Source: an uncultured Gaiellales bacterium (GTDB lineage: Bacteria; Actinomycetota; Thermoleophilia; RBG-16-64-13). Taken from it: DNA of 64,000 nucleotides. A program made the position numbers and the translations under genes. This document shows, in pieces, positions 1-64,000 of the stretch. The stretch lies in contig CAZQDY010000004.1 in assembly GCA_964592075.1 (NCBI GenBank), positions 16,527 through 80,526 on the forward strand, given 5' to 3'. Under the pieces are notes generated by a model, which worked only from the letters and a program-made list of their open reading frames with translations, was not told where the DNA came from and made no database searches. How positions within the stretch are numbered: the stretch's first letter is position 1; every line of letters begins with the position of its first letter.

Positions 1-1
1 C

Positions 2-1906
2 GTGGAGAAGCTGGGCCTGCTGAAGATGGACTTCCTGGGATTGCGCAACCTCGACGTCATCGACAGCGCCGTGAAGATCATCAGAGAGGGCGGCCATCCG
101 GACTTCTCTATCGAGACCATCCCTCTGGACGACGCGGCCACCTACCGCATGCTGGCCAAAGGCGATTCCGAGGGAGTCTTCCAGTTCGAGTCAAGCGGTA
201 TGCGCGACGCTCTGCGCGAGATCCAACCTACCGAACTCGCCGACCTCATCGCCTTGGTGGCGCTGTACCGGCCCGGGCCCATGCAGTTCATCCCCGAGTA
301 CGCCCGCAACAAGCGCGAACCGGGCAGACTGAAGCTCGACGACGAGCGGCTGGAACCCATCCTGCGCCCCACCTACGGCGTGGCCATCTATCAAGAGCAG
401 TTGATGGAGATATCCAAACGGATCGCCGGTTTCTCTCCTTCCTTGGCCGACGACCTGCGCAAGGCCATCGGCAAGAAGATCAAGGAGAAGATGGACGCTC
501 TGGAGCCGAAATTCCGGGCAGGCGCCGAGGCGTCGGGCACGGCTCAGAAGGTGATCGACTACCTTTGGGGCCTCATGGAGAAGGCCAAGGACTACTCGTT
601 CAACAAGTCGCACGCGGCCTGCTACGCGCTCATCTCCTACCGGACAGCGTATCTGAAGGCCAACTACCCGGTGCAGTACATGGCCGCTCTCATCTCCAGC
701 GTCATGGACACCAAGGACAAGGTGCCCTTCTACGTGAACGTGGCCAACGAGATGGGCATCGAGGTGCTCCCGCCCGACATCAACGAGTCTGTGGTCGATT
801 TCCGAGCCATCGAGGACCGCATCCGCTTCGGGTTGAGCGCTGTGAAGAACGTGGGCGAGACGGCCATCCGCAACATCCTCGCGGCCAGAGATGGGGACGG
901 GCCCTTCTCCGACCTGTTCGACTTCTGCGAGCGGGTCGACCTGGGCGTGGTCAATGGGCGGGCCATCGAGAGTCTGGTGAAGTCGGGGGCCATGGACTCC
1001 ATCGGGCCCTCGCGGCGGGGGATGCTCCAGGTGCTGCCGCAGGCCATGGCGCACGGCAAGAAGACCCGTTCCGACGCTGATCGGGGGCAGGGCTCGATTT
1101 TCGATCTCATGATGGAGACGGCGCCGTCTCCTGAAGGAAACGGTGACTCCGGCGGCCTCGACGGCGCGGCCGGCAACGGCAAGGGGGCGAACGGCAGGGG
1201 TATCAACGGCGCCCTACCCGTGGAGATCCCGCTCGACGATTTCACCAAAGAAGAGCTTCTGAACCTCGAGAAGGAGACCCTGGGCCTCTATGTGAGCTCA
1301 CACCCGCTGAAGGACATCAGGCACCAGGTGCGGCGGGAAGCCGGCCATCTCATCTCGCAGCTAGGGGAGTTGCCCGACGGCACCGTCACCACGATCGTGG
1401 GTATGGTCGGCAGCGTGAAACGGATAACCACGAAGAAGTCGGGCGAGCTCATGGCCTTCGTCACGATCGAGGGTCTCGAGGGTTCGGTCGAGGTGCTTTG
1501 CTTCCCCGCCGTCTACCAGGAGAACAAGGACTTCCTCGTTGAAGACAGGGTGGTCAAGATCAAGGGCCGGGTGGACCACAAGGACGAATCCGAGACCAAG
1601 TTCATCCCGCTGGTCCTCGAGCCCTTCACGCCGAAGACCGGGCTGGAGCCTCTGGCCCTCGCGGTCGACGGCGACCGCCTGCCCAGCAGCGTGATCGACG
1701 ACCTCAAGCGCATCCTGGCGCGCTTCCCAGGGCAGTGCTGCGTGGACATGTACGTGCGCGTCGGGGAGAGCGCCCGCCGCCTGCGTTTCGGCGACGGCTT
1801 TCGTGTCGACCCGCAGGCCAGTCTCTTCGCCGAGTTGAAGGAGCTGTTGGGCGAGAGCTGCGTATGCCAGGGCAATGGGGCTCCGTTCATCGGCGCGGGC
1901 AAGTAG
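2..1906 (+). CDS. dnaE: DNA polymerase III alpha subunit, C-terminal part (5' end lies outside the window)
   Basis: 634-aa ORF with Pol III alpha fingers/HhH/OB-fold regions (GLLKMDFLGLRNL, YSFNKSHAACYALISYRTAYLKANYP). Runs from the window edge with no start. Confidence 0.9.
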   Translation: MEKLGLLKMDFLGLRNLDVIDSAVKIIREGGHPDFSIETIPLDDAATYRMLAKGDSEGVFQFESSGMRDALREIQPTELADLIALVALYRPGPMQFIPEYARNKREPGRLKLDDERLEPILRPTYGVAIYQEQLMEISKRIAGFSPSLADDLRKAIGKKIKEKMDALEPKFRAGAEASGTAQKVIDYLWGLMEKAKDYSFNKSHAACYALISYRTAYLKANYPVQYMAALISSVMDTKDKVPFYVNVANEMGIEVLPPDINESVVDFRAIEDRIRFGLSAVKNVGETAIRNILAARDGDGPFSDLFDFCERVDLGVVNGRAIESLVKSGAMDSIGPSRRGMLQVLPQAMAHGKKTRSDADRGQGSIFDLMMETAPSPEGNGDSGGLDGAAGNGKGANGRGINGALPVEIPLDDFTKEELLNLEKETLGLYVSSHPLKDIRHQVRREAGHLISQLGELPDGTVTTIVGMVGSVKRITTKKSGELMAFVTIEGLEGSVEVLCFPAVYQENKDFLVEDRVVKIKGRVDHKDESETKFIPLVLEPFTPKTGLEPLALAVDGDRLPSSVIDDLKRILARFPGQCCVDMYVRVGESARRLRFGDGFRVDPQASLFAELKELLGESCVCQGNGAPFIGAGK

Positions 1907-1919
1907 AACGAGCGGAGGG

Positions 1920-3203
1920 ATGCGTGGCGTGCTGAGCAAAGCCCTGAGCAGGGACACCGTGCATGCGGAGACCGCGGCGCTGCGGCCGCCGGAGGATTCC
2001 AGCAGGGAGGTCGCCGAGGTGGTGTCCGGATTGCTCGCCGATGTGCGCACCCGGGGCGACGCCGCCGTGGTGGAGGCTACGGCCAGGTTCGACTGGCCCG
2101 GGGCCGATGCCGCCCACCTGCCCGTCTCTCCGGCCGAGCTGGAGACCGCCTACCGGGAGCTCGACCCGGATCTCATCGCCGCCCTTCAGACCACGCGTGA
2201 CAACTGCACCTTCTTCCACCGGCACGAGTTGCCGCCCGACTGGGAGGAAACAGGAGCGCAGGGCCAGCGGCTGGGCATCCGCCATCTGCCTGTGGAGCGG
2301 GCGGGACTGTATGTGCCGGGGGGCCTAGGCGCGTACGCCTCCACAGTGATCATGAACACGGTCCCGGCGCTCGTGGCGGGAGTGGCCGAGCTGGTCGTCT
2401 GCACGCCTCCGGGGCGGGACGGCGCGGTCAACAGGTCGGTGATGGCGGCGGCGCGGATCATGGGCGTGGGACGGGTGTACCGGGTGGGAGGGGCGCAGGC
2501 GGTGGCCGCCATGGCCTACGGAACCGAGACGGTCCCCCGGGTCGATGTGATCTGCGGCCCGGGCAATGCCTACGTCATGGAGGCCAAGCGCCAGGTCTAC
2601 GGAGTGGTGGGCATCGACAGCCTGGCGGGGCCGAGCGAGGTGCTGGTGGTGGCGGACCGGACCGCCCGTCCCGAATGGGTCGCCGCCGACCTCCTGGCGC
2701 AGGAGGAGCACGGAATGGGGGCGAGCGCCGTGCTCATGGCGGAGTCGGAGGCGATCTGCGACAGCGTGGCCGGCGCTCTCGACGCTCTGAGAGCATCACC
2801 GGGAGGCGCGTCACGCCTGTCGGCCTTCTATCCGGCTCCCGGCGAGGACTTCCTCGAGCTGGCGATCGCCCTGATAAACACCTATGCCCCCGAGCATCTG
2901 GAGTTGCAGGTAGCCGACCCTCGGGGCCTCTTCACCGGAGTGCGATCGGCAGGCGCGATCTTTCTCGGGCACCTCACCCCGACGGCGTTCGGCGACTACG
3001 TGGCGGGCAGTAATCACGTGCTTCCCACGGGGGGCGCCGCCCGGTTCTCGTCGCCTCTCTCCGTGAACACCTTCATGCGGAGGTCGTCATATGTGGAGAT
3101 GGACGCGGAGGCAGTCCGGCTCTTGACTCCGCCGCTCGCCAGACTGGCGGACAGCGAGGGCTTCTCTTTCCACCGTGTCTCGGCGGAGGTGCGCCGAGAC
3201 TAG
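1920..3203 (+). CDS. hisD: histidinol dehydrogenase
   Basis: HisD signature region ICGPGNAYVMEAKRQVYGVVGIDSLAGPSEVLVVAD. In-frame ATG at 1920 (MRGVLSK) preceded by GGAGGGA, 14 nt after the dnaE stop. The ORF track begins at an earlier ATG (1875) that overlaps dnaE. Confidence 0.88.
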   Translation: MRGVLSKALSRDTVHAETAALRPPEDSSREVAEVVSGLLADVRTRGDAAVVEATARFDWPGADAAHLPVSPAELETAYRELDPDLIAALQTTRDNCTFFHRHELPPDWEETGAQGQRLGIRHLPVERAGLYVPGGLGAYASTVIMNTVPALVAGVAELVVCTPPGRDGAVNRSVMAAARIMGVGRVYRVGGAQAVAAMAYGTETVPRVDVICGPGNAYVMEAKRQVYGVVGIDSLAGPSEVLVVADRTARPEWVAADLLAQEEHGMGASAVLMAESEAICDSVAGALDALRASPGGASRLSAFYPAPGEDFLELAIALINTYAPEHLELQVADPRGLFTGVRSAGAIFLGHLTPTAFGDYVAGSNHVLPTGGAARFSSPLSVNTFMRRSSYVEMDAEAVRLLTPPLARLADSEGFSFHRVSAEVRRD

Positions 3204-5875
3204 CCGGTCCCGGTGTGTGCGCCGGCCGCCCGTCTCTCGCGGCGGTCGAGGATCTCCAGGAAGACGCGAACTAGGTCGGGGTCGAGTTGCTTGCCGGCGG
3301 CCCCCAGGAGTTCGGCGCGGGCCTGCTCGGGGCTGAGGGGCTTGCGGTACGGGCGATCGAGAATCATGGCCGAGTAGGCGTCCGCGACGGCGAGTATTCG
3401 GGCCAGGAGCGGTATCCGGTCTCCAGACGACTCCGCCGGGTAGCCTCCGCCGTCGTGGTGTTCATGGTGCGCACGCACGATCTCAGCGACTCGCGCCAGC
3501 CGGGGCATGTCCGTGATGACGGCGGCTCCCATGTCCACGTGACGGCGGACGAGGTCTTCCTCCGCGGGCGTCAGGGACGACGGCTTGTGCAGCAAGGAGC
3601 TGGGAACTCCGATATTGCCGACGTCGTGCAACATGGCGGCTACGTGGAGCGTTCCCAGGTCTTCGTCGTCGAGCCCCGTCGCCTCGCCCAGCGAGAGCGC
3701 GTACAGCGCCACTTGTTCCGAGTGACGGCGGGTGTAGTGGTCTCGAGCTCCGACCGCGTTCAGCAGCCTCCCGGCGAGTCCCAACACCCCTGCGTCGCCG
3801 CTATCGTCCGGACGGTCGGTCTGCATCACGGCGGGCCTGCCGGTGATGGTGTTGCCCCCGCGCTGTTTTGAGGCGTAGAGATTGGCATCGGCCGTCTCGA
3901 TCAACTGTCCCAGTGACTCTGCGTCCACCGGATAGGTGGCCACTCCTAGACTCGCGCGCACGGGGATGACCTGCCCTCCCGGCGTCACGTAAGGGTGGGT
4001 CCTGATGATGTCGCGTAGCCGCTCGCTGAGCTGGAGCACCCCCTCGGCTCCGGTGTTGGGCAACACCACCAGGATCTCGTCTCCCCCGACCCTGCCGGCG
4101 AGGTCGGCATGCCGGAGGACCCCTCGGATGGCTTCGCCCACGTGTCTCAGCACCGAGTCGCCGAGAGGGTGGCCGTAGGTGTCGTTCAGCAGCTTGAAAT
4201 CGTCGAGATCCACCATGATCAGGGACAGCTCCGACCCGTTCTGGTGGGCCCGCAGCGCCTCGCCGGCCAGGCGTTTGTGCACGCCGCGGTGATTGTAGAG
4301 GCCGGTGAGCGGGTCTTTTTCGGCGAGATTGAGAGCGTCTTGATAGCGCTGGGCGTTGTCGATAGCGGTCGCGACGTGGGCCGCGATGACGGGCAGCAGG
4401 TCCGGACCCTCGTCCCGATCTCGCGACTCGAGCAGGTAGATGGTGCCGAGGCTTTCGCCTCGCACCTCCAGGGATGCCGCCCTGAAGCTGCTCCACGGCG
4501 CCTCCGACGCATCGAGGCGCGCGTCTTTCGACCCGCCTTCGACGATAGCGCCCTTCACCGCGATCACGGATTCCTCTCCACCCGGGCTCTTGACGCTCAG
4601 CCATCCGCCTCGGGCCCGCTCGAAGTAGCAGGCGATATCCAAACTGGCCTCGGCCACCTCGGACAGGGTGTTCAGGCTGTTCAAGTGATGGGCCCGGTGG
4701 TTCAAGGTCTCGAGTTGCCTGCTCAGGTCGGCCAAAGCGTCGACCTTGTCGTGGAGTTCGTCCGAGGTACGCGCGAGTCGTAGGTTGAGCCGCCGGTTCT
4801 GGGTCAGGACTACGTACTGCCGGCAAACGAGCAAGACCGCCAGCGCCAGGCCCAGATACACGATGGGCAGTGTGTCCCGGTTCCACGACCAGTTGTTGCC
4901 AAGGAGATGGCTGATCAGCGTCGCCATGATGGCAGGGAGGGCGATGTAGGGGATCGCGATGCGCCACTTGCCTGGCGCGGGAGACGGGCGAGGCGAGGTG
5001 ACGGGGGTGTCCGCCGCGTCGGCGGCTGAGGGTTCCCGGGCCCCCCGCATGCCCATCAGGGCGGCTATGCCGGCCACGGCGAAGCAGAGCACCCACACGC
5101 CGTCCATCCAGCTTCCTGGAGCGTACGACCTATGCAGGACGGTGTCTGCGAAGTAGGCGATGTCGGCGACTATCTGGACGAGGAAGGCGAGACAGAGGAC
5201 GATGAAGTACGGCTGCGGCCGCCTGCCTCGCGAGCCGGAGAAGCCGAAGAAGAACGAGACGAAGGCCAGTATGACCAGCAGGTCGCCGATGGGGTAGGCG
5301 AGGGTGACCCAGTACTCAGCGCCCGTGGACCCCGCGGGCAGCTTGCTGAGAAGCAGCGGCCACGCGATTGCAGCCGCCCCGATGGTGAACATGGTGGCAT
5401 CGATGGTGGTCTCCAGTGCTCTCAGGAAGCCAAAAGCCTTGTACGAGGCGATGAGGATGCCCGCGAAAGCGATGACGTAGCTCTCCAGGTAACCCACGTC
5501 GGCCAGCCCCGGGCTTGGGGGGTCCACTCCCAAGAGCAGTTCGTAGTAGGCCCAGACGGAGTCGGCGAAGATGTTGCACATCAGCCAGATGCTGATCCAA
5601 GCCCAGATCCAGCGGTCCGGCTTCCCCTTGTTCCAGTGGTAGGCGGTGAGGGAGAGGCCGAGGACGATCAGTTGGATGAACACGAAGCCCGCATCCGAGA
5701 TGAAGAGGCGCGCGGAGGAACCGGGTGCGAACACCAGACCTGCGAAGACCTGGTACAGGACCACGCAGGCGATCAGAGCGACACCACCCGCCCTCACGTG
5801 CTGCTTTGTCAACCTATCGCTGCCGTTTCTGCCTCCTCGGATGGGAGGCGGCCCGGATGGCGCGCGAGAATACAA
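3200..5875 (-). CDS. membrane sensor with diguanylate cyclase (GGDEF) and HD-GYP phosphodiesterase domains
   Basis: Multi-TM hydrophobic N-terminus followed by a GAF-like segment. GGDEF motif region RVGGDEILVV. HD-GYP motifs MLHDVGNIG and HHEHHDGGGYP. The 5' end is uncertain: no ATG upstream of the first TM helix, so the gene may start at TTG/GTG near 5812. Confidence 0.8.
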   Translation of the reverse strand: MYSRAPSGPPPIRGGRNGSDRLTKQHVRAGGVALIACVVLYQVFAGLVFAPGSSARLFISDAGFVFIQLIVLGLSLTAYHWNKGKPDRWIWAWISIWLMCNIFADSVWAYYELLLGVDPPSPGLADVGYLESYVIAFAGILIASYKAFGFLRALETTIDATMFTIGAAAIAWPLLLSKLPAGSTGAEYWVTLAYPIGDLLVILAFVSFFFGFSGSRGRRPQPYFIVLCLAFLVQIVADIAYFADTVLHRSYAPGSWMDGVWVLCFAVAGIAALMGMRGAREPSAADAADTPVTSPRPSPAPGKWRIAIPYIALPAIMATLISHLLGNNWSWNRDTLPIVYLGLALAVLLVCRQYVVLTQNRRLNLRLARTSDELHDKVDALADLSRQLETLNHRAHHLNSLNTLSEVAEASLDIACYFERARGGWLSVKSPGGEESVIAVKGAIVEGGSKDARLDASEAPWSSFRAASLEVRGESLGTIYLLESRDRDEGPDLLPVIAAHVATAIDNAQRYQDALNLAEKDPLTGLYNHRGVHKRLAGEALRAHQNGSELSLIMVDLDDFKLLNDTYGHPLGDSVLRHVGEAIRGVLRHADLAGRVGGDEILVVLPNTGAEGVLQLSERLRDIIRTHPYVTPGGQVIPVRASLGVATYPVDAESLGQLIETADANLYASKQRGGNTITGRPAVMQTDRPDDSGDAGVLGLAGRLLNAVGARDHYTRRHSEQVALYALSLGEATGLDDEDLGTLHVAAMLHDVGNIGVPSSLLHKPSSLTPAEEDLVRRHVDMGAAVITDMPRLARVAEIVRAHHEHHDGGGYPAESSGDRIPLLARILAVADAYSAMILDRPYRKPLSPEQARAELLGAAGKQLDPDLVRVFLEILDRRERRAAGAHTGTG

Positions 5876-5887
5876 TTCCTTGGAATT
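5874..5887. promoter_or_regulatory. perfect palindrome AATTCCTTGGAATT in an AT-rich island between the divergent GGDEF and hisB genes
   Basis: 6+6 inverted repeat inside a locally low-GC stretch (gagaatacaattccttggaattatcgg) of a ~70% GC sequence. Candidate operator or promoter element. Confidence 0.3.
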
Positions 5888-5995
5888 ATCGGCAGGACGG
5901 GGCGAGGGCTTTAACCGTCAGAGGCTGCGGACTGCTGAGGCTGAGGCGAGCGCTGTGCTATGCTGCGGGCGTTGTTCTGGGCGCCCCAGCACACG

Positions 5996-6667
5996 ATGTC
6001 GGAGCCATGGGACGACATGGTCCCTGTTAGCACGGAGGCAACAGTGAACCTCGATAGCTCACCGGGAACCCCCGACCCTCTCAAGCGTACCGCCACCGTC
6101 GAGCGGCAGACTCGAGAGACGAGGGTCTTGGTCAGACTCGATTTAGACGGCTCCGGCTGCGCGGAGATCGACACCGGCCTGGGCTTCTTCGACCACATGC
6201 TGGAGCTGTTGGCCGGCCATAGCCTTCTCGATCTCACCGTCGAGGCCCGCGGCGACCTGCAGACCGGCGGTCATCACACGGTCGAAGACGTAGGCATCTG
6301 CATCGGCTCGGCCCTGGCGGAAGCGGCAGGCGGAAAGAGGGGCATCAACCGCTACGGCGGCATGCTGATTCCGATGGACGAGGCTCTGGTGCTGGTGGCA
6401 CTCGATCTGAGCGGGCGGCCGTACTTCGCCTATGAAGGGGGGCCGGTCGGCGAGAGCATCGCCGGGTTCGACTCCGGTCTGGTGGCGGAGTTCTTCCGGG
6501 CGGTCGTCAACAACGCCCGGATGACCCTGCACGTGCGCGCGCTCGCGGCAGGCGACGTCCACCACACCATAGAGGCCGTATTCAAGGGCTTCGGCAGGGC
6601 TCTGAGGCAGGCTGTCTCCATTGACCCGCGGGCGACGGGGATCCCCTCCACCAAAGGGGTCTTGTGA
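5996..6667 (+). CDS. hisB: imidazoleglycerol-phosphate dehydratase
   Basis: IGPD motifs RETRETRV, DTGLGFFDHMLELLAGHSLLDL, GDLQTGGHHTVEDVGI. Start is ambiguous among in-frame ATGs at 5960, 5996 and 6017. Confidence 0.85.
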   Translation: MSEPWDDMVPVSTEATVNLDSSPGTPDPLKRTATVERQTRETRVLVRLDLDGSGCAEIDTGLGFFDHMLELLAGHSLLDLTVEARGDLQTGGHHTVEDVGICIGSALAEAAGGKRGINRYGGMLIPMDEALVLVALDLSGRPYFAYEGGPVGESIAGFDSGLVAEFFRAVVNNARMTLHVRALAAGDVHHTIEAVFKGFGRALRQAVSIDPRATGIPSTKGVL

Positions 6668-7296
6668 GTCTGCCCCGGTCGCTCTACATAATCGACTATG
6701 GTGCCGGCAATCTCCGCTCCGTCCAGAAGGCCTTCGAACACATAGGGGTCGACGCCGTCGTGGGGTCCGACCCGAAGGCGCTCCGGAGCGCTCCGGGTCT
6801 CGTCCTGCCCGGCGTGGGCGCCTTCGGCCGCATGCGGCAGTTGGAGGAGAAGGGCCTGGTAGAGCCGCTGCTCATGAGGATAGAAGCGGGGGTTCCGTTT
6901 CTCGGGGTGTGTCTGGGGCTACAGTTCCTCTTCGAGGCGAGTGAGGAGGAGCCAGGGGTGAAGGGCCTGGGAGTCCTCCGTGGCGACGTCCGGGCCTTGC
7001 CGGACTCGGTCAAGGTGCCGCACATCGGCTGGAACCAGGTGGAGGCGTGCACCTGCTCCGACCTATTCGAGGGCATCCCCGAGGGGGCGGCCTTCTATTT
7101 CGTGCACGGCTACGCCGTGGTGCCACGCTCGCCCGGCGATGTCCTCGCCATGACCGACTACGACGGCGTGGCCTTCGTCTCGGCGGTGGAATCGGACAAC
7201 GTGGTGGGCGTTCAGTTCCACCCGGAGAAGTCGAGTGCCCTCGGATTGCGTTTCTATCGCAATTTCGCCCGCAGGGCCGGGCTGGAGGCAGCGTGA
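6664..7296 (+). CDS. hisH: imidazole glycerol phosphate synthase, glutamine amidotransferase subunit
   Basis: Class I GATase. N-terminus IIDYGAGNLRSVQKAFEHIG and LPGVGAFG motif. GTG start overlaps the hisB stop (GTGA). Confidence 0.9.
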   Translation: MSLPRSLYIIDYGAGNLRSVQKAFEHIGVDAVVGSDPKALRSAPGLVLPGVGAFGRMRQLEEKGLVEPLLMRIEAGVPFLGVCLGLQFLFEASEEEPGVKGLGVLRGDVRALPDSVKVPHIGWNQVEACTCSDLFEGIPEGAAFYFVHGYAVVPRSPGDVLAMTDYDGVAFVSAVESDNVVGVQFHPEKSSALGLRFYRNFARRAGLEAA

Positions 7297-8036
7297 TGAG
7301 ACTCATTCCCGCCATCGATATCCAGGGGGGCCGTTGCGTGCGGCTCCGCAAGGGCGACTTCGCCGACATGACGGTCTTCGGCGACGATCCGGTAGCCATG
7401 GCCGAGCGCTGGGTGAGCGAGGGGGCGCGGTTCCTGCACGTGGTCGATCTGGATGGGGCCCGCGAGGGAGCACCTCGCAACTTCGAGCTCGTCAAAGCCA
7501 TCGTTGAAGCCGTACCGGTGCCGGTGGAGACCGGGGGTGGCATCCGTACCGAAGAGGCGCTGGAACTCGTGGCATCGAGCCGGGTGGCCAAAGCGGTGCT
7601 GGGGACAAGCGCCGTGGAGGACGAGGTATTCCTGGAGCGTGCGCTCGATGTTCTCGGCTCCGACAGGCTGGTGGTGGCGGTGGACGCCGAGGAGGGGTTT
7701 GTCAAGACCAAAGGTTGGCAGGAGCGGAGCAAGGTGCGGGCGCTCGATCTGGTCGCGTGCCTGGAAGACCGTGGTGTCCGCGAGATCCTGTTCACCGACA
7801 TCAGCCGGGACGGCATGATGCGGAGTGTCAATCTGGAGGGCATACGCGAGCTGGCCGAGCACTGCGCCCTCGAGATCATCGCCTCCGGTGGGGTGACCGG
7901 CCTGGAGGACCTCGTCGCGCTGAGATCTATGGAACGACTGGGGGTGACGGGGGTCATCGCGGGACGGGCGCTCTATGAAGGTCGCTTCACGGTGGCCGAA
8001 GCCCTGGCCGTGCTTGACGAGGCAGAGGACGACTGA
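7296..8036 (+). CDS. hisA: 1-(5-phosphoribosyl)-5-[(5-phosphoribosylamino)methylideneamino]imidazole-4-carboxamide isomerase
   Basis: [17 protein letters not shown]...DLDGA...ETGGGIR. ATG overlaps the hisH stop (ATGA). The ORF track extends 83 codons upstream into hisH, which is not credible. Confidence 0.9.
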
Positions 8037-8809
8037 TGCTGCTGAAGCGGATAATCCCCTGTCTGGACGTTGATCAGGGCCGCGTGGTCAAGGGGACCAA
8101 CTTCGTAGACATCCGCGATGCGGGAGACCCGGTGAAACTGGCCTCGCACTACGATGCCGAAGGCGCCGACGAGGTGGTCTTCCTGGACATCACCGCCTCG
8201 CACGAAAAGCGCGACACCATCGTCGAGTTGGCGGGTCGGTGCGCGGAGGAGCTGTTCATCCCGTTCACCATCGGGGGCGGCATCAGGAGCGAGGACGATG
8301 TTCGGGCCCTTCTCAGCGCCGGCGCCGACAAGGTCTCCTTGAACTCAGCGGCCATCAACGACTCCGAGCTCATAGCGGCCTGCGCCCGCCGGTACGGTTC
8401 GCAGTGCGTGGTCCTGGCCATCGACGCCAAGCGTGTGGACGCGGCCGAGGGCGAGCCGCCGCGCTGGGAGGCCTACATCAACGGGGGGCGCACGCCCACG
8501 GGACTGGACGCGGTGTCATGGGCGGCACGGGCGGTCTCTCTGGGGGCCGGTGAGATTCTGCTCACCTCCATGGACCGCGACGGGACCAAGGACGGATACG
8601 ACCTGGAGCTGACCAGAGCGGTATCCGCGGCCGTGAACGTCCCCGTCATAGCGAGCGGGGGAGCCGGCACGCTGGACCATCTGGTCGAGGTGGTCCGCGA
8701 CGGCGGCGCCGACGCGGTTCTCGCAGCCTCCATATTCCACTACGGCGAGTACACCATCAGGGCGGCCAAGGAGCACATGGCGGCTCACGGGATCCCCGTC
8801 CGTCTGTGA
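8036..8809 (+). CDS. hisF: imidazole glycerol phosphate synthase, cyclase subunit
   Basis: [23 protein letters not shown]...GGAGTLDHL. Start overlaps the hisA stop. Confidence 0.9.
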
Positions 8810-8843
8810 CTGAATCTGCGGCTCGTCGGGCGGCCGGCCCGCG

Positions 8844-8857
8844 GCGCGTTTGGTAAA
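8844..8857 (+). promoter_or_regulatory. motif GCGCGTTTGGTAAA upstream of the M23 peptidase gene; an identical 14-mer occurs upstream of the radical SAM gene near 24449-24462
   Basis: Identical 14-mer found twice in the window, each 12-20 nt upstream of a + strand start codon. Contains an extended -10-like TGGTAAA. Confidence 0.3.
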
Positions 8858-8868
8858 CTAGATCACCA

Positions 8869-10110
8869 ATGAGGCTTTTCGGGACACCGGAAGAGCGCAC
8901 TGGGCGCATGGGAGTGTGGGTTGCTCTGCTCGTCGCCGCCCTAGTGTCGCTCATCCTTCTGGCTGCCATGCCGGCATTCTCGCCTGTCTCCGGCGCGACT
9001 CTCAAGGAGAAGTTGGCCCAGAAACAGGCTGAGTTGAATGCCGCCTACGCCGAGTACATGAAGTTCCAGGACCAGCTCAACGTGCTGGCCGAGAAGCAGA
9101 ACGCGGCCGAGGTCCGGATGGCGAAGATCGATGGCGCCATCAACTCGGTCGAGAACGAGATCAATCTGGCCGCAAAGGACCTCACACTCGCGCAGTCGCA
9201 GTTGGCCGACCGTCTTGTGGAGCTCTACAAGAACAACTACTCGGCGGCGCCGAGCTACCTAGAGGTGCTGTTCGAAGAGTCCGACTTCACCAAGATCATC
9301 GAGCGCTTCTCGCTCATGGGCAGGCTGGCCGATCAAGACCAGGAGCTCTTCGACCAAGTGGCCGACTACCTAGAGAAGTCCCGGGATCGCGAGGGCGCCC
9401 TGATGGAGAAGAAGCAGGCGCAGTCGGAGGTGCTGGAGGAGATCCAGGGGCTTCAGACTGAGATGAACGAGGAGTTCTCGGCCTCGAGCGCGGAATACAA
9501 CCGTCTGATGACCCAGGTGCTCAACCTGCGGGAAGAGGTGCGCAAGGCGGAGGAAGCCGCGCGTCTGGCAGCTGAGCGGGCCGCGGCGGCCAAGGCGGCC
9601 GCGGCCAAGGCCGCAGCTGAGGCCAAGCGCTCCACCGGCTCCTCAAGCGGCTCTTCGTCCTCGTCCGCGTCTTCTTCGCGCCGGAGCGTCACAGTGGTTC
9701 AGACAGGTTCGTTCGTGTTCCCGGTTCAGGGCCCGCATAGCTTCATCGACAGTTGGGGCGCTCCTCGCTCAGGCGGAAGGACGCATACGGGAACCGACAT
9801 CCTGGCGCCGCAAGGGACGCCGGTGGTCGCCTGTGTCAGCGGTACCATCTCGCGGACCAACCGGACCGACAGTGGGCTGGGCGGCATCACCGTGTGGCTG
9901 ACGGGCGGCAACGGCTATCGCTACTACTACGCGCATCTGGACGGCATCGCCTCCGGCATCAGCTCAGGGGTCTCGGTCAGTGCCGGGCAACTCCTGGGGT
10001 GGGTCGGCTCAACCGGCAACGCGGGTAGCTGCAACCATTTGCACTTCGCCATGTACCCTCCCGGCGGCGGGGCCATCAACCCGTACGCGACGCTGCGGGC
10101 CAACGACTGA
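8869..10110 (+). CDS. M23 family peptidoglycan metalloendopeptidase with N-terminal signal/TM and long coiled-coil region (EnvC/LytM-like)
   Basis: C-terminal LytM domain GTDILAPQGTPVVA...GYRYYYAHLDG...GSTGNAGSCNHLHFAMY. Heptad-rich Q/E/A/K region and Ser-rich linker. Confidence 0.8.
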   Translation: MRLFGTPEERTGRMGVWVALLVAALVSLILLAAMPAFSPVSGATLKEKLAQKQAELNAAYAEYMKFQDQLNVLAEKQNAAEVRMAKIDGAINSVENEINLAAKDLTLAQSQLADRLVELYKNNYSAAPSYLEVLFEESDFTKIIERFSLMGRLADQDQELFDQVADYLEKSRDREGALMEKKQAQSEVLEEIQGLQTEMNEEFSASSAEYNRLMTQVLNLREEVRKAEEAARLAAERAAAAKAAAAKAAAEAKRSTGSSSGSSSSSASSSRRSVTVVQTGSFVFPVQGPHSFIDSWGAPRSGGRTHTGTDILAPQGTPVVACVSGTISRTNRTDSGLGGITVWLTGGNGYRYYYAHLDGIASGISSGVSVSAGQLLGWVGSTGNAGSCNHLHFAMYPPGGGAINPYATLRAND

Positions 10111-10123
10111 GCCCGGCCGCCGC

Positions 10124-13100
10124 TCAGCGTCGCGCCGCTCCCGGCTTGAGGATCACGCCTGTCTGCCTCTTGCCGTTGATGACGACCACAAGAGGCGCCG
10201 CCAACCGCAGGTGGCGGACGTACCGGCCTTCCTGAGCCGCGGGTTGCGCGGCCAGCCAATCCCAGTCGAGACTGCCCTCGCCTCCATCGGGATTGACGGT
10301 GAAGTACCCGACCCGGAATGAGGTCAGGTTCTGGAAGAAGTGGCTGCCCTGTGACGGCGTGACCTTGATGTCCTTGAGCCCCGACTCCACTATGACCCGC
10401 GCTCCGGATATCTCCTCCCAGGTCACCGGGATACCCAGCCAGGGGTCGGCGGAGCCCCATCGGCCGAGCCCTATGAGGATGTAGGGAGCTCCTTCGTTCA
10501 CGAGCGCCGCGTTCAGACGGGCGACCTCCTGCGCGATCTCCCGGCTCTTGGCCCTGTCGAACCGAGCACGGTCGACGGCCAGGATGTCCTTGATGTGGTC
10601 CGATCTGCCGTTGCCGAGCACGCTGCTCGAGCCGACCAGGACCCGGTCCGGCTCGATGGCCTCTGTGTCGACCTCGTCGAGCTCGCGCGACAGGACCATG
10701 GGACGTATCTGGATGAAGCCGAAATCCGTGGGTCGTTCCGGCGACCGGGAGAGCTCGACTGCGAACTCTATCTCCACCTCCGTGTTCATGCCCCAGCGGC
10801 CGAGCCCCATCAACCGCTCGAGAGCGGCGGCCAAGGGCAGGGAGCGCTGCTTCAGGATAGGCGCGAACGTCACCAGTCGGACGCCGGACCGGGAGACGCC
10901 GTCGTAGACCGCGTCGTTCTCCGGCGAATAGGTGGAGGCCACCACCGCAAGGGTGCCGTCTGCCTCGGCGTCCTCGAGCGGATAGTGCCGCTCGAGGACC
11001 TCATCGTTCCTGCCGTCGAGATCCAGGGCGATGAAGTCGCGCTGCGAGTGGGCGAGCATGTCCTTGACGGTGGAGAAGTGCATCAGGTGCTGAGGGTGCT
11101 TGGGGCTGAAGGAGAGCGAGGTCCCTCCATCCACGACCATGCGCCCTAACCCCAGCGCCACGGCGGCCACGCCGTCCTCGGCCGCGGACGGCGGGGACGG
11201 GTAGTAGTTGTGGGACCTCCCCACCCCGGCGAAATCGGGGTAGAAGCGGGTGCCGTGATGAGCGCCGACCATCCGCTGGATGATCACCGCCATCCTCTCC
11301 TCCTCGAGGCGGTAAGGCGTGACCTTGAAACAGTTCTTGGCGTAGGTCATGAACGTCGAGGCGTAGACCTTCTTCACGGCGCGGATCAACTGGTAGAGCC
11401 GCACGGCGCCATGCTGATGGTTGTTGGGCAGCAGGTAGGTCTCGTACACACCGGCCAGCGGCTGATACTGCGAATCCTCCAACAGGCTCGATGACCGCAC
11501 GGCCAACGGATAATGGACCAGGTCCAGGTAGGCGGCCAGTCTCCGCTCGACGTCCTCCGGGAAGTCCGCGGCGAGGAAGCGCTTCATGACCTCGGCATCA
11601 TCCGCGCTCTCGAGGGCAAAGCCGCGCAGACCGTTCTCATGGAGGAAGCGATCGAAGATCTCAGTGGTAAGCACCACAGAGGGAGGCACCGTGATCAGCA
11701 TGCCCGGGAACTCCTCGACCACGCTGAAGTCTCGGAGGAGATGCCGAACGAAGGCAAGGGCGCGGGCCTTGCCGCCCAGCGAACCATCGCCGATGCGGGC
11801 GAAGCTGTTGTCGGGATCGAAGGTGGTCGGGTCGAAATCACTCACCGATTCGCGGGTCTGTTCGCGCCGGTAGGTGTTGATCTCCTGGATGAGGTACCGC
11901 CTCCGGCTCTCGGGGGTCTCGCCCTCGGCAGGGGCGCCAAGTCGGAGATGGTGGGCCAGGTGGAACTCGGCACGGGCCTTCAGCCAGCGTGACAGATGGT
12001 TGTGTTCGGCGTGGTAGGTGATCGCCTCGGCCGGGACGGTGCGCAGCATCTCAAGGAGGGTCTTGAGATCGGTCGCCCGTCCTACCACGGTACCGTCGGG
12101 GAGCCGGAAGATGAAGTCGCCGAAGAAGAACCAGTCGACTATGAACCGGCGCAGGTCGTCGAGAAGCGTCGGAGACCCCTTGAGGAGGAACTCGGCCCCC
12201 GCCTCTCTGGCTACACTCTCGCTCTCAGCCCGGCTGGATTGCAGGAGCACCGGTATGTCGGGCCATCTCTCCCGGATCCGGCGGGCGAACTCCGCTCCCG
12301 CCTGCAGATCCAGAGAGCCCTCTCGGGGGAACGACATGTCGGAGATCACCCCGAGCACGTTCTCCTGGTAGGCGGCGAAGTAGTCCCAAGCCTCCTCGTA
12401 GCTGGTGCAGAGCAGGATCTTGGGGCGGGCCCTCATGGCGAGGATCCTGTGCGCCACGTTGCCGGTCCCGGCGATGAGCCTTTGGATGTGGTCGATAGTC
12501 TCGGTATAGATGATGGGGAGGAATGACGAGTAGTAGCGGATGTTGTCCTCGATGAGGAGGACCACCTGCACTCCCGCTACGCCCGCGTCGTAGGCCACGT
12601 TCAGCTTGTCCTCGGCGTATTTGGTGATGGCGAGGAGGATGCGAGGATCGCCCTGCCACAAGAAGATGCGATCCAACTGGGACACGTCGTGGCGGGCCGT
12701 GAACTCCGCCAGCTCGCCACCATCGAAGGCCACCACCACCACCGGGACGTCCAGGCCCGCCTCCTTGACCTTCCGGGCCAATCCGACCGCGTCCATGTCG
12801 CCCAGGTTGATGGCCGACACGATCAGGTCGAACCGGCCCTCGGAGGCTGCGAGGGCCAAGGCCTCCGCCCCGGACGATACGTGAGTGATACCCGTGGTGT
12901 GGTGGAGGTGCAGGTCGAGGAACTCGCCCAGGATGAGCTCGCTCAGCAGGCCGTCTTCCTGGAGGATGAAGGTGTCGTACGTGCTCGACGCCAGGATGAT
13001 GTTCTCGACCCTGCGGGCCATGAGGTGCTGGAAATCATAGGTATGGGTCCATTCCAGCGTCTTCTGTGGCGGTACATCCGGCAAGGTCCCTCCCGGGCGG

Positions 13101-13138
13101 AAGGGCCGGCTGGCTCGCCCGCCGGCCCTCGAGGTCAC
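10124..13138 (-). CDS. large regulatory protein: two atypical CheY-like receiver domains fused to a PEP-utilizing-enzyme N-terminal ATP-grasp (PpsA/PPDK N-terminal) domain plus a ~190-aa C-terminal region of unknown function
   Basis: PPDK_N-type motifs LGGKARALAFV...VPPSVVLTTEIFDRFL, AVRSSSLLEDSQYQPLAGVYETYL, IIQRMVG...FIQIRPM. First receiver lacks the phospho-acceptor Asp (DLIVSAINLGDMDA). No PEP-utilizer mobile His domain is recognisable. GTG start lies 12 nt downstream of the gdhA stop. Confidence 0.65.
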   Translation of the reverse strand: MTSRAGGRASRPFRPGGTLPDVPPQKTLEWTHTYDFQHLMARRVENIILASSTYDTFILQEDGLLSELILGEFLDLHLHHTTGITHVSSGAEALALAASEGRFDLIVSAINLGDMDAVGLARKVKEAGLDVPVVVVAFDGGELAEFTARHDVSQLDRIFLWQGDPRILLAITKYAEDKLNVAYDAGVAGVQVVLLIEDNIRYYSSFLPIIYTETIDHIQRLIAGTGNVAHRILAMRARPKILLCTSYEEAWDYFAAYQENVLGVISDMSFPREGSLDLQAGAEFARRIRERWPDIPVLLQSSRAESESVAREAGAEFLLKGSPTLLDDLRRFIVDWFFFGDFIFRLPDGTVVGRATDLKTLLEMLRTVPAEAITYHAEHNHLSRWLKARAEFHLAHHLRLGAPAEGETPESRRRYLIQEINTYRREQTRESVSDFDPTTFDPDNSFARIGDGSLGGKARALAFVRHLLRDFSVVEEFPGMLITVPPSVVLTTEIFDRFLHENGLRGFALESADDAEVMKRFLAADFPEDVERRLAAYLDLVHYPLAVRSSSLLEDSQYQPLAGVYETYLLPNNHQHGAVRLYQLIRAVKKVYASTFMTYAKNCFKVTPYRLEEERMAVIIQRMVGAHHGTRFYPDFAGVGRSHNYYPSPPSAAEDGVAAVALGLGRMVVDGGTSLSFSPKHPQHLMHFSTVKDMLAHSQRDFIALDLDGRNDEVLERHYPLEDAEADGTLAVVASTYSPENDAVYDGVSRSGVRLVTFAPILKQRSLPLAAALERLMGLGRWGMNTEVEIEFAVELSRSPERPTDFGFIQIRPMVLSRELDEVDTEAIEPDRVLVGSSSVLGNGRSDHIKDILAVDRARFDRAKSREIAQEVARLNAALVNEGAPYILIGLGRWGSADPWLGIPVTWEEISGARVIVESGLKDIKVTPSQGSHFFQNLTSFRVGYFTVNPDGGEGSLDWDWLAAQPAAQEGRYVRHLRLAAPLVVVINGKRQTGVILKPGAARR

Positions 13139-13150
13139 AGTAGGCGTGAG

Positions 13151-14658
<1,508 letters not shown>

Positions 14659-14674
14659 GAAAGGTGAGAGTCAC

Positions 14675-15712
14675 ATGCGGACGTCGTTAGTGGACCGGCA
14701 AGCCATCGAGCGCCTGTTGCTCCTGGTGGGCGCACTACGTTCGGGCGTCATCGACGCTCTGGCGAGCGGGGAGGGACTGCCGGCCGGCCGGGTGGCCGGT
14801 CTTGCCGGGACTGACCCGAGGGCGACCGGCATCGTCCTGGAGGCGCTCGTCGCGGAGGAACTGGCCGAACGGGCCTCCGGCGAGCATGGCGATGCCCTGT
14901 ACCGGCTCACACGTCCGGCGCGGGCTCATCTTGTGGACGACGGCCCGGAGAGGGAGCGGTTCGAACTCCTCCACCAGGTCAGCAAGGTGTCCGGTTGGCT
15001 GGACCTGCACGAGGTGATCCGCACCGGCAGGGCGCGCGACCGGGGCGGGGTCAAGCGCGACCTGCGGACCATGGTGTCGGCCATGGGCGAACGCGAAGCG
15101 GCGGTACTAGACGAGATCGTCGAGCTTTGCTTCGCCTATGCCGGCGACATCCGCACCATGCTCGACGTCGGGGGCGCGGTGGGTCATCTTGCCCGCCATT
15201 TCTCCCGCAGGGGGGTCCGCGCCTCGCTCTTCGACCGCCCCGAGGTCCTGCCCGTGGCTCAAGAGTTTCTGGGCGCGGAGGCCGACGGCATCGAGTTGTT
15301 CGGGGGCGATCTGACGGCCGGGTTGCCGGACGGTCCGTTCGACCTGGTGTACTTTGGCAACGTGCTCCATATCTACAGCTCGGAGACCAACGTGCGGGTG
15401 GTAAGCGAGGCCTTCACCCTCACGGCGCCGGGAGGGACCATAGCCATCCAGGGCTATGTGGCGGAGCGCAGCCCGGTAGCGGCCATGTTCGCGGTGAACA
15501 TGCTGCGGTCCACCGACGAGGGCGGTGTGCGGAACGAGGCGGAGCACCGGCGTTGGCTGACCGAGGCCGGCTTCCGTGATGTGACCTTGTTCGATCTGGA
15601 CACCGACCGGACCCAGCTGATCCTGGCGAGGCGGCCGGCAGGTTTATCAAACCCGGTTGGCGGGCAGGTTCGGAGCAGCCCGGAGGGCCGCGGAGCCGAG
15701 GTGCGGGGGTAG
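14675..15712 (+). CDS. class I SAM-dependent O-methyltransferase (Methyltransf_2 family) with N-terminal winged-helix dimerisation domain
   Basis: SAM-binding region MLDVGGAVGHLARHFS...LFDRPEV...DLVYFGNVLHIYS. N-terminal wHTH-like ~90 aa. RBS aaaggtgag precedes the ATG. Confidence 0.7.
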   Translation: MRTSLVDRQAIERLLLLVGALRSGVIDALASGEGLPAGRVAGLAGTDPRATGIVLEALVAEELAERASGEHGDALYRLTRPARAHLVDDGPERERFELLHQVSKVSGWLDLHEVIRTGRARDRGGVKRDLRTMVSAMGEREAAVLDEIVELCFAYAGDIRTMLDVGGAVGHLARHFSRRGVRASLFDRPEVLPVAQEFLGAEADGIELFGGDLTAGLPDGPFDLVYFGNVLHIYSSETNVRVVSEAFTLTAPGGTIAIQGYVAERSPVAAMFAVNMLRSTDEGGVRNEAEHRRWLTEAGFRDVTLFDLDTDRTQLILARRPAGLSNPVGGQVRSSPEGRGAEVRG

Positions 15713-15723
15713 AGGAGGTAGGC

Positions 15724-16008
15724 ATGCCGGCAGTTCCGGATAACGAGGAGAGCAGGGCGAGCTGCGTTTGCGCCGCCTGCCCTTCGAAGCCTAAGGACGA
15801 CATGGTGTTCTACTGCGTGACGGGCAAGAGCCCGGCCGGGGTCGAGCGTGGATTCTGTGCCTGCAGCTGGTGCCCGGTCTGGAGCTGCTACGGACTCGCC
15901 GGGAGCTTCTACTGCGATGAAGGCCCGGTCCCCGACGACGGCCCGGTCCCCGATAACGAGGCGGTCCCCGACGACGGGGCGGCCGGTGAGCAAGACCTGA
16001 CCGAGTAG
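15724..16008 (+). CDS. small cysteine-rich DUF2769-like protein
   Basis: Pattern CVCAACPS...FYCVTGKS...CACSWCPV...YGL..FYC matches DUF2769 spacing as I recall it. C-terminal PVPDD/PVPDN/AVPDD tripartite repeat. Stop is 3 nt before the flavodiiron gene start. Confidence 0.55.
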   Translation: MPAVPDNEESRASCVCAACPSKPKDDMVFYCVTGKSPAGVERGFCACSWCPVWSCYGLAGSFYCDEGPVPDDGPVPDNEAVPDDGAAGEQDLTE

Positions 16009-16010
16009 GA

Positions 16011-17225
16011 GTGGGCATGGAGAGGTACCTGGTCAAAGACAACATCTGGTGGGTGGGGGCGATCGATTGGGACCGCCGCGACTTTCACGGCTACGACACC
16101 GTTCGAGGCACCACCTACAACGCGTACCTGATACTCGACGAGAAGGTCGCGCTCATTGACGGATGCCGGGACGGGTTCGGGGAGGAGATGCTGGCACGCG
16201 TCCGCGGCTGCTGCGGCCTGCGCCCCGTCGACTATGTGGTGATAAACCATGTGGAGCCCGATCACTCCGGAGCTCTGCCTATGTTGGTGGAGGAGCTCGG
16301 CCCGGAGCGCGTTCTCTGCTCCAAGCGGGCCAAAGACGCGCTGGCCCTGTACTACGGGACCGACATGGTGGAGGGCTGGGACCTCCGGATCGTGGCCACC
16401 GGAGACGAGCTCTCTCTGGGCCGGAACACGCTGCAGTTCATCGAGGCGCCGATGCTGCACTGGCCCGACAGCATGTTCACGTACGTCAAAGAGGCCAAGA
16501 CCCTGCTCCCCAACGATGCCTTCGGGCAGCATCTCGCCACCTCCAGGCGGTTTGTCGATGAGGTCGACATGAGCATCGTCATGGAGGAGGCCGGCAAGTA
16601 CTACGCCAACATACTCCTGCCCTTCGGCGGTCAGATCCAGAGGATGCTCGCCAAGATCGGCGAGATGGGGTTGGAGATCGAGGCGATCGGCCCCAGTCAC
16701 GGCGTCGTGTGGAGACGGCCGGAGGACGTCACCCGGATCGTGGAGGCGTACGCGGCCTGGAGCGCCTCCAAGGCCCCTGAGCGGGTCACGATCGTCTACG
16801 ACACCATGTGGCACGCCACCGAGAAGATGACCATGGCCATCGAGGATGGCGTGGCCCAAGAGGGAGTGGATTGCGCCGTACTCAGGATGAGCGTGAGCCC
16901 TCGCTCGGAGGCGATGCATCAGATTCTGCAGTCGCGGGCCTTTCTCGTGGGCTCGCCCACGCTCAACAACGGTGTCTTCCCCACCATCGGCGGGTTCCTG
17001 ACCTATCTCAAAGGCCTGCGGCCCAGGGACAGGATAGCGGGAGCTTATGGTTCGTGCGGATGGGCCGGTGGCGCGGTCAAGCAGATCGATTCCGACCTGC
17101 GGGAGATGGGTCTGGAGGTCATGGCTCCCATGGAGATCAAGTACATGCCGGGTCCCGACGAACTCGATGCATGTGTGCAGCTTGGACGTGAAGTGGCCCG
17201 CAAAGTGAAGGCCATGGGAGGTTGA
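16011..17225 (+). CDS. flavodiiron protein (FprA / type A flavoprotein; O2 and/or NO reductase)
   Basis: Metallo-beta-lactamase-like diiron domain (HVEPDHSGALP, DTVRGTTYNAYLILDEK) followed by a C-terminal flavodoxin-like domain. 404 aa. Confidence 0.85.
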   Translation: MGMERYLVKDNIWWVGAIDWDRRDFHGYDTVRGTTYNAYLILDEKVALIDGCRDGFGEEMLARVRGCCGLRPVDYVVINHVEPDHSGALPMLVEELGPERVLCSKRAKDALALYYGTDMVEGWDLRIVATGDELSLGRNTLQFIEAPMLHWPDSMFTYVKEAKTLLPNDAFGQHLATSRRFVDEVDMSIVMEEAGKYYANILLPFGGQIQRMLAKIGEMGLEIEAIGPSHGVVWRRPEDVTRIVEAYAAWSASKAPERVTIVYDTMWHATEKMTMAIEDGVAQEGVDCAVLRMSVSPRSEAMHQILQSRAFLVGSPTLNNGVFPTIGGFLTYLKGLRPRDRIAGAYGSCGWAGGAVKQIDSDLREMGLEVMAPMEIKYMPGPDELDACVQLGREVARKVKAMGG

Positions 17226-17229
17226 CCCC

Positions 17230-17835
17230 GTGGCGATGACCGTTCTGGGTCTGGCCGGCAGCCCCCGCAGAGGCGGCAACACCGAGACCCTTCTAGACTG
17301 GTGCCTTGCGGGGGCGCGCGCTCAGGGCGCTGTAGTGGTGAAGTTCAGCCTGTGTTCCCTGGATCTCCATGGGTGCCAAGCCTGCGACCGGTGCTGGAAG
17401 GACGGCAAGTGCATCGTCAAGGACGACATGCAGATGCTTTATCCTCACCTACGCAAGGCCGACTCCATCGTGCTGGCGGCGCCCACCTTCTTCCAAGGGA
17501 TGCCGGCGGTGCCCAAGATGATGGTCGACCGCTGCCAGTGTTTCTGGGCCCTGAAGTACGTTCTGCATCAGTCGCTTGCGGAGCCGGGGAGGCCGGAGAG
17601 GCTGGGAGCCTTCCTCAGTTGCTCCGCCACCAAGACGACGCACGCCTTCGATGGAAGCCTCACTATCGTGAAAAGCCTGTGGCACGTGCTGGATGTCACA
17701 CCGGCCGGCGAGTTGCTCTACGCGGGCGTGGACGGCAAGGGCGAGATAACGGAACAGCCCGGGGCGCAAGTGGCGGCGGAGACCATCGGCCGCCGTCTGG
17801 CGCGGGAACGCGAGGTCGAAAGGAAGGACACGTGA
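17230..17835 (+). CDS. iron-sulfur flavoprotein (Isf) / NADPH-dependent FMN reductase family
   Basis: Flavodoxin-like N-terminus VLGLAGSPRRGGNTETL. Compact Cys motif CQACDRCWKDGKC (C-x2-C-x2-C-x5-C), typical of Isf proteins. Confidence 0.7.
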   Translation: MAMTVLGLAGSPRRGGNTETLLDWCLAGARAQGAVVVKFSLCSLDLHGCQACDRCWKDGKCIVKDDMQMLYPHLRKADSIVLAAPTFFQGMPAVPKMMVDRCQCFWALKYVLHQSLAEPGRPERLGAFLSCSATKTTHAFDGSLTIVKSLWHVLDVTPAGELLYAGVDGKGEITEQPGAQVAAETIGRRLAREREVERKDT

Positions 17836-18035
17836 GCGACGAAGTCAAGACCTGCATAAGCTGCGGCAAGCCGCTCGCCGACCGCGTGGAGGAGGAGGAG
17901 CGGACCGGCACGGGTGGAAGTCTCTCCACGGGCGAGTGCAGCACCTACAGGGTGTGGTTCTGCGTCAACAGCGAGTGCGTGATGTTCAACACCGACATCT
18001 ATAAGGAGTCGATTGCCGATCGCTCGGACCGGTGA
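17832..18035 (+). CDS. small Zn-ribbon-like protein (67 aa), GTG start overlapping the Isf stop (GTGA)
   Basis: Absent as a separate entry in the ORF track; it is the tail of a 244-aa nonsense ORF. RBS AGGAAGGA sits 4 nt upstream of GTG. Cys pattern TCISCGKP...ECSTYRVWFCVNSEC. Confidence 0.35.
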   Translation: MSDEVKTCISCGKPLADRVEEEERTGTGGSLSTGECSTYRVWFCVNSECVMFNTDIYKESIADRSDR

Positions 18036-18096
18036 GTGACCCACCGGCAGGAGCGGTGGGAGGCCCACCTGTAGAGTCGACTAGAAGGGGGAGGAG

Positions 18097-18303
18097 ATGC
18101 AGAAACGTCTGACGCGGTCGCGGGCCGAGAAGATGATCGGCGGGGTCTGCGGTGGTCTGGGCGAGTATTTTGGTGTCGACCCGACCATCATCCGCGTGCT
18201 CTGGGTGGTCATCACGCTGCTAGGAGGAGCGGGGGTGATAGCCTATCTCATCCTCTGGATCGTCATGCCTCTGGAGCCGCCGACGCCTCTGGCGCCCTCT
18301 TAG
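18097..18303 (+). CDS. PspC-domain membrane protein
   Basis: KMIGGVCGGLGEYFGVDPTIIRVLWVV followed by one TM helix. GGAGGAG RBS. Confidence 0.7.
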   Translation: MQKRLTRSRAEKMIGGVCGGLGEYFGVDPTIIRVLWVVITLLGGAGVIAYLILWIVMPLEPPTPLAPS

Positions 18304-18305
18304 CT

Positions 18306-18325
18306 CCCGCCGCGGCGGGTCTTTA
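18306..18325 (+). terminator. GC hairpin CCCGCCGCGGCGGG followed by TCTTTA, likely an intrinsic terminator after the PspC gene
   Basis: Palindrome 3 nt after the stop codon, followed by a T-rich stretch. Confidence 0.4.
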
Positions 18326-18376
18326 CGGCGATCCGACGATGCGTATCGCTGGTGGGATGAAAGGAGGTGATGGTCG

Positions 18377-19453
18377 ATGAGCGACATACCCAGGCTGACC
18401 ACGCTGTCGCACGGCTCCGGCTGAGCGTGCAAGTTGGGCCCCAAGGACTTGGGGCAGGTCATGGACATGGTGCCGTGGGTGGACGACCCCGCGGTGCTGG
18501 TGGGCGCCTCCACGCTCGACGACGCGGCCATCTACCGCCTGAGTGACGACCTTGCTCTGGTGCAGACCGTGGACTTCTTCACGCCCGTGGTGGACGATCC
18601 CTACGATTTCGGGCGCATAGCCGCCGCGAACGCTCTGTCCGATGTGTACGCGATGGGGGGACGGCCCTTGACGGCCCTCAACATCGTGGGGTTTCCCTCC
18701 GGTGTGCTGCCGCTGGAGTACCTGGGCCGGATACTCCAAGGGGGGGCGGAGACGGCCCGGCTGGCCGGCGCCACCGTGGTGGGGGGGCATACCATCGACG
18801 ACCCGGAGCTGAAGTACGGGATGGCCGTGACCGGGGTGATCAAGCCCGGCGAGGAGTGGACCAACGCGGCCGCGGTCCCCGGGGACGTCCTCGTGCTGAC
18901 CAAACCGATCGGCACCGGCGTCATCGCCACGGCCATCAAACGGGAGAGCGCGTCAGAGGAGGCCGTCGCTGCCGCGACCGCTTCCATGGCGGCGATCAAC
19001 CGGGACGCCGCGGAGGCGGCCCGCGTGCATGGCCTCCGGGCGGTCACCGACGTCACCGGATTCGGGCTTCTCGGTCATCTCACCGAACTGTGCCGGGCGA
19101 GTGGGGTGGGGGCCGAGATATGGTTCGACGCCCTGCCTCTGCTGCCGGACGCCGCCGGCCTCGCTCGCGAGGGGATCGTGCCGGGCGGCACCAGACGCAA
19201 TCTCGAACACGTGTCGGACCGGACGGTCTTCGATCCCGATTTGGAGCCCTGGCAGCGGCTGCTCTCGGCCGATGCCCAGACCTCGGGCGGGTTGCTGCTG
19301 TGCGTGGCGGCCGGGAAGGTCTCAGACGTGGTGCGGTCGCTCGAGGACCGGGGGACACCCGCGGCCGCGGTGGTGGGCGTGATCCGCGAGCCCGGGGAGA
19401 GTCTGATCGGCGTGCGCGCTACGTCGCCTGGCCGAGGAGTATGGACAGGCTGA
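18377..19453 (+). CDS. selD: selenide, water dikinase (selenophosphate synthetase) with selenocysteine encoded by an in-frame TGA at 18422-18424
   Basis: The ORF track begins at TTG 18434. Reading upstream in the same frame gives ATG 18377 (RBS AAGGAGGTGA at 18361-18370), then MSDIPRLTTLSHGSG-TGA-ACKLGPKDLG. This aligns with the SelD N-terminal motif (E. coli ...LTQYSHGAGCGCKISPK) with Sec at the position of the catalytic Cys/Sec. A hairpin follows the TGA. Confidence 0.85.
18438..18455 (+). promoter_or_regulatory. candidate SECIS-like hairpin GCCCCAA-GGAC-TTGGGGC, 13 nt downstream of the selD TGA
   Basis: 7-bp stem with a 4-nt loop read directly from the sequence. Its position matches where bacterial SECIS elements sit. 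Confidence 0.45.
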
Positions 19454-19832
19454 CCCGGGTCCCGCCTCCCGGAGCGCGAGAGAAGCTGACCTCGTCCATG
19501 AGGGCGACCATGAGGGGCAGCCCCAATCCCCGATTGGTCAGTTTTCCGCGGGGCGGGCACGGTGGGCGGAAGAAGCCGGTGTCGGTCACGAAGAAGGTCA
19601 GGCGCTCGGACTGAAGACGAGCTTCGATCTCGAGGAGCGCTTCGTCACCGCAGGCGTGCTCCATGGCGTTGGCCGCCGCCTCCGACACCGCCACCTTGAG
19701 ATCGAATGTCTTCTCGACCTGCAATCCGGCTTCGCGCGCGACCTGCTGCACGAAACGGCGCACCTGCTCCAACTCCGCCGTCTCCGGCCTGACTCTCATC
19801 ACCCAGCTGCAGTCCCGGCGCGCGACCGTCAT
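19419..19832 (-). CDS. anti-sigma factor serine kinase (RsbW/SpoIIAB-like HATPase)
   Basis: DLKVAVSEAAANAMEHA...GLGLPLMVALMDEV. Start ATG overlaps the stop of the upstream STAS gene. The ORF track extends 147 codons upstream, which is not credible. The 3' end overlaps the selD 3' end by 35 nt (convergent). Confidence 0.7.
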   Translation of the reverse strand: MTVARRDCSWVMRVRPETAELEQVRRFVQQVAREAGLQVEKTFDLKVAVSEAAANAMEHACGDEALLEIEARLQSERLTFFVTDTGFFRPPCPPRGKLTNRGLGLPLMVALMDEVSFSRAPGGGTRVSLSILLGQAT

Positions 19833-20215
19833 CGCGCTCGTTCTTCCGACATCAGAGCGGCCTCCGCCGCCAACCGGTCGTCGAACGACCGGAAGCTCGG
19901 GTCCACGAACAAACCCACCAGTTCGAGAAGCCGGCGCACGTTGTTGTTGGGTCCGATCACGCCCAACCAACCGGTGTCTCGCAACCGCCGGGTCCCCGAC
20001 AGCAGGACCGATATGCCCCCGCTGTCCAGGTAGGCGACCTTTGACAGGTCGATCAACACGATAGGACGGCCTTGGTCGACTATCTCGTCGAGCGCTGCCC
20101 CAACGCCTCCGCAGGTGCTGTGGTCTATGTCCCCCTCTATATCGAGTAGAGGTGTCTCCGCGAGACTGGTCACTCTCAAGTTCATAGGCACCGAGTCGGG
20201 TGTATTGATGTCCAA
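19829..20215 (-). CDS. anti-sigma factor antagonist (STAS domain, RsbV/SpoIIAA-like)
   Basis: STAS fold signature LDIEGDIDHSTCGGVGAALDEIV...LIDLSKVAYLDSGGISVLL with a phosphorylatable Ser in DSGG. Confidence 0.75.
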   Translation of the reverse strand: MDINTPDSVPMNLRVTSLAETPLLDIEGDIDHSTCGGVGAALDEIVDQGRPIVLIDLSKVAYLDSGGISVLLSGTRRLRDTGWLGVIGPNNNVRRLLELVGLFVDPSFRSFDDRLAAEAALMSEERAR

Positions 20216-20300
20216 CTTGGTAACTACTACCCGCGACGCCGTAGGCTAAACACCATCCCAGAGTCGTGCCCACGCGGGGCCACGGCCGACCGGTAAGGCG

Positions 20301-21437
20301 TCAGAGGAGTCCGGCCACCGTGGTCAACGAGTACCCTTGCTGGAAGAGCCAATCGACCACCACCGGGATGGAAGCCACCGTGGCCGACCGGTTGTTGCCG
20401 CCGTCGTGCATGAGGATGATGGCCCCCGGCTTGGTCTCTGCCTTGACGTTGGCGAGGATGGCGCCGACCTCAGGGGTCTCCCAGTCACGCGTGTCCACCG
20501 TCCACAGCACCAGCCTGACCCCCAGGGACGCCGCCGCCGCGGTCACCTTCGCGTCGTAGGAACCGTAGGGCGGACGGAGGAAGCGTGATCCCCCGATGAC
20601 CTCATCCGTGCGCGATATCTGGCGCGTGATCTGCTCGGGGGTGAGCTTGGTGAGGATGGGATGATCCCAGGAATGGTTCTCCACCTCGTGACCGGCCGCC
20701 TTGATCTTCTCGATCATGGCCTTGTTGCCGGCCGCCGAGCTGCCGAGAACGAAGAAGGTTCCCGGTACGTGCTTCGCGGCGAGGGCGTCCAGGACCCCCT
20801 GGGTGAACTTGCCCGGGCCGTCGTCGAACGTGAGTGCGGCCAGCTTCTGTCCCGAGGCGGCCGTGGAGGTTCGCTCGAGCACGGCGTTCTGGGGGGCCGA
20901 GGTGGTGAAGACCGCCGCCTGCTTCCCGCTGGCGACCCCCTTGAAGAGTTCGCGCTCTCCGGGGACCCCGGGCTGGACCAGGCTGACGATCACCCCTTTT
21001 CCTTCCACCGAGGTCTCGTAGGGTATCTCGGCCGTGACCCGCTTGATGGCCTCGAGCGCGTGGTCGCCGTGACGGACCACGATCCGCGCGCCATCGGGAA
21101 GGATGCCGTCCGAGTCGAGAGGCCTGCCGCCCAGGGTGCGCTCGGCCGGGGCGCCGGCGCCCAGCGCGGTGACGTCGCCGGTGAGGTCCAGCGTAGAGCC
21201 GGGTCTGGTCAGCAGGCCTTTGAGCCCGGCAAGCTCGCTCACCTTGGTCTCAGCCGGCACGATGCGCGTGACGCCGTTGACCTGTACGAGGCTTCGCGTG
21301 TTCAGGTGGGCCGTCGGGGCGAGGAAGAAGGCTACCGCGGCCAGCAGCAGGGCCGCACCGCCGATAGTCGCTATCCGGCGGCTTCGGTCCGGGCGCCGCG
21401 CGCCGTGGCATTCTGTGCTGCTCGCTGTTGCCGGCAT
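20301..21437 (-). CDS. polysaccharide deacetylase (NodB homology domain) with N-terminal TM and extracellular domains
   Basis: NodB motifs LTFDDGP, HSWDHP, ILMHDGG. N-terminal TM helix. Confidence 0.75.
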   Translation of the reverse strand: MPATASSTECHGARRPDRSRRIATIGGAALLLAAVAFFLAPTAHLNTRSLVQVNGVTRIVPAETKVSELAGLKGLLTRPGSTLDLTGDVTALGAGAPAERTLGGRPLDSDGILPDGARIVVRHGDHALEAIKRVTAEIPYETSVEGKGVIVSLVQPGVPGERELFKGVASGKQAAVFTTSAPQNAVLERTSTAASGQKLAALTFDDGPGKFTQGVLDALAAKHVPGTFFVLGSSAAGNKAMIEKIKAAGHEVENHSWDHPILTKLTPEQITRQISRTDEVIGGSRFLRPPYGSYDAKVTAAAASLGVRLVLWTVDTRDWETPEVGAILANVKAETKPGAIILMHDGGNNRSATVASIPVVVDWLFQQGYSLTTVAGLL

Positions 21438-21498
21438 GGCGACATTATCCCATGTCCGGCCCGGCGGGCCCGCGGGCGCCCGCTGCGGGTACAGGCTT

Positions 21499-22965
21499 CT
21501 AGGCCTGCCAGCGCAGGATGGGATGGCGGGCCGCCTGCACCTCGTCGGGCCGGCTGACCACCGTGGTGTGAGGCGCCGTCCGTAGGATATCCGGGTCTTC
21601 GCGGGCCTCGTGGTCGATCTGCTGCATTGCCTCCACGAAGGAATCCAGTGCGCGCAGGTCCTCCGTCTCGGTGGGTTCCACCATCAGCGCCTCCGGGACG
21701 ATGAGCGGGAAGTAGATCGTCGGCGGGTGGATACCGAAATCCAGGAGACGTTTGGCGACGTCGCGGGCGGTGACGTCTTGCGCGAGGTGGGTCGTCGCCG
21801 ACGCCACGAACTCATGCATGCACGGTCCTTCGTGCGGCACGGGGTAGAGACCGCGCAGGCGGGCGCGGAGGTAATTGGCGCTCAGCACCGCGTCCTCACT
21901 GGCGCGGGTGAGGCCGTCGGCTCCCATCCGCAGGAGGTAGGTGTAGGCGCGGACGATCACGCTCACATTGCCGTAGAAACCCTTGACCCGGCCGATGCTG
22001 AGCGGGCGGTGGTGATCGAGAGCGAACGTGCCGTCGGTCTCCGACCTGTGGACCAGTGGCAGAGGGAGATAGGGAGCCAGGGCCGCGCTCGCCGCTACCG
22101 GTCCCGCCCCCGGGCCTCCACCTCCGTGCGGGGTGGAGAAGGTCTTGTGAAGGTTGAGATGCACCACGTCCATGCCCATGTCGCCCGGGCGGGCCTTTCC
22201 CATGATGGCGTTCAGGTTGGCGCCGTCGTAGTAGCAGAGGGCTCCGGCTTCGTGGGCGAGGCCGGAGATCTGCAGCACGTCCTCCTCGAACAGCCCCAGA
22301 GTGTTGGGGTTGGTCATCATGACGGCAGCCGTGCGCTCCGAGAGGTTGCTTCGCAAGGCCTCCACATCGATGAGCCCGCGTGGTGAGCTGGGTATCTCGA
22401 CAACGCGGTACCCGGCCATGGCGGCCGAGGCGAGGTTGGTGCCGTGCGCGGAGTCCGGGACGATCACGGTGTCGCGCTCGGTGCCGTCATGGTCCCGGTG
22501 GTAGGCCTTGATCATGAGGACGCCGGTAAGCTCGCCATGGGCTCCGGCGGCGGGTTGGAGCGTGGCGCGCCGGAGCCCCGTGATCTCCAGCAGCATCTGC
22601 TCGGTCTCGTACATCAGCCGGAGGATGCCCTGTATCTCGGACTGCGCCTGGTACGGATGCAGCTCGGCGAACCCCGGCAGCGCCGCCATCTCGTCGTTGA
22701 CCTTGGGGTTGTACTTCATCGTGCAGGAACCCAGCGGGTAGAAACCGGTATCGACGGAGTGGTTGAGCTGCGACAGGCGTGTGTAGTGCCGCACCACCTG
22801 GGGCTCGGCCAGCTCCGGCAGACGTGGCGGCGTCGTCCGCAGGGGCACCCCGGGCAGCAGCTTGGACACGTCCGTCTCGGGTACTCCGGCCGCGGGGAGG
22901 TCGACCGCCCGGTGTCCGGGCAGGCTCTTGTCGAAGATGAGGGGTTCGGTGCGGTCGAGGGTCAC
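21499..22965 (-). CDS. gcvPB: glycine dehydrogenase (decarboxylating) subunit 2
   Basis: PLP region HLNLHKTFSTPHGGGGPGAGP. 488 aa. Start overlaps the gcvPA stop. Confidence 0.9.
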   Translation of the reverse strand: MTLDRTEPLIFDKSLPGHRAVDLPAAGVPETDVSKLLPGVPLRTTPPRLPELAEPQVVRHYTRLSQLNHSVDTGFYPLGSCTMKYNPKVNDEMAALPGFAELHPYQAQSEIQGILRLMYETEQMLLEITGLRRATLQPAAGAHGELTGVLMIKAYHRDHDGTERDTVIVPDSAHGTNLASAAMAGYRVVEIPSSPRGLIDVEALRSNLSERTAAVMMTNPNTLGLFEEDVLQISGLAHEAGALCYYDGANLNAIMGKARPGDMGMDVVHLNLHKTFSTPHGGGGPGAGPVAASAALAPYLPLPLVHRSETDGTFALDHHRPLSIGRVKGFYGNVSVIVRAYTYLLRMGADGLTRASEDAVLSANYLRARLRGLYPVPHEGPCMHEFVASATTHLAQDVTARDVAKRLLDFGIHPPTIYFPLIVPEALMVEPTETEDLRALDSFVEAMQQIDHEAREDPDILRTAPHTTVVSRPDEVQAARHPILRWQA

Positions 22966-24374
22966 GGCGTGCGATCCCCGGGTGTCAGGACGGCGAGGGT
23001 CTCCCGTGCGGCTGCGACATAGCGATCGAGGGCTTCAGGTGTGTTGATCTCGGTGACCGCCACCAGCAAAACGTGCTCCGGCAGGACTCCTCCCGGTGGC
23101 GTTCCGGCGCCGGACCGGATGGCGTCCGTCCCGAGCAGCAGCCGCGTCAACGGCACGCCGGGGTCCACACCATGCTCGCGCATGGCCTGGGCGAAATCGG
23201 CGGCCGGGCAGGGGAGAGTGAGAGCGAACTCGAGGAAGAACGGTCCTGTGACGAAAGGTCGGACTCCGGGCAGCGCGCAAAGGGCCGCATGGAGGTGGTG
23301 GGCGCGCTTCAGGCAGATCTCACCGCGCTCGCGGAGGCCGTCGGGGCCGAGCAGCGCCAAGTGGACGGTGGCCGCCAGAGCGCTCAGGGCCTGGTTGGAG
23401 CAGATGCTGGAAGTCGCCTTGGCCCTACGGATGTGCTGCTCGCGGGCCTGCAGGGTGAGCGTGTAGCAGCGGCGCCCTTCGGAGTCGGTGGTCTGTCCCA
23501 CGAGGCGCCCTGGGATCTGGCGGATGTGTGCCGTCCCGCAGGCCATGAACCCCGCCGAGGGACCGCCGAACGACGGCGCGTTGCCGAACACCTGCACGTC
23601 ACCGGCGACGATGTCGGCGCCGAGCCTGCCGGGAGGCTCGAGGACTCCCAGGGTCGAAGGGTTGACCGACACCACGAGGAGCGCGCCGGCCGCATGAGCC
23701 GCCTCAGCCAGCGCCGGGATGTCTTCCACCACTCCCAGGAAGTTGGGCTGCTGTACGAGGACTGCTCCGATGGCCGGTGAGAGCGATGCGCAGTCGAAGA
23801 CCGTGGTGCCTGTCAGAGCGTCAAGAGGCAGGCGATGCACCGGAAAGCCTGGGCCTCCGGCATACGTGTCGACCACTCGCGCGGTCTCCGGATGCACCCC
23901 CTGGGACACCAGGATCTCCTCCCGCCGGGTGAGACGCAGAGCCATGAAGGCCGCCTCGGCTAAGGCCGAGGGCCCGTCATACAGTGAAGCGTTGGCCACA
24001 TCGAGCCCGGTCAGCTCGCAGACGCAGGTCTGGAACTCGAAGATATGCTGCAGCGTGCCCTGGCTGACCTCGGGCTGGTACGGGGTGTAGGCGGTAGCGA
24101 ACTCTCCCCGGGACACCAGGGCCCGGACGGCCGCCGGCACGAAGTGGCGGTAGCAGCCGGCCCCGAGGAACGACGCCGAGTCCGGGGTGGTGTCCGCGGC
24201 AGACAATGCCTCCACCCTCGTTCTCGTCTCGAGCTCTGTGAGCCCCGCCGGGAGGTCCAATCTAACTTGGCGAATAGCGGGGGGTATGGAAGAGAAGAGC
24301 TCGTCGACGTGGGAGACCCCGACCGCCTCGAGAAGGCGGCGGCGGTCGTCGTCGGTATGCACCGGTAGGCTCAT
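22962..24374 (-). CDS. gcvPA: glycine dehydrogenase (decarboxylating) subunit 1
   Basis: 470 aa. Typical split P-protein N-terminal subunit (GLTELETRTRVEALSA..., YTPYQPEVSQG). Confidence 0.9.
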   Translation of the reverse strand: MSLPVHTDDDRRRLLEAVGVSHVDELFSSIPPAIRQVRLDLPAGLTELETRTRVEALSAADTTPDSASFLGAGCYRHFVPAAVRALVSRGEFATAYTPYQPEVSQGTLQHIFEFQTCVCELTGLDVANASLYDGPSALAEAAFMALRLTRREEILVSQGVHPETARVVDTYAGGPGFPVHRLPLDALTGTTVFDCASLSPAIGAVLVQQPNFLGVVEDIPALAEAAHAAGALLVVSVNPSTLGVLEPPGRLGADIVAGDVQVFGNAPSFGGPSAGFMACGTAHIRQIPGRLVGQTTDSEGRRCYTLTLQAREQHIRRAKATSSICSNQALSALAATVHLALLGPDGLRERGEICLKRAHHLHAALCALPGVRPFVTGPFFLEFALTLPCPAADFAQAMREHGVDPGVPLTRLLLGTDAIRSGAGTPPGGVLPEHVLLVAVTEINTPEALDRYVAAARETLAVLTPGDRTP

Positions 24375-24480
24375 GGGCGTCTATGTTAGCGCGTCTGTGC
24401 CCGCGAGTAGTGTCTGGAGCGAGGACAGACCTGTGCTACCATATTTGCCGCGCGTTTGGTAAAGCAATTGTGAGGTCGGC

Positions 24481-25926
24481 GTGCGCATCACCCTGATTGA
24501 ACCTGCTGCCCCGGGCTTCCACGTATACAGCTTCGTCAAGCAGATCCGCATGGGTCTACCTCTTCTCGGAGCCTTGATGACCGCCCGTGGGCATGAGGTG
24601 CGGATCTACGCCGAGAGCCTGAGCGAGGTCGACTGGGACGACGTCCTCAAGTCCGACCTGGTGGGCATCTCCACCACCACGTCCACCGTCATCCGGGCCT
24701 ACCGGTATGCCCAGAAGGTCCGGGACGCGGGCATCCCGGTGGTCATGGGAGGGCCGCATGTCACGTTCCTGGCCGAAGAGGCGATGGATTTCTGCGACTA
24801 CGTCGTGCGCAACGAGGGCGAGGAGACTCTGGTCGAGCTCGTCGATCATCTGCAGGGGCGCGGGTCACTGGAGAACATCCTGGGGCTGACCTACCGGGCT
24901 GCGAATGGCGAGGTGGTGCACAACGCCGCCCGGCCGCTGCTCGACTCCCTGACCGAACTGCCGTGGCCCGATATGAGTCTGGTGGTGAACGGCGGCAAGG
25001 TGAGCCCCGCCCCCGTACTGGCTTCTCGAGGCTGCCCGTACGGTTGTGAGTTCTGCTCCGTGGTGTTGATGTTCGGGCGCAGGGTGCGGACCGTGGAACC
25101 GGTTGAGATCGTCAAGCACATCAAGCGGATGAAACCGCATAAGGTCTTCTTCTACGACGACAACTTCTTCATCAGCAAACGTAGGGGCAGGGAACTGCTG
25201 ACTGAGATGATAAAGCAGCGGCTCGACGTGCCGTTCTTCGCTCAGATCAGGGTGGATTCGGTCTATAAGAACGGTCAGAAGGACACCGAACTGCTCGACC
25301 TCTTGTGGAACGCGGGCTGTCGCATCGTCTACCTGGGCCTGGAGTCAGCCAATCCCGAGACTCTCAAGGAATACCACAAGGAATCAAGCATCGACGACAT
25401 GGCCGGGGGCCTGGAAGCGCTGCATCAAAGGGGGATCAAGACTCACGGCATGTTCGTGTTCGGCGCCGACTCGGATACTCCCGAATCCCTGCAGAAGACG
25501 GCGGAGTTCGCGGTGGACTACGGGCTCAACAGCGCCCAGTTCCTCATCCTCACCCCCCTTCCCGGCACCAGGCAGACCGCCCAACTCGAGACTGAGGGCC
25601 GGATCTTCACGAAGAACTACAGCTTGTACGATGGTCATCACGTGGTGCACTGGCCCAAGCAGATGACCCCGTACGAGTTGCAGGAGGCCGCGCTCAGCGC
25701 ACACAAACGCTTCTACACCGCCCGGCGCATTCTCAACCCTAGGCCCAAGACTCCCATGTATCACAAGCACCAGGTGGAGGGGTATCTGATGAGTAGGGCT
25801 TGGGAGCACGTCCGGGAGAACCGAGAGTACCTGCGCGAGCTGAAGGAGTACTGTGACTCGCAGTATCCTCCCGCGTCCACGGGCCGCGTCTTCAGGCATT
25901 CGGACTTCGAGACCGTCACGCAGTAG
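24481..25926 (+). CDS. B12-binding domain radical SAM enzyme (class B), function unknown
   Basis: N-terminal cobalamin-binding-like domain, then radical SAM cluster motif ASRGCPYGCEFC (Cx3Cx2C). GTG start with GAGG RBS. Confidence 0.8.
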   Translation: MRITLIEPAAPGFHVYSFVKQIRMGLPLLGALMTARGHEVRIYAESLSEVDWDDVLKSDLVGISTTTSTVIRAYRYAQKVRDAGIPVVMGGPHVTFLAEEAMDFCDYVVRNEGEETLVELVDHLQGRGSLENILGLTYRAANGEVVHNAARPLLDSLTELPWPDMSLVVNGGKVSPAPVLASRGCPYGCEFCSVVLMFGRRVRTVEPVEIVKHIKRMKPHKVFFYDDNFFISKRRGRELLTEMIKQRLDVPFFAQIRVDSVYKNGQKDTELLDLLWNAGCRIVYLGLESANPETLKEYHKESSIDDMAGGLEALHQRGIKTHGMFVFGADSDTPESLQKTAEFAVDYGLNSAQFLILTPLPGTRQTAQLETEGRIFTKNYSLYDGHHVVHWPKQMTPYELQEAALSAHKRFYTARRILNPRPKTPMYHKHQVEGYLMSRAWEHVRENREYLRELKEYCDSQYPPASTGRVFRHSDFETVTQ

Positions 25927-26036
25927 CCGTCCGCCCGGCAGGTCCTGCTTGCGCGCAGAGGATTTCCTGCACCCTTTGCGAAAGAGCTATCTAATACTGT
26001 TCGGCTCGGTGAAACGACAGATGCAGGGGAGATAGC

Positions 26037-26795
26037 TTGGCCAAGGTCGTGGCCTTCACGAATCAGAAGGGTGGAGTGGCGAAGACCACCACCACCCTCA
26101 ATCTCGGTGTGGCTTTGCAGGAGATGGGCCACCGCGTACTTGCGGTCGACCTGGATCCCCAGGGCAACCTCACCATGAGCCTTGGGCTGAACCCCGACTC
26201 CGTCAGGCCCAGCATGTACGACGTGCTCGTGAACGGGGTGAGCATCGAGAAGGCTCTGTTCCACCAGGAGCTCGACATCGCCGTCGCCAGTATCGACCTG
26301 GCCGCGGTGGAGATCGCCCTCAGCTCGCTGATCGGGCGGGAAAGGGCCCTCAGCAAGGCTCTCATGCAGGTGCAGGACAAGTACGACTACATCCTTATTG
26401 ACACGCCGCCTTCATTGGGACTGCTCACCATCAACGCACTCACGGCGTCCGACGCGCTCATAGTCCCCGTGCAGTGTGAGTATCTCTCCCTCCGCGGGCT
26501 GGCGCAGTTGGAGCGCACTCTCGAACTGGTGCGGGAGAACCTGAATCCCGACGTGCACATTGCCGGGATCGTGCCGACTATGTACGATGCACGCACGGTC
26601 CACGGGCGGGAGGCCGTCGAGGTGCTCAGAAACAGCTTCGGAGATCTGGTCTTCCAGACCACCATCAACAAGACCATCAGGTTCGCCGAGGCTCCCGTCA
26701 AAGGAGAATCGGTGTTGAAGTACGCGCCGGATAGTCAGGCTGCCAAAGCATATCGCCAGCTTGCGAGAGAGGTGCTCGATGGAAAAAAGATCTAG
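26037..26795 (+). CDS. ParA/Soj/MinD-superfamily P-loop ATPase (no parB partner nearby)
   Basis: Deviant Walker A NQKGGVAKTTTTLNLGVAL...VDLDPQGN. YDYILIDTPPSLGLLTINAL. TTG start with GGGGAG RBS. Stop is 1 nt before the ftsZ ATG. Confidence 0.85.
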   Translation: MAKVVAFTNQKGGVAKTTTTLNLGVALQEMGHRVLAVDLDPQGNLTMSLGLNPDSVRPSMYDVLVNGVSIEKALFHQELDIAVASIDLAAVEIALSSLIGRERALSKALMQVQDKYDYILIDTPPSLGLLTINALTASDALIVPVQCEYLSLRGLAQLERTLELVRENLNPDVHIAGIVPTMYDARTVHGREAVEVLRNSFGDLVFQTTINKTIRFAEAPVKGESVLKYAPDSQAAKAYRQLAREVLDGKKI

Positions 26796-26796
26796 C

Positions 26797-28176
26797 ATGA
26801 AGGACAGCGGCCTCAGCTCTCTCTTCAGGGCGACGGAGGCGGCACGGCCGGTGGCAGAGGAGCCCACACCCGGTATGCCGGAGACCGAGCAGGCTCCGGT
26901 CCAACCCGAGCCCGAACCGGCGCCTGAGCCCGTCGGCCAGACTGAAGAGTCCGGCGGCCCGGCGGAAGAGGAGATCCCGGTCGACGAGCCGCGTCCGGCG
27001 GATACCCTGTTCGGTTCCGCCGCGCCGACCGATGCCGGGCGCCGCACGCTCATACCGCCCTCGCGAAGCTTCCCGGCCGTCATCAGGGTGGTCGGTGTGG
27101 GGGGCGCGGGGACCAACGCCATCAACCGCATGCTCGAAGCGGGGCTCGAGGGTGTGGAGTTCATCGCCGTCAACACCGACGCTCAGGCTCTCGCCATGTG
27201 CGACGCCGACCACAAGCTCCGCATCGGCAAGGACCTGACCAAGGGATTGGGCGGGGGATCCGACCCCAAGGTGGGGCGCGATGCTGCGCTGGCGGCTTAT
27301 GACGAGATCAAGAACGTCCTTCGGGGCAGCGACATGGTATTCATCACAGCCGGGGAAGGAGGCGGCACCGGGACCGGTGCCGCGCCGGTGGTGGCCGAGA
27401 TCGCCCGGTCCCTGGGGGCGCTGACCATAGGCGTGGTGTCGCGACCCTTCTCCTTCGAAGGCAAGCGGCGGGGTCTGCAGGCCCTGGAGGGGGCGCGACA
27501 GCTCAAACAGCGGGCCGACACGGTCATCGTGGTGCCGAACGACAAACTGCTCGAGGTGGCCGACCGGAACACGACCATGGTCGCCGCGTTGCGCCTGGCG
27601 GACGACGTGCTGAGGCAGGGAGTGCAGGGTATCTGCGACCTGGTCACCGTGCCGGGTTTGATCAATCTGGACCTGGCCGACGTGCGGACCATCATGAGCG
27701 GAGCCGGCACCGCGCACATGGGCATCGGCAACGCCCACGGCGAAGGCCGGGCCAAGAGAGCCGCCGAGATGGCCCTCAACTCGTCCCTGCTCGAGACCTC
27801 CATCGACGGCGCCCGCGGCATCCTCCTCAACATCAGCGGGGGCTCCGAGATGTCCCTGCACGAGATCAACGAGGTGGCGGAGACAGTGAGCGAGGCCGCC
27901 GAGCCCGAAGCCAACATCATCTTCGGCGCAGTGGTGGACGAATCGCTGGGAGACAGCCTCTGGGTGACGGTGGTGGCGACCGGCTTCGACGCGACCAGTG
28001 AGGACGTGCTCACCGCCCAGGTGGAAGAAGCGACCAGGCATGACCGCTCCGGGGAGCACCCCGCCCGGGAGGCTCCCGTGGCGGAGCCGGCGGAAGAGGA
28101 GTTCCAGGGGACTCCTCGGACGACGAGCACCGGGCCCGACGACGACGAGCTCGAGGTCCCGCAGTTCCTACGCTAG
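26797..28176 (+). CDS. ftsZ: FtsZ with ~100-aa Pro/Glu-rich disordered N-terminal extension
   Basis: Canonical FtsZ core: VVGVGGAGTNAINRM, tubulin signature GEGGGTGTGAAPVVAEIA, T7 loop NLDLADVRTIM, C-terminal conserved peptide DDELEVPQFLR. ATG at 26797 follows the parA-like stop (TAG-c-ATG). The ORF track extends to 26761, overlapping parA. Confidence 0.85.
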   Translation: MKDSGLSSLFRATEAARPVAEEPTPGMPETEQAPVQPEPEPAPEPVGQTEESGGPAEEEIPVDEPRPADTLFGSAAPTDAGRRTLIPPSRSFPAVIRVVGVGGAGTNAINRMLEAGLEGVEFIAVNTDAQALAMCDADHKLRIGKDLTKGLGGGSDPKVGRDAALAAYDEIKNVLRGSDMVFITAGEGGGTGTGAAPVVAEIARSLGALTIGVVSRPFSFEGKRRGLQALEGARQLKQRADTVIVVPNDKLLEVADRNTTMVAALRLADDVLRQGVQGICDLVTVPGLINLDLADVRTIMSGAGTAHMGIGNAHGEGRAKRAAEMALNSSLLETSIDGARGILLNISGGSEMSLHEINEVAETVSEAAEPEANIIFGAVVDESLGDSLWVTVVATGFDATSEDVLTAQVEEATRHDRSGEHPAREAPVAEPAEEEFQGTPRTTSTGPDDDELEVPQFLR

Positions 28177-28635
28177 ACCGGGCGGATCGGCGCGCAGGTC
28201 GCGCTCGAAGTACAGGCAGCTCTTCTCAGCGAGGCCCAGGCTGCGATAGAAGGTGTGCGCGTCCAGGTTCCAGTACTCGGCCAGGAGGTAGAGCCTGGAG
28301 CAGCCCCTGGCCCGGGCGACCTCCTCGGCCGCGCGCAGGAGCCCCCGGCCCACCTCGGCTCGACGATGATCCTGGGCGACCACCACGTCTTGGAGTTCGC
28401 ACACGGGCGCTGCCGACCAGGTGCTCTCTGAGAAGACCAGGGCGCACATGCCCACCAGGGCATCTTCGTCTTCAGCCACCAGGAACATGTGATTGGATGC
28501 GGCTATGATGGTGGACACGACGGCGCTCAGACGCCCGGGTTCGGGGGGGACGACCCCGTGATGCTCCATGATCTCCTCGAGCAGCGCGAGGAGGCCGGGG
28601 ACATCTGATGGAACGGCTTGCCGGTGGTTGATCAT
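28168..28635 (-). CDS. GNAT family N-acetyltransferase
   Basis: Acetyl-CoA-binding motif region QDHRRAEVGRGLLRAAEE...RLYLL. 155 aa. Confidence 0.75.
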   Translation of the reverse strand: MINHRQAVPSDVPGLLALLEEIMEHHGVVPPEPGRLSAVVSTIIAASNHMFLVAEDEDALVGMCALVFSESTWSAAPVCELQDVVVAQDHRRAEVGRGLLRAAEEVARARGCSRLYLLAEYWNLDAHTFYRSLGLAEKSCLYFERDLRADPPGLA

Positions 28636-28676
28636 CGAAGCGAGGTTAGCAGATGGACACTGAGATGCTCGGGAGG

Positions 28677-29570
28677 ATGCCGGAAGAAGTACTGTACCTG
28701 AACGGGGCGTTCATGCCTCTCTCGGAGGGGCGCATTGGGGTGGAGGACCGCGGCTTCGAGCTCGGCGACGGCGTCTACGAGGTCATCAAGGTCATGAACG
28801 GACGTCTCGTCTGGCTCGACGACCATCTGGAGAGACTGTCCCGGAGCCTGGCGGAGGTCAGACTGTCCGAGGCCCTCCGGGATCACGCGCTCGCCTCCGC
28901 GCTCCCCGAGTTGGTGAGGCGCTCCGGCGTGGAGCAGGGCATGGTCTACATCCAGGTGACCCGCGGACTCGCTCCTAGGGAGTTCGTGTTCCCGCATCCC
29001 CCGCATCCCACGGTCCTGGCCTACGCTCGGAGCAAGCCGGCGCCGACGGTCGAGACCATCCGGGGAGGCATCGTGCTTCACGCCGTCGGCGATCAACGCT
29101 GGGCCCGGTGCGACATCAAGTCCACCAACCTGCTGGCGGCGGTGCTTGCCAAGGAGGAGGCTCGTGAGGCGGGTGCTCACGAAGCCTTGTTCATGGCGCC
29201 TGACGGGCTGGTGCGGGAGGGAGGATCGTCGAACGTGTTCGCCGTGATGGACGGCGTGGTCCGCACCCATCCTCTGAACAACCGCATCCTCGGGGGGATC
29301 ACGCGTAAGCACGTGATCGAGATGGCCCGCGACCGGGGCTACGCCGTGGAGGAGCGGGCCTTCGCCCTTGACGAAGTGCTGTCTCCCGGTGGGGCCGGGC
29401 GTGAGCTCTTTGTGGCCGCCACTCTGGTGGACATCATGCCCGTGGTGCGGGTGGACGACCGCGTCGTCGCCGATGGGCGGCCGGGCCCGGTCACTTTGAC
29501 CCTGCTCGACGCTCTGCGGCACGAGCAGGCCCTCTTGGTGGGCCTGCAGCCCCCGCCCGCATTGCTTTGA
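28677..29570 (+). CDS. class IV aminotransferase (branched-chain / D-amino-acid aminotransferase family)
   Basis: Fold-type IV motifs: YLNGAFMPLSEGRIGVEDRGFELGDGVYEV, NLLAAVLAKEEAREAGAHEALF, GSSNVF. Start at MPEEV preferred over 28653. Confidence 0.75.
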   Translation: MPEEVLYLNGAFMPLSEGRIGVEDRGFELGDGVYEVIKVMNGRLVWLDDHLERLSRSLAEVRLSEALRDHALASALPELVRRSGVEQGMVYIQVTRGLAPREFVFPHPPHPTVLAYARSKPAPTVETIRGGIVLHAVGDQRWARCDIKSTNLLAAVLAKEEAREAGAHEALFMAPDGLVREGGSSNVFAVMDGVVRTHPLNNRILGGITRKHVIEMARDRGYAVEERAFALDEVLSPGGAGRELFVAATLVDIMPVVRVDDRVVADGRPGPVTLTLLDALRHEQALLVGLQPPPALL

Positions 29571-30492
29571 CCACGGCTATGTTCGCTGCGTCTGGATCGT
29601 GGCCGTCGGCTCCAGGGACCTCCAGCACGAAGGGGATGTGCGCGAGGGCCGCGTGCCTGACCACGCGGCCTAGTCCCTGATAGCCGATCAGGCCGTCGCC
29701 AGGGTTCTCGTGCAGGTCGCGGTTCGACGCCAACGGCGAGGCGGAATCGTTGAGATGGATCAGCCAGACCCGGTCGAGGAGACCGCGATTGCGCAGTCCG
29801 GACACCAACTCCTCCAGGCCGGCGGCTTCGTGGACCGGGTGACCCGCGGCGAACAGGTGGGCCGTGTCGAGGCACAGCCCGATCCGGGGTTCCTGGGGGA
29901 AGGCGTTCACGAGGACGGCCAGCTCCTCGAGGCCGGCGCCCACGGTGTTGCCGGATCCGGCGCTGTTCTCGAGCAGGAGCGGCGGAAGGCCTTCGGCGCA
30001 GCCGAGGCCGGCGAGCTGCTCTCCGGCTTCTTCGAACGCCGATCGGATGGCTTGGCTGACCCGGGCGGCGGCACTCTCGAAGCCCGAGCCCTTGTGGGAC
30101 CCCACGTGAGTGACCACCCCGGCCGCTCCAGTCAGGGCTCCGGCGGCCAGGGCGTGGGCCAGGGCTGAGGTTGAGCGCCTCCGCAGCCCCTCGTCCGGTG
30201 AGGCCAGGTTGATGAGATAGATGGTGTGCAGGTAGAGAGGGAGAGAGTGGCGGCGGAGACCGGTGGTGAGAAGGGCGATCTCCTCGCGGCCGGGGAACCG
30301 TGTCCGCCAGGTGCGGGGGTTGGAGCTGAAGAATTGCACCACCTCAGCGCCGATGGCGACCGCGCGTTCCGGCACGGGGGCGAAGCCGCCGGCCGTGGAG
30401 ACCTGGGCGCCGATCAGCGGCAGCTTCGCTCGCCCTGATCGGCCCCCACCCGTCCGCGATGCCCGTCGGCCGTCTACGCTCCTGTCTGCCAT
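29491..30492 (-). CDS. nfo: endonuclease IV (AP endonuclease family 2)
   Basis: Nfo motifs IGAQVSTAGG, TIYLINL, LCLDTAHLFAAG, IHLNDS...RDLHENPGDG. Both N- and C-termini are extended relative to E. coli Nfo. The 3' end overlaps the convergent aminotransferase by 80 nt. Confidence 0.8.
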   Translation of the reverse strand: MADRSVDGRRASRTGGGRSGRAKLPLIGAQVSTAGGFAPVPERAVAIGAEVVQFFSSNPRTWRTRFPGREEIALLTTGLRRHSLPLYLHTIYLINLASPDEGLRRRSTSALAHALAAGALTGAAGVVTHVGSHKGSGFESAAARVSQAIRSAFEEAGEQLAGLGCAEGLPPLLLENSAGSGNTVGAGLEELAVLVNAFPQEPRIGLCLDTAHLFAAGHPVHEAAGLEELVSGLRNRGLLDRVWLIHLNDSASPLASNRDLHENPGDGLIGYQGLGRVVRHAALAHIPFVLEVPGADGHDPDAANIAVVKAMRAGAAGPPRGPARAAERRAGSK

Positions 30493-30544
30493 GTGGCTCC
30501 GCTCCAGTCGTCCGACTGCCTCTACCTACCTGGGAGGCCAGCAT

Positions 30545-30552
30545 ATAGAATC
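30545..30552 (+). promoter_or_regulatory. -10-like TATAGAAT upstream of the glycosyltransferase gene
   Basis: One of three TAGAAT hexamers in the window; the others are at 36171-36179 and 48295-48303. All sit upstream of + strand genes. Confidence 0.3.
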
Positions 30553-30563
30553 AAAGAGGCCTT

Positions 30564-31784
30564 GTGAATCGATCGACGACTGGTGCGAGCATGACCGAGG
30601 TGGGTCGCGACAGTGGCGTGGACGGTGGGCGGCGGCTGAGGGTCTGGGCTCTCGAGCCCTACTTCGGCGGTTCGCACAAGGCCCATCTCGATGGCCTCAA
30701 GCGCTACTCCGGCCACGACTTCACCCTCTTGACGCTACCGGGGCGCTTCTGGAAATGGCGCATGCACGGGGGAGCTTTGTCTCTTGCCAGGCGCGTCGAC
30801 CAGGCCGTGGCCTCCACCGCCCAGGCTCACCCTCAGGTGCTCTTCGTTTCGGACATGCTCGACCTCCCGGTCTTCCTGGCGGCGGGGGGTCCGGGTCTCG
30901 CCCGGGTGCCGGCGATCCTCTACTTCCACGAGAACCAGCTCACCTATCCCTTGCCCCCCGGGGTGGGGCGTGACCTCGACTACGGGTTCAGGAACCTGAC
31001 CAGCGCTCTGGTAGCCCAGAGGGTCCTCTTCAACAGCGAGTATCACCGGCGGGAGTTCTTCGCCGCGGCAGCCGATCTGCTCCAGGCCATGCCCGACGAG
31101 GTGCCCCTCTGGGTCCTGGATGACGTGGCGGCGAAGGCCGGCGTGCTCCATGTGGGGTGCGATCTCCGCCGCTTGGACCGCCACCGCTCGCGGGCTTTGT
31201 CCGACGCGGCCGCCGGCCGGTGGGGCGACCCGTCCGCGGGACCTCTGCTCTTGTGGAACGCCCGCTGGGAATACGACAAAGCTCCCGGCGACCTGTTCGA
31301 GGCCCTGTACGCACTGAAGGCCTCAGGCGCCGGCTTTCGCCTGGCCATGGCCGGGCCCAACCAGGGCACGCCCACGGCCGAGTTCCTTCGGGCCAGTGTC
31401 GAACTGCGGGACCGGATCGTACAGTGGGGCAAGGTGGCCGAGTCTTCCGACTATGCCTCTCTGCTGTGGGCCTCGGACGTGGTTGTCTCCACCGCCATAC
31501 ACGAGTTCTTCGGGGTGGCGGCGGTGGAGGCGATGTACTGCGGATGCCGCCCCGTGCTGCCTCGGCGGCTGAGCTATCCTGAACTCGTCCCTGCCGAAGC
31601 GCATGGGGATGTGCTATACGGGGAAGGAGAGCTGGTGACGGCGCTGGCCCGGGCGCTGGCGGCGCCGCGCGCTTGGCCTGAGGACCGGCAGCGCGCCTGG
31701 GTCTCCCGCTTCGACTGGGCACACCTGATTGACCGGTACGACGAGGAGATCCAACGCTGTTGGCAAAGTGCGACCCCGGCGTGA
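30564..31784 (+). CDS. glycosyltransferase family 4 with N-terminal DUF3524 domain
   Basis: DUF3524-like LEPYFGGSHKAHLDGL. GT4 C-terminal motif EFFGVAAVEAMYCGCRPVLP. Start GTG 30564 or ATG 30591. Confidence 0.6.
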   Translation: MNRSTTGASMTEVGRDSGVDGGRRLRVWALEPYFGGSHKAHLDGLKRYSGHDFTLLTLPGRFWKWRMHGGALSLARRVDQAVASTAQAHPQVLFVSDMLDLPVFLAAGGPGLARVPAILYFHENQLTYPLPPGVGRDLDYGFRNLTSALVAQRVLFNSEYHRREFFAAAADLLQAMPDEVPLWVLDDVAAKAGVLHVGCDLRRLDRHRSRALSDAAAGRWGDPSAGPLLLWNARWEYDKAPGDLFEALYALKASGAGFRLAMAGPNQGTPTAEFLRASVELRDRIVQWGKVAESSDYASLLWASDVVVSTAIHEFFGVAAVEAMYCGCRPVLPRRLSYPELVPAEAHGDVLYGEGELVTALARALAAPRAWPEDRQRAWVSRFDWAHLIDRYDEEIQRCWQSATPA

Positions 31785-31821
31785 GGGAGACGGCCACGGC
31801 CGGCGGATCGAGGGAGGGAGC

Positions 31822-33192
31822 ATGATCGAGGAGCGGCTCTACGTCGACATCGAGCGATGCATGGCCGGAGCATGCGAGACGGGGGGGCTGACCCCCAAGA
31901 TGCTCGAAAGGTTCGCGCCCCGGCTCGAAGGCGCTCGGAGGGCGGTGCTGGACAGCGCAGGCGCCGGCATGCTGGGTTGGATGGATCTGCCGCGGCAGGA
32001 TCCCGCTGAGTTCCTGGCCTTCGCGGAAGAGAGCGCGGGCAGGTTCGAATGTCTCCTGGTCATAGGGATAGGGGGGTCGGCCCTGGGGACCATCGCTCTC
32101 TCCACGGCGCTGCTGCCCTTCTTCCACAACGAGCTGACGCCGGACGAGCGGGGCTCGAGACCCCGGCTGTACGTCCTCGACAACGTCGACCCCGACGAGA
32201 CGGCGGCGCTCCTCGACCGTCTGCCGCTGGAGCGGACGCTCGTCAACGTGATCTCGAAGTCGGGTACCACCAGTGAGTCCATGGCGGGATACCTGGTGGT
32301 GAGGGACCGCCTGCAGGCCGCGGTGGGCGCAACTGCCCTCAAGGACAATCTGGTCTTCACGACCGATCCTTCGGAGAGCGCGCTGCGCAGCATCGGCGAG
32401 TCGCTGGGGGTCCGCATGTTCGATCTTCCTCCCGGCGTGGGAGGACGCTTCTCGGTGCTGTCGGCCGTGGGACTGCTGCCGGCGGCGCTGACCGGCATGG
32501 ACGTTCGTGGTCTGCTCGCGGGGGCCGCCGACATGGCCGGTTGGATAGCCGCCTCAGAGGGCTGGAGGAACCCGGCGTGCACGTTCGCCGGCGTCCAGTA
32601 CGTGGAGGACACGGCCCTGGGGCGTTGCGTGAGCGTCATGATGCCCTACTCGGCTCGTCTGCGCGACCTGGCAGACTGGTACCGGCAGCTGTGGGCGGAG
32701 AGCCTGGGCAAGGAGACCGACCGCCAGGGCCAGATAGTCAACGTGGGACCCCTGCCGGTGAAGGCTCTCGGCGTGACCGACCAGCACTCCCAGTTGCAGC
32801 TCTACGCGGAGGGCCCGGACGACAAGGTCATCACCTTCCTGGGGGTGAAGGAGTTCGCCAACACCGTGCCCATCCCGGCGCCCGGGCCGGGCGCCGAGTC
32901 GCTGGCCTTCTTGGGGGGGCATACGCTGGCCGACCTCATGTGGGCGGAACAGAAGGCGACGGCCTGGGCTCTGGCCAAGGCCGGGAGACCGTCGGTGACC
33001 ATCACCGTCCCTCAGGTGGACGCCTTCTCTATGGGCGCGCTCATCTACATGTTCGAGATGGCGACCGCGATAGCCGGCGAGCTGTATGACGTCGACGCCT
33101 TCAACCAGCCCGGGGTGGAGATGGGCAAGCAGGCAACCTACGCGCTCATGGGCCGTCCGGGATACGAGTCGCTCGCGGGGGAGATCGAGTAG
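31822..33192 (+). CDS. pgi: glucose-6-phosphate isomerase
   Basis: PGI motifs LLVIGIGGSALG, VISKSGTTSES, GGRFSVLSAVGLLPAAL. Start MIEERLY with GAGGGAGGGAG RBS. The ORF track adds 31 upstream codons. Confidence 0.85.
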   Translation: MIEERLYVDIERCMAGACETGGLTPKMLERFAPRLEGARRAVLDSAGAGMLGWMDLPRQDPAEFLAFAEESAGRFECLLVIGIGGSALGTIALSTALLPFFHNELTPDERGSRPRLYVLDNVDPDETAALLDRLPLERTLVNVISKSGTTSESMAGYLVVRDRLQAAVGATALKDNLVFTTDPSESALRSIGESLGVRMFDLPPGVGGRFSVLSAVGLLPAALTGMDVRGLLAGAADMAGWIAASEGWRNPACTFAGVQYVEDTALGRCVSVMMPYSARLRDLADWYRQLWAESLGKETDRQGQIVNVGPLPVKALGVTDQHSQLQLYAEGPDDKVITFLGVKEFANTVPIPAPGPGAESLAFLGGHTLADLMWAEQKATAWALAKAGRPSVTITVPQVDAFSMGALIYMFEMATAIAGELYDVDAFNQPGVEMGKQATYALMGRPGYESLAGEIE

Positions 33193-33195
33193 CCC

Positions 33196-33825
33196 TTGCG
33201 GTACGTCGACATCGATACCTGGGATAGGTGGAGCTACTTCCAGAGGTATCTCGGCACCGACTTTCCCTACATAGTCATAGGGGCGGACATCGATGTCACC
33301 GGCCTGCTGGCGTTCTCGCGCAAGAACGGGCTCTCATCGTACCTTGCGATGATCTTCTCCGCTCATCACGTGGCGGAGTCCATGGAGAGTTTCAGGTACC
33401 GGATACTCGACGGCAGGCCCATCATCAACGAGCGGATGTGCCCGAGCTTCACCTACATCCCCGAAGGAAGCGATCTCTTCGTACTCGTGACCATGGATTT
33501 CGTGGATGACGTCCTCGAGTTCCACGAGAGAGCCAGGGCTAGGATAACCGCCCAGAACACCGATCCAGGGCTGGACGGCATCGCTGGGCGGTACGACATC
33601 ATCGGCTACTCCGCCGTCCCGTGGATCCAGTTCACGCATGTCATGCGGACCATCGGCAGGCTGGGGGCCGATTCCAACCCCAAGATGACATGGGGCAAGT
33701 ACTTCCAGCGGGGTGACAGGATGCTGATGCCTTTTTCGGTGCAGGTACATCACGGCCTGATGGACGGGCTGCACGTGGGCAGGTACTTCGAGGAGTTGCA
33801 GCGCTATTTGGACGGGCTGGAGTGA
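33196..33825 (+). CDS. cat: chloramphenicol O-acetyltransferase (type A CAT) family protein
   Basis: C-terminal region TWGKYFQRGDRMLMPFSVQVHHGLMDGLHVGRYFEELQRY matches classic CAT ([40 protein letters not shown]), including the catalytic His in the HH motif. Confidence 0.8.
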   Translation: MRYVDIDTWDRWSYFQRYLGTDFPYIVIGADIDVTGLLAFSRKNGLSSYLAMIFSAHHVAESMESFRYRILDGRPIINERMCPSFTYIPEGSDLFVLVTMDFVDDVLEFHERARARITAQNTDPGLDGIAGRYDIIGYSAVPWIQFTHVMRTIGRLGADSNPKMTWGKYFQRGDRMLMPFSVQVHHGLMDGLHVGRYFEELQRYLDGLE

Positions 33826-34041
33826 CCCGGGAGGCGGCGGGGCCGTGTGCGGTGAACGCAAGCGCACGGAATCGAAGCCCTGAAACGTGACCGCCAAGGG
33901 GAGTGCCGTGGTATCTGGTACGAGACGGCTGGGGTTGCCGCAGCGCAGCGTCGCGACACGCACTCGTGCAGAGAGCGTTTGCGGAGCGGCGGGAACCCCA
34001 GCCGTCTCTGTCGCATGACGGGGCGGCACCCCCCTTGTCGA

Positions 34042-34055
34042 CGAACATATGTTCG
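34042..34055 (+). promoter_or_regulatory. LexA (DinR) Cheo-box CGAACATATGTTCG upstream of dinB
   Basis: Perfect match to the Gram-positive SOS box CGAAC-N4-GTTCG. Sits 16 nt upstream of the dinB ATG, followed by TTATCCT. Confidence 0.6.
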
Positions 34056-34070
34056 GTTATCCTGTCACGC

Positions 34071-35288
34071 ATGAAGGGGGTTTCTCCGAAAGGGTTTTCT
34101 CCGAAAAGGCAGGAGATCATCGTGCGTCCTCGGGCCGCTCACCGGGCTATAGCCCACCTCGACTTCGATGCCTTCTTCGCCGCTGTGGAAGAGAACCGGG
34201 ACCCGTCGCTGCGGGGCAAGCCGGTCATCGTGGGGGGAGGCGAGCGGGGAGTGGTGTCGACCGCCAACTATATAGCCCGGCGGTACGGCGTACATTCGGC
34301 CATGCCGCTGCGCACGGCCAGGCGTCTCTGTCCCCATGGGGTGTATCTCACCGGGCACAGCCGGCTCTACCATGAGTATTCCCGGCGCTTGATGGCCTTG
34401 TTGGACGAGTATTCTCCTCTGGTCGAGCAGATGGGTCTTGACGAGGCCTACATCGACCTCACCGGCACCGAGCGGCTGTTCGGCCCACCGGTGCAGACGG
34501 CTCGGCTCATCCAGCGCAGAGTGACCGAGGAGCTCGCCCTTAGCATCTCCGTAGGGCTGGCCACGAACAAACTGGTGGCCAAAGTAGCCTCCGACTTTCA
34601 TAAGCCGGCCGGCTTCACCGTGGTCCCGCCGGGGCAGGAGGAGGAGTTCCTCGCGCCACTGCCTGTGGAGCGGCTGCCGGGAGTGGGCCCGAACCTACTG
34701 GAGCGGCTGCACGACCGGGGGGTCCTCACCGTCGGTGACCTCGCCCGGATACCGGCCCATCTCCTGAGGCTCTCGTTCGGGGAGACGGGCGAGTTGCTTG
34801 CCCACCGCGCCCGGGGGGAAGACCTGCGCCGGGTGACACCCTACGAGGAGGTGAAGTCCATCTCTCGGGAGCACACGTTCGACGAGGACGTGTCGGATGC
34901 GGGCCTGCTCGAGTCGACGCTGGTGTCGCTCACCGAGGACGTCTGCCGGCGCCTCCGCCGCAGGCGGCTGGAGGCGCGGACGGTGACGGTCAAGATCCGC
35001 TACTCGGATTTCGTCACCCATACCTGCTCTCACACTCTGCACCGGCCTCTAGATGTGGACGAGGCCTTCTTCGAGGAGGTATTGAGCTTGTTCCGGCAGG
35101 GGCGCCGGCGGCGCTATCACCTGAGGCTGTTGGGAGTAGGGCTCAGCAACCTGGCGCCGCGCGCCTGGCAGGACGACCTCTTCGACCAGGAGTTGCCGCT
35201 GCTCAGAGAGCTCGACCTCAAGCTTGACGCCATACGGGAGAAATACGGCAAGGAGGCGGTGCGACGGGGGGCGGCTCTCCCCCTGTGA
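34071..35288 (+). CDS. dinB: DNA polymerase IV (Y-family)
   Basis: AHLDFDAFFAAVEE, GKPVIVGG...VVSTANYIARRYGVHSAMP. Start MKGVSPKG preferred; the ORF track adds 56 upstream codons. Codons 2-12 carry a 16-nt in-frame tandem repeat. Confidence 0.85.
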   Translation: MKGVSPKGFSPKRQEIIVRPRAAHRAIAHLDFDAFFAAVEENRDPSLRGKPVIVGGGERGVVSTANYIARRYGVHSAMPLRTARRLCPHGVYLTGHSRLYHEYSRRLMALLDEYSPLVEQMGLDEAYIDLTGTERLFGPPVQTARLIQRRVTEELALSISVGLATNKLVAKVASDFHKPAGFTVVPPGQEEEFLAPLPVERLPGVGPNLLERLHDRGVLTVGDLARIPAHLLRLSFGETGELLAHRARGEDLRRVTPYEEVKSISREHTFDEDVSDAGLLESTLVSLTEDVCRRLRRRRLEARTVTVKIRYSDFVTHTCSHTLHRPLDVDEAFFEEVLSLFRQGRRRRYHLRLLGVGLSNLAPRAWQDDLFDQELPLLRELDLKLDAIREKYGKEAVRRGAALPL

Positions 35289-35301
35289 CCCGCCCGGGTC
35301 C

Positions 35302-36078
35302 CTACCGGTCGGTCCGTGCGTAGATGCGCACCTCCGAAAGAGCCGTATCCTCCCACTCATAGCCGGGGTGGACCGAGACGATGGCCATCTTCACCCACTC
35401 GACCGGCTGGCGGGTGGGCAGGATCGTCTGAAAGTCCGGAGCGTCGAGCAGGTCCACCAATTGGACGGTGCCGGTGGAGTACTCTACCTTGAGCGTCTTG
35501 ATGCGGGGGTTGCCGGCGAAGCGGTCGTCGTCCTTCTGGAACCCGTTGGCTATCTCGATGCGCGTGAGCACCAGCTGCCGGGAGAACTCGAACTTGACCC
35601 ATTCGCCTAGACCCAGACCCTCGGCCCCCTCGTTCCACGCGGTGGCGACGTCGCCGTCCACCAGATTGGTGGGACGGTAGTTGTTGGTGGAGGTGGCCTT
35701 GAGGGTCGAAGACGCATCGACCGACGTCGGCCTGACGAGGATGGAGGCTTCGGAGGGCGAGGTCTGGCCGGAGCCGGAACCACCGGAGGACTCGCCGGGC
35801 AGAGTGGCGGTGGTGCCGGATATCCCGGCATACGGGTCGACCTCTTCCTCGGTGGCGAGCCCCTTCTGGATCACCGCATAGAGAGTGAAGACCGTGGCCG
35901 CGAGGATCAAGAGGAGCGCGAACGCCTTGAGTGCGCCGACCACCGTCACCCTGCGACGCCTGTGCAAGGACCCGGAAGGCGACCTCCCGTAGAGAGTCGC
36001 CCCGCAGCGGCTGCAGAAGAGGGAGTGCGCCTCGTTGATGGTCCGGCATTCGCCGCATCTCACGAATTGTGGGCTCAT
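35302..36078 (-). CDS. membrane-anchored protein: N-terminal zinc-ribbon, one TM helix, Ser/Gly-rich linker, C-terminal discoidin / NADase-type glycan-binding-like beta-sandwich domain
   Basis: CGECRTIN...CSRCG zinc ribbon. [25 protein letters not shown]-terminal region [18 protein letters not shown]...WVKFEFSR...IANGF. Confidence 0.55.
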
Positions 36079-36170
36079 CTGTGTCAGTGGTCCCCAGTCT
36101 CGAGAGGTCTCATGGGCATGGTCATGTGACGGTGATTATCGCAGGAGAGAGAGGTCGCTTCCCAGGCCTC

Positions 36171-36179
36171 TGCTAGAAT
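36171..36179 (+). promoter_or_regulatory. extended -10-like TGCTAGAAT upstream of the lsrF-like gene
   Basis: Identical 9-mer to the one upstream of metG (48295-48303). Lies 41 nt before the lsrF-like ATG. Confidence 0.35.
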
Positions 36180-36220
36180 CAGGGAGTCTGTCCCCTGCGA
36201 GAACAAGCGGAGAGTCATCG

Positions 36221-37117
36221 ATGCCGGATATCGACAGCCTCAAGGAATCCAAGAACTACTACCTCGATGTGCCGTATCGGCACGAAGCCTTCTTTGTCAA
36301 AGGTTCCACCTCGCTCGACTGGGGTATGCAGAACCGCCTGGCCCGCATCTTCAACCCTGCGTCAGGTCGGACTGTCATGCTGGCCATCGACCATGGTTAC
36401 TTCCAAGGACCGACTTCCGGCCTGGAGCGCGTCGACGTGAGCATCCTACCCTTGGCTCCCTATGCCGACGCACTCATGCTCACTCGAGGCATTCTCCGTA
36501 CGACCGTGCCCTCCTCCTGCGGCAAGGGGGTTGTCCTCCGGGCGAGCGGGGGCCCCAGCATCCTCAAAGAGCTGTCAAACGAGCAGTTGGCCCTGGATAT
36601 CGAAGACGCCGTGCGTCTCAACGCCGCCGCCATGGCCGTGCAGGTGTTCATCGGAGGCGAGTACGAGACGCAGTCCATCCACAACCTCACCCGGCTGGTC
36701 GACATGGGCAACCGGTACGGGGTGCCGGTGCTGGGCGTGACGGCCGTCGGCAAGAGCATGACCCGCGACGCCCGCTACTTCCGCCTGGCTTGCCGCATCG
36801 CGGCGGAGTTGGGCGCGCACTTCGTCAAGACCTACTACGTGGAAGAGGACTTCGAGACGGTGACGGCTTCATGCCCGGTGCCCATCGTGATGGCCGGCGG
36901 CAAGAAACTGCCCGAGCTCGACGCCCTCACCATGGCCTACAAAGCAGTGAGCGAGGGGGCCGCCGGGGTCGACATGGGCCGCAACATCTTCCAGTCGGAC
37001 GCTCCCGTGGCCATGATCCAGGCCGTGGGCAAGGTCGTGCACGAGAACATGAAGCCTGAAGAGGCTCACGAGTTCTTCCTCACGCTGAGAAGCGAGTCCC
37101 GGAAGGAGAACGAGTAG
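36221..37117 (+). CDS. lsrF: LsrF-like aldolase/thiolase (DeoC/FbaB family; 3-hydroxy-5-phosphonooxypentane-2,4-dione thiolase homologue)
   Basis: High similarity along the whole length to E. coli LsrF as I recall it ([60 protein letters not shown]). Start MPDIDSL; the ORF track adds 62 upstream codons. Confidence 0.8.
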
Positions 37118-37124
37118 GGGCGAG

Positions 37125-37862
37125 GTGGACGATACCTCGACACTAGGGCGCCTGCGGTCGCTCTGCCCCACTGTGAGCGTGGGGCTGCTGCCGGCCGACC
37201 TGATGAACCTGGGGGCGGAGCTGGCCATGCTGGAGGAGGCCGGAGCGGGGGTGGTCCACGTCGACGTGATGGACGGTTGCTTCTGCCCTCAGATGACGGT
37301 GGGGCCGCCCTATGTCAAGGGCCTGAGGACTCCCATGTTGAAGGACGTGCACCTCATGGTGCGCGAACCATTGGACAAGCTGGCCGGGTACGTGGACGCC
37401 GGAGCCGACATGATAACAGTGCACGTGGAGGCGGCCGTCCATATCCATCGGGTCCTGCAGCGGTTGGGCGGCATGGAGCACAGTGCGGGGCCGGAGCGGG
37501 GCATCGTCCGGGGGCTGGCTCTCAATCCCGGCACTCCTCTGGAATGGCTGACTCCTGCGCTCCTGGACGAGGTGGACATGGTCTCGCTTCTGGCGGTGGA
37601 TCCCGGTTGGAGCGGGCAACGGTTCGCACCCGGTACCTTGGCCCGCGTGGCACGGGCCAAGGAGTTCATCGCGGCGTCGGGTAGGGACATCCTTCTCTGC
37701 GTCGACGGTGGGATGACGAGAGGTAACATCGCTGAGGTGGCTGCGGCGGGGGTCGATATCGTGGCCGCGGGCAGCGCGGTGTTCGACGGCGGGTCCGCCG
37801 GCGCCGCGACTACCGGTGCAAACGCCCGTTTCATGCTCGACGCCGTCCGGGGAGCGCGGTAG
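37125..37862 (+). CDS. ribulose-phosphate 3-epimerase family protein (LsrE-like)
   Basis: RPE motifs HVDVMDG, PYVKGLR, DVHLMV, ITVHVEA, GLALNPGTP, VDPGWSGQ. 245 aa. Confidence 0.8.
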   Translation: MDDTSTLGRLRSLCPTVSVGLLPADLMNLGAELAMLEEAGAGVVHVDVMDGCFCPQMTVGPPYVKGLRTPMLKDVHLMVREPLDKLAGYVDAGADMITVHVEAAVHIHRVLQRLGGMEHSAGPERGIVRGLALNPGTPLEWLTPALLDEVDMVSLLAVDPGWSGQRFAPGTLARVARAKEFIAASGRDILLCVDGGMTRGNIAEVAAAGVDIVAAGSAVFDGGSAGAATTGANARFMLDAVRGAR

Positions 37863-37865
37863 CCC

Positions 37866-40025
37866 ATGCGCTCGCGGTGGTCGGAGGAAGAAGCGGCCGG
37901 GTTCGTGGCGCGCTACGGTCCCGAGTGGGGCGAGGCGCTCGCGCTTCGCACGTACTCCACACGGTTGGTGGGGGAGGACCCGGACCTCGTCCTGCACGGC
38001 GGGGGCAACTCGTCTGTCAAGGTGACCACCACCAACCTGTTCGGCGACGAGGTCTCGGTGGTCTACGTCAAGGCCTCCGGCGCCGACATGGCGACCATCG
38101 AGCCGGCGGAGCATCCTGGGCTTGACCTGGACTATCTACGGCGGCTGCGCGTGCTGCGAGAGCTGGGCGACGCGGATATGGTGGACCAGTTGCGAACCCA
38201 TCTGCTGCGCGCCGACAGCCCCACGCCCTCCATCGAGGCCTTGGTGCACGCCTTTCTGCCGGGGGTCTACATCGATCACACACATGCCGACGCGGTGATC
38301 GCTCTCACGAATCGCGAGCATGGCCTCTCCGTGGCCAGGGAGGCCTTGGGCGAGGACGTGATAGTGCTGCCCTACTTGACTCCCGGCTTCAAGCTTGCCC
38401 TGGCAGCGGCCCGGGCCCTCGACGACCACCCCGACGCTTGGGGAATGGTGTGGGCTCATCACGGGATCGTGACCTGGGGAGAGACCGCCCACGAGTCGTA
38501 CGAGATGATGATCCGTCTGGTATCGCGTGCCGAGCAGTGGATCGAGTCCAACAGGCCCCAAGCCGGGGGCCCGCCGGCGACCGGCCGGATCGTAGCTGCG
38601 GTCGCGTCTGAAGCGGAGGGGAGGCTCGCATCGCGTGCCGCCCAGGTGGCACCGATGCTACGTGGTCTCCTGGCGGAGCGGACCGGCGACTGTGACCGTC
38701 CGTACCGGCGTGTGGTGCTTCAGTGGTGCACGGGCCCCGAGATCCTGGCGGCGCTGGCCGCGCCCGCCGCTCGGGAGACCTTTGTCAGCCCGGTGCTTAC
38801 CACCGACCACCTGATCCGCGCCAAGGCCGAGCCGCTGTGGGTGGACGAGCTACCTCCGGGCGACCCGGACGCCGCCCGCGCCCAGCTGCAGGCGGCTGTG
38901 CAGGGGTATTGCGAACGGTACGAGTCTTACCTGGAGAGGCACGCTTCCGCTATGCCGGCCGGCGTGCAGCCGTTCGACCCTCAGCCGCGGGTGGTCATGA
39001 TCCAGGGCCTGGGGGTGTTCTGCGCGGGTCCGGATCTGCGCGACGCTCGGATCGCTCGGGACATCACCTTGCACACCATGGAGGTAAAGGCCGCGATCGC
39101 GGCCGGAGGCGCGAAGTACCACGGTCTTCCCGAGGAAGAGCTGTTCCGCATGGAGTACCGGACGCTACAGCACGCCAAGCTGCGACGGGCCGTGGCAGGT
39201 GGGGCAGAGGGCGCCCGGGCGCCGCTGCGCGGGCATGTGGCCGTGGTCACAGGGGCGGCCGGGGCCATCGGCACGGGCATCACCGAAGGGTTGCTGAATG
39301 CGGGCTGTTTGGTGGCGGCCACCGATCTGCCGGGCGGGCCTCTCACCACTCTAGTCCGGGAGATGGAGGCCCGTTTCCCGGAGAGGATCATCGGGCTGCC
39401 GCTGGACGTCACCGACCCCGAATCTGTCGCCGCCGCCTTCGACCAGCTGGCGAGGGCCTGGGGCGGCGTCGATCTGGTGATCCCCAACGCGGGGGTCGCC
39501 GCGGTGGCTCCGCTCACCGGACTGACCCTCGACCGCTACCGAAAGCTCGAACAGGTGAACGTGGAGGGAACGCTTCTGGTGCTGGCCGAGGCGGCCCGGT
39601 TGTTCAGGCGCCAGGCCACCGGAGGAGACATCGTGCTGGTGTCGACCAAGAACGTCTTCTCGCCGGGCGCCAACTTCGGAGCCTACAGCTCCACCAAGGC
39701 CGCGGCGCACCAGTTGGCCCGCGTCGCGAGCCTGGAGCTGGCGGCGGATGACGTGCGGGTCAACATGGTCGCTCCGGATGCCGTGTTCGCCTGCGGCGCC
39801 TGTCGCTCAGGGTTGTGGACCGAGGTCGGTCCCGACCGCATGAAGGCCCGGGGCCTGGACGAGGCGGGCCTGGAGGCCTACTACCAGAACCGTAATCTGC
39901 TCAAGGTCCAGGTCACGGCGGCCCACGTGGCGAGAGCGGTGCTCTTCTTCGCCACCAGGCAGACGCCCACCACCGGGGCCACCATCCCCGTGGACGGCGG
40001 TCTGCCGGATTCCACGCCCCGGTAG
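37866..40025 (+). CDS. bifunctional class II aldolase/adducin-domain + short-chain dehydrogenase protein (YuxG / rhamnulose-1-phosphate aldolase-SDR-like)
   Basis: N-terminal class II aldolase-like region ([13 protein letters not shown]). C-terminal SDR ([22 protein letters not shown]). 719 aa. Confidence 0.75.
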
Positions 40026-40069
40026 GCTGGACGCCGAGTCGCGTGCTGAGCCGGAAAGGAGGAGGACGT

Positions 40070-41134
40070 ATGTCTCACCCGGCCGGGCCCATCGATCTGA
40101 GAAGCGATACCGTCACCAAGCCGAGCGAAGCCATGCGCCGGGCTATGGCCGCGGCGCCCGTGGGCGACGACATCTACCGGGAGGACCCCACCGTCGAACT
40201 GCTCCAGAAGAGGGTGGCCGAGCTGTTGGGCAAGGAAGCGGCTCTCTTCGTCCCCTCCGGGACCATGGGTAACCAACTGTGCCTGCGCACGCTCACGCGC
40301 CCCGGCGACGAGGTCGTAGTGCATGAGGATGCGCATGTGATGCTCTACGAAGCGGGCTCCGCGGCCGCCCTGTCCGGGCTGCAGCTCCGTCCCGTGCCTG
40401 GAGTGCTCGGGGTCATCACGCCTGAGGAGGTGGAGCGGGTCATCAGGCCCGTGGCCGAGCACTTCCCCCGCACCACGGTGGTGGAGATGGAGAACACGCA
40501 CAACCGTTGCGGAGGCACCATATGGCCTCTGGAGCAGATGCAGGCCGTCGCGACCCTTGCTCGTTCGCGGGGAATGGCCGTGCATCTGGACGGAGCCCGT
40601 CTCTGGAACGCGCACGTGGCCACCGGTGTTGCTCTGGCCGCCTACGCGGCTACAGCCGACTCGGTCTCGGTCTGCTTCTCCAAGGGATTGGGCGCCCCTG
40701 TGGGTTCGGCCCTTGCAGGCACCGGCGACTTCGTCGAAGAGGCGCGCCGGAACCGCAGACGCTACGGCGGCGCGATGAGGCAGGCCGGGATCATCGCGGC
40801 GGGCGCGCTCTATGCCCTCGAGCACAACCTGGAGCGGCTCGCGGAGGATCACGAGAAGGCCGCGGTATTGGCCGGCTACCTCGAGCAGGTTCCCGGTATG
40901 GAGCTGGTCCATCCGGTGCAGACCAACATCCTCATAGCCTCGGTGGGCGGGCTGGGGGTGGGGGCGGAGCAGGTGGTGGCGGCCCTGAAGGAGGCGGGGG
41001 TCCTATGCGGGGTGGCGGCGGTCGACCGGGTCCGCTTCGTCACCCATCTGGATGTGAGCATGGAGGCCGTCAAGGCGGCCGGCGAGATCGTCGTGCCGGC
41101 TATCTCCGGGCTGGGAAGGCCGGTCGCGACATGA
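40070..41134 (+). CDS. ltaE: low-specificity L-threonine aldolase
   Basis: [39 protein letters not shown]...SGTMGNQ. RBS GGAAAGGAGGAGG. Confidence 0.85.
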
Positions 41135-41724
41135 CGGGGGGCGGTGAGTCGGGAGCACGGCAGGCGGGCGCGGCCGGGCCTGGGCCTGCGGCCGATCCTC
41201 GAGCGCCGTATGTGCGTCTGGCGGTGGCGGCTCTCATCGCTCGGGAGCACGAGGGCCCTCCGCTCGCGGCCGGCGGGGAGGCCGCCAAGCCGTCCGGGAC
41301 CGTCAGATGGCTCCTCGTGCATAGGACGGATCCGGTGGATGCCTGGGACCCGCCTGGTGGACGTGCGGAAGCAGGGGAGGATCTGAAGGCCGCCGTCCGG
41401 CGGGAGGCGGCTGAAGAGACCGGGCTCGCGGTGGAGGTGGCCGGTCCCTGCTACGCGTACCTGACGTTCCACAAGGGTGAGCGCCTACTGGCCGTCAGCA
41501 TGGCCTGCAGACTGCTCTGCGACCCGGACGACCTGACTCTGGAGGCGGGTCTCACGGACCGGCGTTGGGCGTCGGCTTCGGAATGGGAGGAACTGGCCCG
41601 CTCTGGACGTAGTACTTGGAATGAGCACGATGTGCGGAGGGCGCTGCGCATGGCCCAGGCCCTCTGGGACGTGGAGGCGGAGTGGACCGAGAACAGGCCC
41701 TGGGACTGGTCAAGGGGCGGGTGA
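41131..41724 (+). CDS. NUDIX hydrolase
   Basis: Nudix box [27 protein letters not shown] overlaps the ltaE stop (ATGA). Appears only as the tail of a longer nonsense ORF in the track. Confidence 0.7.
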
Positions 41725-42236
41725 AGAACGAGAACCTCGTCAGTCACATGGTGGCCGCGGAGGCCATCATGGGCGCCCTGGCCCGGCGGCTGGGCGGTGA
41801 CGAGGAGAAGTGGCGCCTGGCGGGGCTTCTGCATGATCTGGATGTGGAAGAGACCGCCGAGAGGATGGAGGTGCACGGCGCCCTGACCGTGCAATGGCTC
41901 CGTGAAGCAGGTCTGGACGACGAGGAAGTCCTGCGGGCCATCCTGGCTCACAACCCGGCCAACGGGTCCAGCGTGACCTCCGCAATGGACAGAGCCCTTT
42001 TCGCGTGCGATTGCCTCACCGGTCTGGTGACGGCGGCGGCGCTCATCCGGCCGGAGAAGAAGCTCGCTCCGGTGGAACTGAAGAGCCTACGGAAACGCTT
42101 CAAAGAACCTTCGTTCGCCAAGGGCGCCCGGCGGGAGGACATCATGACCTGCTCGGATCTGGGGCTGGAGCTGGAGGAGTTCCTGGCCATCGGTCTGGGT
42201 GCGATGAAGGAGGTGGCCGATGAGCTCGGACTCTGA
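41682..42236 (+). CDS. HD-domain metal-dependent phosphohydrolase
   Basis: LVSHMVAAEAIMGALARRLG...LAGLLHDLD...LAHN. Overlaps the NUDIX 3' end, so the true start may be internal. Confidence 0.6.
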   Translation: MDREQALGLVKGRVKNENLVSHMVAAEAIMGALARRLGGDEEKWRLAGLLHDLDVEETAERMEVHGALTVQWLREAGLDDEEVLRAILAHNPANGSSVTSAMDRALFACDCLTGLVTAAALIRPEKKLAPVELKSLRKRFKEPSFAKGARREDIMTCSDLGLELEEFLAIGLGAMKEVADELGL

Positions 42237-42453
42237 GCATGGCGGTCCCGTGCTGCTCACCAGCATCTATGACCCGGTGGAGGCTGAGATCGTGATCGCC
42301 AAGCTGCGCAGCGCGGGGATCGAGGCCTTCGTCCGGCACGAGGCCCTGTCGGTCGTCTACGGCCTGACCGTGGACGGCTTCGGCCAGCAAGACATCATGG
42401 TGCGCGCGGAGGAACTGGAGGAGGCCAAGATAGCGCTGGAGCAGACCCCGTAG
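42220..42453 (+). CDS. DUF2007-like small protein (putative signal-transducing protein)
   Basis: 77 aa. IYDPVEAEIVIAKLRSAGIEAFV pattern. Confidence 0.5.
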   Translation: MSSDSEHGGPVLLTSIYDPVEAEIVIAKLRSAGIEAFVRHEALSVVYGLTVDGFGQQDIMVRAEELEEAKIALEQTP

Positions 42454-42484
42454 TCCTGGGACTACGGATGGTCGTACGGGGAGG

Positions 42485-43564
42485 ATGCCGATGCTGTCGG
42501 TTCTTGGAGCGGATGTGGGGGGGACCAAGATCGCGGTAGGCCCCGTGGACCCGGTGGGAGCGCAGCTCGCACCTCCCATCGTGGATCTCAGCCGCACGGA
42601 AGACACCGAATCGTTCCTGGCAGGGTTGGAGACCACACTGCGCCGCGCCATGACCCAGTTCGCCGACTTCGCCCCGGGAGCGGTAGGATTGGCCTGCGCC
42701 GGCACCGTGGACAGCGATCGCGGAGTGGTGGTGACCTCACCCAATCTGCCCTTGCGGGAGGTCCCGTTGGCGGCGCCGCTTCGGGAGGCTCTCGGCGTCC
42801 CCGTGGTGTTGGAGAACGATGCGAACGCCGCTCTGCTCGGTGAGTCTGTGGCCGGGGCGGCTCAGGGGCTGCGGCACGTGATCATGCTGACCCTCGGCAC
42901 CGGGGTCGGCGGGGCGCTGCTGCTGGACGGGCGCCTGTACCGGGGCGCCGGCGGCGCGGCCGGGGAGTTCGGCCACACCGTGGTGCAGATGGGCGGCCTC
43001 CCCTGCCGGTGCGGCATGAAAGGGTGCCTCGAGATGTACGCCTCGGGTCCCGCGCTGGCTCGCTACGCGAGCGCCCGGGTCCGCGACCCCGAGCGCGATC
43101 CGGGTAACGCGCTGCTCCACCTGCGCGAGCAGGGACTGCTGAGCGGGGGAGCGGTGGCCCGCCTGGCCAGAGAGGGGCATCGAGGCGCGGTCGAGGCCGT
43201 TCAGCAGCTTGCCGAGTGGCTGGGTGTCGGTCTCGCCAATCTCACCAACATCTTCAACCCCGAGATGATCGTGGTCGGGGGCGGGGTGGGGGAGCTTGGA
43301 GAACTCTTGCTGCGCTATGCGCGCGAGCACCTGATGAAGAACGCCATGCCGCCTGGGAAGGACCAGGTGCGGTTGGCGGCGGCGGAGTTGGGCAACAAGG
43401 CCGGTCTGGTGGGCGCCGGGCTTGCGGCTTGGGACCTGGTGCGCAGTCCGGGCGCGGCTCCGGCCGGCGGCGGGGCCGCCGCGCGGGGCACCGTGACCTC
43501 TGGGCCGGCGGCAGCCGGGTTGACGATCGACGAGCCGGCGGGCGACGAACCGGCGGCCGGCTGA
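42485..43564 (+). CDS. glcK: ROK family glucokinase with disordered C-terminal tail
   Basis: LGADVGGTKIAVG, ENDANAALLGE. ROK zinc motif CRCGMKGCLE. Confidence 0.8.
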   Translation: MPMLSVLGADVGGTKIAVGPVDPVGAQLAPPIVDLSRTEDTESFLAGLETTLRRAMTQFADFAPGAVGLACAGTVDSDRGVVVTSPNLPLREVPLAAPLREALGVPVVLENDANAALLGESVAGAAQGLRHVIMLTLGTGVGGALLLDGRLYRGAGGAAGEFGHTVVQMGGLPCRCGMKGCLEMYASGPALARYASARVRDPERDPGNALLHLREQGLLSGGAVARLAREGHRGAVEAVQQLAEWLGVGLANLTNIFNPEMIVVGGGVGELGELLLRYAREHLMKNAMPPGKDQVRLAAAELGNKAGLVGAGLAAWDLVRSPGAAPAGGGAAARGTVTSGPAAAGLTIDEPAGDEPAAG

Positions 43565-43587
43565 CGCCGCCGGCCGGGGGCTGGTTC

Positions 43588-44478
43588 ATGCTCTACATCT
43601 GTCCTACGCCCATCGGGAACCTGGACGACGTCACCCTGAGAGTGCTGGGTGTGCTGAGGAAGGCTGATGTCGTCGCCTGCGAAGACACCCGCCACACGGG
43701 TATCCTCCTCAAACGTCATGGGATAGCTGCCGCCGGACTCGTCAGCTTCCACGAGCACAACGAGGAAGAGCGGGTCCAGAGGCTGCTGCCGCTCCTGCGG
43801 CAGGACAAGGTGGTGGCCGTGGTCAGCGACGCCGGGATGCCCGGTCTTTCCGACCCGGGGTTCACTCTGGTGAGGGCCTGCATCGCCGAGGACCTCCCGG
43901 TGACCGTGCTGCCGGGGCCTTCGGCCGTCTCCACCGCGCTGGTTTCGTCGGGGCTCCCGGTGGGCCGCTTCGCCTTTGTGGGGTTCCTGGCGCGGAGCAA
44001 GGCCAAGCTCCTCGAGCAACTGACGCGCTTCGAAGGCACGGGCGCGACTCTGGTCGCGTTCGAGTCTCCCAGGCGGATCAGGGCTTCTGTGGCAGCCCTA
44101 GGCGAACGATGGCCCGGACGTCAGCTGGCGGTATGCCGGGAGCTGACCAAACTGCACGAGCAGGTGGTGCGGGGAACGGCCGCGGACGTGCTGGAGGATC
44201 TCGGTGACCCGGTGCGCGGCGAGATCGTCCTCGTCATCGCGCCCGCTGCCGCGGCGGAGGGCGAAGGTTCTTGGACCCGGGCGATGGCGGCCGGCGGTCT
44301 GCCGGTCTCTGACGCAGAAGCCCGCGCCTGCTCGGCACTGGCCGACCTGGAGGCGCTGGGAGTAGGCACCAAGAAGGCCGCCGGCATAGTGGCGGGCCTC
44401 ACCGGACTCGCGCCGAGGAGGGTCTACGATCTGGCGCTGGAGGTCAGGAAGGCCCGGATGGCGCGCTCGAGCGACTGA
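43588..44478 (+). CDS. rsmI: 16S rRNA (cytidine1402-2'-O)-methyltransferase
   Basis: MLYICPTPIGNLDDVTLRVLGVLRKADVVACEDTRHTGILL. The ORF track prepends 124 nonsense codons. Confidence 0.85.
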   Translation: MLYICPTPIGNLDDVTLRVLGVLRKADVVACEDTRHTGILLKRHGIAAAGLVSFHEHNEEERVQRLLPLLRQDKVVAVVSDAGMPGLSDPGFTLVRACIAEDLPVTVLPGPSAVSTALVSSGLPVGRFAFVGFLARSKAKLLEQLTRFEGTGATLVAFESPRRIRASVAALGERWPGRQLAVCRELTKLHEQVVRGTAADVLEDLGDPVRGEIVLVIAPAAAAEGEGSWTRAMAAGGLPVSDAEARACSALADLEALGVGTKKAAGIVAGLTGLAPRRVYDLALEVRKARMARSSD

Positions 44479-45956
44479 CGGTCGCCTTCGACCAGGTTGG
44501 AGAAGCGCACCGGCCGGGAGCGCATCGCGTCCATGCCTGCGGGGACCGGGTTGCCCGGAGCGAGGCGCGGTACCTGGTCGAGGAGTCCAAGGTCGTCCTC
44601 AGGGAGCGGTTCGCCGGCATGCAGTCCTCTGAGGGCGCGCATCACGTCTGCGGGGAACTTGCTCCAATGGGCCGGTGACACCACGAGCATGGGCAGGTCG
44701 CGGGCGTGCCTGTCGGCGACCTCCCAGGCGACGGCCGTGTGAGGGTCTATCAGGTACTTCCGCTCCTTGTAGACCCGGCCGATGGTGCTGAGGCAGGTCT
44801 CGTTGTCCACCCAGTCGCCCACCATCTCCCGGCGTAGACGACCGAACGTGAGATCGTCCAGCTCGAACATGCCGGAGGTGCGGAGATCGTCCATCCAACC
44901 GCGCACCCCGAGCCCGTCCATGCTCAGCTCGTAGAGCATGCGCTCGAGGTTGGAGGAGATGAGGATGTCCATGGACGGCGACGCGGTTTTCACGAGGCGG
45001 CGGTCCGCGATCCGATACGTGCCGGTGGCCAGAAAGTCGGCAAGGACGTTGTTGGCGTTCGAGGCGCAGACCAGGCGATCGATGGGAGTCCCCATGCGTT
45101 TGGCGTAGTACGCCGCGAGGATGTTGCCGAAGTTGCCGCTGGGGACGCACACGTCGATGGGTTCGCCAAGGCGGCAGTGTCCCTTGGCCGCCAGGTCGGC
45201 ATAGGCGCTGATGTAGTAGACGATCTGGGGCAGCAGGCGGCCCCAGTTGATCGAGTTGGCCGAGGAGAGTTTGAGGCCGTGGTCGCGCGCCAACTCCTCC
45301 GCGAACTCCTGGTCGCCGAAGACCGCCTTGACTGCCGACTGGCAGTCGTCGAAATCGCCCTGCACCTCGAAGACGGTCAGGTTGTCACCCGGCTGGGTGA
45401 CCATCTGGCGCTGCTGCATGGGGGACACGCCGCCTGACGGGTAACAGACGGCGATCTTGGTATGGGGGCGGTCGGCGAACCCGCTGAGGGCGGCGACCCC
45501 CGTATCCCCCGACGTGGCCACCAGGACGAGGAAGTCGGAGGTCGACCCGCCAAGCGTGCGCTTCTGTTCCAGAGCCGTGGAGAAGAAGAGGGGCATGCAC
45601 TGCAGCGCCATGTCTTTGAAGGCTAATGTGGGCCCATGCCACAACTCGAGGGCGTAACGGCCGCCGCCGAGAGCCACCACCGGGGCGATCTCGGGATGGT
45701 CGAAGTTGTCGCCGTAGGCGCGTCGGGCCACGGAGGCGACCTTCGTGGCGGAGAGGTCCATCTCGAACAGCCAGTAGATCTCAGCGGCGCGCTGCCAATA
45801 CGGCATGGAGGCCAACGCCTCGATCTGCGCGAGACCCAACTCGGGTATCCGGTCGGGAACGAACAGGCCGCCCCCCGGAGCGATGCCTCGTAGAACGACC
45901 TCTGTGAAAGGCTGCGGGATCGGCAGAAGGGATCTGGTGTCGACGTAGTTGATCAC
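44424..45956 (-). CDS. thrC: threonine synthase (long form)
   Basis: PLP region PTLAFKDMALQ, ATSGDTGVAAL. Preferred start is GTG (VINYVDTRS, matching the M-Y-STRG N-terminus) with GGGGGA RBS and a TATCCT hexamer 38 nt upstream. The ORF track start (46058) overlaps the terminator hairpin. Confidence 0.85.
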   Translation of the reverse strand: MINYVDTRSLLPIPQPFTEVVLRGIAPGGGLFVPDRIPELGLAQIEALASMPYWQRAAEIYWLFEMDLSATKVASVARRAYGDNFDHPEIAPVVALGGGRYALELWHGPTLAFKDMALQCMPLFFSTALEQKRTLGGSTSDFLVLVATSGDTGVAALSGFADRPHTKIAVCYPSGGVSPMQQRQMVTQPGDNLTVFEVQGDFDDCQSAVKAVFGDQEFAEELARDHGLKLSSANSINWGRLLPQIVYYISAYADLAAKGHCRLGEPIDVCVPSGNFGNILAAYYAKRMGTPIDRLVCASNANNVLADFLATGTYRIADRRLVKTASPSMDILISSNLERMLYELSMDGLGVRGWMDDLRTSGMFELDDLTFGRLRREMVGDWVDNETCLSTIGRVYKERKYLIDPHTAVAWEVADRHARDLPMLVVSPAHWSKFPADVMRALRGLHAGEPLPEDDLGLLDQVPRLAPGNPVPAGMDAMRSRPVRFSNLVEGDRQSLERAIRAFLTSSARS

Positions 45957-46019
45957 AGCGTCCCCCTGTCGTTCGGCACTTTGCGGTCTCTTGGAGGATA
46001 CCGTAGTGGGGAGGAGATG

Positions 46020-46048
46020 GGAAAGCCGGCCCTGCGGGCCGGCTTTCC
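46020..46048 (-). terminator. strong hairpin GGAAAGCCGGCCC-tgc-GGGCCGGCTTTCC downstream of the S-layer gene
   Basis: 13-bp perfect stem read directly. Located 66 nt beyond the S-layer gene stop on the minus strand. No clear U-tract. Confidence 0.45.
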
Positions 46049-46113
46049 TCCACTTCAAGGTCCGTCCGAGGCCGGCGCGTCTGTCCGACTCGTCCCGGAC
46101 TGCCTTCGGCTCT

Positions 46114-48162
46114 CTACGATGTCACCAACAGCAGGAGGTTGTAGAGCAGTTGCGCGCATTCTCCTCTCGAGGCCGGGGCGAAGAAGTCGTAGGAGGGGCC
46201 CACGCCGGCGAGCCCGTCCAGCAGGCCGGCATAGGCGAGCTTGCGGGCATTCAGGTAGTGCTCGTCGGGGTAGAACTGGCTCGCGCCGAAGCTGGGCGTG
46301 AACGAAGCCGGAGGCTCCGACAGGCCGGCCGCCCGCGCGACCATCGTGACCAGTTGCTGGCGGGTGATGTGGTCGTTGGGCGCGAAGGTGGTCGCGGTCT
46401 TGCCGGCGGTGAGGCCGTTGGCCTTGGCCACTGCTATGTAGTCGTGCGGGTAGATGTCGGCGAGATCGTCCGCGCCACAGTCGGTGAAGGGCTTGCTGCT
46501 ATCGGACCAGTCGGCCTCAGAGACCGGCAGTCCCATGACCCCGACGATCATCTTGGCGAAGTGCTTGCGGAACACCGGGTTGTCCGGACCGAAAGTGCCA
46601 TCGGTGTAGCCGGAGATGATGCCCTCGTCGGCGAGCGCGACTATGGCGGTGGCATAGGGGGTCACGCCGGGGATGACGTCGGTGAAGGAGCTGCCGCCCC
46701 CGCCGCCTCCGGGCGCGGTGGAGAAGCTCCACGTGATCGGCGCTCCGGCGAGCGTCTGACCGTCGGCGCCCTCAACGGCTGTGGTGAGGGTCACCTCGTA
46801 GGTGGCGCCGGCCTCCAGGTCGGCCGCTGGGTCAAGGGTGGCCGTGCGGGTGCCGGAGCTGTAGGCGACGGTCGCCGGAAGCGGGCTTCCGCCTGACTTC
46901 TGGACGTAGAAGGTGGCGCCCGTGAGGGTGGAGGCGTCCATGTTCTTGTCGAAGGTGGCCGCTATCGTCTGGCCCACCGGCACCGAAGTCGCCCCGGCGG
47001 CCGGGACCTTGGTGATCACGGAGGGCGCCTCCCCGGCAGTGGTGAAGCTCCATTCCACGGCAGAGGCGAGCGGCGTCCCCGCCCCGCTTTCGACAGCGGT
47101 GGTGAGCCTGACCTCGTAGGTCTCTCCCGGTTCCAGGCCGGCCACGGGGTCAAGGGTGGCCGTGCGGGTGGCGGCACTGTAGTCCACCACGGCCGGCAGC
47201 GGAGTCCCGCCCGACTTCTTGATGTAGAAGGTGGCGCTGGTGAGCGTGGCCGGGTCCATGTCTGTGTCGAAGGTGGCTGCGATCACTTGGCCCACAGGCA
47301 CCCCGGCCGTCCCGTTCGCCGGGATCTTGGTGGTGACGTGGGGCGTGGAGGCGGCGGTGGTGAAGGTCCAGGTGACCGGGGCCTGCATGAACAAGCCGTT
47401 CTCCGCTTTCACTGCCGTAGTGACGGTGACTATGTAGGTCGTGTTCTCATCGAGGGGGTTCTGGGGGGTGAGGGTCACCGTGCGCTTGTCGGAGCTCTTG
47501 GCCAGCGTGGCCGTCTTGAGGCCGCCCCCAGACTCCTGGAGAAAGAACGAGCTGCTGTTGACGGTGGACCAGTCCATGTCGTGGTCGAAGACGACCTGCA
47601 CCTGCTCGTCCACCGGCACGTCCGTTGCTCCGGTAGCCGGTCCATGCATCTTCACCTGCGGCCAGGTGATAGTGGTGAACGACCATGACCCCTCGTTGAA
47701 GAGATGGAGACCGGCGGCCTCGCTCACGATGGGGTTGACCAGATACGCCACATAGGTCGTTCCAGGCTCCAGATTGGCGACCGGGTTGAGCGTCGCCCTG
47801 TTGATGCCGAGCACAGCGTTGTAGGTGTAGGAGGTCGCCGCCGCCACTTTGAGGGTGGCCCCTTGCTTCTTCAGGTGGAAGGTGCCGTCGTTGATGGTGA
47901 TCGCCTCGAGTTTCAGGTTGAAGGAGACTCTCACGTTTGCATCGAGCGGGACCTCTGTTGCGTTCTTTGCCGGCTCCCAGCTCGAGGCTAGGAGATACTT
48001 CCCGATCGGAGGTTCGAAGCCGGGGGGCAGAAGCCCGGGGTCCAGGGCCTGAGCCTGGTCCACGCCGCCCTGGTGGGGGGCGGTGCACACAAGACCCAGG
48101 GCTAAGGCAAACAGCAGGATCAAGGGCAACAGGGTTCTGCGTTGGAACAGGCGCTTCTTCAT
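46114..48162 (-). CDS. S-layer-type secreted protein: signal peptide, tandem Ig-like (Big_5/SbsA-like) domains, three C-terminal SLH domains
   Basis: Signal peptide MKKRLFQRRTLLPLILLFALALG with GGAGG RBS (start 48162). ~88-aa tandem repeats (ATFDTDMDPATLTSATFYIKKSGG... and ATFDKNMDASTLTGATFYVQKSGG...). C-terminal SLH motifs (FTDV...YTDGTFGPDNP..., ITRQQLVTMVARAAGL). The ORF track's 196 upstream codons are not credible. Confidence 0.8.
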   Translation of the reverse strand: MKKRLFQRRTLLPLILLFALALGLVCTAPHQGGVDQAQALDPGLLPPGFEPPIGKYLLASSWEPAKNATEVPLDANVRVSFNLKLEAITINDGTFHLKKQGATLKVAAATSYTYNAVLGINRATLNPVANLEPGTTYVAYLVNPIVSEAAGLHLFNEGSWSFTTITWPQVKMHGPATGATDVPVDEQVQVVFDHDMDWSTVNSSSFFLQESGGGLKTATLAKSSDKRTVTLTPQNPLDENTTYIVTVTTAVKAENGLFMQAPVTWTFTTAASTPHVTTKIPANGTAGVPVGQVIAATFDTDMDPATLTSATFYIKKSGGTPLPAVVDYSAATRTATLDPVAGLEPGETYEVRLTTAVESGAGTPLASAVEWSFTTAGEAPSVITKVPAAGATSVPVGQTIAATFDKNMDASTLTGATFYVQKSGGSPLPATVAYSSGTRTATLDPAADLEAGATYEVTLTTAVEGADGQTLAGAPITWSFSTAPGGGGGGSSFTDVIPGVTPYATAIVALADEGIISGYTDGTFGPDNPVFRKHFAKMIVGVMGLPVSEADWSDSSKPFTDCGADDLADIYPHDYIAVAKANGLTAGKTATTFAPNDHITRQQLVTMVARAAGLSEPPASFTPSFGASQFYPDEHYLNARKLAYAGLLDGLAGVGPSYDFFAPASRGECAQLLYNLLLLVTS
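46800..47450. repeat. intragenic tandem duplication (~318-nt period) encoding repeated Ig-like domains of the S-layer protein
   Basis: Near-identical peptides on both strands at 318-nt offset (antisense ORFs 46913-47119 and 47231-47437 are near-copies). Confidence 0.4.
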
Positions 48163-48294
48163 GGCCCCCTCCTCATCGCATGCGAACCGGGAGCGATCTG
48201 CTCCCTTCATGAATTCGAGTATAGGCTTGTTGGACGGCGCGTCAATGGCCGTTTGCCCGTTTGGTGCCTTGGTGTCGGGCGTGAGGTGGCCTTC

Positions 48295-48303
48295 TGCTAG
48301 AAT
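48295..48303 (+). promoter_or_regulatory. extended -10-like TGCTAGAAT 10 nt upstream of the metG ATG
   Basis: Same 9-mer as upstream of the lsrF-like gene. Its proximity to the ATG suggests a very short or absent leader. Confidence 0.35.
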
Positions 48304-48312
48304 AGCCCGGCC

Positions 48313-50004
48313 ATGGGGCGCTTCTACATCACCACCCCTATCTACTACGTCAACGACGTGCCGCACATCGGGCACGCCTACACCACCGCCGCCGCGGACG
48401 TGGCGGCGAGGTTCCACCGCCAACTGGGCGACGATGTGTTCTTCCTCACCGGCACCGATGAGCACGGCACGAAGGTGGAGCAGGCGGCGGCCGCCCGGGG
48501 GCTGACGCCCAAAGAGCATGTGGACGAGGTGGTGGTCAAGTTCAGGGAAGTGGCGGCGAAAGTGGGGGCCAGCAACGACTTCTTCATCCGCACCACCGAC
48601 TCCGAGCACGAGCGGTACGTGCAGCAGTTCGTGCAGCGCTGCTACGATGCCGGCGATATCTACAAGAAGGCGTACTCGGGCCTCTACTGCCGGGCGTGCG
48701 AGGCCTACTACACCGAGGAGAACCTGGTAGACGGGCTCTGCCCCGACCACGGCACCGCCCCGGTGCTCATGGAAGAGGAGAACTACTTCTTCCGTCTATC
48801 CGCCTTCCAGGATCGTCTGGCGGCCCATTACCGGGACAACCAAGATTTCGTGCGCCCCAAGCACCGCTACAACGAAGCGCTGTCGTTCATCGAGCAGGGG
48901 CTGGACGATATCTCTATCTCCCGTTCCACGTTGAAGTGGGGCATCGGCGTACCATGGGACGAGACCCAGGTCATCTACGTGTGGGTGGATGCCCTCATCA
49001 ACTACATGAGCGCGCTGACCTACGCTCCCGGCCAAGATCTGTTCTCGCGTTTCTGGCCGGCGAGCTACCACCTCATGGCCCAGGACATCCTCAAGTTCCA
49101 CGGCGTGATCTGGCCGGCGCTGTTGATGTCGGCGGGGTATGAGCTGCCGGAGCATCTGTTCATCCACGGCTACCTGAAGCTCGGTGGAGAGAAGATGTCG
49201 AAGACGCGCGGGAATGTGATGGACCCCTTCCCGCTCATCGAGCAGTATGGGGCCGACGCGTTCAGGTTGTACTGCCTGCGTGAGGTGAGTTTCGGGCAGG
49301 ACGGCATGGTGAGCGAGGAGGGCTTCAAGGCCCGCTACAACAGTGAGCTGGCCAACGAACTCGGCAACCTGGTATCGCGGACCGCTTCCATGATCGGCAA
49401 GTACCGGGGCGGCGCGGTGCCCGCGCCGCCCCCCGGCTATGCCGACCCGCCGGAGTGTACCCACGCGCACCCAGGTTCACCGCTCGCCGTGGAGGCAACC
49501 GCGGCCTGTGCCGCGGTCCGCACCCAGCTCGAAGAGCTGGACCTGACGGCGGCCCTGGAGACCATCTGGACCTTCGTGCGCCGCCTGAATCGGTATGTCG
49601 AGGAGCAGGCGCCCTGGAAGCTGGCCAAGGAAGCGGCCGCCGAGGAGGCCGGGGCGGCCCCAGCGGCCCCTGGCGACGGCGGGACCGCCGGAGCGCCGGG
49701 CTTGGTCGCCGACAAGCCCGGCGCCGTCGGCCCTGGGCGGGGCGCCCTCCCGGGGCCGGCTACCGTCGCGCTAGACGCCACCCTGTGGGACCTGGCTGAG
49801 GGGCTGCGCCTTCTGTCGGTATTGCTCCACCCGTTCATGCCGCAGACGGCGATGGCCATCAGGGAGCGGCTGGGGTTGACCTCTGCCGGTTCTGCCTCCG
49901 ACACTGCGACCGGTCCGAGTTGGGACGAAGCGCGATGGGGACTGCTGGCGCCCGGTCTGAGGGTCACCGCGGGGGGCGCTCTGTTCCCCCGGATCGAGGA
50001 CTGA
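48313..50004 (+). CDS. metG: methionyl-tRNA synthetase (short form, with a low-complexity insertion in the C-terminal region)
   Basis: HIGH motif PYIGHAYT region (TTPIYYVNDVPHIGHAYT). KMSKS motif (GEKMSKTRGN). Ala/Gly/Pro-rich insertion near the C-terminus. Confidence 0.9.
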   Translation: MGRFYITTPIYYVNDVPHIGHAYTTAAADVAARFHRQLGDDVFFLTGTDEHGTKVEQAAAARGLTPKEHVDEVVVKFREVAAKVGASNDFFIRTTDSEHERYVQQFVQRCYDAGDIYKKAYSGLYCRACEAYYTEENLVDGLCPDHGTAPVLMEEENYFFRLSAFQDRLAAHYRDNQDFVRPKHRYNEALSFIEQGLDDISISRSTLKWGIGVPWDETQVIYVWVDALINYMSALTYAPGQDLFSRFWPASYHLMAQDILKFHGVIWPALLMSAGYELPEHLFIHGYLKLGGEKMSKTRGNVMDPFPLIEQYGADAFRLYCLREVSFGQDGMVSEEGFKARYNSELANELGNLVSRTASMIGKYRGGAVPAPPPGYADPPECTHAHPGSPLAVEATAACAAVRTQLEELDLTAALETIWTFVRRLNRYVEEQAPWKLAKEAAAEEAGAAPAAPGDGGTAGAPGLVADKPGAVGPGRGALPGPATVALDATLWDLAEGLRLLSVLLHPFMPQTAMAIRERLGLTSAGSASDTATGPSWDEARWGLLAPGLRVTAGGALFPRIED

Positions 50005-50012
50005 GGCTCTTG

Positions 50013-50116
50013 CACCGTGGAGTCTAAGGCCGTGAGCTCTCCCACCGTGGCCCCTCCCACCGTGGCCCCTCACGCCGTGAGCCCTTCACGCCGTGAGCCC
50101 CTCGCGCGGCGAGCCC
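50013..50116. repeat. imperfect tandem repeat of ~15-nt units (CCACCGTGGCCCCTC / CGCCGTGAGCCCYTC), 6-7 copies, between metG and tatD
   Basis: Read directly: caccgtggagtctaagg, ccgtgagctctcc, caccgtggcccctcc (x2), cgccgtgagcccttca, cgccgtgagcccctcg, cgcggcgagccc. Confidence 0.5.
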
Positions 50117-50168
50117 TTGGCTGTGCAGCGCTTCTCGGCCGGAGTCCCCTGAGGCTGGGGCCCGCCGG

Positions 50169-50939
50169 ATGCTGATCGACTCCCACACCCACCTCGATCA
50201 TTGCCAAGAGGACCCAGCCTGGTTGGTGGCCGACGCCACCGAAGCCGGCGTGGGGCTGATCATCCAGTCGGGCATCGATCTTAAGCGGTCCCGCCATTCA
50301 GTGGAGCTGGCCGAGCGGTTCCCACAGGTCTACGCCACCGTGGGGTTCCATCCGCACGAGGCGGGACACCTGGACGACGCGGGTCTCGCCGAGATGGAGG
50401 AGATGACCGCCCACCCACGCGTGGTCGCCGTGGGGGAGACCGGCTTCGACTACTACCACGATCACTGGCCGCACGGGGTGCAGGGGGAGGTGTTCGCCCA
50501 CCACATGGAGGTGGCTCGACGCGCCGGCCTGCCCGTCGTGGTGCATACGCGCGAGGCGGCCGCCGACACCCTCAAGTCTCTCGACAAGCACGGGGCCGGT
50601 TTGACCGTGATCCTGCATTGCTTCTCCCTGCCCGACAGGCTCGGCGAAGTGGTGGAGCGGGGCTACTACGTCAGCTTCGCCGGCAACGTGACCTACAAGA
50701 ACGCGATCCACCTGCAGGAGGCGGCCGGAAAGGTCCCGGCGCATCTTCTCCTTCTCGAGACCGACGCCCCCTGGCTGGCCCCCGTTCCTCTGCGCGGACG
50801 ACCCAGCCGCCCGGCCTTGGTGGCCACGACGTACGAGTTCGTGGCGGCGCTGCGAGGGGTGACGATGGAGGAGCTCGCCGCGCAGGTGGAGGCCAATGTG
50901 AGAGCGGCGTTCCAGCGCATCCCGCGCGCCGCGTCCTAG
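50169..50939 (+). CDS. tatD: TatD family metal-dependent DNase/hydrolase
   Basis: MLIDSHTHLD...GETGFDYYH...VVHTREA...LLLETDAPWL. Confidence 0.85.
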   Translation: MLIDSHTHLDHCQEDPAWLVADATEAGVGLIIQSGIDLKRSRHSVELAERFPQVYATVGFHPHEAGHLDDAGLAEMEEMTAHPRVVAVGETGFDYYHDHWPHGVQGEVFAHHMEVARRAGLPVVVHTREAAADTLKSLDKHGAGLTVILHCFSLPDRLGEVVERGYYVSFAGNVTYKNAIHLQEAAGKVPAHLLLLETDAPWLAPVPLRGRPSRPALVATTYEFVAALRGVTMEELAAQVEANVRAAFQRIPRAAS

Positions 50940-50952
50940 AACGGCGGCGGCG

Positions 50953-51825
50953 ATGGACCCTGCGGAGCGGGAGGACCCGGTCGCCGCTTCCCGCCTGCGC
51001 CAGGTCTCTCTGGCCCGGTTGACGCAGTTCGGCATAACTCCGAAGCGTGACCTGGGGCAGAACTTCCTCATCGACGACAACATCCTGGGAGTCATCCTCG
51101 GCCAGCTCGAGTGCCGGTCCGACGACGTGGTGCTCGAGGTGGGCGCGGGTCTGGGCGTCCTCACTGCGGCGCTGGCCAAAGCGGCGCGGCACGTGCACGC
51201 CTTCGAGATCGACCGGAGTCTGGAGCCTGCCCTCGTGGCCACGCTGGGTGGCGGCGGTAATGTGGATCTCCACTTCCGGGATGTCCTCAAGAGCTCCGTG
51301 GAAGAGCTGGATCCGCCCCCGACTCTCTGCGCCAGCAATCTCCCCTACTCTGTGGCGGGGCCGTTCATGATCGAGGCTCTGCAGCGGCTGCCCGGCATAC
51401 GCCGCTACTGCGTGATGGTGCAGCGGGAAGTCGCCGAGCGGATGGCCGCGGCCCCGGGCGGCAAGACCTACGGGGTGCTCTCGGTCTGGGTGCAGCTGTA
51501 CACCGAGGTCGTCAAGGTCCGCACGCTCTCGCGGTCCATCTTCTTCCCTCAGCCGAACGTGGACTCCAGCCTGGTGGTTCTCGGCCGGCTTCCCGCTGAA
51601 CAGTGGCCCATGACCGACCCCGCCTGTCTGCGGGCGGTGATCCAGGCTGCGTTCGGTCAGCGGCGGAAGATGCTCGCTAACTCGCTGGCCGCGGGCCTCC
51701 GGATCCCCCGAGAGGAAGCGCTTGGACTGGTCCGCATGCTCGATCTACCCGTCGATGTGCGAGCCGAACGCCTGACCCCTCGGCAGTTCGCTCAGATCGC
51801 CGAGCATCTGGCGAGCGAAGCCTGA
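50953..51825 (+). CDS. rsmA: 16S rRNA (adenine1518-N6/adenine1519-N6)-dimethyltransferase
   Basis: GQNFLIDDNIL, LEVGAGLGVLT, NLPYSV motifs. Confidence 0.9.
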   Translation: MDPAEREDPVAASRLRQVSLARLTQFGITPKRDLGQNFLIDDNILGVILGQLECRSDDVVLEVGAGLGVLTAALAKAARHVHAFEIDRSLEPALVATLGGGGNVDLHFRDVLKSSVEELDPPPTLCASNLPYSVAGPFMIEALQRLPGIRRYCVMVQREVAERMAAAPGGKTYGVLSVWVQLYTEVVKVRTLSRSIFFPQPNVDSSLVVLGRLPAEQWPMTDPACLRAVIQAAFGQRRKMLANSLAAGLRIPREEALGLVRMLDLPVDVRAERLTPRQFAQIAEHLASEA

Positions 51826-51948
51826 GCGGCCCATCGAAACGGCAGTTGCACCGGTCGCCTGTGGAATAGATCCAAAAGACCAAAGGGACTAAAGAAACAC
51901 CTCCAGGGTGCCGATATCGAGGTATCGACTCTCGATTGGAGGTACACC

Positions 51949-52605
51949 GTGGGAATAGGATCCAGTCGTAAGCCTCGATGTGTCGGCGCGATCGCGACCT
52001 ATCTCAATGCGGGACTTTGGGGATCTCGCTTCGTGGGCGATTGCGAGGTGAGCACGAACGGGGAGCGTGTCTGGCTCAAAGGCCGCCGGGTGCCGGCCTG
52101 GATGGCCTGGGCGCGCGTTCTCAGCTATGTGGCGTTTCTTCCGGTGGCGTTCTTCACCGGTGTGTTGCTTGGCGAGACTCTTCTCGGTCACAGGGGTTAT
52201 CCCCCATATTACTACCTTGCGTCCCTTCTCTTGACCTTCCTGCTCGTTGTTCTCGGCATGTGGGGAGCGGGCATCTGGCACACCACCATGGGGTCCTATG
52301 AGGCCGTGTCGTGGCCCGTGGCGCGGGGGCGCGAACTAGGGCTGGGGCCCGCCCGCAAGGAGCGGGGCCGTCGCACGCTCTGGGCCACGCTGAACAGCTT
52401 CATCCGCTTCAATAGAAGGATGATCCAGGTGGAGGTGCCCATCGGACCGAACGGCAAGCCGAGACGGCTGATCCTCAGAGCGAGGGACACGGAGCTTCAA
52501 TCGCTCATGCTGGTGTTGTCGGGTACCTACTACGGGCCCGTGCGCCAGGAGGCGCTCCACCTCATGGACGAGGTAGCTGACCCCTGGTCCTGGAGCCGCA
52601 ACTAG
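51949..52605 (+). CDS. hypothetical membrane protein (two predicted TM helices)
   Basis: ORF only; hydrophobic helices VLSYVAFLPVAFFTGVLLG and LASLLLTFLLVVLGMWGAGIW. No recognisable domain. Start uncertain. Confidence 0.35.
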   Translation: MGIGSSRKPRCVGAIATYLNAGLWGSRFVGDCEVSTNGERVWLKGRRVPAWMAWARVLSYVAFLPVAFFTGVLLGETLLGHRGYPPYYYLASLLLTFLLVVLGMWGAGIWHTTMGSYEAVSWPVARGRELGLGPARKERGRRTLWATLNSFIRFNRRMIQVEVPIGPNGKPRRLILRARDTELQSLMLVLSGTYYGPVRQEALHLMDEVADPWSWSRN

Positions 52606-52679
52606 CCCGGCCCGTCACTCGCGACAGCAGAGGCAGGACGCTCCCGTCCCCGGGGCCGTCCTGGAAGCGAGAATCGTGC

Positions 52680-52710
52680 GGCCCGCCTCACCGGCGGGCC
52701 TTCTCGTCTC
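52680..52710 (+). terminator. intrinsic terminator-like hairpin GGCCCGCC-tcacc-GGCGGGCC followed by TTCTCGTCTC
   Basis: 8-bp GC stem with 5-nt loop and a T-rich tail, 75 nt after the preceding stop codon. Confidence 0.45.
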
Positions 52711-52745
52711 TCGGGCGGCACGTCCTCGGCCGGAGGTCGAAGAAT

Positions 52746-52767
52746 TTATCCCAACTTTATCCCAACT
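52746..52767 (+). repeat. tandem direct repeat TTTATCCCAAC x2 followed by a TATCCT -10-like hexamer (52773-52778) upstream of the NEW3/ABC operon
   Basis: Read directly (tttatcccaactttatcccaactgaggtatcct). AT-rich island in an otherwise GC-rich intergenic region. Confidence 0.4.
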
Positions 52768-52835
52768 GAGGTATCCTACGTCCGCGCCACACATGGGAGA
52801 GGGGCATCGAACGTTGTGGGGCTCCAGTAGTCATC

Positions 52836-54047
52836 GTGCGCCGGAGGTTGCTCAATATGCTGTCCTTGACTCGTAGGGCGTTAAGCCGCAGTCGTGTGAT
52901 GGTCGCCGTGGCGGGCGGCTTGGCGTTCTCGCTGGTCGTCCTATTCGTGCTTTTCGGGGGGGCCGGGTCTGCGTCGGCCACCACTTTGACGACCCCTTAC
53001 CCGGCGATGACCGTCCAGGCCGGGCAGACGGTCGGTGTCGACGTGTCCATCACCGACACCGTAGCCCAGCGTCTGGACCTGTCCCTGCAGGGTGTCCCGA
53101 GCGGGTGGTCGGCCACCATCCAGGGTGGAGGCCGTCCGGTGTCCGCCGTCATGACCGACCCTGAGGACAAATCGTCGCTCAAGGTGCAGGTGGAGATCCC
53201 GGCGGATGCTGAAGAAGGCACCAAGACGATCACGCTGACGGCCCGTGCCGGAGCGACCACGGTCTCACTCCCCATCGCGCTCACGGTGAGCGAGGTCGAG
53301 GGCGGTACGACCGAACTCACCGCCGAATACGGCTCCCTCCGCGGCCCGGCCACCGCCACGTACACCTTCACGCTCACGTTGACCAACAACACCCTTGAGG
53401 AGCGCACGTACAACCTTAGCGCCAGCGGCCCCGAGGCCTGGGCGCTCTCGCTGACCCCGTCCGGCGCCACGCAGGAGACCCCGACCATCAGCATCGACTC
53501 CCAGGGGTCGCAGAAGCTGAACCTCAAGGTCACTCCTCGCTCCAACGTGGAGATGGGCGTCTACAACGTGGCCGTTACGGCATCGGGCGGAGGAGAGACT
53601 GTCACGGTGCCTCTGCAGGTGGAGATAACGGGCACCTACACCCTCAGCCTCACCACACCGGATGGCAACCTGAACGCGGACGTGAAGGCCGGCGACGTCA
53701 CCAGGGTCCCGTTCGTCCTCACCAACAGTGGCACCGGGCCGCTGCAGGACATCAAGCTGTCGGCGAGCCCGCCCGCCAACTGGCAGGTCACCTTCGAGCC
53801 GCGCACTATCGACGTGCTCGAGGCCAATTCGCGTCTGGATGTTACGGCGGTGTTCACGCCGGCCGAGAACGCCATCGCGGGCGACTACGTCGTCACTCTC
53901 AGGGCCGACGCCGACCAGGCCAACGCCAGCTCCGACATCCGCGTGACGGTCAAGACCTCCACGCTCTGGGGAGTCATCGGGGTCCTGATCGCCATCGCGG
54001 CCATAGCCATACTGGGGTTCGTCTTCCGCCGCTACGGGCACCGCTGA
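52836..54047 (+). CDS. NEW3-domain (COG1470-like) cell-surface protein with N-terminal signal/TM and C-terminal TM anchor
   Basis: Signal-like N-terminus. Repeated beta-sandwich segments rich in T/S/V. C-terminal [20 protein letters not shown] followed by RRYGHR. Co-located with ABC ATPase and ABC-2 permease, as is typical for this family. Confidence 0.6.
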
Positions 54048-54055
54048 GATCTCAG

Positions 54056-55099
54056 ATGGGCGACGTGGTCGAAAGAAAAGCGGACCGCGAGGTGCGTGAG
54101 ATGCCTGATGATAATGGTGGGCCGGTGATCGTCGCGTCGGGCTTGACCAAGAGGTACGGCGATTTCACGGCGGTCGACGGACTGGATCTCGAGATACAGA
54201 GGGGCGAGATATTCGGTCTGCTGGGGCCGAACGGCGCCGGGAAGACCACCACCATCCTCATGCTGCTCGGGCTCACGGAACCCACGGAGGGCACTGTGCG
54301 GGTGGCCGGTTACGATTCCGTCCGCGACCCGCTGAGCGTCAAATCCATTGTCGGATACCTGCCGGACAACGTCGGCTTCTACCCCAACATGACCGGCAGG
54401 CAGAACCTGCGGTACACCGCATCGCTCAATCGCATCCCCCGTAAGGTGGCCGAAGAGCGGATCGAGGCGCTACTCGCGGACGTGGGCCTGAACGAGGCGG
54501 CCGACAAGCGGGCCGGTAAGTACTCCCGGGGCATGCGGCAACGTCTTGCCGTCGCGGATGCTTTGATCAAGCATCCGACCGTGCTGATCCTGGACGAGCC
54601 GACCATCGGCATCGACCCCGAGGGCGTGCGCGACATGCTGGCCATGCTCGCATGGCTGCGGGACGAAGAGGGTATGACCATCCTCTTGTCCTCACACCTG
54701 TTGCACCAGGTCCAAGAGGTCTGCGACCGGGTGGGAATCTTCGTCGGCGGCCATCTCATCGCCGCGGGGCCGGTCCCCGAGCTCGAGCGCCAACTGGCCG
54801 AGAGCGGCGATCTGGAGTACGAAGTCACGGCCGTCGCGTCGGACGGCCGGCAGGTGGACGGCGCGACTCTCGAGAAGCTGGCTGATTCCCTGAAGTCGGT
54901 GGACGGCGTCCAGGACGTCACATCCGAGCGCGGGACCCTGAGCGTGCGTAGTCGGCGTGACGTGCGTGCCGAGGTCGCCAAAGCCGTTGTCGCGCAGGAT
55001 CTGTTGCCCGTCCATCTCAGGCAGCGGGGCCTGAGTCTCGACGACATCTACGAACGCTACTTCCAAGAGGGAGCCGAAGCCGATCATGCCTCAGCCTAA
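54056..55099 (+). CDS. ABC transporter ATP-binding protein
   Basis: Walker [10 protein letters not shown], signature LSGGMRQRL-like ([12 protein letters not shown]), Walker B LILDEPT. Start 54056 or 54101. Confidence 0.85.
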
Positions 55100-56123
55100 C
55101 GGAACAGTAGCAGTAGCGGAGGGGGGAGGCGGCGTCTCCCCGAGCGCCGGGCGCGTCTCGAAGCCTCGAGGGCGGTTCTTCCCGGTGGGCATAGGGCCGG
55201 TGGCGAGGAAAGAACTGGCCGATCACCTGTCGGGACTGCGTTTCGGCATCCTTTTGGTGCTGATCGGAGTGACCTGCCTGGCTGCGGTATACGCAGCGAG
55301 TTCGTCCATCAGGGAGGCCGTGTCCCAAGCGCAGACTTTCGAGTTCGCCTTCTTGAACCTGTTCACCTCGTCTGGGGAGAACCTGCCCTCGTTCGTCAGC
55401 TTCATCACCTTCTTGGCGCCTTTGCTCGGCATCGCACTGGGTTTCGACGCTCTCAACAGCGAGCGTTCCCAGGGCACGCTGAGCCGCTTGGTGTCGCAGC
55501 CCATCCATCGTGACGCCGTTCTGCAGGGCAAGTTCGTGGCGGGGCTCGGAGTGGTCGGCCTGGCGCTCACGGCCCTGGTGGTGATCGTGGCCGGTCTGGG
55601 CATAGTGCTTCTGGGCACTACCCCCTCGTTGGAGGAAGTGGGGCGGTTGGTGGCCTTCATCATCGTCACCGCCATCTACGTAGGCTTCTGGCTGGCTCTT
55701 GCCCAGTTGTTCTCGGTGCTCTTCAAGCAGGCCGCGACATCGGCGCTGGCCTCCATAGCCGTCTGGTTGTTCTTCGCCATCTTCGCCAGCCTGATCGTGG
55801 GGCTGGTCGTCGACGCGGTCGCGCCGGCGGGCGAGGGGGCCACGAATGCGGAGTTGATCCGCCACGAGGAACTGTCCGACGATCTGAACAGGATCTCGCC
55901 CTCCACACTCTACGACGAGGCCACGACTGCGCTCCTCAACCCGAGCGTGCGCTCACTGGGCGTTCTCGTGTATGAGCAGATCGACAGGGCGGTGGTCGGT
56001 CCCCTCAGCTTCGGCCAGAGCCTGGTGCTGGTCTGGCCACAGATCATCTCGTTGATCGGCTGCGTGCTGCTGTTCTTCACGGTGGCATACATACTCTTCA
56101 TGCGGGAGGAGATCAGGGCCTAG
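55086..56123 (+). CDS. ABC-2 type transporter permease
   Basis: Six or more predicted TM helices. Overlaps the ATPase gene by 14 nt. Confidence 0.7.
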
Positions 56124-56275
56124 GGGCCGGGTCGCCTTGCGGCGAAGGTGCAATGTCTGCCGTGTGAGTAGACGTTGTCGTCGGAGCCCGTTTGCAGTTT
56201 GCCGCGTGTCGCTTCATCATTGAGTGGGTATTGCTCGTCCCACGGTGTGCGAACTGCATGGGCAAGGAGGGCCGC

Positions 56276-57214
56276 ATGATCGATGTGAGGAAGCGGACGC
56301 CGGCCAAGGTCAACCTGAGCCTTCTGGTGGGACCGAAAGGCGACGACGGCAATCACGAGATCTTCACCGTCTTCGCCCCGGTGGACGTCTACGACGATAT
56401 CGAGATCTCCCTCGAAGCCCGGCAGGGAGAGGGCCCCGGGGAACTGCGCGTGGAGTGCAGGACGGCCCCCGGAGAGAACAACCTGGCGGCCCAGGCGCTG
56501 CGGACTCTGGAGCGCCTGACCGGCTGGAGCCTCAGCGGCCGCTTGGCCATCCACAAGGGTATCCCCGTGGGCGCCGGCCTGGGAGGAGGCAGCTCCGACG
56601 CGGCTGCGACCCTCATGGTGGGTGTGGAGGCCCTGGCCGAGGCCGGGGGACCGCTGCTGGATGATGCCCAACTCGTGGCCATCGCCAGGTCGCTTGGAGC
56701 CGACGTATCCTTCTTCCTGGATCCTCTGCCGGCGATTGGAAGGGGGATCGGGGAACTCCTCGAGCCTCTTGATCTCCCAGGACTTCACTTGGTCCTGGTG
56801 TTCTTCGACAGGATGCTCTCGACTGCGCGTGTGTACCGGGAGTTCGACTCCAAGCAGCTTCCGGCCACGCGCTCGATGTTCGAGTTCAAGGCGGGGCAGG
56901 CCGAGAAACGGTGGCGCCAGGTGACCGATGTCGCCCAGGTGGCGCGCCTGCTGGAGAACGACCTCGAACGTGCCAGCTTCAGCCTCATCCCTTCGTTGGT
57001 CTCGGATCGGGAGATACTCATAAGAGAAGGCGCCGTCGGTGCTCTGATGAGCGGTTCGGGCCCCACTCTCTTCGCGCTCTCTGCATCGGCCGACAAGGCC
57101 AAGGAGCTGGCAGAAAGGTTGATGGTACGAGGCTTCAATGCCAGGGCGGCCAAGGTCATCGGCCGGGGCGGCGAGGAGCCCGCCGGGGCCTCGCGGGGCG
57201 CGCGGCTTTCTTGA
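56276..57214 (+). CDS. ispE: 4-diphosphocytidyl-2-C-methyl-D-erythritol kinase with C-terminal extension
   Basis: PAKVNLSL, GHMP-kinase motif IPVGAGLGGGSSDAAA. RBS AAGGAGGG 5 nt before the ATG. The ORF track adds 28 upstream codons. Confidence 0.85.
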   Translation: MIDVRKRTPAKVNLSLLVGPKGDDGNHEIFTVFAPVDVYDDIEISLEARQGEGPGELRVECRTAPGENNLAAQALRTLERLTGWSLSGRLAIHKGIPVGAGLGGGSSDAAATLMVGVEALAEAGGPLLDDAQLVAIARSLGADVSFFLDPLPAIGRGIGELLEPLDLPGLHLVLVFFDRMLSTARVYREFDSKQLPATRSMFEFKAGQAEKRWRQVTDVAQVARLLENDLERASFSLIPSLVSDREILIREGAVGALMSGSGPTLFALSASADKAKELAERLMVRGFNARAAKVIGRGGEEPAGASRGARLS

Positions 57215-57279
57215 CACCCTTTTGCGGCCTGACCTATACTTCCAAGGCTCTTGGGGCATGACCTCAGAGTCGGAGGCGA

Positions 57280-57351
57280 TGGGGCGTGGCCAAGTGGTAA
57301 GGCAACGGGTTTTGGTCCCGTCATTCGTAGGTTCGAATCCTGCCGCCCCAG
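57280..57351 (+). tRNA. tRNA-Gln (anticodon TTG)
   Basis: Cloverleaf folded by hand: acceptor TGGGGCG/CGCCCCA with U1-A72 pair, D-arm GCC...GGC, anticodon stem ACGGG/CCCGT with loop TTTTGGT, T-arm GTAGG-TTCGAAT-CCTGC. CCA not encoded. Confidence 0.8.
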
Positions 57352-57393
57352 CTTTCTCCTCATCTCCATGGCTCCACTGGGGTACGTATCAGG

Positions 57394-58161
57394 GTGACTT
57401 CTGACATCGGCAGTGTCGTCGTGCTGGCCGCGGGCCAGGGCAAACGCATGAGATCGAAGCTCCCTAAGGTGCTCCATCAGGTGTGCGGCCGCCCGATGCT
57501 CCTCTACGTGCTCGATGCCGTCCGAGCGGTCGGCGCCGAGCGGATCGTGGTCGTGCTGGGGCACGGTCACGAACAGGTGTCGCCCATCGTTCCTCCCGAC
57601 TGCGTCGTCGCGCTTCAGGAGCGGCAGTTGGGCACAGGTCATGCCGTGCTGGCGGCTGCCGCCGACATCCTGCCGGGGGCCTTTCTCGTGCTTCCCGGGG
57701 ACACTCCCCTGGTCACGGGTGAAGCGCTGTGGGAGTTGGTCCGCGATCATGTGGAGTCGGGCGCGTCGGCGACCGTCCTCACCATGGAGTTGGACGACCC
57801 GACGGGCTACGGGCGCATCGTGCGCGATGCGGCCGGGTCAGTGGTCTCCATCGTGGAGCATCGAGACGCCGACCCCGACCAGTTGACCATACGGGAGCTC
57901 AACAGCGGCATGTACGTGCTCACCGCTCCCCTCGCCCTGGAGGTGCTGGCCCAGGTGGGGGCGGAGAACGACCAGAGTGAGATCTACCTGACCGACGTCA
58001 TAGCCGGCCTGCGAGACCGGGGGGCGAGGGTGGGGGCGTCGAAGATCGGCGATGCTTCGCTGGTGCTCGGCGTGAACTCCCAGGAGGAGTTGGCGACGGC
58101 CGGCCTCATCATGAAGACGCGTCTCGACGCGCAGCGCGGGACGGGCTTCCGCGAACAGTGA
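57394..58161 (+). CDS. glmU: GlmU-like sugar-1-phosphate uridylyltransferase, N-terminal domain only (255 aa); the C-terminal left-handed beta-helix acetyltransferase domain is absent
   Basis: LAAGQGKRMRSKLPKVLH and GTGHAVL motifs of the GlmU pyrophosphorylase domain. Protein ends in the interdomain linker region. prs starts 42 nt later. Confidence 0.75.
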   Translation: MTSDIGSVVVLAAGQGKRMRSKLPKVLHQVCGRPMLLYVLDAVRAVGAERIVVVLGHGHEQVSPIVPPDCVVALQERQLGTGHAVLAAAADILPGAFLVLPGDTPLVTGEALWELVRDHVESGASATVLTMELDDPTGYGRIVRDAAGSVVSIVEHRDADPDQLTIRELNSGMYVLTAPLALEVLAQVGAENDQSEIYLTDVIAGLRDRGARVGASKIGDASLVLGVNSQEELATAGLIMKTRLDAQRGTGFREQ

Positions 58162-58202
58162 TACCGTACGGGATGCAGCTAGAGGACAAGGAGGAGCAGG
58201 GC

Positions 58203-59198
58203 ATGACAGAGCGGGAACCGCGACGGTGCGCGCGGCTGACCCCCCAGCGTTCGTTGATGGTGTTCTCGGGTAGGGGCAACCCCGAGCTGAGCGCCAAGGT
58301 CGCGGACAAGCTCGGCATCGAGCTGGGTGAGGTGAAGATCAAGACCTTCGCCGACGGCGAGATCTACGTCAAGTACGGGGAGAGCATCCGGGGCGCCGAC
58401 GTGTTCATCATCCAGCCGACCTGCCGGCCGGTGAACGAGAACCTCATGGAGCTCCTCATCATGATCCAGGCCGCTCGCTTGGCCTCCGCTCACCGAGTCA
58501 CCGCGGTCGTCCCCTGGATGGGATACTCCCGCCAAGACAAGAAGAGCTGCCCGCGCGAGCCCATCACGGCGCGATTGGTGGCGGACATCATCCAGGCGGC
58601 AGGCGCCGACCGCGTGGTCACCATGGACCTGCACGCCGGCCAGCTGCAGGGGTTCTTCAGCGTGCCCGTGGACCACATGACCGCACTCTCCATGATCGCC
58701 GACTACTTCAAGCTCAAGGGGCTGGACGACATGGTGGTCGTGTCCCCCGACGCGGGGGGCATGAAGACGGCCAAACGCATGGCCGACCGTTTGGGTTGTT
58801 CGGTGGCGGTGCTGTCGAAGCTGCGCCCCGAGCACAACGAGTCGCGCGTGATGTACGTCATCGGCGAGGTGGAGGGCAAGACGGCCATCATCGTCGACGA
58901 CATCTTCGACACGGCCGGCACCCTTGTGAACGGGGTGCAGGCCATCATGGAGAAGGGCGCAAAAGAGGTCTACGCGGCCTGCAGCCACCCCGTCCTTTCG
59001 GATCCCGCCTACGAGCGGATCGCCAAGTCGCCGATCAAGGAAGTGGTGGTGACCGACACCATCCCGCTCCGCGACGACAGGGACCTGGGGAAGATTGTGG
59101 TACTATCCACGGCCGATATCCTGGCGGACACCATCAGGAGCGTGTTCGCCGACGAGTCGGTGAGTGAGTTGTTCCAGGGAGAAAACCAGCTCTTCTAG
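58203..59198 (+). CDS. prs: ribose-phosphate pyrophosphokinase
   Basis: FADGEIYVKYGESIRGADVFIIQPT, DLHAGQLQGFF. PRPP-binding motif AIIVDDIFDTAGT. Start MTEREP with AAGGAGGAG RBS. Confidence 0.9.
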   Translation: MTEREPRRCARLTPQRSLMVFSGRGNPELSAKVADKLGIELGEVKIKTFADGEIYVKYGESIRGADVFIIQPTCRPVNENLMELLIMIQAARLASAHRVTAVVPWMGYSRQDKKSCPREPITARLVADIIQAAGADRVVTMDLHAGQLQGFFSVPVDHMTALSMIADYFKLKGLDDMVVVSPDAGGMKTAKRMADRLGCSVAVLSKLRPEHNESRVMYVIGEVEGKTAIIVDDIFDTAGTLVNGVQAIMEKGAKEVYAACSHPVLSDPAYERIAKSPIKEVVVTDTIPLRDDRDLGKIVVLSTADILADTIRSVFADESVSELFQGENQLF

Positions 59199-59246
59199 GG
59201 TCCCGCTCCGGGTGGGCCCTCGAGGGTGACGCTCGAGGAGACGTAC

Positions 59247-59903
59247 ATGGATACCATCAAGCTGTCGGTCCACGAACGGGAGGAGACCGGTAACGGGCCG
59301 GCCCGCCGTCTGCGCGCGAAAGGGACCGTCCCGGGCGTGACCTACGGCAAGGGCAAGGGGGCCACTCCGATCTCCATCGATCTGGAGGAGCTGAAGGCGG
59401 CATTGGCCCACGGGCACAACGCGGTCTTGGAGCTCGACTTCGGCAAGGGAGCGAAAGGCTCCAAGGGCAAGGCGGCCCGCTACGCCGTGGTCAAACAACT
59501 GCAGTTCCATCCGACCAAGCGCCAGCTGCTGCACGTCGACTTGCACGAGGTGGACCTGTCTGTGGAGATCGAGGCCCTGGTCGCCATCGAGGCGGTGGGT
59601 ACCGCCCCGGGTATCGTCGATGGCGGGATCTTGGAATGGGATCGTCGCGAGGTCTTGGTCCGGGCTCTCCCGGCCAACGTTCCGCAGTCGCTCGAGCTGG
59701 ACGTGAGCGAGCTGCAGGTCGGACACCATCTCGCAGTGGCGACCCTCGTGGCGCCTGATGGCGTGACCATCGTAGATGACCCCGAGGCCGTCCTTGTGGC
59801 TCTGGTACCGCCGCGGGTCGAGCAGGCTCCTGTCGAAGAGGAAGTCGCTGAAGAAGAGGTGGGCGAACCGGAAGTCATCGGCAGCGACACGGCCGAGGAG
59901 TGA
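59247..59903 (+). CDS. rplY: 50S ribosomal protein L25 / general stress protein Ctc
   Basis: GKGATPISIDLEELKAALAHGHN, LQFHPTKRQLLHVDL, acidic C-terminal tail. Confidence 0.85.
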   Translation: MDTIKLSVHEREETGNGPARRLRAKGTVPGVTYGKGKGATPISIDLEELKAALAHGHNAVLELDFGKGAKGSKGKAARYAVVKQLQFHPTKRQLLHVDLHEVDLSVEIEALVAIEAVGTAPGIVDGGILEWDRREVLVRALPANVPQSLELDVSELQVGHHLAVATLVAPDGVTIVDDPEAVLVALVPPRVEQAPVEEEVAEEEVGEPEVIGSDTAEE

Positions 59904-59923
59904 TTCCTCACTGGTAGGGCGGA

Positions 59924-60487
59924 GTGGACGCTGACCCGGTCTACCTGATCGTCGCGCTCGGGAACCCCGGGCCTGAGTACCAGTACCATCGCCATAACGT
60001 CGGCTTCATGGTCGGCGAGGAGCTGAGGCGCCGCCATGGCTTGCCGCGGCTCCGTTCTCGCTTCCGTGGACTCGCCGGCGAGGGCACCATGGCCGGTAGC
60101 CGGGTGGTGCTGCTCTTACCCATGACGTTCATGAACCTATCGGGACAGGCAGCGGCACAGGCGGTCCGGAAGCACAGGATCCCGGTGGAGCGGATCCTTG
60201 TGATACACGACGAGGTGGAGCTGCCTTTCGGGGAGGTGCGGCTCAAGGAGGGGCAGGGCTTGGGGGGCCACAATGGGCTCCGCAGTCTGGAGCAGCATCT
60301 CGGTTCGCGGGATTTCTGGAGAGTGCGCGTCGGCGTCGGGCGGCCCGCCGGGGCCGGCGACCCGCTCATCGACCACGTGCTCGCTCCCTTCAGCGAGCCG
60401 CGGGAAGAGGTGCTCGCCTTGGTGGAGAAGGCTGCCGACGTGGTGGATGACTGGCTGGCCGCACGGGGCGGCGCATGCCCCGCCTGA
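59924..60487 (+). CDS. pth: peptidyl-tRNA hydrolase
   Basis: LIVALGNPGPEYQYHRHNVGFMV, GGHNGLRS. GTG start. Confidence 0.9.
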   Translation: MDADPVYLIVALGNPGPEYQYHRHNVGFMVGEELRRRHGLPRLRSRFRGLAGEGTMAGSRVVLLLPMTFMNLSGQAAAQAVRKHRIPVERILVIHDEVELPFGEVRLKEGQGLGGHNGLRSLEQHLGSRDFWRVRVGVGRPAGAGDPLIDHVLAPFSEPREEVLALVEKAADVVDDWLAARGGACPA

Positions 60488-63400
60488 CAGATTTCCTGCG
60501 CGGCTATCCGCCGTTTGAAGAGATCCTGGTCCGGGACGGAGTCGAGGCGGCGGTCCCGACCTTCATCCACGCGTATGTCACCGCCGGTCTTCTCCAGCAG
60601 GCTCCCTGGCGGGAGCGCGCCTTGCTGGTGGTCGCTCCCAATCAGGACGTCGCGGGCGAGATCGCCCACGAGCTCACCTTGTACTGCCCTGACAGGGTGG
60701 TGGTCCAATTGCCGCCTCGCGGCGTGTGGTACGGATCGGAGGGAGAGGTGCACGCCCCGGTGGCCGGCAGACGGGCCCGTGTGGTCGCCTCGCTCCGGCC
60801 GGACGCGATAGCCGAGCAGGGGCCGCCGGTGGTGGTGTCGGAGGCCAGCACCCTCATGGAGTCGGTGGTCCTGCCTCCCGCGGCTCCATCGGCCGTCTAC
60901 GCCCGGGGCAGACATGATTTCGAGGATCTGGTCCGGAAACTGGCCGCTCTGGGGTACACGCGGGTCGATCAGGTGGAGGACGCGGGCGACTTCTCCGTAC
61001 GTGGGGGCATAATCGATGTCTTTCCCTCCACCGAGTCCTACCCCGTGCGCATCGAGTTCTGGGGCGACGAGGTGGAGAGCCTGCGCCGTTTCTCCGTCTA
61101 CTCTCAGCGTTCGCTGGGACCTCTCCCGAGGGTGCGCCTGTACGCGGCGGCCGAGGAGCCGGGAGCCGGGCTCGTCAGCGTGCTCTCGCTTCTTCCCGAT
61201 GGGACGCGGGTCGTGCGCACCGACCCGGCCCGCGCGGGCACGCGCGTGGAGGCCTTCCAGAGCGACATGGCCGACGTCGTGGGTGAGGCGGCCGGCGACG
61301 AGTACATGAGGTGGCCCGAGGTCGAGGCGGGTCTTGCCGCGTTCCCGGCCGTCACCCTCAGCTCGCTTGGGCTCGCCTCGGGCAGCGAGCCACCCCTGGT
61401 GGTGCGGGCGACGAGCGGAGAGATGCCGGTCACCAGCCTGCCCGAGGCGGAGAACGCCATACGCCGCCTGGTCGACGACGGGTACCGGGTGGTCATCGCC
61501 TTCGAGCAGCGGGCGGAAGCGGAACGGGCCGCGTATATGCTGAAGCGCGTGACGGGGAGTTTGGCCTCGGGGGGAGACATCGAGCGAGGCCCGGGAGTGT
61601 CCTTTCTGCCGGCGCCGCACCGCCGGCACTTCGTCATACCCGATCTGAAGCTGGCCCTCCTGACCGACGCCTTGATCTTCCCGCGGCGGCACAAGGCGGC
61701 GCCGGCGCGGCGCGCGCCGGCCGGCCTCGAGCTCTCCAGCTTCCGCGACCTTCGCAAGGGCGACTACGTGGTGCACGAAGACCACGGCGTGGGGCGTTTC
61801 GAAGGCATCTCCACGAAGACGGTGGCCGGGGTCACGCGCGACTACCTGGACCTGGCCTTCAAGGACACGGACATGCTGTACGTGCCTCACGATCAGATCG
61901 CCAAGGTGATGCGGTATGTGGGCGCCGGGGGGGCGGCCCCCGCTCTCTCCAAGCTGGGCGGCAGGGCCTGGGAGCATGTCAAGAGCAGGGCTCGGAGAGC
62001 AGCCCGGGAGGTGGCCGGCGAGCTTCTACACCTGTACGCGCTCCGGCAGGCCAGCAGGGGCTACCGCTTCTCCGACGACGGTGAGTGGCAGGTGCGCTTC
62101 GAGAAGGCCTTCCCCTACGACGAGACCGAGGACCAGCTTCGGGCCATCGATGCCGTCAAAGACGACATGGAGTCGGAGCAGCCCATGGACCGGCTGTTGT
62201 GCGGCGACGTGGGCTACGGAAAGACCGAGGTGGCCTTGCGGGCGGCCTTCAAGGCCACCCTCGACGGCAAGCAGGTCATGTTGCTCGTGCCGACCACCAT
62301 CCTCGCCCAGCAACACTACGGCACCTTCCGGGAGCGGCTCGCCGACTTTCCCGTGAAGGTGGAGATGATCTCGCGCTTTCGGTCGGCGGCCGAGCAAAGG
62401 CGCATCCTCAAGGACTTCGCCGCCGGGCAGGTGGACGTGCTCATCGGCACCCACCGGCTGCTCTCCCAGGACGTGAGACCCAAGGACCTGGGCCTGGTGA
62501 TCGTGGACGAGGAGCAGCGCTTCGGCGTGACTCAGAAGGAAGCCCTCCGGCGCCTGAAGGTGAAGGTGGACGTGCTCACCCTCACGGCCACCCCCATCCC
62601 AAGGACGCTGCAGATGTCGCTCTCGGGTGTGCGCGACATCACCACCATCGAGACGCCTCCCCGAGACCGCCATCCCATCCAGACCTATGTCGGCCTCTAC
62701 GACGAAGGCATGGTGACCAGAGCCATCGAGCGCGAGATCGACCGCGGGGGCCAGGTCTACTACCTGCACAACAGGGTGGAGACCATCGACAAGGCAGCCG
62801 CGAGGCTTCGCGAGCTCATGCCCCGGGTCCGCTTCGCCGTGGCCCACGGACAGATGCCCGAGCACGACCTGGAGAAGGTCATGCTGGACTTCCTGCGGGG
62901 CGACGCCGACGTGCTCGTCACCACCACCATCATCGAGAGCGGGCTCGACATCCCCAATGCCAACACCCTGATCGTGGAACGGGCCGACCTGCTGGGGTTG
63001 GCGCAGCTCTACCAGATCCGGGGAAGGATCGGGCGCTCGACCCGAGTGGCTCATGCCTTCCTGTTCCATCCGGACGAGGCCGTGCTGACCGAGGAGGCGG
63101 TGGCGCGGTTGTCCACCTTGGCCGACTACACAGAGCTGGGCTCAGGCTTCAAGATCGCCATGCGCGATCTGGAGATCAGGGGAGCCGGAGAACTGCTGGG
63201 GGAGGAGCAATCGGGTCACATCGCGGCGGTGGGCTTCGAGATGTACCTCTCCATGCTCCGGGAGGCGACCGCGATTCTCCAGGGCGCTGAAGTGGCCACC
63301 GAGAAGGTCCCGCGGGTGGAGGTGGGCATCGACGCTCACGTGCCCACCAGCTTCATAGGATACGAGGCGGCCAGGGTCGACCTGCACAGGCGCATCGCCT

Positions 63401-63765
63401 CGGCGGCGACTCTGGAGGAACTGGCCGACCTGCGGGCTGAGCTCATCGATCGCTTCGGCGAGATCCCGGAGCCCGTGGACAACCTCATCTTCCTGGGAGA
63501 GGTCCGGGTGACGCTGCAGAACCTGGGGGCCGACGCTCTGTCGGTCCGCCAACATCGCCTCCAGATCAGCGGGCTGACCCTGCCGGCCGGGTCACGCGAA
63601 CGGCTGCGCCTTCGCGACCGGCGCTACGTCTATGCGTCAGTGCAAGGCCAGTTGGCACTGGGTCTGCGGAGCGACGAGCGGGGTCTTCGCCGGGCGGTCC
63701 GGGAAGTACTGGATGATATACTCGCGCTCTTTGGGGGGGACGGGGTGTTCCCTGCGACAAAGTGA
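60475..63765 (+). CDS. mfd: transcription-repair coupling factor
   Basis: 1096 aa. Walker [25 protein letters not shown], superfamily 2 helicase motifs, C-terminal TRCF domain. Confidence 0.9.
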
Positions 63766-63773
63766 GGTCAAGT

Positions 63774-64000
63774 GTGATCAGAAGGCTCGCCATCGGCCTG
63801 CTCCTTCTGCCACTTCTGATGGTCCTGGGCTGCGAGAGCGACGTTCCTGAGGGCGTGGTCGCCCAGGTGGGTCTGAACGGCGTGTCGCAGGAGCAGCTCG
63901 ATGATCTCAAGGCGGCTTACGAGGCGGCGGGCCGGGCCCCCGACAAGGGCAAGCAGCCCGACGAGTACGAGAGTTTTGAGCAAGGGCTGGTCGAGCACCT
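63774..64000 (+). CDS. lipoprotein, N-terminal fragment (possibly SurA/PrsA-like peptidyl-prolyl isomerase); 3' end outside the window
   Basis: Lipoprotein signal LLLLPLLMVLGC. Post-mfd position matches PPIase genes in Firmicutes. Only 75 codons are visible. Confidence 0.35.
   Translation, partial: MIRRLAIGLLLLPLLMVLGCESDVPEGVVAQVGLNGVSQEQLDDLKAAYEAAGRAPDKGKQPDEYESFEQGLVEH

Follow-up and report, generated by a model that had tools for sequence, protein, structure and literature searches.

The alternation of selenocysteine (Sec) and cysteine at the catalytic residue of SelD, the selenide, water dikinase, is textbook knowledge. The SECIS element of fdhF, for its part, spans approximately 40 nt. 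With FdhA, SelD constitutes one of the two most widespread families of bacterial selenoproteins, of which it is the second, and its Sec is located in the N-terminal selenium-binding loop (PMC5029168; PMC13188914; PMC1794560). The interconversion of Sec and Cys within families is well documented, the Actinobacteria included (PMC1794560; PMC5029168; PMC13188914), and Sec-type SelDs have been listed in the Clostridia, the Deltaproteobacteria and Symbiobacterium (PMC1794560).

The 64-kb stretch of DNA analysed here (hereafter, the window) carries a selD gene for which an earlier note, made from the letters alone, had claimed an in-frame TGA read as Sec, a hairpin positioned to direct that reading, and an open reading frame (ORF) call shortened at the N-terminus. 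On the evidence presented below, positions 18377-19453 very probably encode a complete SelD in which the catalytic residue, number 16, is selenocysteine.

Gene model and identity of selD

The coding sequence of selD extends over positions 18377..19453 on the plus strand, as are all features of the gene described here, and comprises 358 codons plus stop, with selenocysteine as codon 16. The ORF list for the window, just as the earlier note had read it, starts the gene at TTG 18434 to give a product of 339 aa; the same frame does run further upstream, through a TGA at 18422-18424, to an ATG at 18377-18379 that is preceded by a strong Shine-Dalgarno sequence, AAAGGAGGTGA, at 18360-18370. The sequence shows 9 nt between the end of the GGAGG in this element (18363-18367) and the ATG. 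As an in-frame stop lies at 18368-18370, ATG 18377 is the sole possible start upstream of the codon-16 TGA. In alignment A1, the column of the ATG shows no variation and the Shine-Dalgarno motif AGG(A/G)GGTGA is conserved among the Sec-type relatives; translation in the relatives starts at the same position with ATG or GTG. The translated product begins with MSDIPRLTTLSHGSG, encounters the TGA at codon 16 and resumes with ACKLGPKDLGQVMDM, the frame then being open to the genuine stop, a second TGA at 19451-19453. The 3' end of selD overlaps by 35 nt a convergent gene for an anti-sigma-kinase-like protein, which ends at 19419. A scan for promoters and terminators around selD returned nothing convincing.

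With Cys in place of the TGA, the recoded protein scored 397.2 bits with the selD equivalog profile TIGR00476 (cut-off, 125) and 376.4 bits with NF002098 (cut-off, 299), the matches covering residues 4/6 to 312/336 and starting from profile positions 1/5, respectively. As each match starts from the N-terminal end of its profile, the models expect residues upstream of the TGA. The recoded product qualifies as a full-length SelD. Among solved structures, the best match was E. coli SelD (3U0O; E = 2.6e-79), aligned end to end over residues 5-335, followed by the SelD of Aquifex aeolicus (2YYE/2ZOD), in which the catalytic Sec was reportedly replaced by Cys for crystallography. HMMER aligned query residues 5-19 to IRLTQYSHGAGCGCK of E. 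coli SelD, a motif that the earlier note had quoted correctly, such that the TGA is found opposite Cys17, with C18 and K19 facing Cys19 and Lys20, respectively. The N-terminal glycine-rich loop thus reads SHGSG-U-ACK where that of E. coli is SHGAG-C17-GC19K20, and the same motif was present in 60 of the loci examined. Further along the protein, the motifs DDAA(I/V)Y, (T/V)DFF, NA(L/I)SD(V/I)(Y/F)AMGG and TDVTGFGLLGH were all aligned with 3U0O, and the PurM-like domains PF00586 and PF02769 (AIRS N- and C-terminal domains) are precomputed for an identical protein, P0001. Alignment to both Sec- and Cys-type SelDs, which had been suggested as a check, likewise placed the TGA at the catalytic Cys/Sec position. 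Together, the profile matches and alignments establish the gene at 18377-19453 as selD and assign the TGA to its catalytic codon.

Public gene calls and translation through the TGA

The false starts adopted by ORF finders and gene callers fall within 18434-18469 and comprise TTG 18434, ATG 18461 and ATG 18467. The last of these is used in the public call for the identical sequence, the 328-aa P0001. Of the 120 nearest protein clusters listed, 118 are similarly short: they cover 93% of the query or less and do not reach its N-terminus, and in those short clusters that were inspected the start corresponds to Met29 or Met31, just past the TGA. Such calls favor the view that the TGA is a real stop and that SelD is translated from one of the three downstream codons, the 15 codons upstream being either untranslated or a leader peptide. 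Also in its favor are the purine-rich AAGGA and GGGG of the hairpin described below, which precede ATG 18461/18467 by no more than 13 nt and might pass for a ribosome-binding site. A downstream start is nonetheless considered highly improbable. A protein initiated at Met29 or Met31 would be devoid of the loop Sec/Cys17-Cys19-Lys20, whose counterpart in the alignment is the catalytic loop of the E. coli enzyme and which is included in TIGR00476 from position 1, and the gene calls for Cys-type orthologues are of full length, starting from the same ATG as the window selD. The relatives, too, speak against it.

A scan for selD across genomes, one for each species, returned 80 loci. The closest 15 (L005-L019; 62-90% identity) are from metagenome-assembled genomes (MAGs) labelled Actinomycetota, Actinomycetes, Thermoleophilia or Gaiellales, the nearest of them being MAG AS10tlH2TH_230 at 90% identity. 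In 15 of these 15 genomes a TGA occupies exactly codon 16, flanked by PRLTTLSHGSG and ACK(L/I)(G/S)P; in more distant SelDs the same codon is TGA or TGC/TGT (the latter at, e.g., L020 and L024-L026). Homologues that start past the TGA and lack the conserved N-terminal segment had been named in the earlier note as the observation that would count against its reading; instead, PRLTTLSHGSG proved to be conserved upstream of the TGA or of the TGC/TGT. When the codons of 16 Sec-type genes were aligned, residues 5-15 (PRLTTLSHGSG) were invariant in 16/16, with two to five synonymous codons in use at each residue. Residues 17-19 were likewise invariant with synonymous codon variation, and the whole of residues 17-28, the segment between the TGA and Met29, was conserved as protein across the 16 species. 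Invariant residues accompanied by synonymous codon turnover signify purifying selection at the level of the protein on both sides of the TGA and, judged by this pattern of substitution, both flanks of the UGA are demonstrably translated. As for TTG 18434, it cannot be a conserved start because the relatives carry CTC, CTG or ATC at this codon.

The first 30 residues are routinely lost in automatic gene calls. The public entry for the window selD, and seemingly also 118 of the 120 clusters nearest to it, are without the true N-terminus and the catalytic loop, and any functional or structural inference from such shortened entries is made on a decapitated enzyme. The practical value of the present analysis is the correction of this gene model.

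The hairpin downstream of the TGA and its fate in Cys-type genes

The SECIS-like hairpin noticed earlier, a 7-bp stem closed by a GGAC loop and beginning 13 nt after the TGA, was located at 18438-18455. Its arms are GCCCCAA (18438-18444) and TTGGGGC (18449-18455), G18438-A18444 pairing with T18449-C18455 around the loop at 18445-18448, and it encodes G-P-K-D-L-G in codons 21-26 and extends to the first base of codon 27. The published criteria for a bacterial SECIS (bSECIS) specify a loop of 3-9 nt with G in loop positions 1-2, a stem of 4-16 bp, a UGA-to-loop spacing of 16-37 nt and a minimum free energy of ≤ -7.5 kcal/mol (PMC13188914, Fig. 2). The fold check that had been called for gave a divided answer. 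The 7-bp stem was recovered at -12.6 kcal/mol with a UGA-to-loop spacing of 20 nt, in agreement with the consensus, but as a single sequence it folds no better than chance (z = -0.99, 35 of 200 shuffles folding as well or better, in DNA of 66% G+C). As shuffled controls fold comparably in DNA this rich in G+C, the significance of the hairpin derives from comparative data only.

Those data were obtained from the same 16 Sec-type genes. In 16/16, the hairpin lies within all of the bSECIS limits, with a constant spacing of 20 nt and energies of -10.8 to -13.8 kcal/mol. Third-position conservation over codons 21-26 is 0.958 compared to a gene mean of 0.608, which ranks first among 353 six-codon windows. 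Leu25 is encoded by TTG in every one of the 16 genes, a codon that serves for only 97 of their 671 Leu residues. The stem is nearly invariant (98.1% of cells paired) and shows no compensatory base changes, no pair being altered on both sides: two pairs never vary, in three the only changes are of G-C or A-U to G-U, and a further two are disrupted in L019 if the register is kept, this locus retaining the hairpin only by means of a one-base register shift. The case for the structure, a predicted one, plainly rests on conservation, on the contrast with Cys-type genes and on the fit to the consensus, and not on covariation.

The contrast group consists of only two Cys-type orthologues within the clade, the full-length homologues P0005 and P0006 (75% and 73% identical; loci L085/L086), in both of which codon 16 is TGC/TGT. 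Both loci share the selD neighbourhood (PspC, selD, HATPase_c_2, STAS and polysaccharide deacetylase) and, in a neighbor-joining tree computed with no bootstrap support values, they occupy separate branches nested inside the Sec-type clade. At L086 the same G-P-K-D-L is encoded by GGT CCG AAA GAC CTC and no hairpin forms (-4.6 kcal/mol), while at L085 the stem is mismatched and the hairpin degraded. As seen in these alignments, the RNA-level constraint on the hairpin demonstrably accompanies the TGA and vanishes with TGC. The earlier suggestion that the hairpin is a bacterial SECIS agrees with each of these observations: it conforms to the bSECIS consensus (PMC13188914), and it is frozen in the TGA-type genes and decayed in the Cys-type genes.

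Probable selenocysteine decoding and comparison with known systems

Conservation of the flanks proves readthrough of the UGA and does not identify the residue inserted. Moreover, the Sec machinery was found neither in the window nor in the 10-kb flanks of the relatives. These points would accommodate the insertion of a standard residue (Cys, Trp or Gly) at the UGA, either by near-cognate or suppressor decoding or under a reassigned code. It too must be judged very improbable. TGA is the commonest stop in the window, terminating 26 of its 44 long ORFs, selD among them, and a genome-wide reassignment of TGA is thereby excluded. The codon in question stands at the one position of SelD known to alternate between Sec and Cys (PMC13188914), and a hairpin matching the consensus of SelB-dependent bSECIS elements is conserved only together with the TGA. 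That the TGA arose by sequencing or assembly error, or as the inactivating mutation of a pseudogene, is scarcely conceivable, there being nothing in favor of it beyond a stop codon inside a conserved gene, as opposed to an identical sequence, TGA included, in four independent metagenome assemblies of different samples (L001-L004), the same TGA in 15 further species, and a gene that is otherwise intact and subject to purifying selection, with synonymous turnover at 134 invariant degenerate codon columns of selD.

The search for the remaining components of Sec decoding involved both the window and its relatives. Neither ARAGORN nor Rfam detected a tRNA-Sec in the 64-kb window, the sole tRNA of which is a tRNA-Gln at 57280-57352, and tblastn searches with the SelA and SelB of E. 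coli (NC_000913.3) returned no selA or selB from it. The 10-kb flanks of the 15 relatives (L005-L019) yielded no selA, selB or tRNAs by tblastn and ARAGORN and, consequently, linkage of selD to the other sel genes appears to be lacking in this clade. When tblastn was applied to all loci, selA/selB were seen to adjoin selD only in the distant Firmicutes and Zixibacteria (L021, L052, L056, L061, L078 and L084). From the maintained TGA and hairpin, we infer that selA, selB and selC are encoded elsewhere in the genome. Annotated with Pfam, the long ORFs of the window, essentially all of which were covered, indicated housekeeping functions, viz. the dnaE C-terminus, the his operon, gdh, gcvP subunits, ftsZ, metG, ksgA, prs, pth, mfd and others; apart from selD they included no gene of the selenium trait, and ybbB/selU, yqeB/yqeC, fdhA, grdA/B and prdB were not found among them. 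The window was also scanned for in-frame TGA codons. A version of the scan based on GC3 was too strict and missed selD; a relaxed version recovered it and detected no other Sec-TGA gene in the 64 kb. The only other candidate of the relaxed scan, TGA 41132-41134, was rejected as an ordinary stop that shares an ATGA with the NUDIX-box gene lying downstream in a different frame.

With UGA read as Sec, translation of selD would start at ATG 18377 and the ribosome would meet the UGA at 18422-18424. The mRNA hairpin at 18438-18455, with its 7-bp stem and a GGAC loop starting 20 nt past the UGA, would then serve as a bacterial SECIS and recruit SelB-GTP-Sec-tRNASec, such that Sec would be inserted at the UGA in place of termination. 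The predicted activity of the resulting SelD is the production of selenophosphate from selenide and ATP by way of an N-terminal loop that contains Sec16, Cys18 and Lys19.

By this account the organism and its clade are probable users of selenocysteine, and other genes in these MAGs may therefore be shortened or split at TGA. With intact hairpins in its Sec-type genes and decayed ones in nested Cys-type genes, the clade also represents a clean natural experiment on the upkeep and loss of SECIS elements. A further proposal is that the SECIS of this clade is lineage-specific and unusually compact (the 18-nt GCCCCAA-GGAC-UUGGGGC exactly 13 nt past the UGA, in at least 16 species), with Sec-SelD perhaps maintaining the trait; this is rather doubtful and offered tentatively. 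If true, the SelB of these organisms would have distinct and minimal requirements for RNA recognition, and Sec-SelD might sustain the whole Sec-decoding trait, with repeated escapes from Sec to Cys (L085, L086) followed by decay of the SECIS.

The gene is, in sum, an ordinary Sec-type selD; its arrangement of TGA and hairpin is well known in bacteria, and biologically it adds little. What is particular to the case, modestly, is the clade's own compact and nearly invariant hairpin together with the systematically shortened public calls. Like the bSECIS elements of E. coli fdhF and fdnG, the hairpin of the window is placed within the coding sequence, directly 3' of the UGA, and has an apical loop that begins with GG. 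Unlike that of fdhF, it is shorter and has no evident bulged U or extended lower helix, the pairs outside its 7-bp stem being weak and not conserved. The comparison with E. coli SelD (3U0O) is close, the SHG(A/S)G-[C/U]-xCK loop aligning residue for residue, and the catalytic chemistry is presumably the same; unlike the window selD with its TGA, the E. coli gene encodes Cys17 by TGC and has no SECIS. With the bacterial Sec-SelDs as a group, the window protein shares the family TIGR00476, the position of Sec in the N-terminal glycine-rich loop, an intragenic hairpin just past the UGA, and the alternation of Sec and Cys forms among relatives (PMC1794560). It differs from them in its host, a member of an uncultured Actinomycetota/Thermoleophilia-like clade, and in its own hairpin of 7 bp with a GGAC loop at a fixed 20-nt spacing, where the more distant Sec-type selD genes of the sample mostly possess a different one, GGCGCAG-GUN-CUGCGCC, further downstream.

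Annotated start of SelD

The public protein entry identical to the selD product of the window (P0001) is 328 aa long and starts at ATG 18467 (window 18467-19453). Among the nearest protein clusters listed (P0001-P0120), 118 of 120 covered no more than 93% of the full-length SelD used as query, and the short clusters that were inspected start at residues equivalent to Met29 or Met31. Given this combination of short coverage and internal starts, the N-terminus of SelD appears to be systematically truncated in the annotation of metagenome-assembled genomes and metagenomes.

Hairpins downstream of the UGA and probable loss of selenocysteine

A hairpin unlike that of the window, GGCGCAG-GUN-CUGCGCC, is common to distant Sec-type selD genes (loci L022, L023, L030, L034, L043, L060, L069 and L076), whose hosts include Armatimonadota, Chloroflexi and Gemmatimonadota, among others. 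It lies about 27-46 nt after the TGA, its sequence coding for the conserved LAQVLR segment, and another hairpin often comes before it. The presence of a different hairpin in these genes suggests that selD SECIS elements are lineage-specific. In many relatives, the UGA itself is paired in a predicted 5-bp mini-helix, UGAGC...GCUC(G/A), within nt 1-16 from the TGA (L006, L008, L010, L012, L013, L015, L016 and L018), its partner being a CTC Leu codon; the counterpart in the window (GTTGG) pairs weakly. This predicted mini-helix may arise incidentally from the coding sequence; alternatively, it may influence how accessible the UGA is.

Two syntenic orthologues carry Cys (TGC) in place of Sec, one at L085:101-1174 and the other at L086:3001-4065. 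In a tree calculated without support values, they form separate branches that are both nested within the TGA-type clade, and the hairpin is degraded or absent in each; this pattern suggests that Sec was converted to Cys on two independent occasions, with decay of the SECIS element to follow.

Other genes of the window

What looked like another in-frame TGA, at 41132, was considered as a readthrough candidate and rejected, the signal being an artefact that high GC3 produces when the wrong frame is read. A gene encoding a NUDIX box (21 residues) is located here on the plus strand (41131-41640), and its start codon, ATG 41131, and the stop codon of a beta-eliminating-lyase gene (39896-41134) overlap as ATGA; the frames neighbouring the NUDIX-box gene gave no match to Pfam. 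On the minus strand, 46114-48795 encodes a large surface protein with two SLH (S-layer homology) repeats and four Big_5 Ig-like domains, a domain content which suggests an S-layer-anchored envelope protein of this Actinomycetota-like organism. Also on the minus strand, a protein of roughly 1000 aa (10124-13150) combines PPDK_N (PEP-utilising, ATP-binding) with a response-regulator receiver-like N-terminal segment, an unusual fusion.

Genomic neighbourhood of selD

Upstream of selD, a small DUF2769 ORF of 94 aa (15724-16008, plus strand) is flanked by genes for an O-methyltransferase and a flavodiiron-like protein (ODP/metallo-beta-lactamase plus flavodoxin), the latter gene followed by an FMN reductase gene; this order is the same in L001, an independent assembly of the same sequence, and in the Cys-type locus L086. 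A 67-aa ORF (17832-18035, plus strand), situated between the genes for FMN reductase and PspC, has no Pfam family and was called as a gene in the independent assemblies L001 and L004. There is a 35-nt overlap between the 3' end of selD and a convergent pair of genes on the minus strand (19419-20215), of which one (19419-19832) encodes an RsbW-like anti-sigma kinase (HATPase_c_2) and the other (19829-20215) a STAS-domain antagonist; this neighbourhood is kept in both Sec-type and Cys-type relatives. In some distant lineages (Eubacteriales, Firmicutes and Zixibacteria; L021, L052, L056, L061, L078 and L084), selA, and sometimes also selB, directly adjoins selD. In the clade of the window, the other sel genes are not linked to selD.

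Follow-up and report, generated by a model that had tools for sequence, protein, structure and literature searches.

An orphan ParA gene and an adjoining, peptide-tagged ftsZ paralogue in Thermoleophilia point to a direct link between a positioning ATPase and FtsZ

Described ParA systems and the parA2-ftsZ2 locus

Neither Min nor Noc is known from Actinomycetota, and the placement of their division ring is an old open question. In Caulobacter the ParA-family ATPase MipZ makes direct contact with FtsZ and inhibits polymerisation. In Mycobacterium (Rv1708/MSMEG_3743, adjoining scpA) and Corynebacterium (PldP), orphan ParAs influence where septa form, their overexpression leading to filamentation and their deletion to asymmetric septa (PMC10482377; 10.1101/2025.07.02.662783), by a mechanism that is not known, and ATPases of this type have not been reported to have any link to FtsZ. 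Partners of ParA/MinD ATPases act via a short charged N-terminal peptide carried on a disordered region (PMC10241942). The ParB motif found at the ParA dimer interface combines hydrophobic residues with one central Arg or Lys (PMC12462528), the ParG tail stimulates its ATPase (as cited in PMC12462528), and the activators of PomXYZ also act via short N-terminal peptides (PMC7993993).

The gene pair here described, parA2-ftsZ2, shares features with several of these systems. As in ParF-ParG (TP228), delta-omega (pSM19035) and further type Ib partition systems, the gene order is ATPase, then partner, and FtsZ2, like ParG and omega, begins with a short peptide that leads through a disordered stretch into a folded domain; the small partners of other Actinomycetota considered below also model, like ParG and omega, as ribbon-helix-helix (RHH) proteins. 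Unlike in ParF-ParG and delta-omega, the folded domain of FtsZ2 is a full FtsZ instead of a DNA-binding RHH, and the pair implies no centromere and is chromosomal and class-wide, not plasmid-borne. ParA2 resembles Rv1708/MSMEG_3743 and PldP (Cg1610, C. glutamicum) in having mycobacterial 4pfs as its best solved relative and, in one family of the class (f3), in its scpAB context, but the partner downstream of an Rv1708/PldP-type gene, if there is one, is either a small RHH protein or, immediately, scpA, this comparison covering loci other than those of Corynebacterium and M. tuberculosis themselves.

By analogy with MipZ, ParA2 would act on FtsZ with no MinC-like intermediary, as an ATPase of the ParA family whose host has neither Min nor Noc; unlike ParA2-FtsZ2, MipZ has ParB as its tether, and its target is a single canonical untagged FtsZ. 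An analogy may also be drawn with PomXYZ of Myxococcus xanthus, where the nucleoid-bound ParA/MinD ATPase PomZ places a multivalent midcell assembly that recruits FtsZ, but PomZ needs two dedicated activator/scaffold proteins and FtsZ is recruited indirectly, whereas the parA2 locus has no adaptor gene and the tag is on the FtsZ paralogue. The MipZ or PomZ analogue proposed in the preliminary description is thus reasonable as regards function, while the coupling suggested here, through a partner tag on FtsZ itself, would differ from both. A long-retained second FtsZ, with a presumed division of labour, is shared with Hyphomicrobiales (FtsZ1/FtsZ3), archaea and plastids (FtsZ1/FtsZ2) (10.1101/2025.09.29.679267), and an N-terminal extension is known for cyanobacterial FtsZ too, as cited in the same work. 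Other FtsZ paralogues, unlike FtsZ2, are often C-terminally truncated and have no ParA gene link. The literature searched contained no description of a ParA-partner tag on them, nor of the Thermoleophilia FtsZ duplication or ParA-FtsZ pair.

The window, that is, the whole stretch of 64,000 nucleotides analysed, contains the following features (plus strand where a sign is given).

24481-25926: upstream neighbour, B12-binding radical SAM gene (profile match)
26025..26031, +: AGGGGAG, Shine-Dalgarno-like, 5 nt 5' of the parA2 TTG start (sequence read)
26037..26795, +: parA2, orphan ParA/Soj-like deviant Walker A ATPase, 252 aa, TTG start, stop TAG 26793-26795
26067..26087, +: deviant Walker A KGGVAKT, signature Lys11 and Lys16 (sequence read)
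26765..26774, +: GAGAGAGGTG, Shine-Dalgarno-like (GAGAGG 26767-26772), within the parA2 3' end, 6 nt 5' of ATG 26779
26779..28176, +: ftsZ2, FtsZ paralogue, 465 aa from the likely ATG 26779, stop 28174-28176
26779..26844, +: N-terminal peptide, FtsZ2 aa 1-22, MEKRSSMKDSGLSSLFRATEAA, proposed ParA2-binding tag
26845..27072, +: disordered linker, FtsZ2 aa 23-98, Pro/Glu/Ala-rich, net charge -11
27073..28023, +: FtsZ globular core, FtsZ2 aa 99-415 (Pfam Tubulin and FtsZ_C)
27358-27378, +: G-box GGGTGTG in the FtsZ2 core (sequence read)
27664-27681, +: T7 loop NLDLAD in the FtsZ2 core (sequence read)
28024..28137, +: C-terminal variable linker, FtsZ2 aa 416-453 (conservation 0.20, low AF2 pLDDT)
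28138..28173, +: conserved C-terminal peptide of FtsZ2, DDDELEVPQFLR (sequence read)
28168-28635: downstream neighbour, convergent GNAT gene (profile match)

Aligned ParA2 orthologues begin MAKVVAF at the point of the TTG start. The ftsZ2 frame is open from 26761 to the stop at 28174-28176 (ORF listing), and an ATG does lie 1 nt past the parA2 stop, at 26797, where the preliminary description had begun the gene. Nonetheless, the true start is likely ATG 26779, because orthologues often have Ile or Leu at the Met of ATG 26797, the six codons 5' of it are kept among them (MEKRSS / MARKRAS), and a Shine-Dalgarno-like site precedes the upstream ATG. With this start both genes overlap by 17 nt (26779-26795), the overlap being 17-29 nt throughout the class. 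Transcription has some support from short exact-match contigs at parA2-ftsZ2 in four metatranscriptome runs, none of them spanning both genes. The profile matches confirm the radical SAM and GNAT neighbours read earlier, and the dcw, sepF and parB genes noted as missing nearby sit on other contigs.

ParA2, FtsZ2 and the conservation of their pairing

ParA2 matches Pfam AAA_31 (E 1.3e-60, 204.8 bits) and carries the deviant Walker A motif xKGGxxK[ST] as QKGGVAKTT, with K11 and K16. KGGVAKTT is present in 40/40 FtsZ-linked ParAs and in 4/6 of a third orphan clade; RHH-linked ParAs have KGGVGKTT. Its best solved relatives are the mycobacterial orphan ParA 4pfs (E 2.8e-60) and then T. thermophilus Soj (6.8e-53), its (K/R)T(I/V)RFAEA segment aligning with RLAEA/RLSEC of this Soj and another solved ParA. 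Identity amounts to 43% with the genome's own Soj and 50-56% with orphan ParAs of other classes, and the nearest relatives would be Rv1708/PldP-type orphan ParAs from Actinomycetota. A canonical parA-parB pair elsewhere in the genome (contig C8) makes parA2 an extra gene, in line with its first reading as an orphan.

Assignment to chromosomal Soj/ParA was rejected, considering that ParA2 scores 122.5 bits with NCBIfam ParA_partition, below the cut-off of 180, has no adjacent parB and falls outside the ParB-linked clade (100/99). Assignment to MinD was also rejected, with 71 bits for TIGR01968 against a cut-off of 212.9 and no MinD-type tail, the C-terminus ...YRQLAREVLDGKKI coming directly past the last core helix; the profile search found no MinD above cut-off in this genome. 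Pfam MipZ gave 52.1 bits over profile positions 2-150 of 262 only, against 204.8 bits for AAA_31, and no MipZ structure is among the PDB sequence hits of ParA2 at E 1e-10 or better. Beside parA2 there is no gene resembling pomX or pomY, as searched with profile libraries that include no curated PomZ model. In the phylogeny suggested earlier as a check, all FtsZ-linked ParAs form one clade (100/99), apart from the ParB-linked one; the free tree places it beside the third orphan clade (85/94), a sister position that is not well supported, and the AU test did not reject the grouping of ParA2 with RHH-linked orphan ParAs (p 0.2). As this grouping is weak in the tree, the orthology of ParA2 and RHH-linked ParAs rests on synteny and the peptide described below.

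FtsZ2 scores 402.5 bits with TIGR00065 (cut-off 295.2), spanning aa 94-409 of the 459-aa reading, and contains the Pfam domains Tubulin (E 2.8e-45) and FtsZ_C (E 4.8e-34), its core reaching AF2 pLDDT values of 86-98. The GGGTGTG box, T7 loop and C-terminal peptide that led to its description as a complete FtsZ are all read directly in the sequence. Among orthologues, the GGGTG(S/T)G box is retained in 37/38 and the NxDxxD T7 loop in 38/38, while a tail of the L(D/E)(V/I)PxFL kind is found in ~30/38 FtsZ2 and 23/23 FtsZ1. In other bacteria this C-terminal peptide binds membrane anchors such as SepF. Since GTP box, T7 loop and usually the C-terminal peptide are retained, FtsZ2 should have kept polymerisation and GTP hydrolysis.

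The same genome encodes a canonical FtsZ1, 58% identical to FtsZ2 over the core, in a dcw cluster on contig C5 (murF-mraY-ftsW-murG-murC-murB-ftsQ-ftsZ-pgeF), where its single sepF also lies; ftsZ2 itself sits outside, between the radical SAM and GNAT genes. Hence, the proposal of a second, specialised paralogue outside dcw holds, and the objection that this could be the only ftsZ of the genome falls. All ParA-linked FtsZ form one clade (support 99/95), and FtsZ2 is identified by its sequence as a duplicate of the cell's own FtsZ.

A single-copy ParA2 orthologue is found in 116/121 class genomes, each at least 90% complete, covering 63/64 genera, which is at odds with the recent insertion of the parA gene once envisaged. 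Adjacency of parA2 and ftsZ2 was observed in 24/24 genomes of the window's family, 15/16 loci of other families (the 16th being the dcw ftsZ copy), 30/30 further loci and 78/80 public loci (the other two end at a contig edge), and the FtsZ adjoining parA2 bears the N-terminal peptide in every complete locus inspected. This adjacency is far above chance, and the pairing is conserved over the class, as the preliminary description had asked of related genomes. In a phylum survey of 149 near-complete genomes the pair was confined to Thermoleophilia, two ftsZ being present only in this class (11/11) and in one other family, whose copies are tandem and without ParA. The FtsZ2 and ParA2 clades both branch in step with families. 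The window neighbours are conserved in the window's own family only, and no other partner gene conserved class-wide was found beside parA2. Public records label class members as Thermoleophilia, Gaiellales or Gaiellaceae.

The N-terminal peptide and the small ribbon-helix-helix partners

The FtsZ2 extension consists of a conserved ~20-aa peptide, MEKRSSMKDSGLSSLFRATE (elsewhere MARKRASMREGPLAELFRATE), and a hypervariable acidic linker. Within the class the peptide shows no variation at S6, L15, F16 and T19, and R4 and L12 reach at least 90%, the mean share of sequences with the commonest residue per column being 0.64 for the peptide versus 0.25 for the linker. With 4 basic and 3 acidic residues the peptide is near neutral, and less basic than many activating peptides. 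The linker varies between ~20 and 165 aa among orthologues, the whole stretch from start to core between 45 and 185 aa, and 79% of the linker in the window is P/E/A/T/G/S/Q/D. Residues 1-98 have AF2 pLDDT values of 39-58 without secondary structure; the ~100-aa disordered extension noted at first is real and, on prediction, unstructured, but it is more than low complexity, as it contains the conserved peptide. The locus displays the layout of ParA/MinD-partner peptides as defined from PMC10241942 and PMC12462528, namely a basic and hydrophobic N-terminal peptide, a disordered region and a gene directly 3' of the ATPase.

The peptide motif matches 12 of 40,766 six-frame ORFs, FtsZ2 and 11 ORFs at orphan parA loci, a result in which specificity weighs more than sensitivity, the regular expression having been written after viewing both sets. 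In 11/11 loci of other classes the motif ORF overlaps the stop of the orphan parA-like gene, and the motif is absent from 5/5 parA-parB loci and from the rest of the six-frame ORFs of the window's genome. With an HMM built from FtsZ2 peptides alone, the best of the small-protein peptides was the top non-self hit, at a non-significant E of 1.2, the match being split because of a 2-residue indel. These small proteins repeat the layout of FtsZ2 (peptide, variable linker, then a ~60-aa domain). The domain was modelled as RHH, and in VIA its best matches were RHH proteins without exception, led by TraM (Z 6.2, rmsd 2.2 over 53) and PutA (Z 5.1, rmsd 1.2 over 44), with omega and the pCXC100 centromere-binding protein ParB as further RHH matches; on this model, the small protein is a ParA partner of the ParG/omega type.

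In 9/11 small-partner loci scpA lies within ~3 kb downstream. The Rv1708/PldP-type order parA-X-scpA-scpB-pseudouridine synthase is also found in Thermoleophilia family f3, whose locus L132 reads tgt-yajC-parA2-ftsZ2-scpA-scpB-PseudoU_synth_2, so that ftsZ2 in this family stands exactly where the small partner is found elsewhere. In the window's family the pair is intact and away from scpA (contig C2), and no homologue of the small RHH partner was found in the window's genome. Sequence comparison indicates that FtsZ2 gained the peptide and linker that elsewhere head the small RHH partner.

Prediction of a complex of two ParA2, two ATP and FtsZ2 residues 1-45 scored 0.49 (runs 0.49, 0.49, 0.52), the best of 3 controls reaching 0.00, and received the tool verdict 'weak support'. 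Runs shared at least 67% of contacts, with partner pLDDT of at least 53, and the prediction returned no interface for the ParA2-FtsZ2 peptide. In the calibration of the tool, 51/78 solved complexes, 2/108 mismatched pairs and 7/44 blind neighbouring pairs reached the mark, and scores at or below 0.60 held only 5/78 solved complexes plus all 4 passing mismatches; the ParA2 job included ATP and the calibration set did not. As similar ParA-peptide complexes are already solved, the pass may reflect memory.

Proposed mechanism and alternative readings

Taken together, the locus suggests that a ParA positioning ATPase is linked to FtsZ directly, with no adaptor in between. We favour, with confidence only a little above even, a vertically inherited two-gene module in which the tagged FtsZ2 is the client of ParA2, being positioned by the nucleoid-bound ATPase and biasing the division ring. 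ATP-bound ParA2 dimers would reside on the nucleoid, and the FtsZ2 peptide would dock at their interface, as the ParB, ParG, MinE, McdB and PomX peptides do on their own ATPases, and stimulate ATP hydrolysis, so that we infer FtsZ2 to be a client and probably an activator too. A filament of FtsZ2, bearing many flexibly tethered tags, would amount to a multivalent cargo whose place relative to the chromosome the ParA2 gradient could set, and would there seed or bias a ring made with canonical FtsZ1 and SepF. The sign of the control, recruitment or exclusion of FtsZ2 by ParA2, is the least certain part of this mechanism.

The evidence coupling peptide and ParA2 would fit equally well an opposite sign, in which ParA2 on the nucleoid holds the tagged FtsZ2 and blocks ring formation over the chromosome, in a nucleoid-occlusion or MipZ-like manner. 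MipZ, the known direct ParA-family regulator of FtsZ, is indeed an inhibitor, and the lack of Min and Noc in Actinomycetota, with no MinD above cut-off here, would leave room for one. We regard this as unlikely, considering that (i) the Pfam MipZ match of ParA2 is partial and its PDB hits (E 1e-10 or better) include no MipZ, (ii) why inhibition should call for an FtsZ copy of its own, on a long flexible tether, is not evident, and (iii) multivalent tagged assemblies typify cargos that are positioned, among them PomXYZ, carboxysomes and partition complexes (PMC7993993, PMC10241942).

The ancestral slot between orphan parA and scpA-scpB, the probable DNA-binding nature of the RHH partner replaced there and the reported interaction of Rv1708 with ScpA and ParB (PMC10482377) could also suggest a role in chromosome organisation or segregation, FtsZ2 taking the place of the RHH partner and serving alongside ParA2 and ScpAB/SMC as a cytomotive or scaffold filament. 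Such a role appears quite unlikely for a protein whose core is 58% identical to FtsZ1 and which keeps the membrane-anchor C-terminal peptide in ~30/38 cases; in addition, the pair remains intact in the window's family though separated from scpAB, and the phenotypes reported for orphan ParAs concern septum placement.

Very unlikely, in our view, is that both genes are mere neighbours, the peptide targeting the membrane, SepF, FtsZ1 or a regulator, and ParA2 having another partner. The weak verdict on the complex, the few blind neighbouring pairs (7/44) at the mark and the cyanobacterial FtsZ N-terminal extensions with other roles, as cited in 10.1101/2025.09.29.679267, are compatible with it. 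Against it, at 11/11 related orphan ParA loci this peptide stands at the head of an unrelated RHH protein, and therefore its constant companion is the ATPase and not FtsZ. The class-wide gene overlap of 17-29 nt, the lack of any other class-wide partner gene beside parA2, and a peptide with too few hydrophobic and too many acidic residues for a membrane-targeting helix argue in the same direction. Finally, there is a virtually nil chance that the extension is an annotation artefact, with the start near VIRVVGVGGAG and a chance upstream frame of the kind that high-G+C DNA yields in number here, as the N-terminus is conserved among orthologues with cores only ~50-56% identical to that of the window, the frame from peptide to core is open in all loci despite several-fold differences in linker length, a Shine-Dalgarno-like site precedes ATG 26779, and from codon 37 (a Met in the linker) to the core no in-frame ATG, GTG or TTG occurs except within VVGVGG.

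Under the reading of FtsZ2 as a client positioned by ParA2, the locus would be a natural 'Rosetta stone', the partner tag of an orphan ParA being fused to FtsZ across a whole class, and a natural case of the portable ParA 'luggage tag' proposed for synthetic biology (PMC10241942). Following this natural gene-fusion logic, it may be tentatively suggested, with clearly less than even confidence, that adaptor-free positioning in Thermoleophilia, with an FtsZ paralogue as both cargo and activator of a nucleoid-bound ParA, reveals the widespread Rv1708/PldP orphan ParA and its small RHH partner as the Z-ring positioning system, long sought, of Actinomycetota. The peptide, of only ~20 residues, can be synthesised and tested at once. 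The locus also exposes a large unnamed family of small RHH partners, with at least 7,956 sequences and no Pfam family; they adjoin orphan ParA in Streptomyces-like and other Actinomycetota.

Conservation of the parA2-ftsZ2 pair

The orphan ParA-like ATPase gene of the window, parA2, is directly followed by the gene of an FtsZ paralogue, ftsZ2, in the following arrangement:

24481-25926, gene for a B12-binding radical SAM protein, upstream of parA2, present there in the window's own family only
26037-26795, forward strand, parA2, 252 aa, TTG start codon, TAG stop codon at 26793-26795
26761-28176, forward strand, ftsZ2 as read from the ORF, frame open from 26761, ATG codons at 26779 and 26797, stop codon at 28174-28176
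28168-28635, reverse strand, GNAT gene, convergent, downstream of ftsZ2

ParA2, a Pfam AAA_31 match (E 1.3e-60), has KGGVAKTT as its deviant Walker A motif. FtsZ2 reaches 402.5 bits against the curated equivalog model TIGR00065 (cut-off 295.2), with Tubulin and FtsZ_C domains, and shows the motif GGGTGTG, the T7 loop NLDLAD and the tail DDDELEVPQFLR. The gene positions, motifs, tail and flanking radical SAM and GNAT genes named in the preliminary description are all confirmed. For the radical SAM protein every NCBIfam match remains well under cut-off, the best being BchE-like (136 vs 481 bits). The 3' end of ftsZ2 overlaps the GNAT gene by 9 nt (28168-28176), no terminator-like hairpin being found between both genes; scanning 25800-28400 for promoter and terminator consensus sequences returned nothing, which is uninformative for a 65% G+C actinobacterium. 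Farther neighbours are gcvPA/gcvPB, a D-amino-acid transaminase gene, nfo and pgi, with a 406-aa ORF between the last two (30564-31784) for which no NCBIfam model reaches E 1e-20. In four bioreactor metatranscriptome runs, exact-match contigs were found on parA2 (26049-26585) and ftsZ2 (26841-27076 and 27494-28255), none of them bridging the junction at 26779-26797; such contigs carry neither strand nor level, might derive from DNA carry-over, and are uninformative on uncovered stretches.

The window belongs to contig C4 in an assembly of 2.86 Mb that is 95% complete. The preliminary description had raised the question of a second ftsZ within a dcw cluster, and such a copy, encoding FtsZ1 (366 aa, 440.8 bits), is indeed found on contig C5 inside murF-mraY-ftsW-murG-murC-murB-ftsQ-ftsZ-pgeF, the sole sepF of the assembly lying just downstream. 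A canonical mnmE-mnmG-rsmG-parA-parB locus, the source of Soj, is placed on contig C8, and no MinD above cut-off was detected in this genome. Contig C26 (5180-7829; L005, L006, L185-L189) contains two to three ORFs with weak partial matches to ParA/MinD-type P-loop proteins (AAA_31, 29-34 bits), unrelated to parA2-ftsZ2.

Metagenome-assembled genomes carrying the labels Actinomycetota, Thermoleophilia, Gaiellales, Gaiellaceae or 'Actinobacteria bacterium RBG_16_64_13' are the nearest public records, and DNA nearly identical to the locus is contained in bioreactor, wastewater and biogas metagenomes. Two ftsZ genes were found in all 41 relatives first sampled, and ParA2 orthologues (at least 61% identity) occur exactly once in 116 of the 121 class genomes at least 90% complete, spanning 63 of 64 genera and ten families. 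Conservation of the parA-ftsZ adjacency in related genomes, a point already brought up from the sequence, is borne out in every set of loci: 24/24 genomes of the window's family, 78/80 public loci (the remaining two end at a contig edge), 15/16 loci from six other families (the 16th is the dcw copy) and 30/30 further loci. In 19 own-family loci the pair is found together with the radical SAM, GNAT, D-amino-acid transaminase and nfo genes; these are absent from 61 Gaiellaceae-type loci, and they were rejected as parts of the system. As these neighbours are kept solely within the window's family, the conserved unit consists of parA2 and ftsZ2 alone.

In a phylum sample of 149 near-complete genomes, two ftsZ genes are confined to Thermoleophilia (11/11) and one other family. 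This sample takes in four unpublished genomes (G041, G086, G124 and G154, the first three also in the ParA sample) that contribute counts alone (one ftsZ each, and ParA hits), their sequences being unused. In the other family, f34 (L136-L144; G084, G126, G139, G164), two full-length ftsZ genes stand in tandem, ~500 bp apart and without a ParA gene, and form two long-branched clades. With copies in tandem, ParA absent and clades separate, the same event was discarded for this family, whose tandem looks like an independent duplication.

The N-terminal extension of FtsZ2

Alignment of orthologues distinguishes three zones ahead of the FtsZ2 core: (a) at the extreme N-terminus, a conserved peptide reading MEKRSSMKDSGLSSLFRATE in the window's family and MARKRASMREGPLAELFRATEAAQ in Gaiellaceae-type genomes, in which S6, L15, F16 and T19 do not vary across 31 aligned sequences; (b) a linker of unconserved sequence, with start-to-core distances of 45-185 aa across orthologues, which in the window comprises 76 aa (79% P/E/A/T/G/S/Q/D, net charge -11); and (c) a brief conserved stretch running into VIRVVGVGGAG. 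The disorder attributed early on to the extension agrees with an alignment-based AlphaFold2 model, in which residues 1-98 show pLDDT values of 39-58, with one helical turn at SLF, and the core values of 86-98.

Considering that (i) several orthologues have Ile or Leu where ATG 26797 encodes Met, (ii) the six residues preceding this position are conserved, and (iii) a GAGAGG site precedes ATG 26779 by 6 nt, ATG 26779 is most likely the start of ftsZ2, resulting in a 17-nt overlap with parA2. The ATG 1 nt after the parA stop codon, from which the preliminary description had read FtsZ2, does exist but is the less likely start. The 17 bases at 26779-26795 are read in two frames, as ...LDGKKI-stop of ParA2 and as MEKRSS of FtsZ2, both conserved in the family, and in Gaiellaceae-type loci the overlap amounts to 20-29 nt, which suggests translational coupling. 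Conservation among orthologues at the extreme N-terminus excludes that the extension is a spurious product of a wrong start, and with it the scenario, considered beforehand, of a true start near VIRVVGVGGAG.

A peptide shared with probable small partners of orphan ParAs

Directly behind the closest relatives of parA2 in other classes of Actinomycetota comes a small ORF, overlapping the parA stop codon, whose product begins with M-x-(K/R)-R-A-S-L-P-G-A-(D/E)-E-L-F-R-x-T. Such small ORFs (loci L146-L156, all with RRASLPGA(D/E)ELFRxT; e.g., L150:5831-6172:+ and L156:4420-4995:-) lie upstream of scpA-scpB in many Actinomycetota, among them one Streptomyces-like genome (9.2-Mb). A motif covering both peptide forms, composed once both sequence sets had been seen, matches 12 of 40,766 six-frame ORFs from the whole genome and 16 comparison loci, namely FtsZ2 and the small ORF in 11/11 orphan-parA loci, with no match in the five parA-parB loci or elsewhere in this genome. 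When an HMM built solely from FtsZ2 peptides was run against the six-frame ORFs, only FtsZ2 itself was significant, the small partners giving E values of 1-8. The motif being post hoc and the HMM non-significant, the argument draws its weight from positional coincidence and specificity.

The small proteins share the layout of the FtsZ2 extension, the peptide being followed by a variable linker of ~30-140 aa and a conserved domain of ~60 aa, modelled with pLDDT above 88. The best VIA-align matches of this model are all ribbon-helix-helix (RHH) proteins (TraM, Z 6.2; PutA, Z 5.1, rmsd 1.2 A over 44 residues), with omega, ParD and the pCXC100 centromere-binding protein as further matches; the C-terminal domain is thus predicted to be RHH, with middling Z values of 4-6. 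Foldseek of the model against the PDB gave nothing at E 0.001 or better, and none of the Pfam families matched the small partners at E 1 or better. At least 7,956 proteins make up the family, mostly named 'hypothetical', no homologue being found in this genome, and the small RHH-like protein is probably the missing partner of Rv1708/PldP-type ATPases.

In 9 of 11 loci scpA is found ~3 kb or less downstream of orphan parA and small partner, and the same orphan parA-scpA arrangement has been reported for M. smegmatis MSMEG_3743/MSMEG_3742 (PMC10482377). The Thermoleophilia family f3 shows the order tgt-yajC-parA2-ftsZ2-scpA-scpB-pseudouridine synthase, and therefore ftsZ2 occupies there the slot of the small partner. 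Shared slot and shared peptide together indicate that the tag and linker of a ParA partner were joined to an ftsZ copy at the parA-scpA locus; the pair was later relocated away from scpAB in the window's family.

Origin and putative role of the pair

In the FtsZ tree, FtsZ2 forms one clade (99/95) whose branching tracks families, with branches longer than those of FtsZ1, the tree leaving its place among actinobacterial FtsZ unresolved. Such monophyly and family-wise branching fit a scenario in which the resident ftsZ was duplicated once, no later than the base of the class, the copy being inherited vertically from then on. The FtsZ-linked ParAs likewise group in a single clade (100/99), apart from that of the ParB-linked Soj proteins (100/99), in which the class's own Soj falls. 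Two more orphan ParA clades occur in other classes, one RHH-linked and one zinc-ribbon-linked; ParA2 joins the latter at 85/94, and a tree constrained to place it with the RHH-linked clade was not rejected (AU p 0.2). A duplicate of the genome's own Soj was discarded as the source of ParA2, which lies outside the Soj clade and shares 50-56% identity with orphan ParAs from other classes but 43% with the Soj of this genome. Its closest solved relatives are the mycobacterial orphan ParA 4pfs (E 2.8e-60) and T. thermophilus Soj (6.8e-53), with MinD structures at ~1e-19, and by score it is neither MinD nor ParB-linked Soj. Its match to Pfam MipZ reaches 52.1 bits over profile positions 2-150 of 262, against 204.8 bits for AAA_31, and the PDB hits at E 1e-10 or better include no MipZ structure. 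The analogy with MipZ or PomZ proposed early on holds for purpose, in which the pair resembles MipZ and PomXYZ; the ATPase belongs with orphan actinobacterial ParAs. The latter have already been linked to septum placement (PMC10482377; 10.1101/2025.07.02.662783).

The module would work as a ParA partition or positioning system. Multivalent cargos with ParA-partner tags get positioned on the nucleoid, and FtsZ2 has a partner-type tag in the expected N-terminal place. In ParB, ParG, MinE, McdB and PomX, a short N-terminal peptide on a disordered region engages the ATP-bound ParA/MinD dimer and stimulates hydrolysis (PMC10241942, PMC12462528, PMC7993993). GTP-binding residues are kept in 37/38 and hydrolysis residues in 38/38 FtsZ2 orthologues, the C-terminal peptide being mostly kept, and ParA2 keeps its Walker motifs and lacks a MinD-type membrane helix. 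Its (K/R)T(I/V)RFAEA segment aligns with the matching segment of Soj, and is taken here to be the site of the DNA-binding arginine (cf. B. subtilis Soj R189). Prediction of the complex of the ParA2 dimer, ATP and FtsZ2 residues 1-45 scored 0.49 versus 0.00 for the best control, graded 'weak support' by the tool, in whose calibration passes at 0.60 or below comprised 5/78 solved complexes and all 4 passing mismatches. Contact agreement between runs was at least 67% and partner pLDDT at least 53; unlike the calibration set, the prediction included ATP, and the score may reflect solved ParA-peptide complexes already known to the model.

FtsZ2 filaments would be a client of ParA2, which would place them relative to the chromosome, and the filaments so placed might then bias the ring built with FtsZ1 and SepF, under control that could be positive or inhibitory. 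Inhibitory instead of positive control by ParA2 is considered rather unlikely, and a role of the pair in chromosome organisation is more improbable still. Literature on FtsZ in Thermoleophilia, Gaiella and Rubrobacter, on an FtsZ paralogue with ParA in Actinobacteria and on Streptomyces ParH does not describe the pair, coverage being incomplete and earlier publication possible; as far as found, an FtsZ itself bearing a ParA-partner tag is likewise undescribed in the literature searched.

The third orphan ParA clade, the one that ParA2 joins in the tree (100/100; L163, L165, L166, L168, L170, L173), also shows an overlapping small ORF after parA, which may encode another ParA partner, of unspecified cargo, and displays a conserved ...DPLGKxALFS... 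stretch and a zinc-ribbon-like CxxC...CPxCG end.

Follow-up and report, generated by a model that had tools for sequence, protein, structure and literature searches.

A conserved, overlapping parA-ftsZ gene pair suggests a division ring positioned directly by a ParA motor in Gaiellales and relatives

In a 64,000-nucleotide stretch of Gaiellales DNA (subsequently named the window) a Soj-like parA gene overlaps an ftsZ gene. We propose that the two make up a module in which FtsZ would at once be the partner of the ParA ATPase and its cargo and which would position the Z-ring, a proposal that we hold with about equal measures of confidence and doubt. We observed an overlap that is conserved in related genomes, a conserved peptide at the N-terminus of FtsZ (N-peptide), a tether architecture behind it and a Soj-like ParA that keeps the aligned residues. 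No published description of such a parA-ftsZ module was found in the literature. The features of the locus are listed in Table 1.

Table 1. Features of the parA-ftsZ locus (positions are those of the window)
Feature	Position	Strand	Description and basis
B12-binding radical SAM gene	24481-25926	+	upstream neighbour
Element 5′ of parA, GGATT...CGAAA...TATC	25957..25999	+	conserved intergenic
parA-like gene	26037..26795	+	252 aa, TTG start; Soj-type deviant Walker A ATPase, KGGVAKTT = residues 11-18 (ORF call)
Shine-Dalgarno-like GAGAGAGGTG	26765..26774	+	within the 3′ end of parA, 6 nt before ATG 26779
ftsZ	26779..28176	+	465 aa with corrected start; 17-nt overlap with parA (26779-26795)
N-peptide MEKRSSMKDSGLSSLFRATE	26779..26838	+	FtsZ residues 1-20; proposed ParA-docking and ATPase-activating peptide
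Disordered acidic Pro/Ala/Glu-rich linker	26839..27027	+	FtsZ residues 21-83; composition, variable length, low pLDDT
Pre-core conserved segment TDAGRRTLIPPSRSFPAV	27028..27081	+	FtsZ residues 84-101; conservation in relatives
FtsZ GTPase (tubulin) domain, GGGTGTG	27082..27561	+	Pfam PF00091, 2.8e-45; residues 96-255 numbered from ATG 26797
FtsZ C-terminal domain (FtsZ_C)	27706..27990	+	Pfam PF12327, 4.8e-34
C-terminal conserved peptide DDELEVPQFLR	28141..28173	+	translation
GNAT gene	28168-28635	-	downstream neighbour, convergent, 9-nt overlap with ftsZ

The pair was present in 78 of 80 species-level genomes, the other two being cut at a contig end. Relatives were counted as informative if enough upstream sequence was available; these are Gaiellales/Thermoleophilia MAGs with FtsZ sequences 51–88% identical. 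The overlap of parA with ftsZ was kept in all 78 informative loci and measures 17 nt in the window and 17–35 nt in the relatives, with the Shine-Dalgarno motif within parA. The ParA homologues of these loci are 65–95% identical and each lies directly upstream of ftsZ. Only the closer clade retains the radical SAM, GNAT, aminotransferase and AP-endonuclease genes next to the pair; in Gaiellaceae their place is taken by an Lhr helicase and a gamma-glutamyltranspeptidase gene. The parA-ftsZ pair is a conserved unit, and its outer neighbours change between clades. The dedicated ParA-FtsZ system suggested in the original prediction thereby receives strong comparative support, as the overlap persists despite the changing flanks.

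The same prediction had described a ParA-like ATPase gene beside a full FtsZ outside any dcw context, with a radical SAM gene upstream, a GNAT gene downstream and neither ftsQ, ftsA, sepF or mur genes nor parB nearby, all of which was borne out by ORFs, Pfam and TIGR00065. The 51 called genes of the window include no dcw, parB, min or sepF genes, and no dcw genes turned up within ±10 kb of the pair in those relatives that were checked; the distal end of the dcw cluster (ftsQ/ftsA/mur) is the typical, not the defining, location of ftsZ. Neither an ftsZ within a dcw cluster of a relative nor a recent insertion of parA was encountered. Furthermore, the window and the 82 loci fetched yielded no parB, minC/E or pomX/Y-like genes, no ParB-like sequence (tblastn with Spo0J residues 1–118) and no second ParA or second FtsZ. 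Coiled-coil genes that could represent a pomX/pomY-type partner are absent at the locus, where the neighbours are the radical SAM gene and ftsZ. With its start overlapping the parA stop, ftsZ sits where an operon of the parAB type has the gene of the partner. In an alignment of the regions upstream of parA from 14 related loci the GGA and CGAAA blocks of the intergenic element are invariant and TATC-A(A/T)T is conserved. Scans for sigma-70 promoters and terminators and for Rfam families gave nothing relevant at the locus; since the sigma-70 consensus scan had no match at the element itself, we can only infer its function, and it is probably the module's own promoter or operator.

The ParA-like protein matched Pfam AAA_31 (1.3e-60, 205 bits) and, in addition, CbiA. 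It carries the deviant Walker A motif KGGxxK[ST] and the overall similarity to Soj that characterize chromosomal-type ParA/Soj proteins. Its best PDB matches were M. smegmatis 4PFS (2.8e-60, 46% identity), M. xanthus ParA 8RAY (2.3e-57, 40%) and T. thermophilus Soj 1WCV (6.8e-53, 46%), compared with ∼1e-19 for MinD structures; the P-loop of the ParA-like protein 4PFS, KGGVAKTT, is identical to that of the window. The score against NCBIfam NF041546 (ParA_partition) was 122.5 bits, below the cut-off of 180, and that against the MinD family TIGR01968 was 71.1 bits, below the cut-off of 212.9. The C-terminus (...AREVLDGKKI) follows directly after the core with no MinD-type membrane-targeting amphipathic helix, and this tail is variable in Gaiellaceae. 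The MipZ profile PF09140 was matched weakly and in part (52 bits, profile positions 2–150 of 262). Being Soj-like, the protein is probably not a member of the MipZ or PomZ family, and any analogy with these two would be one of function alone. In the alignment with 8RAY the DNA-binding R238 of M. xanthus ParA, which we take to be the equivalent of R189 in B. subtilis, corresponds to R215 of the window protein. The partner-pocket residues V116, L150, L152, L155, L187 and L192 correspond to I93, L127, L129, I132, L164 and L169, respectively (M. xanthus numbers for the pocket and the DNA-binding arginine taken from PMC12462528). By alignment, the window ParA is Soj-like and keeps the DNA-binding arginine as well as the hydrophobic pocket for the ParB N-peptide. 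The same residues are expected in any Soj-like ParA working with an unlinked ParB. A ParA homologue search returned, among the best 120 listed, close relatives in every case (at least 85% identical). Three long 'ParA' matches (P0124, P0125 and P0136) were recognized as assembly chimeras with internal duplications and not as fusions.

FtsZ scored 402.5 bits against the NCBIfam ftsZ equivalog TIGR00065 (cut-off 295.2). The GGGTGTG signature, the T7 loop (NLDLAD) and the C-terminal DDELEVPQFLR, which had been noted before, were all read in the translation, and relatives keep an LE(V/P)P.FL motif at the C-terminus. This C-terminal peptide is the usual docking site for membrane anchors, for example SepF or FtsA. 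The best 120 FtsZ homologues listed were all close relatives, at least 61% identical. The parA stop had been described as followed 1 nt later by the ATG of ftsZ; the adjacency stands, but the conserved start and Shine-Dalgarno motif argue against a start at 26797. Most probably the true start is the ATG at 26779 (MEKRSSMKD...), 18 nt 5′ of ATG 26797, and it is this start that gives the 17-nt overlap. An ATG or GTG is found at the equivalent position in every related locus and a GAGG/GGAGG Shine-Dalgarno motif lies 6 nt upstream of it, where every locus inspected has AAGGAGGTG or AGAGAGGTG; the Met at 26797 is Ile or Leu in several relatives. The 465-aa FtsZ has been called independently on metagenome contigs; the exact protein starting at ATG 26797 is absent from public records because public gene calls take the upstream start. 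The NCBI pipeline starts ftsZ late, at MPPSRSFPAV, in relatives P0004, P0027, P0048 and P0111. For annotation this means that the NCBI ftsZ of several relatives begins ∼90 codons too late, so that the N-peptide is removed.

The extension of ∼100 aa in front of the FtsZ core is tripartite, with an N-peptide that is conserved and both basic and hydrophobic, an acidic linker and a pre-core motif. The original prediction had recognized the extension but regarded it as Pro/Glu/Ala-rich low complexity, which does not hold for the first ∼20 residues, as these are strongly conserved. A conserved N-peptide of the ParB/PomX/McdB kind is the key feature absent from that prediction. The N-peptide was found in 78 of 78 informative loci with the consensus M-x-[KR]-[KR]-x-S-[MIL]-[KR]-[DE]-x-[GP]-L-x-x-L-F-[RK]-A-T-E, beginning as MEKRSSMK.. 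or MARRRASMR.. and continuing to L-x-x-L-F. M1, R4, S6, L12, L15, F16 and T19 are invariant in both clades; in 49 distinct Gaiellaceae sequences P12, L13, A14, L16, F17, A19 and T20 are invariant and are encoded by 2–5 codons each. On this pattern of invariant amino acids with synonymous codon variation the N-peptide is under purifying selection as a protein. The linker measures 11–131 aa in the relatives and shows no sequence conservation; acidic residues make up ∼22% of it and basic residues ∼9%. The pre-core segment reads TD.xRR(T/S)LI.PS.SFPAV in the clade of the window and differs in Gaiellaceae, where it is a semi-conserved P-R-L-H-R...AYLAV.

AlphaFold2 gave a poor model of the native FtsZ (63 close homologues, mean pLDDT 55). 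In this model, poor as it is overall, pLDDT was <50 across most of residues 19–98, as would be expected for a disordered extension, and the N-peptide formed two short helical turns, a weak hint of a helix. The maximal hydrophobic moment of the N-peptide is 0.44–0.51 over 11 residues, i.e. it is modestly amphipathic. A phmmer search with a 28-aa N-peptide against all PDB sequences had no match at E ≤ 10. An exhaustive phmmer search with the first 34 FtsZ residues against 1.84 billion representatives revealed no other protein family with the peptide; apart from one spurious repeat protein it matched two N-terminal fragments of FtsZ and nothing else.

Proteins that activate ParA/MinD ATPases start with a stretch of positive charge, which an unstructured part rich in Ala and Pro separates from the functional domain (PMC7993993). 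The FtsZ of the module has this architecture, with a basic N-terminus, an acidic linker of 11–131 aa, the core and a gene overlapping parA. The N-peptides of ParB, PomX and McdB, which act on their own ATPases, share it with the FtsZ N-peptide (PMC7993993; PMC12462528). The ParB motif is a short helix with aliphatic residues and a central Arg or Lys (PMC12462528); this central residue has no counterpart at the aligned position of the N-peptide, where the basic residues lie further N-terminal. We compared the N-terminus of T. thermophilus Spo0J, MSRKPSGLGRGLEALL (checked in 1VZ0), with MEKRSSMKDSGLSSLF of the window FtsZ. In local BLOSUM62 alignments with Spo0J residues 1–20, shuffled sequences matched or exceeded the observed score in 2.6% of cases for the N-peptide of the window type and in 21% for that of the Gaiellaceae type. 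Owing to these weak shuffle statistics we do not claim homology of the N-peptide to ParB; the resemblance is one of type and not demonstrable homology.

In the mechanism that we propose, ParA-ATP dimers would attach non-specifically to the nucleoid in the manner of Soj-type ParAs, and FtsZ would present its short basic and hydrophobic peptide at the end of a flexible acidic tether of 60–130 aa. The N-peptide would dock on ParA and activate the ATPase, like the N-peptides of ParB, PomX and McdB on theirs. As an FtsZ polymer would display many N-peptides, it would act as a multivalent cargo; tethered to the nucleoid, it would deplete ParA locally and the resulting ParA flux could drive it to mid-nucleoid. 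The Z-ring could thus be placed without Min, Noc, MipZ/ParB or PomXY. From the sequences we infer that ParA and FtsZ bind physically, that the ATPase is activated, that the regulation is positive in sign and that the Z-ring is positioned as the outcome. The data suggest that in Gaiellales and relatives, a whole order of soil actinobacteria, it is a ParA motor that directly sets the site of the division ring. As to origin, ftsZ may have been captured into a parAB-type partner slot in an ancestor of Gaiellales and related Thermoleophilia, the ParB-like peptide being either kept or acquired convergently, with the FtsZ polymer becoming the ParA cargo of a minimal two-protein self-positioning system; this scenario is possible, though on the whole we are inclined to doubt it.

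The N-peptide could have nothing to do with ParA and instead serve as a weak membrane tether, a degron or a phosphorylation site (R-x-S), with parA encoding a segregation or PldP-like ATPase that is merely co-expressed with ftsZ and couples segregation and division transcriptionally. Such a role would agree with the modest amphipathicity (hydrophobic moment 0.44–0.51), the invariant R-x-S and the statistically weak similarity to ParB peptides, and the N-terminal peptide of cyanobacterial FtsZ serves polymerisation and not ParA (PMC6175996). However, peptide and parA overlap occur together in 78 of 78 informative genomes while the surroundings are reshuffled, and proteins whose genes are translationally coupled in the parAB manner are usually partners. 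For a membrane-targeting helix three large hydrophobic residues are few, and FtsZ retains its normal C-terminal anchor-binding peptide. We regard a ParA-independent peptide as unlikely. A link between ParA and FtsZ could also exist with the opposite sign. Nucleoid-bound ParA would then block or disassemble FtsZ over DNA and rings would form only in DNA-poor zones, resembling nucleoid occlusion or MipZ. The conserved operon, the N-peptide and a Soj-like DNA-binding ParA fit inhibition equally well, and MipZ is generally known as a ParA-like ATPase acting directly on FtsZ. Against this, the window ParA is far nearer to Soj/ParA than to MipZ (205 bits for AAA_31, 52 bits for a partial MipZ match), a long flexible tether is better suited to tethering a cargo than to steric inhibition, and studied Actinobacteria build Z-rings over unsegregated DNA (PMC3989709). 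None of these three points is decisive, and we judge an inhibitory ParA to be quite improbable.

A location outside the dcw context and the unusual extension had also raised the idea that the window ftsZ is a second, specialised paralog, the canonical ftsZ lying in a dcw cluster at another site of the genome. This found no support: the TIGR00065 score (402.5, equivalog cut-off 295.2) is well above threshold, all GTPase motifs and the C-terminal peptide are retained, and neither the window nor the 82 loci contain a second copy. In the clusters of the 120 best FtsZ relatives the length given for the longest contig never recurred, as it would have done for a shared contig. One MAG alone has two copies, but these have the same synteny and one of them is full of frameshifts, a sign of strain or assembly redundancy. 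A paralog is very unlikely. That the adjacency is fortuitous or the extension an artefact of a wrong start is hardly credible. NCBI does start several relatives later (MPPSRSFPAV), but synonymous variation beneath a conserved protein sequence, the conserved start with its Shine-Dalgarno motif and the overlap in 78 of 78 loci refute this as far as sequence evidence goes.

How the Z-ring is placed in Actinobacteria is an open question; Min, Noc/SlmA and MipZ are absent (PMC3989709; PMC10482377; 10.1101/2025.07.02.662783). The parA-ftsZ locus offers a conserved two-gene candidate mechanism that is directly testable in a large and environmentally abundant lineage with at least one cultured representative, Gaiella occulta. 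If the proposal is true, no simpler system of positive Z-ring positioning would be known, and this would be the first case of a cytoskeletal division protein that itself bears an ATPase-activating peptide. The principle of ParA/MinD systems, an N-peptide grafted onto a cargo, would then reach a cytoskeletal polymer, and the pair could provide compact parts for division of synthetic cells. A capture of ftsZ into the partner slot could also hint at what the orphan actinobacterial ParAs (PldP/Rv1708) do and at the kind of partner they work with, both long sought.

Of the known systems, ParABS (Soj-Spo0J) shares with the module a Soj-like ATPase (46% identity to T. thermophilus Soj, DNA-binding arginine and pocket aligned), a partner gene directly downstream with overlapping stop and start, and a partner whose N-terminus combines a basic stretch with a short hydrophobic helix, putative in FtsZ, ahead of an unstructured region (PMC12462528). 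Unlike in ParABS, the partner in the window is FtsZ, with no ParB CTPase or ParB/Srx domain and no parB found nearby, and its peptide lacks the central Arg/Lys at the aligned position, the similarity not being statistically significant. PomXYZ of Myxococcus xanthus resembles our proposal in that a DNA-bound ParA-family ATPase places the Z-ring positively at mid-nucleoid. However, the Myxococcus cargo is a separate PomX/PomY condensate that recruits FtsZ, whereas the window peptide is on FtsZ itself and pomX/pomY-like genes were not found. In Caulobacter and other Alphaproteobacteria the ring is placed by MipZ, likewise a ParA-like ATPase with a direct action on FtsZ, but MipZ is an inhibitor that needs ParB at the poles, and the FtsZ of that system is not known to have an N-peptide. 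The window ParA differs in matching the MipZ profile weakly and in part (52 bits) and in having no linked ParB.

The orphan ParAs PldP (C. glutamicum cg1610), Rv1708 and MSMEG_3743 show division phenotypes and bind DNA or the nucleoid, and their activating partner is not known (PMC3989709; PMC10482377; 10.1101/2025.07.02.662783). Like them, the window ParA is an actinobacterial orphan ParA with no adjacent parB; by identity alone it is equally close to 4PFS (46%) and to Thermus Soj. The genes scpA, scpB and xerD, presumably neighbours of the pldP/Rv1708 locus, were not seen in the 64-kb window, and no such N-extension is known from the FtsZ of Corynebacterium and Mycobacterium. Heterocyst-forming cyanobacteria possess a clade-specific conserved N-terminal extension of FtsZ that functions in polymerisation and divisome contacts (PMC6175996); unlike the window N-peptide it is not linked to a ParA gene, and the two sequences are unrelated. 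As proposed here, the parA-ftsZ module adds a variant to the known ParA/MinD positioning systems.

The window, which has a G+C content of ~65%, contains 51 genes as called by GC3, nearly all of which were scanned against Pfam. Among the genes identified in this way are dnaE, his genes, gcvP, pgi, dinB, prs, pth and mfd, and the scan yielded no dcw, sepF, parB, min or pom genes. The open reading frame that follows the ParA-like gene scores 402.5 bits against the NCBIfam model TIGR00065 (cut-off 295.2), and GGGTGTG, NLDLAD and the C-terminal DDELEVPQFLR can be read in its translation; judged by these features it is a bona fide FtsZ. The domain matches and the lack of dcw, sepF, parB, min and pom genes in the scanned window thus confirm the original prediction of a ParA-like ATPase paired with FtsZ outside a dcw context. 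The predicted neighbors, a radical SAM gene upstream and a GNAT gene downstream, were both matched as well. No NCBIfam model reached its cut-off for either flanking protein, and a tie of these two genes to the parA-ftsZ pair (hereafter the module), for example in FtsZ modification, is pure speculation.

Features of the parA-ftsZ module and of other parts of the window
Feature	Position	Strand	Remarks
M23 peptidase gene	8869-10110	+	PcsB-type coiled-coil domain; possible EnvC/PcsB-like cell-separation hydrolase; the window's only other gene with a plausible division link
Receiver-like/PEP-utilising gene	10124-13138	-	1004 aa; response-regulator receiver-like region and PEP-utilising (PPDK_N) ATP-binding domain, an unusual fusion
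B12-binding radical SAM gene	24481-25926	+	upstream of parA
Conserved non-coding element	25957-25999		GGATTTCC..TTGCGAAAG..CTATCTAAT; ~40-80 nt upstream of parA
parA	26037-26795	+	ParA/Soj-type ATPase, 252 aa; Pfam AAA_31 (1.3e-60), CbiA, weak partial MipZ match
ftsZ	ends at 28176	+	next after parA; Pfam Tubulin and FtsZ_C domains
Pre-core motif	27028-27081		TDAGRRTLIPPSRSFPAV; second conserved motif of the FtsZ extension, just before the GTPase core
GNAT gene	28168-28635	-	opposite strand to ftsZ, 9-nt overlap with the ftsZ end
Glycosyltransferase gene	30564-31784	+	QTMAN_N (N-terminal domain of tRNA-queuosine alpha-mannosyltransferase)
Big_5/SLH gene	46114-48750	-	878 aa; four Big_5 Ig-like repeats and two SLH (S-layer homology) domains, suggesting an S-layer or cell-wall-anchored surface protein
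tRNA-Gln	57280-57352	+	single tRNA, anticodon TTG; sole Rfam/ARAGORN match in the window

The ftsZ start had been predicted at ATG 26797, which does not agree with the related loci. In all of their junctions examined, an ATG or GTG is present 18–21 nt upstream of this position; GAGG or GGAGG is found 6 nt before the upstream codon, and the overlap between ftsZ start and parA stop amounts to 17–35 nt. Several genomes have Ile or Leu in place of the methionine of the predicted start (residue 7 or 8), which marks this position as conserved for hydrophobicity and not as a start. For metagenome contigs carrying an identical ParA, independent gene calls also yield a 465-aa FtsZ from the upstream start. 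From the kept start codon, the GAGG or GGAGG sequence and these calls, we place the start most probably at ATG 26779. In the overlap of the more distant Gaiellaceae loci the FtsZ frame MAR[RKN]RAS is kept and the ParA tail is variable (GATPREHA, GAQAREHA, GAKSREHA and others). The NCBI records of four relatives (P0004, P0027, P0048 and P0111) begin at MPPSRSFPAV, deleting all but the last ten residues of the FtsZ extension, that is ~90 residues including the N-peptide (its first ~20 residues); in this lineage the start is systematically annotated too far downstream.

The best 120 FtsZ homologues listed, 61–95% identical and derived from Thermoleophilia/Actinomycetota metagenome bins, have N-termini with a three-part architecture in common. 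A near-invariant peptide, (MEKRSS)MKDSGLSSLFRATE, is followed by an acidic Pro/Ala-rich linker of non-conserved sequence and very variable length (11 to 131 aa in the relatives, with ~22% Asp/Glu and ~9% Lys/Arg), and the conserved motif TD.xRR(T/S)LI.PS.SFPAV stands directly before the FtsZ core. Gaiellaceae carry a different, semi-conserved PRLHR...AYLAV at the latter position. The AlphaFold2 model of FtsZ, which is poor overall, gives pLDDT values <50 over most of residues 19–98. The Pro/Glu/Ala-rich extension of the original prediction is therefore real but not of low complexity throughout, since both the N-peptide and the pre-core motif are conserved. Across 49 distinct Gaiellaceae sequences, up to five synonymous codons are used at each of positions 11–24 with the amino acid remaining invariant; outside the parA overlap the N-peptide is thus clearly translated and constrained.

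For the conservation of the gene pair, 185,579 species-representative genomes were scanned once and the best 80 loci were taken, all of them labelled Gaiellales, Gaiellaceae, Thermoleophilia or unclassified Actinomycetota. A ParA homologue (65–95% identical) ends a few bases from the FtsZ start in 78 of these loci, as determined by tblastn with the window's proteins; the remaining two have <310 bp of upstream sequence. At loci that the pattern search had skipped, the N-peptide was found by manual inspection as well. The radical SAM, GNAT, class-IV aminotransferase and AP-endonuclease neighbors occur only in the closer clade of relatives (FtsZ at least 62% identical), where the B12-binding radical SAM gene always precedes parA and the GNAT gene is convergent with ftsZ, their 3′ ends overlapping by 9 nt. 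The QTMAN_N glycosyltransferase gene is also kept downstream of the module in this clade. In Gaiellaceae, an Lhr helicase and a gamma-glutamyltranspeptidase gene flank parA-ftsZ. Since the pair is kept while the flanking genes differ by clade, parA-ftsZ itself is, by its genomic distribution, the conserved unit. No dcw genes, ParB, second ParA or second FtsZ were present in any related locus fetched.

One metagenome-assembled genome, MFD05942.bin.2.29, contains two loci (L008 and L010) with the same gcvP-rSAM-parA-ftsZ-GNAT synteny, L010 being full of frameshift-split genes. This doubling probably reflects strain or assembly redundancy or long-read indel errors and not a paralogous module. Three 'ParA' entries of 374–387 aa (P0124, P0125 and P0136) were rejected as real genes: they contain an internal tandem duplication of ~120 residues and resemble chimeras assembled from two strains. 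In the non-coding element upstream of parA, 14 related loci have the GGA and CGAAA blocks without any change, and Gaiellaceae also retain CGAA. The element does not match the sigma-70 consensus and probably serves the module as a promoter or operator of its own.

Among PDB entries, the window ParA best matches an M. smegmatis ParA-like protein (PDB 4PFS/5IHP; E 2.8e-60, 46% identity), which was entered under the name 'cobyrinic acid a,c-diamide synthase' and has the KGGVAKTT P-loop in common with it, as well as M. xanthus ParA (PDB 8RAY; E 2.3e-57, 40% identity), T. thermophilus Soj (PDB 1WCV; E 6.8e-53, 46% identity) and MinD (PDB 1ION and 1G3Q; E about 1e-19). It stays below the NCBIfam cut-offs for both MinD and plasmid ParA and lacks a C-terminal membrane-targeting helix. 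Residues were mapped via the 8RAY alignment (chain index + 19 = M. xanthus number; offset checked by the D60A site and the L150/L152/L155 pattern), with residue roles taken from PMC12462528. The ParB-binding pocket V116, L150, L152, L155, L187 and L192 of M. xanthus corresponds to I93, L127, L129, I132, L164 and L169, and the DNA-binding R238 to R215. The PDB sequence matches and the aligned residues point to a ParA of the Soj type that presumably binds the nucleoid and has kept its partner pocket intact; conservation of pocket and DNA-binding residues is expected in any Soj-like ParA.

The N-terminus of ParB, MinE, ParG, PomX, McdB and TlpT contains a segment with many positive residues, which often lies on an unstructured region; when such a segment is 'grafted onto an interaction domain', an ATPase-activating protein (AAP) can result (PMC7993993). 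Read from its sequence, the window FtsZ has this AAP design: a basic N-terminal stretch, an unstructured region and an interaction domain. Its gene sits in the usual parB slot, directly after parA. In chromosomal ParB the motif, a short helix that combines aliphatics (L11, L15, L18, I19) and a central Arg or Lys, binds the M. xanthus ParA pocket (V116...L192) in synergy with DNA, paired peptides being far more effective than single ones (PMC12462528). T. thermophilus Spo0J starts with MSRKPSGLGRGLEALL (confirmed in PDB 1VZ0), the window FtsZ with MEKRSSMKDSGLSSLF and Gaiellaceae FtsZ with MARRRASMREGPLAELF. Against Spo0J residues 1–20, 2.6% of shuffled sequences score at least as high as the N-peptide of the window type and 21% at least as high as that of the Gaiellaceae type, and the basic residues lie elsewhere than the central Arg of ParB. 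The similarity is weak, a resemblance of type with no claim to homology.

FtsZ is likely the partner of the adjacent ParA. A filament of FtsZ would present many N-peptides, providing avidity like that of closed ParB clamps or PomX filaments, and on the basis of this multiplicity, the AAP design and the parB slot we propose a ParA-driven centring of FtsZ. Nucleoid-bound ParA-ATP dimers would tether FtsZ polymers via the N-peptide, the polymers would stimulate ATP hydrolysis and deplete ParA locally, and the resulting ParA flux could center FtsZ assembly on the nucleoid, as with PomXYZ clusters. Such positioning fits the observation that Z-rings of Actinobacteria form over unsegregated DNA (PMC3989709). 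ParA may instead act on FtsZ as an inhibitor. The N-peptide may also have a role unrelated to ParA, such as contact with the membrane or regulation at an R-x-S site; however, N-peptide and parA overlap occur strictly together, which speaks for a functional connection.

Full-text searches of non-subscription literature returned nothing on a parA-ftsZ operon or on a ParA-type peptide at the N-terminus of FtsZ, and we rate the module as a variant of the ParA/MinD cargo-positioning systems without a prior description found. Its interest is high because ParA-driven centring would offer a concrete, testable mechanism of Z-ring placement in a phylum in which placement is unsettled. PldP/Rv1708, whose partner is still to be found (10.1101/2025.07.02.662783), is likewise an orphan actinobacterial ParA with a link to division, a likeness short of established orthology. 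As proposed for the module, MipZ is a ParA-like ATPase with FtsZ as its direct target, but MipZ depends on ParB, whereas no linked ParB was present here, and the match to the MipZ profile is weak and partial. PomXYZ shares the proposed positive positioning of the Z-ring by a DNA-bound ParA and an activator with a basic N-peptide, whereas the module is without a PomX/PomY scaffold and carries the peptide on FtsZ itself. With ParABS it has in common the operon layout, a Soj-like ATPase and a partner bearing an N-peptide, but that partner would be FtsZ instead of ParB.
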